Below are positions 1 to 4,971 of a stretch of 4,971 nt of DNA, piece by piece. How positions within the stretch are numbered: position 1 is the first letter of the stretch; each line of letters starts with the position of its first letter. The notes beneath the pieces were generated by a model, which saw only the letters and a list, made by a program, of their open reading frames with translations, did no database searches and was not told the origin of the DNA. A program made the position numbers and the translations under genes. This stretch comes from a virus (Duplodnaviria; Heunggongvirae; Uroviricota; Caudoviricetes). Location: the IMG/VR virus record IMGVR_UViG_2548876945_000007; one strand, written 5' to 3'.

Positions 1-1
1 G

Positions 2-250
2 AAATGGGTGACCGATACTGAGGCACAGCATAGCGCCGCAGTAGACGCGGCAGAAGTACAGCGTCAGTCACTGATTAATACTGCAATGGCTTCCATTAGT
101 CTGATTCAACTTAAATTGCAGGCCGGGCGGCAGCTGATGCAGGCAGAGACCACCCGACTTAACACTGTGCTGGATTACATTGACGCGGTGACGGCAACAG
201 ATACCAGCACAGCGCCGGATGTCATCTGGCCTGAACTGCCGGAGGCGTAG
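2..250 (+). CDS. Tail fibre assembly protein, C-terminal part; the 5' end lies upstream of the window (frame is open to position 2, and the GTG at 8 is only the ORF-finder start)
   Basis: Translation ends ...LNTVLDYIDAVTATDTSTAPDVIWPELPEA, the C-terminal DTS-x-x-PD-x-x-WP signature I recall for lambdoid/Mu/e14-type Tfa proteins. TAG stop at 248-250. Converges on and overlaps the minus-strand tfa by 29 nt. Confidence 0.7.
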   Translation, partial: KWVTDTEAQHSAAVDAAEVQRQSLINTAMASISLIQLKLQAGRQLMQAETTRLNTVLDYIDAVTATDTSTAPDVIWPELPEA

Positions 251-659
251 GCCATTCAATATCTGGCCCACTGGAGGTATCAACCAGCTCCAGTGCGTCC
301 AGGTAATCCAGCCACAAATTATATTGCGCCAGTTCCTCGTCTTTCAGACGACCAATAGCGGCTTTACCGGGCCATTGTTTACTGTTCATGTATTCGTTGG
401 CCAGATTAAGCAATAATTGCCTTTCTGATTCTGCCTGTTGAATAAGTTCTTCATGTGATGGTGGAGGTATTAGTGCCCATGTGGGTAATCCATTTTCTCC
501 TGCAACACGAATTTTGCCATCTGGGGGCGTATTTATTGCAAATTCATTATAAACATCATCACTGACAGCCAGAGCATCATCTGGCCATGAATTTGCATTA
601 ATGTAATCATCCTTAAGTGCAGGATTCACAAAAATGTTTAAAGATGGACTATAAAACAT
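222..659 (-). CDS. Tail fibre assembly protein (145 aa), second inverted copy of the invertible segment
   Basis: C-terminus ...LWLDYLDALELVDTSSGPDIEWPTPPAVQAR carries the same Tfa C-terminal signature as the + strand copy. Its ATG (659-657) lies 1 nt after the TAA stop (663-661) of the upstream stf segment, a typical stf-tfa operon junction. Confidence 0.75.
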   Translation of the reverse strand: MFYSPSLNIFVNPALKDDYINANSWPDDALAVSDDVYNEFAINTPPDGKIRVAGENGLPTWALIPPPSHEELIQQAESERQLLLNLANEYMNSKQWPGKAAIGRLKDEELAQYNLWLDYLDALELVDTSSGPDIEWPTPPAVQAR

Positions 660-660
660 A

Positions 661-1050
661 TTACACCCCTATAGCGATATAACGACCTAATACAGCGTTT
701 GCAGCAGTCGCTATGCTTGAAAAACCGCGGAACTGATTTGATGTAATTGCAGAAGCCGACAGGATTCCTGCGCCTGAAGGTGTATGCCCCACATGACTAA
801 CTATCATTCCATAACATGCTGACGGAAAGGCAAAAGGAAAATCATTAAGATATCCGGCATCTTCACCACCAGACCCACCAAATCTCGCCTGCCCCCACTG
901 AATAATCAGTGTTCTCCGGGAACCTGAAATAATTAACGGAATCGTTACATACCCATTCAGACCAATGACACCCGATGCAGTGCCAGCCAGAGATAATTCT
1001 CCCAAACCAACGTTTATGAAAATGCAGAAATAACAAGCAAATGGCATCAT
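661..1050 (-). CDS. Tail fibre C-terminal variable (receptor-binding) segment, silent orientation copy without its own constant N-terminal part
   Basis: Gly/Ser/Ala-rich 129-aa ORF directly upstream of the tfa on the same strand. The frame is open only 9 codons beyond the listed ATG, up to a stop at 1077-1075, and the crossover site at 987-1012 lies inside its 5' end. This matches the Sv'/U' half of a Mu G-segment or e14 P-segment arrangement. Confidence 0.55.
   Translation of the reverse strand: MMPFACYFCIFINVGLGELSLAGTASGVIGLNGYVTIPLIISGSRRTLIIQWGQARFGGSGGEDAGYLNDFPFAFPSACYGMIVSHVGHTPSGAGILSASAITSNQFRGFSSIATAANAVLGRYIAIGV
987..1012. other. Hin/Gin/Pin/Cin-family invertase crossover site (hix/gix/pix-like), the right boundary of the invertible tail-fibre segment
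   Basis: The 26-bp sequence TTCTCCCAAACCAACGTTTATGAAAA has two imperfect inverted 12-bp half-sites around a central AA. It matches about 21 of 26 positions of hixL as I recall it (TTCTTGAAAACCAAGGTTTTTGATAA), including the AAACC..GGTTT-like core. It sits 65 bp upstream of the invertase start, where gixR/hix sites lie relative to gin/hin. Confidence 0.7.
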
Positions 1051-1076
1051 TCCTGCTTTTAGTAAAGAGATTGATC

Positions 1077-1211
1077 ATGCTGATAGGTTATATACGGGTA
1101 TCAACAAATGAGCAGAATACAGCATTACTAGGAAATGCGCTCGAGTGCGCAGGATGTGAGCTGATTTTTGAAGACAAAATATTTCGAACACTTCTCCCAA
1201 TTTTAAAGTGA
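1077..1211 (+). pseudogene. Truncated serine DNA invertase (Pin/Gin/Hin/Cin family); only about the first 35 codons are retained, then the frame reads into unrelated sequence and stops
   Basis: Translation from ATG 1077 is MLIGYIRVSTNEQNTALLGNALECAGCELIFEDKI, closely resembling the N-termini I recall for Pin/Gin/Hin (MLIGYVRVSTNDQNTDLQRNAL.CAGCE.IFEDK) and including the catalytic-serine context RVST. After nt ~1181 the translation FRTLLPILK-stop (TGA 1209-1211) has no invertase similarity. The ORF is too short to appear in the supplied track. Confidence 0.75.
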
Positions 1212-1275
1212 AGTCGATGGTTTATGCTGGTGCCACGATTATTTCCTCCTGCTTCCCGGTTCAGAAAACAGTCGC

Positions 1276-1304
1276 GAAGAACCAGCCTTAACAGGCTGGT
1301 TCTT
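1276..1304 (-). terminator. Putative intrinsic terminator for the 870-aa gene
   Basis: Inverted repeat GAAGAACCAGCC (1276-1287) / GGCTGGTTCTT (1294-1304) with a 6-nt loop, beginning 7 nt past the TAA stop (1313-1311). On the minus strand a TGTTTTCT run follows the stem after a 6-nt spacer, so the U-tract is not ideally placed. Confidence 0.45.
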
Positions 1305-1310
1305 ATCGGC

Positions 1311-3923
1311 TTAGCTTACAGCTTGATCGAGATCTTCAAGTGCACAAATCATGGTTTCTACTGTTGCTCGGTCAAATTCAGCCCTTCCATCTTCCTCATG
1401 TGTGCCTTTGTTAAGATAGCGCCATTCTCGCGAATCTCCACTAATCCCAGTCAAAACGTCAATTGGACCAAAAACAGCACTTTTATTTTGATCAGTAAAA
1501 TCAGTTTTATTAATCTGTTTTTTTAATTGATCTGACAAATTACGTAACTCAATAGGTGAATTTGCCGACCGTAACTTAAGGCTAAGATTACCGTCACCAT
1601 ATTTATTTACATAGCGCCAGACCTTCACCTTCATCAGCGATTCAAGTGCCTGTCTACATTTAGCGAGAGCTTCCCTAATTTCATTACGTTCGTAATGTTT
1701 TCGTGCCGAGATAATGTAGTTCCTAGGGGCGCAGTTGAAATCGACACGAATATGCAATTCATCTAGACGTGGCAAGAAAGTGAAAGTCTTGGATTGAGCA
1801 GCAACCCGCGTAGGCAGTAAATTTTGGATATCTTTAAAAAATTCCTCTCCATGACAAGCTAGAATGATTTGCTTTTCGGCAAAGAACGTATCTTCAAATA
1901 ACGTTTTTCGAATGGAATCTCTATGATCGTCATCAATAGCATTTACCGGATCATCAAAAATTAAAAGTGGGCACTGCTCATTAATGTTTTTTGCCAATAA
2001 GATCGCTAGTCCTATACAGCGCACATGACCTTCACTTAGCACATGAAGGGCATCAAAATATTGTACGGGATTATTCTGGAACGCCACTTCCAACCGTTGA
2101 TTTTGCATCAGAGGTAATTTGATATCAGCGAGCTTTTCGCCTCTGGAATCATTACGGTTAAACGCATTATAAAGGGTAACAATGTTATCTCCGAGATTTG
2201 CTACGAGTTGCTGAGGTAAACGATCTTTATAGGCGTTCAATCGAATAACAAAGTTGGAATATGCCTCAGAAATTTCTTGGTTTTTCCTAACAATAGCTTT
2301 CTCATGCTCAACTTCATCAATAAGTTGCCTATTTTCGGCATTAAATCTGGTAATTAGCAACTGAGCTTCAGAGATGGACTTCTCTGTTTCCTCTCTTTTT
2401 GTCTGTAATATAGTTATCTGTCGTTCGGTTTCACGCAGACTATCAAGAGATTGCTGTTGCAGTTCTCGTCGTTTAATATTTTCATCTGTTTTTTTATCCT
2501 CTTTCTCCAGATGATGTACCTGTTCTTCAAGAAGAGTCCAAGGGGGTATCCCATCACCTGCCGGTTGCTGTAGTGCACACCACAAATCGCTTCCAGTTTT
2601 ATTTCGGAAATCTTCAAGTGGATTGCTATGCGGAATGAACTGACAACAAGTACTAATAACTTTATGAACGTCGAACATCAGCTGGCTGATTGATTTTTCC
2701 AACTGAGTTATTTCGTCTTGTAGTGTCGATAAAAACTTAAGTTTAAGCAATTCATTACTGGCATATTTGTAAGGGTTTTTTGCAACGTGCTGAAGTGGGG
2801 TATGACATGCAGGACAATGGTCAGGCTTGGTGCTTTGCAACTGGACTACGGCTTCAAATAAATTTTTAAAAGAAATTTGCTGACTTGCCTCTGCCAGTTG
2901 ATTTTGCTTGCCCTTAAGGTCTGTAAGCCCCTTTTCGACTGAATCACTGAGCTTTTTCAAAATGGCAGAGGTTAGACCACTCTTGGCCGGAAGCTGTTTT
3001 TGTAACTCGGTTTCAAGCTGCCGAATGACGCCGATATTTTGCCCATCCCCCTTCAACTCTACAACCATCTGATGGAAAGATATGCCTTCACGATAGCCTG
3101 AGGCTAGAGTTTGTTCTGCTGAGGTTAGTTCTTCAAGGTGGGCCTTACTCGTTTTCAGTTGCTGCTGTGCTCCCAAGAGAGATTGGCTCTTTGTTGCTAA
3201 TTGAGCAGCCTTTACGCCAGTCAGGTCGATATATCGGGCATCAATATCTGAGGTGAAATTTCGCACAAAATCATTAAATGTATCCAACCCGAATAATGTT
3301 GATATAAGTTCGGCTTGCTTTGCTGGGGCCAGAGCAGCGATTCTTGAAAAGCTGTCGATACGATTCTTTTCAATAAAACAAAAGCGATATTGTGTTTCAT
3401 TATTCTCAATCATCACATCCTGCTCTTGATCTCCAACACCTATAATTTCGGGAGCAGAAAACTGATTGACATATGCGTTTCTAAAATAGTCGTGTTGATT
3501 ACGAAAACGCTTACTTTCTGCCTCCGCGACGCGGCCCAGTAATGCGTATTCAAGTGCCTCGCAGAAACTGGATTTCCCCGTACCATTGGGGCCGTAGATC
3601 AGCACTAGGCGGGAATCTAAATCAAACTCCTCTCGTCTGGCAAATCCTCTAAATGGTCCAACAGACATCTTTCTAAGTCGGCTAAAGGTGGAAACACTTT
3701 CGGCGTTCTGCTCAGGGAGTGTTTGGACTTCTGGGCTGAGTGTATCCCAGGCGGATTGAGCCAGAGCGACAATACGTTTGACCCGCTGACCCTGTGCGGT
3801 TCCCAACGGCACGATTTCGTCAAGATTTTCCCACACAAGATTTGCTATTTTCCTTACATCACTTGGTACATCTGCTGTATTTAAGGTTTGAAAAAAACGC
3901 AACAACTCACTGCCGAGCATCAT
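1311..3923 (-). CDS. 870-aa Rad50/SbcC-like ABC ATPase with coiled-coil arms, CxxC zinc hook and a C-terminal putative nuclease/effector domain; RloC-like candidate anti-phage protein
   Basis: Uninterrupted 2.6-kb ORF in AT-rich DNA. Walker A GPNGTGKSS (aa 111-119; nt 3567-3593), CPAC hook (aa 370-373; nt 2805-2816) between two Q/E/K/L-rich coiled-coil-like stretches, signature-like LSEGH (aa 629-633; nt 2025-2039), Walker B LLIFDD (aa 653-658; nt 1950-1967), D-loop-like PVNAIDDD, H-loop His691, then ~170 aa C-terminal extension (aa 700-870; nt 1314-1826). SD-like AAGGA sits 3 nt before the first ATG (3923) and 6 nt before the second (3920), so the true start may be the second ATG. Confidence is for a real CDS with an ABC-ATPase fold; the RloC-like functional call is about 0.5. 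Confidence 0.88.
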   Translation of the reverse strand: MMLGSELLRFFQTLNTADVPSDVRKIANLVWENLDEIVPLGTAQGQRVKRIVALAQSAWDTLSPEVQTLPEQNAESVSTFSRLRKMSVGPFRGFARREEFDLDSRLVLIYGPNGTGKSSFCEALEYALLGRVAEAESKRFRNQHDYFRNAYVNQFSAPEIIGVGDQEQDVMIENNETQYRFCFIEKNRIDSFSRIAALAPAKQAELISTLFGLDTFNDFVRNFTSDIDARYIDLTGVKAAQLATKSQSLLGAQQQLKTSKAHLEELTSAEQTLASGYREGISFHQMVVELKGDGQNIGVIRQLETELQKQLPAKSGLTSAILKKLSDSVEKGLTDLKGKQNQLAEASQQISFKNLFEAVVQLQSTKPDHCPACHTPLQHVAKNPYKYASNELLKLKFLSTLQDEITQLEKSISQLMFDVHKVISTCCQFIPHSNPLEDFRNKTGSDLWCALQQPAGDGIPPWTLLEEQVHHLEKEDKKTDENIKRRELQQQSLDSLRETERQITILQTKREETEKSISEAQLLITRFNAENRQLIDEVEHEKAIVRKNQEISEAYSNFVIRLNAYKDRLPQQLVANLGDNIVTLYNAFNRNDSRGEKLADIKLPLMQNQRLEVAFQNNPVQYFDALHVLSEGHVRCIGLAILLAKNINEQCPLLIFDDPVNAIDDDHRDSIRKTLFEDTFFAEKQIILACHGEEFFKDIQNLLPTRVAAQSKTFTFLPRLDELHIRVDFNCAPRNYIISARKHYERNEIREALAKCRQALESLMKVKVWRYVNKYGDGNLSLKLRSANSPIELRNLSDQLKKQINKTDFTDQNKSAVFGPIDVLTGISGDSREWRYLNKGTHEEDGRAEFDRATVETMICALEDLDQAVS

Positions 3924-3943
3924 AAATCCTTTTTACTTGTTGA

Positions 3944-3972
3944 CTTCTAACGTTATATTGCAATGTTAGAAG
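3944..3972. promoter_or_regulatory. Inverted repeat (possible operator) in the 5' leader/promoter region of the 870-aa gene
   Basis: CTTCTAACGTT (3944-3954) and AATGTTAGAAG (3962-3972) are reverse complements with one mismatch, separated by 7 nt, 21-49 bp upstream of the start codon. I could not assign a convincing -35/-10 pair by eye. Confidence 0.3.
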
Positions 3973-4560
3973 ATACACTTTCAGATTATTTTTTCACGTG
4001 ATCTGCAAATCAAATTTTTACTAATGCTGGCTGATTCGTTATCGACAAACATGTCTTCCTTTTTCCATTCTTACCAGCGATCAGCAAAGCAAATTACACG
4101 GACATGTTACCAGAGTGGCTTAAACATTCTGCTGGTGGGCGCAGTTTCAGAGTGAGCATTAATTAGCAATAACTTATCCAACCACCCAGAGCTATATCCC
4201 AAATGATGGGGTCAAAATGCAGTTGTTCATTACGCTCGCTCAGAAGCATAACGGCGCTACGTTGAAACGTCCGATGGATTCTGGATCGTATGGAATGTCG
4301 CGTTCAACTTCTTCATGGAGTAGGCGAGACAATCTTCACGCGTCATTGACTATGAAAAGCGTCCACACCTAGAAAACTCCGGTCACCTGTAAGATTGAAA
4401 GTATAAGGTATCGTTCTACACGAAACGATTTGACTCCTATAACTGAAAAGCGGTGTCGGTAGTTAAAGGCATTAGTGCCTATTTGGCATATGGAAGCTGA
4501 GAAAGAAAAGAATGGTACTCGTTGATGGGGATAGTTTAAGCACAGTAATTTAAGTAGATG

Positions 4561-4591
4561 AAAAAGCAAAAAGCCCACATCTGTGGGCTTT
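4561..4591 (-). terminator. Rho-independent terminator hairpin, strongest for transcripts arriving on the minus strand from higher coordinates; possibly bidirectional
   Basis: Stem AGCCCACA (4572-4579) / TGTGGGCT (4583-4590) with loop TCT. On the minus strand the stem is followed immediately by TTTTTGCTTTTT (complement of 4561-4571). On the plus strand only TTT follows. Confidence 0.5.
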
Positions 4592-4600
4592 CATGTCACT

Positions 4601-4633
4601 AAGGAGCCGCGGCTCCTTTGCGTATCCTTTTTT
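4601..4633 (+). terminator. Second GC-rich hairpin followed by a T-run; possible plus-strand terminator or structured RNA element
   Basis: Perfect 18-bp palindrome AAGGAGCCGCGGCTCCTT (4601-4618), then a TTTTTT run at 4628-4633 after a 9-nt spacer. The spacing is atypical for a canonical intrinsic terminator. Confidence 0.3.
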
Positions 4634-4708
4634 GTCTCCTCACCGTCTGGTCGGTGTCCTGCTGAGACTGCTAACTACCTGTTTTTGTTGGTGTTGTCCT
4701 TACACCGT

Positions 4709-4722
4709 CCAATCATGATTGG
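4709..4722. promoter_or_regulatory. Perfect 14-bp palindrome, candidate dimeric protein-binding site
   Basis: CCAATCATGATTGG is its own reverse complement. It lies in a region without a convincing ORF. Confidence 0.25.
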
Positions 4723-4971
4723 TGGAGCTGGCGGGAGTTGAAACCGCAGGCATGTCGTATGCAAGAACGTGCTGCGGTTGGCTGGTGAACTTCCGATAGT
4801 GCGAGTATTGAATGATTTCCAACTGTTATCGATTTTGCGTATTTTTTGCATGAGAGGATTTTTACCTCCTCCCACCGATCCTCCATGGCTTTACGCCAGT
4901 GTCTCTGGTCTGCTATGTGCCAGGAGCAGCCATTGCTAAGTCCATCCTGTATTGTGCAGGTCAGCTCGTTT

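Follow-up and report, generated by a model that had tools for sequence, protein, structure and literature searches.

The window analysed here is a stretch of 4,971 nucleotides from a virus of the Caudoviricetes (IMG/VR record IMGVR_UViG_2548876945_000007), and the locus that it holds belongs to an E. coli prophage with Mu-like baseplate genes. From left to right it contains two tfa genes, a tail-fibre cassette, a 26-bp crossover site, the beginning of an invertase gene and a large gene for an SMC/Rad50-like ATPase. The coordinates of these features are collected in Table 1. All positions are those of the window, and negative numbers denote DNA to the left of it in contigs that extend further.

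Table 1. Features of the locus in window coordinates.
Feature	Position	Strand	Basis or remark
tfa of the currently expressed cassette, 3' part	1..250	+	Pfam Caudo_TAP, E 8e-19; window ORF 8-250
tfa' of the silent cassette, 145 aa	222..659	-	ORF list; Pfam Caudo_TAP, E 2e-33
Silent C-terminal tail-fibre cassette, 111 codons after ...GLGE	661..1010	-	Pfam Gp53-like_C, E 1e-12
Crossover site, right end of the invertible segment	997..1022		Exchange point at central AA, 1009-1010
Spacer from crossover site to invertase start codon, 54 bp	1023..1076	+	Direct reading
Pin/Cin-type serine invertase stub, 35 codons, MLIGYIRVSTNEQNTALLGNALECAGCELIFEDK	1077..1181	+	Alignment with pinE, gin and cin
Homologue of Fis-dependent recombinational enhancer	1095..1166		Homology to P1 cin nt 19-90
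Start of the DNA replacing the invertase 3' part	1182..1310		Includes hairpin 1270-1311, just downstream of the ATPase stop codon
SMC/Rad50-like ATPase gene, 870 aa	1311..3923	-	PADLOC LmuB, E 1e-26; Pfam SMC_N, AAA_23

Crossover site, invertase stub and enhancer homologue

The two tfa genes are convergent and overlap by 29 nt. The first is cut by the left edge of the window; in contig L008, where it is complete, it encodes 200 amino acids and extends from -352 to 250. The tail-fibre cassette that follows tfa' is silent, with no constant N-terminal part of its own, and is named in RefSeq as a separate 'gp53-like' or 'phage tail protein' gene. Scans of the window for Rfam families and for tRNA or tmRNA genes returned nothing above threshold.

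The crossover site, TTCTCCCAAACCAACGTTTATGAAAA, is present in the window as a single exact copy on the + strand. It remains unique when up to 3 mismatches are allowed, and no match was found in 200 dinucleotide-preserving shuffles. Two imperfect inverted 12-nt half-sites flank a 2-nt core, in the arrangement TTCTCCCAAACC-AA-CGTTTATGAAAA, and the total of 26 bp is the size of recombination sites of the Hin/Gin/Cin/Pin type (McLean et al. 2013). Comparisons were made against the K-12, Mu and P1 sequence records. The site is identical (26/26) to the pinE-proximal site of the P segment of the K-12 prophage e14, and it matches cixL, as annotated in the P1 record, at 19/26 positions with a core that is also AA, and the gin-proximal gix of Mu at 17/26 with a GA core. 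The inverted repeats published for the e14 P segment, TTGGTTTGGGAGAAGG and CCTTCTCCCAAACCAA (Kirigo et al. 2025, PMC12529663), correspond to the cores of the two e14 sites, pinE-proximal and in stfP. By these alignments the feature is almost certainly the known e14/Pin-type crossover site.

A sequence-only reading of the window had described a hix/gix-like site with inverted half-sites and proposed its comparison with catalogued sites, and the description stands up to that comparison. Its coordinates (987-1012) were too low by 10 nt. The distance of 65 bp that it gave to the invertase start is also to be corrected, as the ATG at 1077 lies 54 nt past the end of the site and 67 nt past its centre. 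The placement of the site inside the stf' reading frame is right in that the site falls within the ORF at 661-1050 (-), but that frame is opened by a spurious ATG (1048-1050) in the spacer, and its first 13 or so codons, beyond the crossover, are spacer read-through.

Only 35 of approximately 184 invertase codons remain in the window. Homology to pin ends at 1180/1181 in all 786 genomes that match this region, and the reading frame of the stub runs on into unrelated DNA as far as a stop at 1209-1211. At the DNA level the stub is about 84% identical to pinE and only about 86% identical to the nearest intact allele among complete E. coli genomes, and its peptide matches Cin at 30/34 residues. 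Two changes, Q18L and R19G, fall at columns that are invariant in intact genes and are located within the spacer between the enhancer blocks. The Pfam Resolvase match (E 4e-4) is under the curated cut-off, and in RefSeq the same stretch is an incomplete DNA-invertase. Relative to a locus like that of contig L003, window positions 1182-4738 substitute for the last 447 bp of pinE. An adjacent intact serine invertase gene, with catalytic and C-terminal DNA-binding domains, is absent from the window. The switch is not autonomous because its invertase is cut to 35 codons; the locus is the cis part of an invertase switch and not a complete system.

In the P1 record, nt 19-90 of cin are annotated as 'enhancer of Cin-mediated C-segment inversion'. 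A putative enhancer homologous to the whole of this element, which the sequence-only reading had suggested looking for, lies wholly within the stub. It agrees with the P1 enhancer at 58/72 positions, against 55-57/72 for P1, Mu and e14 among themselves, and at 46/48 of the columns invariant in four intact genes. The conserved blocks GTATCAACAAATGA (1098-1111) and GCAGGATGTGAGC (1149-1161) are intact, and the proximal block is followed by G in the window, by C in pinE and gin and by A in P1. The first conserved block is centred about 95 bp from the centre of the crossover site; for Hin, the spacing of enhancer to site is about 100 bp. Judging from this homology, Fis would be expected to bind here. 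We considered retention of the enhancer as a sign of selection and rejected it, as about 84% of random breakpoints in the 555-bp gene would leave nt 1-90 untouched.

Beyond the truncation point, CTTCTCCCAA at 1191-1203 repeats the inner 10 nt of the crossover site, recurring 10 bp past the point where the invertase is cut, and TTCTCCCAATTT (1192-1203) is a 9/12 half-site without a second half. The chance of some 10-mer of the site recurring there is roughly 0.1-0.2. The half-site could be due to chance or left over from whatever event removed the invertase. We considered it as the mark of an invertase-mediated deletion and set that reading aside, as the match is partial, lies 10 bp from the breakpoint and is compatible with chance.

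The ATPase carries a CxxC pair (HCPACH) and has Lamassu LmuB as its best PADLOC match. It stands alone, and the window has no LmuA-like partner for it. The hairpin adjoining its 3' end was found in an inverted-repeat scan. The ATPase gene is cargo whose arrival removed the 3' end of the invertase gene. The same slot is occupied by mcrA in e14 and by a GIY-YIG gene in L003, and because these three genes alternate there, the DNA that follows the invertase gene has the look of a variable slot for cargo or defence genes.

Partner site and inversion of the segment

An exact look-up of the 870-aa ATPase protein returned ten contigs. Three of them, L008, L012 and L014, match the window over its full length at 100% identity. 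In L008 and L014 a partner site, CTCTCGAAAACCTTGGTTTGGGAGAA, is found at -845 to -820, which is 0.82 kb to the left of the window. It is inverted relative to the window site, with cores TT/AA and a centre-to-centre distance of 1842 bp, and it is also the site found within stfP of e14. The partner lies in a 256-aa stf gene (-1122 to -352; L008 14276-15046) downstream of ymfQ and the Mu-like baseplate genes. Contig L012 is uninformative on the partner owing to a single-N assembly join 71 nt left of the window, inside tfa (L012 13995). All other related loci examined have exactly two such sites, in inverted orientation.

These contigs bear out the expectation, drawn earlier from the window alone, that a partner site and the constant region of the tail-fibre gene should lie to its left. 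The proposal that the site and the two convergent tfa genes (8-250 on the + strand and 222-659 on the - strand, both Caudo_TAP) make up half of a host-range-type switching segment is likewise upheld, the other half being seen in the contigs identical to the window.

When the segment is inverted in silico at the two cores, the sequences of both sites are preserved, and the silent cassette is joined in frame to the 101-aa constant part (...ALENLGLGE) to make a Stf of 212 aa. The start of tfa' is then located 2 nt past the new stf stop codon. The segment as found has a 256-aa Stf and a 200-aa Tfa in the expressed position, and the inverted segment would have the 212-aa Stf and the 145-aa Tfa'. 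The predicted fused junction occurs in at least 17 complete E. coli genomes, with 96.5-98% identity over 350 bp; in one of these that was checked, pinE is intact. For the window's own combination of silent cassette, site and stub/ATPase junction, exact-pattern scans of the genome and viral contig sets gave 0 matches, and the combination is in no complete E. coli genome.

The stub/ATPase junction is present in 16/5426 complete E. coli genomes. Two of the strains with this truncated invertase, 779 (L004) and 165 (L002), carry the prophage in the same place next to prfC, with flanks that are identical at 99.94% (5.1 kb) and 100% (9.8 kb). Between these flanks, 1945 bp are inverted exactly between the repeats at 99.85% identity, so that for these sister loci the segment is seen in both orientations with breakpoints at the site core. 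The base just outside the central AA is G at the left site and C at the right, and in both strains it has remained attached to the outer flank. This limits the exchange to a perfectly matching stretch of 15 bp whose end is the central AA, as serine-invertase cleavage predicts.

Cassettes also vary more widely among the stub-bearing genomes. The silent cassette next to the stub is of type B in one genome and of type A in five, and 14 stub-bearing loci present at least six cassette types beside an almost identical stub. The StfE-type cassette is in the expressed position in some of these loci and silent in others. The window's own cassette pair is found beside the stub in one orientation in 6/6 loci (L006-L009, L012 and L014).

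A second match to a chimeric query is found in 11/15 stub-bearing complete genomes, including 165 and 779. From genome counts we infer that this match is a pinQ/pinR-like gene, because the chimeric query adds only four genomes over pinQ alone, and four is also the number of stub-bearing genomes with a single match. The latter four of the 15, namely FDAARGOS_1262, E1, CUVET16-321 and SX12, gave no match for a pinQ-like gene. Strain 165 has no second pinE-like 5' region. Overall, pinQ-like genes are present in 2751/5426 genomes, and the pinE-like 3' part in 1147-1873. Inversion of the e14 P segment has been shown for PinQ and PinE, and the authors state the same for PinR (Kirigo et al. 2025, PMC12529663). 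Flipping of this segment is also seen in K-12 cultures during growth (PMC4272514).

A probable orphan switch and its alternatives

The reading that we favour, with a probability of roughly 0.78, is that the window holds the invertase-proximal site of an e14-type invertible P segment, and that this segment is an orphan switch, invertible only in trans because its own invertase has been destroyed and its cis elements kept. In the complete locus, the constant 101-codon 5' part of stf ends in ...ALENLGLGE, encoded by the left site, and between the inverted 26-bp sites about 1.84 kb hold two alternative 3' cassettes for stf, each accompanied by a tfa gene. According to this model, a dimer of the serine invertase on each site would cut at the central AA/TT, and Fis on the enhancer about 95 bp away would promote DNA rotation and rejoining, by which the segment is flipped. 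The flip would fuse the other cassette and its tfa to the constant part and so bring them to expression. The prophage's own invertase is gone, the rest of its gene replaced by the ATPase gene, with both sites and the enhancer homologue surviving. Inversion would then depend entirely on an invertase supplied in trans, for which the likeliest candidate is another prophage's enzyme of the PinQ/PinR or PinE type. It is likely, with somewhat less assurance than the reading as a whole, that the orphan locus is still invertible today by invertases of other prophages. Binding of Fis here, the enzyme that acts and the continued flipping of this copy are all inferred.

An additional role for the site is conceivable, and we put it forward only tentatively: it could serve as a joint for cassette swaps between prophages, the present locus being a recombinant made there. 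Aligned to L003, whose cassettes are the same and whose pinE is intact, the window shows 5 mismatches in 1-996, 0 in 496-1024 and 25 in 1025-1181. Aligned to L004, where different cassettes lie beside the same stub, it becomes similar only from 997 on, with one mismatch up to 1400. The two mismatch patterns place the change of lineage within the 26-bp site, and by these alignments the window locus is a recombinant with its joint inside that site. The presence of six or more cassette types next to the same stub is also supportive of swaps. However, the wild-type invertases of this family carry out inversion only within a single molecule (McLean et al. 2013). The joint would be explained equally well by homologous recombination in a conserved patch of 65 bp (997-1061), and chance would put a joint in the first 28 bp of that patch about 40% of the time.

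More direct competition to the orphan switch comes from a locked fossil, in which the site is intact only because the invertase was lost recently, no recombination has occurred there since, and homologous recombination has carried the block of stub and ATPase into related prophages whose segments already differed in state. We consider this unlikely. It would be in keeping with the single orientation of all six loci that have the window's cassette pair, and with a stub and ATPase flank that is 99.6-100% identical across loci with at least six different silent cassettes. The 65 bp of 997-1061, nearly identical between lineages, could support the homologous exchange, and the element is found at different chromosomal sites (prfC, ssrA and near xdh). 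The L004/L002 pair, however, shares its chromosomal site, and the near-identity of its flanks and of the inverted segment, with breakpoints exactly at the repeats, is the pattern of a simple inversion and not of an import. Moreover, inversion in trans by PinQ at identical sites has been published (PMC12529663).

The inversions between genomes could in principle have been made by RecA-dependent recombination of short inverted repeats, which we regard as very improbable. The repeats do share 20 nt with one mismatch, and no invertase acting at these loci has been directly identified. Efficient RecA-mediated exchange in E. coli usually needs about 23-27 bp, and the exchange interval of only 15 bp of perfect identity is below this and ends exactly at the known cleavage dinucleotide. 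That the hix/gix resemblance is a chance match in an AT-rich spacer has next to no probability, given the empty shuffles even at 3 mismatches, the full identity to the e14 site, the Mu-like distance of 67 bp to the invertase start and the inverted partner in every complete related locus.

The orphan switch can also be extended to a proposal on function, namely that it is kept and run by PinQ/PinR-type enzymes for the benefit of the host and forms, with the Lamassu-like ATPase, one defence islet at the prophage end. We judge this improbable. If it were true, the benefit to the host might be, for example, the masking of phage receptors by the alternative Stf, as reported for StfE2 of e14.

Relation to known systems and minor observations

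The closest counterpart is the e14 P segment (stfP/tfaP/tfaE/stfE, with PinE). The right site is the same at all 26 positions, the left site is identical, and both have a central AA. The order of genes is also alike: ymfQ, the constant part of stf with the same ...ALENLGLGE end, two cassettes with convergent tfa genes, and then the invertase, as in the K-12 order stfP-tfaP-tfaE-stfE-pinE. The Stf expressed in L008 is identical at 205/256 residues to the K-12 post-inversion product (StfE2 type), and the lineage of the window is in the 'StfE-on' state. StfE2 blocks adsorption of phage T2 (Kirigo et al. 2025, PMC12529663). The window differs from e14 in the truncation of its invertase to a stub that has diverged from pinE, in a silent cassette of another type, in the 870-aa ATPase gene at the position of mcrA, and in a prophage end with an ssrA core, where e14 has icd.

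The G segment of Mu, inverted by Gin, resembles the locus in that its tail-fibre gene is made up of a constant and a variable part, with two cassettes, and contains the site within its coding sequence. In Mu the crossover, taken as the annotated G-segment boundary, precedes the gin start codon by 67 bp, just as far as in the window, and the enhancer blocks are likewise within the first 90 nt of the invertase gene. The Mu site, in contrast, matches at only 17/26 positions with a central GA in place of AA, and the Mu segment is about 3 kb long with an intact invertase. The P1 C segment is similar in its cixL site (19/26, central AA), in its enhancer (58/72) and in Cin itself, which matches the stub peptide at 30/34 residues. 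It differs in that cin is on the other side, with cixL overlapping the cin 3' end, and in having a 4.2-kb segment and an intact invertase. A segment turned by the invertase of another prophage has precedents in PinQ and PinR acting on e14 and in Fin of Fels-2, which reportedly acts on hix. There the segment has its own invertase as well, whereas for the window action in trans would be obligatory.

The site, its partner, their geometry and inversion by invertases of other prophages are thus already known from e14. Nothing in the locus is outside the Hin/Gin/Cin/Pin paradigm, and it is an ordinary variant of a known system. As a natural invertible segment without its own invertase, yet with both sites and an enhancer homologue, it offers a convenient natural substrate with which to determine the E. 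coli invertases that work in trans. Otherwise identical genomes have the segment in different orientations, a possible source of confusion when genomes are compared; beyond annotation, the importance of the locus is little.

Several observations concern the annotation and assembly of such loci. The tail-fibre gene of strain 50EVAW (L001 6883-7656) is annotated as 'integrase'. In strain E7476 (L018 5161-7775), where the window's silent cassette is expressed, an IS66-family element inside the invertible segment splits a tfa gene. Contig L006 has a run of 1142 N (13276-14417) over both tfa genes, and L012 has its single-N join (13995) in tfa. We had considered L006 as a locus with replaced tfa genes and L012 as one without a partner site; both candidates were rejected, the first being the run of N and the apparent absence in the second the assembly join. 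Tail-fibre modules of this kind, invertible and rich in repeats, evidently pose difficulties for assembly.

At the other end of the window, positions 4720-4747, read in the sense of the - strand, are a copy of the last 28 nt of ssrA (tmRNA); no tmRNA gene is present in the window. Because the same stretch is the true ssrA 3' end in L005, it is the attachment-site core that marks the end of the prophage. Within 4736-4842 there is an element of about 40 bp with an 8-bp dyad, AACCGCAG...CTGCGGTT, that shares 86% identity with the sequence directly following the stop codon of pinE in L003, and the surrounding 107 bp (4736-4842) are 83% identical to the left end of the K-12 prophage Qin. By these matches the element is one common to prophage ends. 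At about 4100-4400 (-), RefSeq annotates a frameshifted, truncated pseudogene of an SOS-response-associated peptidase in sister genomes.

Follow-up and report, generated by a model that had tools for sequence, protein, structure and literature searches.

An e14-like prophage with a truncated pin gene and a tail-fibre switch that probably still inverts in trans

Described inversion switches and the layout of the locus

The DNA invertases Gin, Cin, Pin and Hin complement one another. The catalytic residue of Gin is Ser9 (PMC3575834), and Gin/Hin-type systems carry their Fis-dependent enhancer, or Fis sites, within the 5' part of the coding sequence of the invertase (PMC3378877, citing Kahmann 1985), as in phage Mu, whose enhancer lies inside gin (PMC3378877). 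The Hin enhancer spans 65 bp, has a Fis site at each end and is located ~99-100 bp from hix (PMC3798978). For the invertible segment of the e14 prophage, experiments have demonstrated inversion by PinQ and PinR (PMC12529663).

We analyzed a stretch of 4,971 nt (referred to below as the window) from the IMG/VR virus record IMGVR_UViG_2548876945_000007. Comparison with related RefSeq loci identified it as the right end of an e14/SfV-like prophage with Mu-type baseplate genes. The contents of the window, established by ORF listing and Pfam scans, are collected in Table 1. The genes and sites follow the order stf-tfa / tfa'-stf' / crossover site / pin, as they do in the P segment of e14 with PinE (K-12) and in strains 0-4, PapM-32-1, GE3 and AH01; these e14-type loci also have the same 26-bp site and belong to the same prophage type (ymfQ, Mu-like baseplate). 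In contrast to them, the pin gene of the window breaks off behind codon 35, and a 3.56-kb block takes the place of codons 36-184. The remaining stub is nearest to the AH01 allele and shows ~15-20% DNA divergence from e14-type pinE. As compared with the G segment of Mu, the first 35 residues of the stub are identical to Gin at 26 of 35 positions, the spacing between crossover site and enhancer homologue is the same, and the predicted homologue lies inside the stub as the Mu enhancer lies inside gin; however, the window has no cis invertase, and one invariant core base is changed.

The alternative tail-fibre C-termini and assembly genes are oppositely oriented in the segment, with tfa on the plus strand and both tfa' and the gp53-like cassette on the minus strand. 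After inversion, this cassette joins the constant 5' part of stf at the crossover site. To the right of the ATPase gene, the ORF listing gave ~1 kb without long ORFs. In strain 779, which carries the same truncated prophage, the element is ~40 kb long and apparently complete, with integrase, repressor, lysis, terminase, capsid, sheath and tail genes.

Table 1. Features of the window, with positions counted from its first nucleotide
Feature	Position	Strand	Basis
tfa 3' end, currently expressed orientation, inside the invertible segment	8..250	+	Pfam Caudo_TAP, E 2.7e-20; annotated tfa in relatives
tfa', alternative assembly gene, silent orientation	222..659	-	145-aa ORF; Pfam Caudo_TAP, E 2.4e-33
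Alternative tail-fibre C-terminal cassette, gp53-like_C	661..1050	-	ORF; Pfam Gp53-like_C, E 1.2e-12
Right 26-bp crossover site, pix/gix-type	997..1022	+	Copies in 15 related loci; endpoints of the 165/779 inversion
Pin stub, codons 1-35, including the Ser9 position	1077..1181	+	tblastn; Pfam Resolvase; intact-allele alignment
Fis-dependent enhancer homologue	1098..1161		Positional homology with pin and Mu gin
Left junction 1181/1182, unrelated 9-codon tail FRTLLPILK and stop	1182..1211	+	Alignment
129-bp spacer with hairpin	1182..1310		Present only in the 16 junction-bearing genomes
870-aa SMC/Rad50-type (LmuB-like) ATPase, cargo gene	1311..3923	-	ORF; Pfam SMC_N 1.7e-16; PADLOC LmuB 1.1e-26
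Decayed SRAP/YedK-like remnant	4056..4367	-	tblastn with AH01 SRAP, E 1.3e-21; RefSeq pseudogene in relatives
Arm of an ssrA-integrating prophage, ending in an ssrA 3'-end copy	4568..4742		92% identical to attR-proximal DNA of strain 0-4
Right junction and retained pin 3' flank	4739..4840	+	Alignment with three intact pin ends and ssrA; blastn

Truncation of pin and the block in its place

The reading frame of the stub begins with ATG at 1077 and ends with TGA at 1209-1211, and its first 35 codons (1077-1181), MLIGYIRVSTNEQNTALLGNALECAGCELIFEDKI, match Pin. In a tblastn search with the intact Pin of AH01, residues 1-35 only were recovered (88.6% identity, E 1.3e-17), and residues 36-184 showed no similarity in any frame of the window. 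The nine codons past 1181 are unrelated to Pin. The Pfam Resolvase profile covered amino acids 3-34 (E 3.9e-4), with a score of 21 bits that falls below the 23.3-bit cutoff, as is to be expected of a piece of only 35 residues. The serine-nucleophile motif YxRVSTxxQ is present, in the stub as MLIGYIRVSTNEQ, and its Ser9 is aligned to Ser9 of Gin and Pin. Missing from the stub are a complete catalytic domain (~100-140 residues, above the Pfam Resolvase threshold), the oligomerisation helix and the C-terminal helix-turn-helix DNA-binding domain. Judged by its sequence, the stub is a pseudogene fragment and not a member of the serine DNA invertase family. As compared with the nearest allele type, AH01, it carries the changes V6I, D12E, Q18L and R19G, the last three of which hit positions invariant in five intact alleles including Mu Gin, and it is decaying.

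The alignment with intact pin loci, which the preliminary description of this DNA had proposed for mapping the breakpoint, placed it exactly at 1181/1182. Similarity to E. coli loci with intact pin covers 1-1181 or 997-1181 of the window and ends at 1180/1181, and the alignments with phage records end at the same breakpoint in 40 of the 40 matches listed of 91. We thus directly observe what that description had read from the letters, namely that the invertase is cut off after ~35 codons and that similarity is lost at ~1181, ahead of a stop at 1209-1211. The stop codon of the convergent 870-aa gene, which had been put at a distance of ~130 bp, is located at 1311-1313, 130 bp from the break.

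A break of this kind might be a sequencing or assembly error that conceals an invertase of full length. We found the identical junction in 16 of 5,426 complete E. coli genomes, with 99.1-99.6% identity over 1082-1310, and these genomes were produced by independent laboratories; the RefSeq name at the junction is 'DNA-invertase, incomplete, missing C-terminus'. Four chicken isolates look clonal, and the genomes were therefore counted as 13 lineages in addition to the window. The presence of the same junction in 16 independently assembled complete genomes indicates that it is real and inherited, and an error was rejected on this ground. Together with the lack of any trace of Pin residues 36-184 in the frames of the window, and with 3.56 kb of coherent foreign genes lying between two pin flanks, this makes a full-length invertase hardly conceivable. 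Among the 40 matches listed of 91 in the phage collection, no record carries the junction. An IS1 element occurs in strain 1008S13 only (L005 6345-7521), where it has reduced the ATPase gene to 324 nt without altering the pin stub or the junction; past the shortened ATPase gene, the region runs into gtr/yfd O-antigen modification genes.

The loss of the remaining invertase had been attributed to an insertion or replacement, and the sequence bears this out. The 3.56-kb block (1182-~4742) occupies the exact place of pin codons 36-184 and contains the hairpin, the ATPase cassette, the decayed SRAP pseudogene and a phage arm with an ssrA 3'-end copy. On its right side, the pin stop codon TGA is found at 4739-4741, followed by the sequence that follows pin in three intact loci, and 4739-4821 of the window matches the DNA directly 3' of pin in these loci (L004, L019 and L020; blastn). 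The further supposition that whatever lay downstream had also been removed is therefore incorrect, as the stop codon and the downstream flank are kept from 4739. Both junctions are seen directly in the alignments. Identity with ssrA extends to 4742 and identity with the pin flank starts at 4739, with an overlap of TGAA (4739-4742), which places the crossover within these four bases. The left junction (1181/1182) is without a repeat.

Flanking direct repeats, the search for which had also been proposed, were sought at the ends of 1182-4742; neither direct nor inverted repeats flank this interval, and the right junction has only the 4-bp microhomology TGAA. With no such repeats and no transposase, insertion of a transposon or IS element was rejected. 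The lack of a repeat on the left and the TGAA at the right junction suggest recombination of an illegitimate type, unlike transposition. The replacement looks like illegitimate recombination between prophage ends, possibly secondary-site recombination, and for the right junction illegitimate recombination and integrase action at a pseudo-att site both fit.

The right part of the block bears on the donor. The stretch 4568-4742 directly adjoins ssrA in strain 0-4 and continues into a real tmRNA gene in strains LT2-3 and E14; the terminator scan placed a minus-strand terminator inside this prophage arm, at 4592-4569. The ssrA 3'-end copy, GGAGCTGGCGGGAGTTGAA, is located at 4722-4747 of the window (~4722-4742 in the arm) and is also found at 10643-10667 of two related loci (L007 and L009). 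It is situated inside the prophage, where the microhomology TGAA joins it to the stop codon left over from pin. Neither ARAGORN nor Rfam reported a tmRNA in the window, where no more than ~21 nt of the ssrA 3' end are present. The SRAP remnant is the N-terminal half of a gene for an SOS-response-associated peptidase; it corresponds to residues 2-109 of 222, contains several in-frame stops and breaks off at a distance of ~40 bp from the ATPase cassette's upstream end. An intact SRAP gene adjoins attR in the related prophages GE3 and AH01, alongside DinI and umuDC-like genes, and the layout of the intact relatives, pin-(cargo)-DinI-umuDC-SRAP-attR, is the ancestral one. These comparisons argue that the block was taken from the right end of a related ssrA-integrating prophage.

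In nine of the lineages, the prophage occupies a position between yjjG and prfC, possesses a 22-bp att repeat of its own and carries a DinI gene to the right of the block, indicating that the ssrA copy is an internal fossil in these prfC-type prophages. The truncation may either have arisen first at ssrA and then moved, or the block may have been spliced directly into a pin-DinI prophage. Past 4840, the window departs from the prfC-type prophages and tracks strain 50EVAW to 4927, and its final ~70 bp (4900-4971) match ydfV-like Qin-type prophage sequence with 93-97% identity. This divergence and the ydfV-like end mean that the right-hand context differs once more in the source genome.

On the left side of the block, the 129-bp spacer (1182-1310) separates the break from the ATPase cassette. 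A donor for it was found neither in E. coli genomes outside the 16 nor in 48 loci of other species with ATPase homologues. Within it, 1241-1305 is 84-88% similar to 55-65-bp elements near the right ends of the AH01 and GE3 prophages. Directly after the ATPase stop codon, there is a perfect 12-bp hairpin, with stems at 1277-1288 and 1293-1304 and a predicted RNA fold of -26.5 kcal/mol (z -3.05). The hairpin (1277-1304) lacks a T-run, and the terminator scan did not score it. The event that truncated pin had been regarded as the plausible source of the ATPase gene as well. This stands insofar as the gene lies inside the block; however, its cassette lies 129 bp off the break, and the donor may have acquired the ATPase in an event separate from the truncation of pin.

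The cargo ATPase has a Rad50/SMC-type head, with a long coiled-coil insert that contains a CPAC motif between the halves of the ATPase head. LmuB, the SMC-like ATPase of the anti-phage Lamassu systems, was its best PADLOC match (aa 176-702), and shares with it the type of head and the long coiled-coil insert. In contrast to Lamassu, the ATPase is accompanied by neither LmuA nor LmuC and has extra N- and C-terminal regions. Membership in Lamassu was rejected, as no LmuA partner was found in the window or in four other contexts. Homology to copies of this one gene in unrelated E. coli islands delimits the cassette, including the promoter region, to 1311-4018. The ATPase belongs to a large family, whose full-length homologues (50-85% identity, ~870 aa) occur in several phyla and are named only 'AAA family ATPase'; none was found in the phage collection. 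Wherever its context was examined, the gene is a single one with no conserved partner, placed at a prophage or island edge: in Proteus it lies beside a tail-fibre gene and the att flank, E. coli and Vreelandella have it in other islands, and its neighbors, the pin stub and the SRAP remnant in the window, are unrelated in the four other contexts. It may reasonably be guessed that this putative defence ATPase acts on its own, in an anti-phage or exclusion role.

Cis-acting parts of the switch and inversion between two truncated prophages

The right crossover site, TTCTCCCAAACCAACGTTTATGAAAA, with the structure TTCTCCCAAACC-AA-CGTTTATGAAAA, is intact in the window, as the preliminary description had stated, although the coordinates given there (987-1012) were off by 10 bp from the true position, 997-1022. 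An exact or one-mismatch copy is found at this position in 15 of 15 related loci, and each of them has the inverted partner, CTCTCGAAAACCTTGGTTTGGGAGAA, inside stf. The partner site is located ~1.9 kb to the left, beyond the edge of the window, and occurs in the intact relatives as well as in each of the 13 truncated lineages; both sites are intact in 13 of the 13. As their inner halves are perfect inverted repeats of each other, a flip leaves both sites unaltered.

We placed the Fis-core positions by homology together with the published enhancer descriptions (PMC3378877 and PMC3798978). The proximal core homologue is GTATCAACAAATGAG (1098-1112) and the distal one is GCGCAGGATGTGAGC (1147-1161), with their centers 49 bp apart; the two Fis sites of an enhancer of this type are separated by ~48 bp. 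In an alignment of five pin alleles and Mu gin, each core is identical to the intact alleles at 14 of 15 positions. The distance between the center of the crossover site and that of the proximal core is 95.5 bp, in the window and Mu alike. At the final position of the proximal core (+7 of the 15 bp), the window has G where 6 of 6 intact alleles have C, a change that could weaken enhancer activity. The break lies 20 bp beyond the distal core, and the retained 105 bp hold the whole enhancer homologue. All cis-acting parts of the switch, that is, the right site, its partner in stf and the enhancer homologue, thus appear to survive.

One possible explanation for the retention of the enhancer homologue, at its native spacing, is that selection has kept the 105-bp stub, either for the enhancer or for an effect on the convergent ATPase gene (e.g., antisense or terminating transcription). 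The position of the break just past the distal core would suit this idea, as would the 99-100% conservation of the stub across 13 lineages next to a segment that varies, and the strong hairpin between the stub and the ATPase stop. However, by simple arithmetic a random break in a 555-bp gene spares the enhancer ~85% of the time, so that its retention is what chance predicts and needs no special explanation. Furthermore, all copies derive from one event, meaning that the conservation reflects recency, and changes have already occurred at three invariant codons and at one invariant base of the core. We therefore regard selection for the stub as very improbable.

The same truncated prophage is found at prfC in strains 165 (USA) and 779 (China). 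To the left of the segment, the two strains share 99.94% identity over 5.0 kb of flanking DNA, and to the right they share 100% over 7.3 kb. We found that the 1,933 bp between the sites are 99.95% identical in the two strains and yet inverted, with the endpoints inside the 26-bp sites. Such a precise flip of a near-identical segment indicates that inversion occurred without a cis invertase. The difference between the strains bears the signature of site-specific inversion, and this inversion is much younger than the truncation, which is common to the 13 lineages. A clean inversion was seen in this one near-isogenic pair only, the segments being ~87% alike between lineages. Among the truncated lineages, the orientation is that of the window in 5 and the opposite in 9; the cassettes themselves differ, and the comparison is confounded by this.

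Apart from the truncated locus, a combined query recovered two pin-like places on the chromosome of strain 165 and two on that of strain 779, which were counted and not inspected. By the same count, the number ranged from 0 to 4, with four in strain 50EVAW and none in strains E1 and FDAARGOS_1262; as these two have no other chromosomal pin-like locus, the switch may be locked in them. The preliminary description had suggested that inversion could still be driven in trans by a related invertase, and the exact flip between 165 and 779 without a cis invertase, in chromosomes that each have two further pin-like loci, agrees with it. Most likely, invertases from other loci of the genome continue to flip the segment. 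The action of PinQ and PinR, from Qin and Rac, on e14 (PMC12529663) is a precedent, in which an invertase from elsewhere acts on the segment of another prophage, as we infer for 165 and 779. The K-12 target keeps its own pinE, whereas the truncated prophage has none and would depend on trans action obligatorily; moreover, the K-12 evidence is experimental, whereas the evidence here is comparative.

It is also conceivable that the switch is dead, that is, that loss of pin froze the segment and the two orientations arose from whole segments being swapped with other prophages by homologous exchange, or from choices made in assembly, and not by site-specific inversion once pin had been truncated. 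The segments are indeed mosaic. Positions 1-1009 of the window share 99.5% identity with the segment of strains 0-4 and PapM-32-1, in which pin is intact, and only ~87% with the segments of the other truncated lineages. Between the window and strain 0-4, there are 0 mismatches in 900-1034 and 30 in 1035-1181, whereas the window and the truncated strain 165 differ by one mismatch in 997-1400; right of the mosaic breakpoint, the window is 99.6-99.8% identical to the truncated lineage. This switch in mismatches locates the exchange point within 997-1034, an interval containing the crossover site, and points to an exchange of invertible segments among prophages at, or close to, the 26-bp crossover sites. 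A frozen segment would also accord with the proximal Fis core lacking its invariant last base and with the two lineages that have no other chromosomal pin-like locus.

The behavior of e14 after loss of pinE points in the same direction. Knockouts of the Keio collection reportedly remove the coding sequence of the gene. In the PinQ study, deletion of pinE left the e14 segment locked (PMC12529663); if the coding sequence was removed, the enhancer within the invertase gene went with it, a point of ours that is unstated in PMC12529663. Loss of the enhancer along with the pinE coding sequence would explain why e14 was locked despite PinQ and PinR, and also why it matters that the 105-bp stub was retained.

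The pair 165/779 is difficult to reconcile with a frozen segment, as the two prophages differ by a precise flip of a 99.95%-identical segment in otherwise identical DNA. The common inverted repeat is only ~14 bp long, and a repeat of this length is too short for efficient RecA-dependent inversion. To assume that the same segment was imported the other way round would be much less parsimonious, and both strains have two other pin-like loci. On balance, we consider it unlikely that the switch is dead, and prefer the hypothesis of inversion in trans.

Invertase loss and the biology of invertible tail-fibre loci

We propose that pin codons 36-184 were replaced by a right-end block of an ssrA-integrating relative, and that the parts needed in cis, i.e., the right site, the stf partner and, in the retained 105 bp, the enhancer homologue, remained. 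A Pin-family invertase from a co-resident prophage or plasmid would bind both sites, and Fis bound to the enhancer would activate it, making the prophage dependent on co-resident elements for tail-fibre switching. Taken as a whole, this account, with pin replaced, the cis parts kept and the segment still invertible in trans, appears to us to be likely. The intact site and the inversion between near-identical truncated prophages are direct observations; catalysis in trans by a Pin-family enzyme, a working enhancer homologue and the applicability to the genome of the window are what we infer.

A more far-reaching and rather doubtful proposal is that the switch is a functional 'orphan', a cis module without a recombinase, made up of two sites and the stub with its enhancer, which an otherwise complete prophage keeps because it is operated by invertases that co-resident prophages supply. 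In that case, host-range switching, or a surface defence of the e14/StfE2 type, would depend on the other prophages of the cell, and the sharing of invertases would be a recurrent evolutionary state and not a transient step of decay.

A pseudogenised invertase and trans-complementation among Pin-family enzymes are already well known and the outcome is an ordinary one; the locus leaves the current understanding of Gin/Pin systems unaltered and is a tidy example rather than a surprise. It exemplifies a swap of cargo between prophage ends, in which a block from an ssrA-integrating relative, with a fossil ssrA copy, was spliced between codon 35 and the stop codon of pin. The pair 165/779 adds evidence from natural isolates for the sharing of invertases between prophages, complementing what PinQ and e14 have shown in the laboratory. 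A cis-acting enhancer can persist in a 'pseudogene' stub, and an invertible tail-fibre locus can remain active after its own invertase has been lost, so that counts of invertase genes under-report switchable loci.

Follow-up and report, generated by a model that had tools for sequence, protein, structure and literature searches.

A solitary E. coli prophage gene encoding a Rad50/SMC-like ABC ATPase fused to a predicted HEPN ribonuclease, a candidate phage-defense gene

Here, we analyzed a 4,971-nucleotide stretch of E. coli prophage DNA (the window) and found that its single large cargo gene, located at 1311..3923 on the minus strand, encodes a Rad50/SMC-class ABC head with two long helical arms, an invariant CPxC hook and, directly after the C-lobe, a domain of HEPN fold. 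Judging from sequence and predicted structure, the product most likely is an abortive-infection RNase gated by ATP and DNA. We estimate a probability of roughly two in three that it is a self-contained abortive-infection or restriction-backup RNase working like RloC. On sequence grounds, its family is uncharacterized and widespread, a sister to the anti-phage tRNA nucleases RloC and PrrC yet separate from RloC/AAA_13, and this relationship makes the gene a good candidate for phage defense. An earlier note on this DNA had left the choice between an unlinked or divergent RloC-like member and a different ATPase-effector fusion; our results favor a family distinct from RloC/AAA_13.

The ORF check of the window recovered the 870-aa frame exactly as it had been described, and profile searches indicated that it is a complete gene combining the Rad50/SMC-like ABC ATPase, the zinc hook and the HEPN fusion. 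The stop codon occupies 1311-1313, and two adjacent ATGs are available for the start, at 3923 and 3920. The second of these, which yields 869 aa and is the start used by most database entries, has the better spacing from an AGGA ribosome-binding site. This site lies in the 5' region (3924..4013, minus strand) together with a promoter-like TTGATT-17-AATAAT (4013-3985) and an inverted repeat TTCTAAC...GTTAGAA (about 3950-3976), all at the level of consensus only; in the promoter scan, shuffled sequence gave promoter-like matches at least as often as the region upstream of the gene. A 9-bp perfect hairpin, GAACCAGCC/GGCTGGTTC (1279..1303, minus strand), whose first base lies 7 nt past the stop codon, is a possible terminator with a weak T-tract.

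All motifs of the split ABC head proposed previously, including Walker A with K117 and LSEGH, could be located in window coordinates (all on the minus strand). Ahead of the ATPase, the structure model and conservation indicated an N-terminal helical extension of ~80 aa (aa 1-80; 3684..3923), which had no match to known families in the profile search and is conserved across the family, with R47 present in at least 90% of 76 relatives. The N-lobe of the head (aa 82-236; 3216..3680), assigned by profiles and motifs, contains Walker A GPNGTGKSS at aa 111-119 (3567-3593), with K117 as the P-loop lysine, and an invariant Q203 that is a candidate Q-loop residue. In the AF2 model of the full protein (pLDDT 75), this lobe is followed by an ascending helical arm (aa 237-349; 2877..3215) with DSSP helices at aa 237-277, 283-291, 299-307 and 319-349 (pLDDT about 85-92). 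The descending arm (aa 389-588; 2160..2759) is longer and shows a break near aa 430-460. Between these antiparallel helices lies the hook loop KPDHCPACHTPL (aa 366-377; 2793..2828), defined by motif, model and conservation and carrying CPAC at aa 370-373 (2805-2816); the two coiled-coil-like stretches noticed earlier around CPAC correspond to the arms of the model. Residues C370, P371, C373 and T375 were at least 90% conserved over the wide family (76 relatives), and the CX2C hook in the coiled-coil ATPase insert of RloC (PMC2610378) is represented by C370-P-A-C373, a predicted zinc hook.

The C-lobe (aa 589-716; 1776..2159), again assigned by profiles and motifs, comprises the signature LSEGH at aa 629-633 (2025-2039), Walker B and the D-loop LLIFDDPVNAIDDDHR at aa 653-668 (1920-1967), in which D-D replaces D-E, and the H-loop IILACHGEEF at 1839-1868, whose CHGEEF includes H691. 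In agreement with RloC ATPase motifs (PMC2610378), GPNGTGKSS, LSEGH, FDDPVNAIDDDH and CH691 were invariant or at least 90% conserved. The nearest solved structures to the full AF2 model were Rad50, SMC heads, LmuB and SbcC, and the comparison with Rad50 that had been suggested produced the top full-length match (Rad50 7zr1).

Downstream of H691 there are 179 aa, close to the ~170 aa reported at first, and the effector or nuclease domain expected at this end of the protein is borne out as a HEPN-fold domain (aa 733-870; 1314..1727, minus strand) whose catalytic residues are those of PrrC/RloC, in matching register, and which is predicted from structure and motifs to be a metal-independent RNase. 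The AF2 model is all-alpha over aa 733-869, structural comparison identified the HEPN alpha-helical fold, and the best structural neighbors were classical MNT-type HEPNs. At the sequence level, none of the HEPN-clan Pfam models reached threshold (best DUF7014 1e-3, HEPN 5.6e-3 and DUF4145 0.3), sequence profiles of the domain against the PDB gave only noise, no PHROG family covers the domain, and no model for it was found among the PADLOC, Pfam, NCBIfam and PHROG models searched. The nuclease of PrrC and RloC itself belongs to the HEPN superfamily (PMC3710099). The Arg-X3-Glu ... His triad (PMC2610378) is present as R757-x3-E761 (1641-1655) and T841-H842, the latter within R835-Y-L-N838-K-G-T841-H842 (1398-1421). 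R757, N838 and H842 were invariant in all 76 relatives (28-51% identity) and E761 was found in 75; W769 and W834 are invariant and family-specific. The HEPN Rx4-6H motif occurs here as R835-x6-H842, although this Arg varies across the family at large (kept in 12 of 76 relatives), where N838 and H842 are invariant. In PrrC, R320, E324, R349, N352 and H356 have been shown to be essential, whereas S355 has not (PMC3025547). No counterpart of the PrrC anticodon-recognition motif was visible in the 870-aa protein. The HEPN domain was found almost solely in this ATPase architecture (224 clusters at 50% identity). An hhalign comparison of the nuclease domain of this family with that of the RloC-like family gave an alignment that centered on the catalytic-His motif and was not significant (P 0.0034, probability 9.5%), so the catalytic layout common to this family and PrrC/RloC could be convergent.

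The full-length architecture was shared by at least 1,392 clusters at 90% identity from many phyla, and all listed motifs were at least 90% conserved among the 76 relatives at 28-51% identity; the architecture is therefore far beyond chance. No functional name for the family was found anywhere, including the member names of 14 clusters. The gene occurred in at least 15 of 5,426 complete E. coli genomes, plus hundreds of draft assemblies, and these copies are annotated merely as 'AAA family ATPase'. IMG/VR contained only 2 loci, both without tail-fiber/invertase context.

Comparison of flanks between strains placed the gene in a variable cargo segment at the right end of the prophage (1182..4567; GC 0.417). 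Flanks 1-1181 and 4568-4747 are common to strains with other cargo in this slot, which in another strain is occupied by a DUF262 restriction gene. The GC content of the cargo (0.42) is lower than the E. coli genome average. The slot is bounded by a truncated tail-fiber invertase and the ssrA attachment site. The former, a Pin/Hin-type DNA invertase recognized by its ORF and by strain comparison (1077..1181, plus strand), retains only its first ~35 codons and marks the left boundary of the replaced cargo. Scans of the window for tRNA, tmRNA and Rfam families returned nothing, the fragment of ssrA at the right edge being too short to call. No other intact gene was found in the segment 1182-4567; thus, the previous view of a stand-alone gene carried as prophage cargo agrees with a solitary gene in a variable prophage-end slot. 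We propose that it works without partner genes, as a moron-type passenger of a Mu-like-tailed prophage that has integrated at ssrA. Other family members were also located at prophage or satellite ends.

It had been stated that RloC and PrrC genes are usually linked to restriction-modification (R-M) genes, which is true of PrrC (always linked) but not of RloC, for which linkage was seen in only 8 of 72 cases (PMC2610378). The reported absence of R-M genes from the window was confirmed, and hsd genes were found neither there nor in the E. coli loci examined; linkage does appear at the family level. In a neighborhood survey of 62 species-level loci, 47 of them intact, roughly one locus in four had the gene next to type I R-M, BREX or type III/IIG enzymes, and about 10 were hsd-linked. 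In 8 loci from unrelated phyla hsdS lay directly upstream (-1 to +67 bp), and one locus (L031) was arranged as hsdM-hsdS-gene-hsdR. Neighbors at other loci included BREX, type III Res and type IIG genes, and sometimes Fic, RhuM or AIPR. Most loci, the window locus included, had no R-M or BREX partner, and no partner gene recurred in the 47 intact loci.

RloC offers a precedent for how such a protein might work, as its hook and DNA-dependent ATPase gate its nuclease (PMC2610378, PMC3458546). By extension, two protomers of the window protein would pair via the Zn hook and ATP-dependent head engagement. At rest, the HEPN RNase would be kept inactive. A phage-associated cue, such as DNA ends, a replication intermediate or the inactivation of a restriction system, might then be sensed on DNA or via an R-M/BREX complex. 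The resulting ATP-dependent conformational change would bring the two HEPN domains together and form an active site from R757, E761, R835, N838 and H842. By analogy with PrrC and RloC, the RNA cut would most probably be tRNA anticodon loops, so that translation would halt and the infection abort. It is also possible, although we hold this only tentatively, that the family is an evolutionary and mechanistic bridge from SMC-type DNA sensors (Lamassu LmuB, Rad50) to PrrC/RloC. It might then be an autonomous 'restriction guardian' that uses its hook-linked arms to keep watch on DNA, or on the condition of type I R-M/BREX complexes, and fires a PrrC-type HEPN RNase. A new trigger, or an RNA target other than tRNA-Lys, would come from the additional domain at the N-terminus and from the ~40 residues inserted in the HEPN domain.

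The ancestry of the protein might also be different. Outside the PrrC/RloC lineage, an LmuB-like SMC sensor of phage DNA ends or replication structures may have independently captured a HEPN effector in the role of a stand-alone LmuA, which would make the protein a single-chain Lamassu-type system. The best PADLOC match was indeed LmuB (PDLC03859, 1.1e-26, 92 bits, aa 176-702), as expected for an LmuB-type SMC ATPase, and the LmuB structures 9hqx_B and 9ux7_A were among the best full-length structural matches; Pfam architecture matches were SMC_N (1.7e-16), AAA_23 and AAA_21, with AAA_13 below threshold. LmuB, too, carries coiled-coil arms and is a presumed DNA sensor, and Lamassu effectors are highly modular. 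However, Lamassu is a multi-gene system (LmuA effector, usually LmuC), whereas the effector of the window protein is fused and has no partner genes. LmuA and LmuC were found neither in the window nor as conserved neighbors in the 62 loci, and Lamassu membership was rejected on this basis. Furthermore, the Walker B/D-loop (DDP...D-D-x-H), LSEGx and CPxC variants, the HEPN catalytic layout and the R-M-embedded context fit PrrC/RloC instead, and we consider a Lamassu origin unlikely. It would differ from the RloC-like RNase mainly in ancestry and little in mechanism.

A second alternative is that the HEPN domain is non-catalytic, with a regulatory or nucleic-acid-binding role, and that the protein acts on DNA or modulates neighboring R-M/BREX systems as an accessory subunit rather than as an RNase toxin. 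This appears quite unlikely: the invariance of R757, N838 and H842, and near-invariance of E761, extends down to 28% identity, these residues correspond to those whose mutation inactivates PrrC and RloC (PMC2610378), and partners that could be modulated are missing from most loci. Finally, a housekeeping or phage-encoded SbcC/Rad50-type DNA-repair ATPase, to which the generic SMC_N, AAA_23 and Rad50 similarities, the PHROG 77 'SbcC-like' match (2e-18) and an sbcD gene immediately downstream in 3 loci might point, was rejected and is effectively refuted by NCBIfam Rad50, SMC and RecF equivalog scores far below cutoffs (Rad50 models 14-32 bits vs 700-1087), by the presence of a separate 1,229-aa sbcC following that adjacent sbcD, by the absence of sbcD/mre11 from the window, by the HEPN fusion, and by the rarity and mobile contexts of this accessory gene.

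ABC-ATPase/HEPN fusions were predicted as defense genes in 2013 and, to our knowledge, only PrrC and RloC among them have been studied. The present family is large, spans many phyla and has neither a functional name nor an effector domain recognized by the models searched; its description fills a gap in defense-system annotation. Its occurrence both as solitary E. coli prophage cargo and joined to type I R-M/BREX operons makes it a single-gene system that can readily be studied in the best available model host. The family speaks to the question of how SMC/Rad50-like sensing controls a suicidal RNase, and to whether genes of this kind protect restriction systems from the anti-restriction functions of phages.

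With regard to known systems, the window protein resembles Rad50/SbcC in its head, arms and CPxC zinc-hook architecture, but it lacks an Mre11/SbcD partner, its arms are far shorter, it is fused to a HEPN domain, and its gene is a mobile accessory one. The PADLOC candidate PDC-S06 is of similar size (about 850-860 aa), and its models match the ATPase lobes of the window protein at about 3e-10 but not the C-terminal domain. ERFG_01251 is described as joining an ABC ATPase to a 'classical' HEPN (PMC3710099), the class to which the best structural neighbors of the C-terminal domain of the window protein also belong. A closer parallel is the AAA_13 protein WP_000423308.1 of an APEC O1 P2 prophage, probably APECO1_4465, the prototype of prophage-borne ABC-HEPN proteins in PMC3710099, as inferred from position and fit. 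It is also E. coli prophage cargo in a known hotspot, combining an ABC ATPase, a CPFC hook and HEPN, and its R646-x3-E650 and R683-x2-N686-x2-S689-H690 (motif R-Y-I-N-R-G-S-H) are in identical register to the window protein. However, it is a full AAA_13 member (2e-111, 374 bits) of 738 aa from another prophage type and slot, and only the motifs align.

PrrC, the tRNA-Lys anticodon nuclease of the EcoprrI type Ic R-M locus, is about 400 aa long, has no coiled-coil/hook insert and is always R-M embedded, whereas the window gene encodes 870 aa with arms and has no R-M partner. Nevertheless, R320/E324, R349/N352/S355/H356 and DD216...D222-D-N-H225 of PrrC are matched in identical register, and its hsdM-hsdS-X-hsdR layout is reproduced at L031. 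RloC proper was ruled out by the AAA_13 (PF13166) score (26.4 bits vs a cutoff of 36, with an alignment covering aa 650-719 only), by the E761-H842 spacing of 80 (36-52 in RloC and 39 in the AAA_13 reference protein), which results from about 40 extra HEPN residues forming two helices, and by an ATPase that scores closer to LmuB/SMC_N, with Lamassu LmuB best. BLAST-level similarity to RloC was absent, the arms are longer (hook at aa 370 vs 254-291 in RloC), and the ~80-aa N-terminal domain is absent from RloC/PrrC. On the other hand, the window protein and RloC, exemplified by the 804-aa protein of Geobacillus kaustophilus (PMC2610378, PMC3458546), both unite in one polypeptide an arm-split ABC head, the CPxC hook and, at the C-terminus, a HEPN-type nuclease that has R-x3-E ... 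R-x2-N-x2-(S/T)-H. With RloC/PrrC the protein also shares a D-D Walker B followed by P, a D-loop ending in D-D-x-H and an LSEGx signature. RloC genes, too, are mostly solitary, and are sometimes found in type I/III R-M or Pgl/BREX loci and sometimes in prophages.

One long ORF was found in the window (1311..3923, minus strand), encoding an 870-aa protein on which the residue numbering is based. It opens with two neighbouring ATGs, and the 869-aa form that starts at the second one (3920, 6 nt from an AGGA) prevails in databases. First, the minus-strand motifs listed in the earlier note were all confirmed: Walker A (GPNGTGKSS, with K117 as the P-loop position named there), CPAC (aa 370-373), the LSEGH signature (aa 629-633), Walker B with the D-loop (LLIFDDPVNAIDDDHR, aa 653-668) and the H-loop CHGEEF (H691). 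Second, an AlphaFold2 model built from 30 homologues (pLDDT 75) predicted a split ABC head and an all-alpha C-terminal domain, and its long helices 237-349 and 389-588 flank the CPAC loop, in agreement with the coiled-coil-like stretches proposed there. Beyond H691 the protein continues for 179 residues, close to the ~170 claimed. What was directly observed for this ABC-HEPN gene is how its domains are arranged, that its putative catalytic residues are invariant and that it occurs in defence-type contexts; we consider it fairly probable (about 0.7) that it is an ATPase-gated RNase defence gene. Two further features accompany the ORF: an inverted repeat (TTCTAAC-N13-GTTAGAA, ~3950-3976, minus strand) between a promoter-like -10 and the ribosome-binding site, which could be an operator tightly repressing a toxic gene, and a perfect 9-bp hairpin (1279-1303) directly past the stop codon.

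With regard to the ATPase, Pfam matches were SMC_N (1.7e-16), AAA_23, AAA_21 and AAA_15. The top PADLOC model was LmuB, the SMC-like ATPase of Lamassu (1.1e-26), followed by mad3, PbeC, DndD and candidate PDC-S06; the NCBIfam Rad50, SMC and RecF equivalogs all scored far under their cutoffs. Solved structures nearest to the full-length model were Rad50 (7zr1), SMC/cohesin/condensin heads, LmuB (9hqx_B, 9ux7_A), SbcC and JetC. These structures and profile scores place the head and arms in the generic Rad50/SMC class. The LmuB matches would also suit a single-chain Lamassu-type origin, mechanistically similar to an RloC-like model; we regard such an origin as unlikely. The helical N-terminal domain of ~80 aa (aa 1-80; 3684-3923, minus strand) was confidently modelled and is conserved, with R47 kept in at least 90% of relatives; it had no family match and no counterpart in RloC or PrrC, and may serve as a sensor or bind a partner.

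Under the ATPase-gated RNase reading, the effector would be the C-terminal domain. Sequence searches with it gave only sub-threshold hints (DUF7014, DUF4145, STM4504/CBY_0614, and a Csx1/Csm6 HEPN match at 5e-4), and the only Pfam families recurring in this domain among 37 divergent members were DUF4145 (5 members), HEPN (4) and DUF7014 (3). Other matches included SsR10, sacsin HEPN, TT1696, HEPN toxins, Roquin and AbiA, with LsoA and MtlR ranked lower; Foldseek returned the same proteins on top with weak E-values. Thus, the effector is a HEPN-fold domain, the superfamily in which Anantharaman et al. placed the PrrC and RloC nucleases (PMC3710099). When the isolated domain was compared with 1.84 billion representatives, 224 clusters at 50% identity were recovered, nearly all carrying it at the C-terminus of 855-920-aa proteins; it is therefore a module dedicated to this architecture. 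Neither PADLOC v2 nor the searched Pfam, NCBIfam and PHROG libraries contained a model covering it.

The family comprises at least 1,392 clusters at 90% identity (868-887 aa), with full-length identity of at least 57% across Gamma-, Beta- and Deltaproteobacteria. The 62 species-level loci add hosts from Cyanobacteria/Melainabacteria, Nitrospirota, Campylobacterota, Spirochaetia, Verrucomicrobia, Clostridiales, Bacteroidaceae, Planctomycetes and Elusimicrobia. Among 76 full-length relatives (28-51% identity), the ATPase motifs, C370-P-x-C373-x-T375 and the HEPN residues were kept: R757, N838 and H842 in all 76, E761 and W834 in 75, W769 in 74, G840 and F850 in 73, and L837 in 71. Members are named only 'AAA family ATPase', 'SMC', 'DndD' or 'hypothetical', and no experiments on the family were described in the literature searched. 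A computational study of 2013 recorded ABC-HEPN fusions besides PrrC and RloC as the APECO1_4465 and ERFG_01251 groups (PMC3710099), and our family may be the latter. It is moderately interesting as a widespread single-gene system that occurs in E. coli and can be tested directly.

Outside E. coli, the gene is often joined to restriction systems: hsdR-hsdM-hsdS precedes it by 14 bp in Geothermobacter, hsdS precedes it and AIPR follows in Methylovorus, and a type IIG enzyme lies upstream in Buttiauxella. Among the two nearest upstream ORFs of 47 intact loci, Methylase_S was commonest (9), followed by N6_Mtase (5), Eco57I (4), and PglZ and BrxL (2 each); downstream neighbours included HsdR-type subunits, Fic/DOC (2), RhuM (1), AIPR and integrases. 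Jackhmmer searches with Hsd seeds found type I restriction-modification (R-M) genes beside it at loci L022/24, L031, L038, L047, L049, L050, L054, L066 and L074, with hsdS directly adjacent (gaps -1 to +67 bp) at all of these except L047 and L066. At L031 the order hsdM-hsdS-[ABC-HEPN gene]-hsdR is the layout of the prr locus that encodes PrrC. An Idiomarina MAG (L066, 5090-6850) has another SMC_N-like ATPase, of 587 aa, separating hsdS from the gene. A rival reading is an accessory role in R-M, or a non-catalytic HEPN domain; with the catalytic residues invariant and some relatives travelling as solitary cargo (at the end of a P4-like element, and at that of an icd-located lambdoid prophage), we consider this quite improbable. 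A housekeeping SbcC/Rad50, the identity that the earlier note would have accepted as a refutation, is rejected as extremely improbable, since the three loci with sbcD just downstream each carry their own 1,229-aa sbcC, with BREX pglZ-brxL before the gene. These loci (L070, 2302-14570; L020; L030; from Methylobacter, Nitrosomonas and a Deltaproteobacterium) form an unusual string of a type 1 BREX end, the ABC-HEPN gene and complete sbcD-sbcC, with 4-bp overlaps.

In E. coli, a Mu-like-tailed prophage that has integrated at ssrA carries the ABC-HEPN gene (GC 0.42) at its right end, in the order invertible tail-fibre segment, truncated DNA invertase, ABC-HEPN gene (opposite strand), SOS-response-associated peptidase pseudogene and ssrA 3' end. 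Homology with strains bearing other cargo ends at 1181 and restarts at 4568, and the same slot holds a DUF262 (GmrSD-type) gene in strain BE2-5 and intact pinE with three hypothetical genes in strain 0-4 (compared as L078/L079). Thus, 1182-4567 is a variable cargo site, and in this prophage type it resembles a defence hotspot. The slot contains no partner gene, and R-M genes are missing beside the gene here, so that its description as stand-alone prophage cargo was borne out. The Pin/Hin-type invertase (1077-1181, plus strand) is cut after ~35 codons, exactly where homology to intact-pinE strains ends, which indicates that cargo replacement destroyed the recombinase; the invertible segment (222-1050) is presumably frozen in one orientation. 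A frameshifted, truncated SRAP/YedK-like remnant (~4110-4350, minus strand, per the matching RefSeq annotation) is found with the gene in every E. coli copy seen, and a strong terminator-like hairpin (4569-4592, minus strand; 10-bp stem and T-run) marks the right cargo junction. The window passes the ssrA 3' end (~4721-4747) and runs on into other sequence (4721-4971). In strain 50EVAW (L001, 16940-28939), a second island follows with an integrase, IS1 and a P4-like satellite that has Drt3a, so that mobile elements lie in tandem at ssrA.

In RloC, the hook and the DNA-dependent ATPase act as an internal switch of the nuclease (PMC2610378; PMC3458546). By analogy, a cue from DNA or a restriction complex would trigger hook- and ATP-mediated dimerisation and so place the two HEPN domains, which are fused directly to the C-lobes of the heads, in an active arrangement. 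RNA, probably tRNA, would then be cut and the infection aborted; the anticodon loop as the target is slightly short of an even chance. The definition of RloC rests on its ABC motifs, on a CX2C hook lying in coiled coils and on the triad Arg-X3-Glu-X36-52-His, often with Ser just before His and with all three residues essential (PMC2610378). In EcoPrrC, essential residues include R320, N321, E324, R349, N352 and H356 of the nuclease, and D215, D216, S219, S220, D222, D223, N224 and H225 of the ATPase (PMC3025547). Our R757-x3-E761 and R835-x2-N838-x2-T841-H842 are in the same register as PrrC R320-x3-E324 and R349-x2-N352-x2-S355-H356, and D657-D658-P-...-D664-D-D-H667 corresponds to D215-D216-...-D222-D-N-H225.

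As an RloC-family reference we used a 738-aa protein from a P2-like prophage of E. coli APEC O1, a full member of AAA_13, the PrrC/RloC family (2e-111), with a CPFC hook, LSEGE, IDDPISSL and R646-x3-E650-x39-H690 with Ser before His; some relatives are annotated 'wobble nucleotide-excising tRNase'. We infer from its position, which fits the gi order, that it is APECO1_4465, the prototype of prophage-borne ABC-HEPN proteins (PMC3710099). Classic hotspots of that prophage (L077, 920-954 kb) hold two cargo genes: the RloC-like gene lies between gpA and the portal gene, and the tail-fibre assembly gene is followed by one for a Sll1717-family P-loop ATPase. An ISEc12 element comes next and interrupts the tail sheath gene. 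BLASTP aligned only the P-loop and WRYLNKGTHEE/YRYINRGSHSD between the two proteins. Profile comparison by hhalign matched the signature/Walker B/H-loop lobe (probability 94%, E = 1.4e-7), and the nuclease domains only around the catalytic-His motif (P = 0.0034, probability 9.5%). The earlier RloC-like assignment thus stands in that our family and PrrC/RloC have in common their architecture, the way the catalytic residues are laid out and several unusual motif variants (D-D-P for D-E, LSEGx for LSGGQ, CPxC). It does not extend to membership: the protein scores 26.4 bits against an AAA_13 gathering score of 36, ~40 extra residues widen its Glu-to-His spacing to 80, against 36-52 in RloC, and it has the additional N-terminal domain and longer arms. 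This is a family separate from PrrC/RloC that likely shares distant common ancestry with them, in line with the divergent member or different ATPase-effector fusion that the earlier note had also allowed for.

Follow-up and report, generated by a model that had tools for sequence, protein, structure and literature searches.

A conserved CPAC motif as the probable zinc hook of an RloC-like ABC ATPase fused to a HEPN domain

Analysis of a 4,971-nucleotide stretch of viral DNA (the window) showed a gene for an 870-aa Rad50/SMC-like ABC ATPase with a coiled-coil insert and a C-terminal HEPN domain (1311–3923, minus strand, as are all features below). The CPAC motif of this insert is real and is probably the zinc hook of a new RloC-like variant, through which the protein probably binds zinc and dimerises, and the HEPN domain probably acts as an RNase. 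Among the explanations considered for CPAC, a Rad50-type zinc hook was judged the likely one overall.

The RefSeq version of the protein starts one codon downstream, at the second Met, giving 869 aa, and is named 'AAA family ATPase'. The N-terminal helical domain (aa 1–80; 3684–3923) has no family match and contains R47, which is invariant across the family. It is followed by the N-terminal lobe of the ATPase head (aa 81–223; 3255–3683) with Walker A (G111-PNGTGKSS-119; 3567–3593). The C-terminal lobe (aa 591–715; 1779–2153) carries the signature LSEGH (aa 629–633; 2025–2039), Walker B (LLIFDD, aa 653–658; 1950–1967), a D-loop, and the invariant H667 and H691. Since Walker B ends in DD instead of DE, the head may turn over ATP slowly or for regulation. 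The two lobes are separated by an ascending coiled-coil arm (aa 224–355; 2859–3254), which is weakly conserved, an apical loop (aa 356–390; 2754–2858), and a descending arm (aa 391–590; 2154–2753). The loop bears the family signature C-P-[AVL]-C-x-[TS]-P-[LIV]...[ND]-P-[FY]-x-x-A, to which CPAC belongs, with the putative zinc-hook residues C370 and C373 and the invariant P371. In agreement with the earlier note, CPAC was located at aa 370–373 (2805–2816, read from 2816 to 2805 on the minus strand), within HCPACHTPLQH at aa 369–379.

The protein has no CxxC other than CPAC. Shuffling the 870-aa sequence yielded some CxxC in 16% of the shuffles and one within aa 350–395 in 1%, so that its presence in a single sequence is little proof of function. 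Conservation was far more informative: C370, P371, and C373 were invariant in 120/120 close homologues (at least 56% identity), 118 of 119 full-length homologues with identities down to 28% retained them, and they were present in all 68 full-length genes taken each from a different species. Within aa 224–554, only these three residues and T375, P384, and A388 were at least 90% conserved, and the cysteines and proline of CPAC formed the sole conserved island in approximately 330 residues of variable coiled coil. Given this near-perfect conservation at the coiled-coil tip, CPAC very probably forms a zinc hook of the kind known from Rad50, Lamassu LmuB, and RloC. The homologue alignments showed no other conserved Cys or His near CPAC, nor a further Cys, His, Asp, or Glu ligand, which suggests a two-Cys half-site per chain, as in Rad50. 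The flanking histidines, proposed earlier as additional metal ligands, did not withstand the same comparison. None of H369, H374, and H379 is conserved: distant homologues most often have I/K/R at 369, E/K/L at 374, and Q/K/S at 379, and K374 and Q379 prevail even in close homologues. The arm cysteines C426, C427, and C449 were likewise ruled out as intramolecular ligands, being unconserved in distant homologues.

Two approaches agreed on the presence of coiled coil on both sides of CPAC. The AlphaFold2 model of the protein (mean pLDDT 79) had helices at aa 237–277 and 319–349 N-terminal of CPAC, with a break at 278–318, and at 391–429, 461–530, and 532–574 C-terminal of it, with a break at 430–460. 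A crude heptad scan exceeded the 99th percentile of shuffles at approximately aa 211–275, 319–352, 385–430, and 490–598, and nowhere in the head domains. The model and fold searches together gave a Rad50/SMC head in two parts, a pair of helical arms, CPAC in the inter-arm loop, and a C-terminal HEPN fold. The top fold matches were Rad50 structures, and the LmuB structure 9hqu was also matched; from these matches to Rad50/SMC, rather than from measured contacts, we infer that the arms pair antiparallel. A whole-family profile searched against PDB sequences matched only Rad50/SMC/ABC heads. The best PDB match of a hook profile was the Rad50 hook 6zff, with CPaC aligned on CPVC at an E of 0.056 that is not significant on its own; a match to the Rad50 hook 1l8d was also non-significant on its own (E 0.32). 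Two characters of a Rad50-type hook are present: a CxxC placed in the inter-arm loop of a coiled coil that interrupts the ABC head, and a pair of strictly conserved cysteines unaccompanied by other ligands from their own chain. Conservation, model, and fold matches support the original proposal of a CxxC hook of the Rad50/SbcC/RloC type at the apex of the coiled coil.

The C-terminal domain (aa 716–870; 1314–1778) has the helical-bundle fold of HEPN domains and resembled classical MNT-associated and Csm6 HEPNs; a profile of this domain retrieved only noise from PDB sequences. The domain contains the invariant motifs R757-x3-E761 (1641–1655) and W834-x3-N838-x-G840-x-H842 (1398–1424), with R757, E761, N838, and H842 invariant across the family. 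An Rx4-6H motif can be read in the E. coli protein as R835-x6-H842, but neither R832 nor R835 is conserved in the family. Because the canonical HEPN arginine is not conserved, the assignment of R757, E761, and H842 as the putative active site rests on pattern analogy.

In its genomic setting the gene is a rare accessory, found on mobile elements and beside restriction-modification (R-M) or BREX genes, and is very probably mobile and of the anti-phage type. It recurred immediately downstream of type I R-M hsdS (in one locus in the order hsdS-X-hsdR, as for prrC) and downstream of BREX brxL, and in some loci it preceded a nuclease gene resembling sbcD. Neither the 80 loci compared nor the window showed a recurrent partner gene, and an obligate partner gene is absent. 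The family comprised 286 clusters when grouped at 50% identity (E at or below 1e-30); no homologue was present in 50,697 phage records. The window contains no tRNA or tmRNA genes, and promoter-like sites were no commoner in it than in shuffles.

A RloC-like way of working, reasoned by analogy, was the best model for the protein. Two chains, each contributing two cysteines, would share one tetrahedrally bound Zn2+. The metal would link the two arms within a single dimer or else arms that belong to two separate dimers on DNA. If the protein works like RloC and Lamassu, its ATPase head may sense phage-associated DNA (ends or abnormal DNA); ATP binding and hydrolysis, together with a change in the arrangement of the hooked coiled coils, would then free a silenced HEPN RNase. 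The freed RNase would cut cellular RNA, possibly in tRNA anticodon loops, and so abort the infection. The gene would act alone. It is carried at prophage ends and on satellites and conjugative plasmids, or is appended to R-M and BREX operons, where it would form a second line of defence.

Alternatively, the hook region could serve mainly for docking, either of a different protein or of the HEPN domain of the same protein, and not as the point of homodimerisation; the cysteines would still bind zinc but would act in sequestering the effector. In Lamassu, LmuA and LmuC are positioned at the hook of LmuB, the structure having the effector subunit and the kleisin-like subunit in contact with the coiled coils near the hook, and LmuB models were the best defence-database matches to the hook region of the present protein; the conserved element beyond the CxxC (TP[LI]...NP[FY]xxA) also suggests an interaction surface. 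However, no gene for an LmuA- or LmuC-like partner is conserved beside the gene, and with two cysteines per chain a complete zinc site would still call for ligands from a second chain or elsewhere. Docking is moreover compatible with a dimeric hook and does not exclude it, and as the main role of the region it was considered unlikely.

The apical loop is poorly defined in the AlphaFold2 model (pLDDT about 48–56 at aa 356–390), which leaves some room for reading CPxC as redox-sensitive or as a structural feature within one chain (a disulfide, for example, or a zinc knuckle completed by other residues of that chain) in place of an intermolecular hook. CPxC motifs are also found in thiol-disulfide oxidoreductases. 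The protein has no thioredoxin fold, however; its CPAC lies between two long helices, the conserved additional ligand that a same-chain site would call for was not seen nearby, and the best structural and sequence analogues are the hooks of Rad50 and LmuB, making this explanation highly improbable.

Little more can be said for a DNA-processing ATPase of the SbcC/Rad50 type, active in repair or in the degradation of DNA, in which the hook would tether DNA ends and the HEPN domain would bind RNA or protein without catalysis, and which we regard as very doubtful. The protein does pass the superfamily-level Pfam SMC_N model (60.8 vs. a cut-off of 40), in line with the Rad50 fold matches, and in 4/80 loci an sbcD/mre11-type nuclease gene follows downstream with a 4-nt overlap. 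The remaining 76 loci, including that of the window, lack SbcD, and the NCBIfam Rad50 and SbcC-type models scored far below their cut-offs (Rad50: 31.7 vs. 700). The invariance of R757, E761, N838, and H842 is what would be expected of a catalytic site, and a rare accessory gene beside R-M and BREX systems does not fit a repair function either. That the CxxC is a chance motif without function, as its frequency in shuffles might suggest, was refuted by its invariance across approximately 240 homologues, with identities down to 28%, while the 330 surrounding residues vary.

The protein represents a second family with the RloC architecture, distinct in sequence and widespread, whose probable hook resembles those of Rad50 and LmuB and not that of RloC. 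Among characterised proteins, to our knowledge, RloC alone has an RNase under the control of a zinc hook, and the way in which RloC is activated has so far been described only as a model. The new family offers an independent system, native to E. coli, in which to study the activation of a toxic nuclease by a hook together with a DNA-sensing ATPase. Mutating the hook makes RloC hyperactive, whereas in Lamassu it abolishes defence; the outcome of such mutations in the present family would reveal the use made of its hook. Inventories of defence genes probably miss the gene, since it is named only 'AAA family ATPase' and its best matches in PADLOC (2023) are models of other families.

In comparison with known systems, the earlier note had implied that the protein is RloC, a Zn-responsive tRNase that excises the wobble nucleotide (PMC2610378; Davidov and Kaufmann, 2008; Klaiman et al., 2012); the likeness holds for the architecture but not at the family level. 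As in RloC of Geobacillus kaustophilus, an ABC head split by a coiled-coil/CxxC insert is followed by a C-terminal domain of the HEPN RNase type, and this domain has a RloC-like R-x3-E...H set. The three features by which Davidov and Kaufmann define RloC operationally were all found, namely ABC ATPase motifs (Walker A, LSEGH, Walker B, and H691), a CXXC (CPAC), and an Arg/Glu/His ACNase triad (the invariant R757-x3-E761...H842). Like RloC, the gene stands alone and is sometimes linked to type I/III R-M and RhuM-like genes. In contrast, the score against Pfam AAA_13 (PF13166), the RloC/PrrC family, was 26.4 bits, below the cut-off of 36, and ten diverse relatives reached at most 23 bits or gave no match. 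The hook signature is CP[AV]CxTP here and H-x(3-5)-C-x-F-C-[GN] in RloC, the latter as read from a supplementary alignment with poor character recognition. Furthermore, the spacing from R-x3-E to His is 81 residues vs. 41 in RloC, the 80-aa N-terminal domain is additional, and the HEPN fold is likened to classical MNT-associated and Csm6 HEPNs, unlike that of RloC.

The fusion of an ABC ATPase to a C-terminal HEPN domain is shared with PrrC, APECO1_4465, and ERFG_01251 (Anantharaman et al., 2013). PrrC also resembles the present family in its location within or after type I R-M operons and on prophages, but lacks both a coiled coil and a hook. The APECO1_4465 protein has 738 aa, and the APEC O1 strain has no DNA-level homologue of the 870-aa gene; the HEPN domain of the ERFG_01251 group is likewise described as classical.

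As regards Rad50/SbcC, the hook sits at the tip of a coiled coil, presumably with antiparallel arms, that leaves a split ABC head, and it forms a two-Cys half-site, some homologues have an SbcD/Mre11-type neighbour, and the motif shares with Pyrococcus furiosus Rad50 (CPVC; PDB 1l8d, 6zff) the pattern CPxC with a small hydrophobic third residue. The coiled coil is far shorter than in Rad50, however, the Mre11/SbcD partner is lacking in the window and most loci, and the present family carries a fused HEPN domain; the low NCBIfam score and the rarity of SbcD-like neighbours place it outside Rad50/SbcC proper.

The hook region is closest to those of Lamassu LmuB and Rad50. LmuB was the best PADLOC match of the whole protein (E 1e-26), and the hook region alone matched five LmuB models mid-profile (E 3e-4), both without a curated cut-off. 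The zinc hook of LmuB is functional and required for Lamassu defence, so the suggestion that CPAC sets the protein apart from hook-less SMC-like defence ATPases was too strong. Lamassu consists of three genes, with the LmuA effector and LmuC encoded separately, whereas no such neighbours occur in the window or the 80 loci and the effector-like HEPN domain is here fused to the ATPase. Tentatively, the protein could be a self-contained single-chain counterpart of Lamassu and SbcCD, in which zinc-hook bridging of DNA-bound dimers licenses the fused HEPN RNase and which some lineages pair with SbcD/Mre11; we consider this possible, if rather doubtful. If true, the family would link Rad50/SbcCD repair, Lamassu, and RloC-type anticodon nucleases in evolution and in mechanism, as a second line behind R-M and BREX.

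The single long open reading frame of the window (1311..3923, minus strand) encodes an 870-aa Rad50/SMC-like ATPase; RefSeq, which starts the protein at the second Met, lists 869 aa under the name 'AAA family ATPase'. Its CPAC motif lies exactly where the earlier note had placed it, at aa 370–373 (2816..2805, minus strand), and is the only CxxC of the protein. A lone CxxC is unremarkable, since 16% of shuffled versions of the protein contained one (1% within aa 350–395), and it is conservation that decides whether the motif is real. C370, P371, and C373 did not vary in any of 120 homologues with identities of 56% or more. Of 119 full-length homologues with identities as low as 28%, found by searching 1.8 billion cluster representatives, 118 retained all three residues, as did 68 of 68 full-length genes, each from a different species. 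The family signature comprises C-P-[AVL]-C-x-[TS]-P-[LIV], a variable-length loop, and [ND]-P-[FY]-x-x-A. Within aa 224–554 its positions alone reached at least 90% conservation, and the mean top-residue frequency was approximately 0.3 in the helical arms flanking the motif vs. 0.55 in the ATPase head lobes.

In the AlphaFold2 model (pLDDT 79), a three-helix N-terminal domain (aa 1–60) is followed by the N-lobe of the head, helices 237–277 and 319–349, a low-confidence loop (356–390) containing CPAC, helices 391–429, 461–530, and 532–574, the C-lobe of the head, and an all-helical C-terminal domain. The coiled coil that the earlier note had supposed around the motif was borne out by predicted helices on both sides and by a crude heptad scan, in which significance was confined to the two arms. 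Foldseek searches against the PDB ranked Rad50 on top (7zr1, E 4.6e-9), followed by coiled-coil SMC heads and LmuB (9hqu), the Rad50-like ATPase of Lamassu. Judged from topology and fold matches rather than measured contacts, CPAC would sit at the apex of an antiparallel coiled coil. Pfam placed the protein within SMC_N (60.8 bits, cut-off 40) and AAA_23, and the head contains a Walker A motif (G111-PNGTGKSS), the signature motif LSEGH (aa 629–633), a Walker B motif with DD in place of DE (LLIFDD, aa 653–658; window 1950–1967, minus strand), and the invariant H667 and H691. D658 is invariant at the position of the usual catalytic Glu of ABC ATPases. In the N-terminal three-helix domain (aa 1–80; window 3684–3923, minus strand), R47 was invariant across the 119 distant homologues; this domain had no match in Pfam or PADLOC and could have a regulatory or nucleic-acid-binding role.

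No other reading of CPAC comes close to that of a Rad50-type zinc hook, from which we infer metal binding and dimerisation. C426, C427, C449, H369, H374, and H379 were all variable, and no further conserved Cys or His was found near CPAC among the homologues, so that each chain would provide two ligands only, a half-site like that of Rad50, which is completed by a second chain. The flanking H369, H374, and H379, once proposed as additional ligands, are unlikely to serve as such because they are not conserved. A hook profile (aa 318–432 of 23 diverse members), compared with 177,635 distinct PDB sequences, best matched the zinc-hook fragment of P. furiosus Rad50 (6zff, E 0.056), with CPaC on CPVC, and also the original hook structure (1l8d, E 0.32), both matches being suggestive only. 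In PADLOC, the hook region alone matched five different LmuB models (~3e-4 to 7e-4), mid-profile each time. According to a Lamassu preprint, defence depends on the zinc hook of LmuB. The contrast drawn earlier with hook-less members of the SMC-like defence ATPases goes too far: since LmuB carries a hook too, this feature does not separate the protein from that class as a whole. Overall, CPAC is probably a functional zinc hook.

Matches tabulated for the C-terminal effector domain were 4nqf (9.6), 2hsb (9.2), Csm6 (6tug; 9.0), the sacsin HEPN domain (8.5), and HEPN toxins (7.7 to 6.4). Invariant residues across the family were R757-x3-E761, W769, and W834-x3-N838-x-G840-x-H842; the Arg of the canonical Rx4-6H motif, R835 in the E. 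coli protein, was not conserved. Because R-x3-E…H matches the assigned catalytic triads of the anticodon nucleases PrrC (R320, E324, H356) and RloC (R692, E696, H737), the domain is most likely an active RNase, with its active site assigned by analogy. For the protein as a whole, we lean slightly towards an RNase that acts in abortive infection under the control of the hook.

The gene is rare and accessory (20 of 5,426 complete E. coli genomes). In the window it lies at the end of a prophage, flanked by a truncated DNA invertase on the tail-fibre side and by a truncated SOS-response peptidase gene. Positions 8–1211 are a remnant of an invertible tail-fibre segment, including tail-fibre assembly genes in opposed orientations (8–250, plus strand; 222–659, minus strand), a tail-protein fragment (661–1050, minus strand), and a Gin/Pin-type invertase (~1090–1203, plus strand) broken off after ~38 codons, where the ATPase cassette ends. 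The other flank holds the frameshifted, truncated SRAP/YedK-like peptidase pseudogene (~4123–4359, minus strand). In one strain ssrA lies just past this pseudogene, which suggests an integration hot spot. Homologues were present on 31 plasmids, conjugative for the most part, and in one case inside a P4-like satellite; 50,697 phage records contained none.

Among 80 species-representative loci no neighbour family exceeded 11%, indicating a one-gene system. hsdS was immediately upstream in nine loci, with hsdM and hsdR also in six, and the order hsdS-X-hsdR in one locus resembled that of prrC; brxL was upstream in two loci and a type III res gene in three. A RhuM-family gene was directly downstream in three species (L058, L065, L083). 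For PrrC/RloC-type ABC-HEPN proteins, Anantharaman et al. describe neighbourhoods of these two kinds, with restriction-modification (R-M) operons and with RhuM-like genes. In four species the next gene, with a 4-nt overlap, encoded an SbcD/Mre11-type nuclease (Metallophos + SbcD_C), the pair lying at ~10.64 kb in L015, L049, and L056 and at ~9.77 kb in L029. These four homologues retained both hook and HEPN motifs and had a BrxL or type III res gene directly upstream, which suggests an SbcCD-like pair added to BREX or R-M loci.

A mechanism can be modelled by analogy on Lamassu and on RloC, for which hyperactive hook mutants, inhibitory Zn2+, and a DNA-dependent ATPase have been described. The heads of two chains would engage upon ATP, and Zn2+ would join the coiled-coil arms via C370 and C373 of each chain, inside one dimer or between dimers on DNA. 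DNA sensing by the head, as the putative trigger, together with ATP turnover would shift the hooked arms and free the HEPN RNase, which would stop translation and abort infection. The analysis itself established the architecture, conservation, folds, and genomic context, from which zinc, dimerisation, trigger, RNase activity, and target are deduced with the help of these two models.

RloC has the same architecture, and the ABC motifs, CXXC, and triad by which Davidov and Kaufmann operationally recognise it are all present. Even so, the protein falls outside AAA_13, the Pfam family for RloC and PrrC (26.4 bits vs. a cut-off of 36): the match was limited to the Walker B/D-loop stretch (aa 650–719), and ten diverse relatives scored 23 bits or less. 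RloC also differs in its hook context (H-x3-5-C-x-F-C-G) and lacks the extra N-terminal domain. Rad50/SbcC proper was rejected because scores were far under curated cut-offs and SbcD is usually absent, and Lamassu because LmuA and LmuC are absent. PADLOC PDC-S06 (PDLC04891, PDLC04893) is a candidate single-gene defence family with profiles of ~860 positions; it is co-linear with the protein from the hook on (aa 367–701 to profile 379–694, E 2.8e-10) and may be a sister family of the same architecture. Several 866–874-aa 'RloC orthologues' tabulated by Davidov and Kaufmann (2008) may belong to the present family, as may the 'ERFG_01251' ABC-HEPN group of 2013, in which case the family has already been catalogued in silico; a description of its hook was not found in the literature. 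We file the protein with the Rad50-like zinc-hook ATPases that control a fused or associated toxic nuclease, as a variant of that kind.

Follow-up and report, generated by a model that had tools for sequence, protein, structure and literature searches.

Which function, if any, resides in about 1 kb of phage DNA that has no convincing gene and several strong secondary structures? The question is raised by positions 3924–4971 of the window, a 4,971-nt stretch of Caudoviricetes DNA. The sequence-only reading had offered three answers: a structured RNA, a small-protein partner of the adjacent gene, or decayed mobile-element sequence. Our analysis indicates that the region is very probably a non-coding mosaic at the cargo end of a thrW prophage, in which a phage-borne copy of the end of the tmRNA gene, ssrA, persists as an orphan half-attP.

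The sequence features behind the question proved largely sound. The longest open reading frame (ORF) in 3924–4971 is 69 aa, and the statement that the region contains no credible ORF holds. Among the small frames that had been singled out, the minus-strand ORF at 4675–4875 and the plus-strand frame opened by an ATG at 4885 and running off the window are as described, while the plus-strand ORF starting at 4217 ends at 4372 after 51 aa, and not at 4390 after 57 aa. All four structures exist where they had been placed. The strong hairpin assigned to 4561–4591 consists of AAAGCCCACA/TGTGGGCTTT at 4570–4591, with 10-nt arms that are 100% complementary; the 18-bp palindrome with a T-run is a perfect AAGGAGCCGCGGCTCCTT at 4601–4618, with the T-run at 4628–4633; and the 14-bp palindrome is a perfect CCAATCATGATTGG at 4709–4722. 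The stem described as CCGCAG/CTGCGG is also present; it is really AACCGCAG/CTGCGGTT, pairing 4742–4749 with 4772–4779. When the region was shuffled 5000 times, a perfect palindrome of at least 18 bp arose in 23 shuffles and one of at least 14 bp in 329; two terminator-like sites were found as compared to 0.7 expected by chance, and the 170-nt block at 4556–4725 folds better than 200 of 200 shuffles on both strands (z = −4.0 and −3.7). The structures in this region exceed chance.

The window is the right end, that is the accessory (cargo) end, of an e14/SfV-like prophage of E. coli. Its exact sequence is present in two public assemblies, in contigs that are 100% identical to it and reveal the setting: the integrase of the prophage is next to tRNA-Thr (thrW), a flxA-like gene follows the window immediately on its right, and the other prophage end falls at a yagP fragment next to paoD. 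The features discussed below are as follows.

Within the window: invertible tail-fibre segment with Caudo_TAP and Gp53-like_C domains
1077–1208, plus strand: stump of a Pin-type DNA invertase, a 44-aa N-terminal remnant
1311–3923, minus strand: SMC/LmuB-like ATPase gene, 870 aa
3924–4055, minus strand: upstream region and 5′ UTR of the ATPase gene, with one promoter-like site and one inverted repeat
4013→3985, minus strand: predicted promoter-like site TTGATT-17-AATAAT, its promoter function inferred from sequence
4056–4370, minus strand: SRAP/YedK-like pseudogene (SOS-response-associated peptidase), N-terminal half, about residues 1–109
4371–4567, no strand assigned: non-coding DNA between the SRAP pseudogene and the trailer, with partial homologies only
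4568–4719, minus strand: copy of the tmRNA gene 3′ trailer, the whole ssrA–ypjA spacer of island-free E. coli
4592→4569, minus strand: predicted intrinsic terminator, a 10-bp stem and 4-nt loop, then TTTTTGCTTTTT, the tail being given as TGCTTTTTCA
4720–4747, minus strand: tmRNA gene fragment, with the last 23 nt of ssrA (TTCAACTCCCGCCAGCTCCACCA) at 4720–4742, one mismatch, and CCGC
4744–4946, no strand assigned: lambda b-region-like spacer, 85% identical to lambda 24162–24365, between ea47 and ea31

The hairpin block finds its counterpart beside the host tmRNA gene. Positions 4568–4719 are 97% identical to the ypjA–ssrA spacer of strain VCSW7, an island-free genome in which the ypjA stop codon is followed by 9 nt, a 150-nt sequence and then ssrA on the opposite strand; 4568–4719 is therefore the complete ssrA–ypjA spacer, the 3′ trailer of the tmRNA gene. 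Taken as far as 4747, the block has a match in 5267 of 5426 E. coli genomes, in most cases at a site that overlaps the ssrA 3′ end. On the minus strand the trailer copy contains four stem-loop regions, including the terminator and the palindrome at 4601–4618, which is an inner trailer hairpin conserved only in its central 14 bp. The 14-bp palindrome at 4709–4722 is made of the CCA end of the tmRNA gene and the first trailer bases. Three of the four structures noted at the outset are thus trailer features, and the fourth is the stem of a dinI-type terminator. The hairpin at 4592→4569 has the sequence hallmarks of an intrinsic (rho-independent) terminator and is the predicted terminator of ssrA; at the native locus it lies 130–150 nt past the ssrA 3′ end and 9–10 nt from the convergent ypjA stop codon.

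Only the last 23–28 nt of ssrA itself are present in the window, in which ARAGORN reported 0 tRNA or tmRNA genes and Rfam gave no tmRNA match at E ≤ 1. In two sister loci, L141 and LT2-3, an intact tmRNA gene is found by the same tools and annotation; L141 shares the cassette of the window, and its tmRNA gene ends at the equivalent of 4720. A similar arrangement exists in K-12, where psaA, the ssrA fragment at the far end of CP4-57, also has trailer sequence joined to a short ssrA 3′ fragment and is, together with its spacer to ypjA, 94.6% identical to the window over 167 nt. However, psaA is a displaced host copy at the ssrA locus, abutting ypjA, whereas the copy in the window belongs to a prophage located elsewhere and borders on phage cargo. 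In K-12, CP4-57 has put a different arm immediately behind ssrA. As to origin, the phage block may be captured host DNA, or the host spacer may itself have come from a phage.

Integration into ssrA with duplication of a 3′ fragment is reportedly a long-established theme, and the layout of the window can be read against it. The lambdoid Escherichia phage LLS (PQ299149) targets the 3′ end of ssrA, and its attP has been placed in 29 bp identical to that end (PMC12315714). Like the window, LLS presents a tail-fibre invertase, cargo, a trailer of ~170 bp and an opposite-strand tmRNA fragment, which in LLS is a tmRNA pseudogene, and its order continues with attP and int. Its attP region is 87% identical to the window over 198 bp, and the trailer copy is 87% identical to an arm of the LLS attP. 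Unlike LLS, the window has neither an LLS-type integrase nor an integrase-side arm; its ssrA fragment is fused to lambda b-like DNA, its prophage resides at thrW, and its ssrA identity amounts to 23 nt, one mismatch and CCGC, as compared to 29 nt in LLS and in the LT2-3 prophage. This identity ends inside the stretch annotated as the LLS attP.

Sister prophages supply the missing context. Over positions 997–4747 the window shares 99.9% identity with prophages whose border with an intact tmRNA gene falls precisely at the equivalent of 4747; this join is seen in LT2-3, L141, L142 and L144 but not in the genome of the window. At the far end of the LT2-3 prophage, an integrase 86.7% identical to LLS Int lies next to a displaced 29-nt ssrA fragment. 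From the LLS layout, the join to intact ssrA and this LLS-type integrase, we infer that in the LT2-3-type lineage the block acts as an attP arm that would rebuild the ssrA end and supply the trailer and terminator. The LT2-3 prophage also carries a DarT/DarG (NADAR antitoxin) pair between its LLS-type integrase and the displaced ssrA fragment (L010 33203–34519), giving this prophage a second cargo slot, across the attachment site from the first.

We asked how the block is distributed among 120 viral contigs retrieved by a 31-mer spanning the trailer–ssrA boundary. Twelve of them show the arrangement of the window, with trailer, ssrA fragment and b-like sequence, all with a left flank other than ypjA, and in 34 the trailer is supplied next to an intact ssrA, again with a non-ypjA left flank. 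The same cassette, its block unrecombined, is found in a yjjG/prfC prophage with an unrelated integrase. No cognate integrase or second arm lies beside the core in the window, where the right side consists of the b-like spacer, flxA and the prophage end. As judged from these layouts, the block appears to be an orphan half-site both in the thrW prophage and in the yjjG/prfC prophage.

The resemblance to the LLS attP, and the fact that sister prophages integrated through the block, could also be taken to mean that the resident prophage uses it as a working attachment site, or that it is a tandem-element junction at chromosomal ssrA. We consider this very improbable: the identical contigs put the block between thrW and paoD, away from ssrA, the sequence to the right of the fragment contains no integrase, and the ssrA identity falls short of the 29 nt kept in LLS and LT2-3. 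A satellite or P4-like element inserted in a phage-borne ssrA fragment, as in strains 50EVAW and E6474, was considered separately and rejected, as the orientation of the integrase is unfit and the arrangement differs from that of the window's own genome.

An orphan half-site implies a junction on its right-hand side, and this junction can be located. The spacer at 4744–4946 resembles the lambda b region, with 85% identity over 203 nt, and is non-coding, because the frames of its ORFs change between homologues; these ORFs were accordingly discarded as genes. Its first ~100 nt (4744–4845), together with the stem at 4742–4779, elsewhere lie 3′ of a minus-strand dinI-like gene and provide its terminator, as seen in strain E1, L119 and L052. 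In L119 and L052 the stem is followed by TTTTTGAG on the minus strand, as expected of a terminator, whereas the window, which has no dinI gene, keeps only TTT of the T-tract, the rest having been removed at the join to the ssrA fragment. The junction falls in a short sequence common to both parents, GAACCCGCG in ssrA and AAAACCGCAG in the dinI flank, and the microhomology, AACC(C)GC, lies inside the annotated LLS attP core. Two variants of the junction between ssrA fragment and b-like DNA were observed, both falling in this microhomology, GAAACCGCAGG and GAACCCGCTGAC (window 4739–4749; L001 6797 onward), and the second variant, GAACCCGCTGACACG, occurs in other genomes. Integrase-mediated recombination with a secondary site would be an attractive origin for the junction, and the two variants are compatible with integrase action at such a site or with later gene conversion. 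Ordinary illegitimate recombination, and not integrase action, could also have produced it.

Taken together, these comparisons suggest the following reading. The core at 4568–4747 is a phage-borne copy of the last 23–28 nt of the tmRNA gene and of the entire 3′ trailer. Where such phages encode an LLS-type integrase, the block serves as one attachment-site arm, and upon integration into ssrA it replaces the gene end and supplies the trailer and terminator. In the window, the LLS-type integrase and the other arm are gone, and the remaining arm is fused within the crossover region, at AACC(C)GC, to a dinI-type terminator and the b-like spacer. In its present place, the hairpins would most likely stop transcription in both directions between two variable cargo slots, and the ~180-bp block, along with conserved tail-fibre DNA, would most likely provide the homology for exchange of the ATPase cassette between prophages and with the ssrA locus. 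What is left of the stretch consists of the inactivated SRAP gene and DNA upstream of the ATPase gene.

The SRAP remnant at 4056–4370 passes the Pfam cut-off (SRAP, PF02586; 32 bits against 27.1, profile positions 2–111 of 214), and tblastn with the SRAP protein of phage PHB10 gives 46% identity over 109 aa (E = 3e-19) with stops within the alignment. Its reading frame is not intact: there are 7 in-frame stops, the start codon has changed to AGG and the C-terminal half is missing. RefSeq annotates the equivalent segment of sister genomes as a frameshifted partial SRAP. By its profile match and its broken frame, the segment is assigned as an SRAP pseudogene. It shares 67–70% DNA identity over ~360 nt with the SRAP/YedK genes of lambdoid prophages (PHB10, Gifsy-2) and retains the catalytic Cys2 motif CGRF, but unlike those genes it comprises the N-terminal half only, interrupted by its 7 stops and without a start codon.

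Between this pseudogene and the trailer, 4371–4408 is homologous to the region upstream of SRAP in PHB10, and 4465–4566 recurs at 87% identity adjoining the ssrA trailer in other ssrA-linked elements. A distant DNA search with 4372–4567 returned the same 15 genomes that carry the whole segment 3924–4560, plus ~24 unannotated partial matches, and gave no source for 4409–4567. Inside a prophage, the stretch combines an inactivated SRAP gene, the relic of an attachment-site arm and a spacer resembling lambda; the suggestion of decayed mobile-element sequence was essentially right.

The adjacent gene encodes an 870-aa SMC-like product whose best PADLOC matches are LmuB (1e-26), mad3, PbeC and DndD; it is a candidate single-gene defence factor. 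The ATPase gene is alone in the cargo slot between invertase and attachment site, with no partner gene beside it. In related prophages this slot holds a restriction-modification pair, a DUF4145 protein or other genes instead. Of 5426 complete E. coli genomes, 15 carry the segment 3924–4560, each of them together with the 870-aa ATPase gene. An 11-nt inverted repeat, CTTCTAACGTT/AATGTTAGAAG, pairs 3944–3954 with 3962–3972, between the promoter-like site and the ATPase start codon, and could be an operator or a 5′ UTR hairpin.

Could the region nevertheless encode a small protein or small RNA that works with the ATPase? Its position directly upstream of the ATPase gene, the presence of several ORFs of 40–69 aa and a weak Rfam match to CssrB (RF02799) at 4704–4776 would speak for such a partner. 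The match, however, reaches 21.2 bits against a threshold of 76 (E = 0.38) and covers the terminal stem only. It is one of three weak, sub-threshold matches (isrK, CssrB and STnc410) in an Rfam scan of the window at E ≤ 1, none of which covers the trailer, and no family reaches its threshold. The isrK match falls within the ATPase coding sequence (2055–2112, minus strand), scores 23 bits where 50 are required (E = 0.057), and is most likely due to chance.

The ORFs fare no better. None of the seven small ORFs scanned matched a PHROG family, and those that could be checked are not maintained in homologues: the frames over the b-like spacer shift, and the 69-aa ORF (4369–4578, minus strand), rejected as a gene, has a stop in the STEC1589 homologue, the only diverged one available. 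The ORF at 4217–4372 runs antisense to the SRAP pseudogene on the plus strand. Moreover, the same hairpin block is found in other prophages beside a restriction-modification pair, a DUF4145 protein or a hypothetical protein, which argues against a partnership with one particular neighbour. We therefore find the proposal of a structured RNA or small-protein partner of the adjacent gene unsupported, the hairpin block being the host ssrA trailer, and give it hardly any credence. The earlier reading as a whole was borne out as regards decayed mobile-element DNA and failed as regards the partner.

A different possibility is that the trailer is itself a functional RNA. On this account 4568–4719 would be a conserved 3′ external spacer of the tmRNA precursor, acting beyond termination, for instance in processing control or as a sponge RNA, and phages would carry it because they are obliged to restore it on integration. 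We examined an alignment of 75 distinct trailer copies (A1), setting the helices by hand for pair counts, as RNAalifold missed the first trailer helix. Across the 75 copies, the five trailer helices are paired in 92% of cells, and collapse to 39–50% in register-slid controls; cells with a double change number 82 as compared to 29.5 in shuffles. Covariation is strongest in the first helix, where one pair is G-C in 45 copies and A-U in 25 and another is A-U in 36, U-A in 26 and C-G in 8, and in the terminator, where 61 copies have G-C and 13 have A-U at the stem pair of alignment columns 142/150, which is never broken. The unpaired stretches of the trailer are also nearly invariant.

Conservation extends across genera. 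Beside intact ssrA (loci L145–L158), the first 125 nt of the trailer are 88–92% identical between E. coli and Klebsiella, Raoultella, Leclercia and Trabulsiella, as compared to 96–97% for the mature tmRNA, ~58–61% for the 200 nt upstream of ssrA and ~52–55% beyond the terminator; genomes entered this comparison through an exact 31-mer match reaching 11 bases into the trailer, which places drifted trailers outside the sample. Between E. coli and Klebsiella, Raoultella and Leclercia, the DNA flanking the trailer is unalignable. No Rfam family covers the ssrA trailer.

These observations favour an RNA-level role, but several others weigh against it. Besides the choice of genomes by a 31-mer reaching into the trailer, the trailer could have been made uniform between genera by mobile elements that overwrite it, and symmetric changes in palindromes can arise by template switching without selection on the RNA. 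The window copy has no ssrA promoter, and K-12 manages without the trailer next to ssrA, CP4-57 having provided a different downstream arm. We thus regard the trailer block as a functional RNA in itself as possible, though unlikely. The broader proposal, that the trailer is a functional structured 3′ extension of the tmRNA precursor, undescribed as an RNA family, conserved in the Enterobacteriaceae and carried by ssrA-integrating phages, is more doubtful still. Such an extension would have been overlooked because CP4-57 separates the trailer from ssrA in K-12.

Our preferred reading thus remains the orphan half-attP within a non-coding mosaic, and this reading also bears on how the surrounding DNA moves. 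The 3.7-kb cassette at 997–4747 comprises the tail-fibre tip, the invertase stump, the ATPase gene, the SRAP pseudogene and the trailer. With the Pin-type invertase reduced to a stump, this prophage can presumably no longer invert the tail-fibre segment on the left of the stump. The cassette is flanked by conserved tail-fibre DNA on one side and the ssrA-derived block on the other, and its copies in prophages at three chromosomal sites (thrW, yjjG/prfC and ssrA) share 99.9% identity, which points to very recent exchange between conserved flanks.

The kilobase at 3924–4971 is thus real as an observation and ordinary in its explanation, and not a new RNA or small-protein gene. In annotations, it is best described as an SRAP pseudogene together with a relic attachment arm of the ssrA type and terminators; flagging it as a possible RNA or small-protein gene would be misplaced. 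Of wider interest is only the trailer, as a 3′ extension of the tmRNA precursor, with its conservation and covarying hairpins across genera. Finally, 997–4747 illustrates how a defence-like ATPase cassette moves between prophages.
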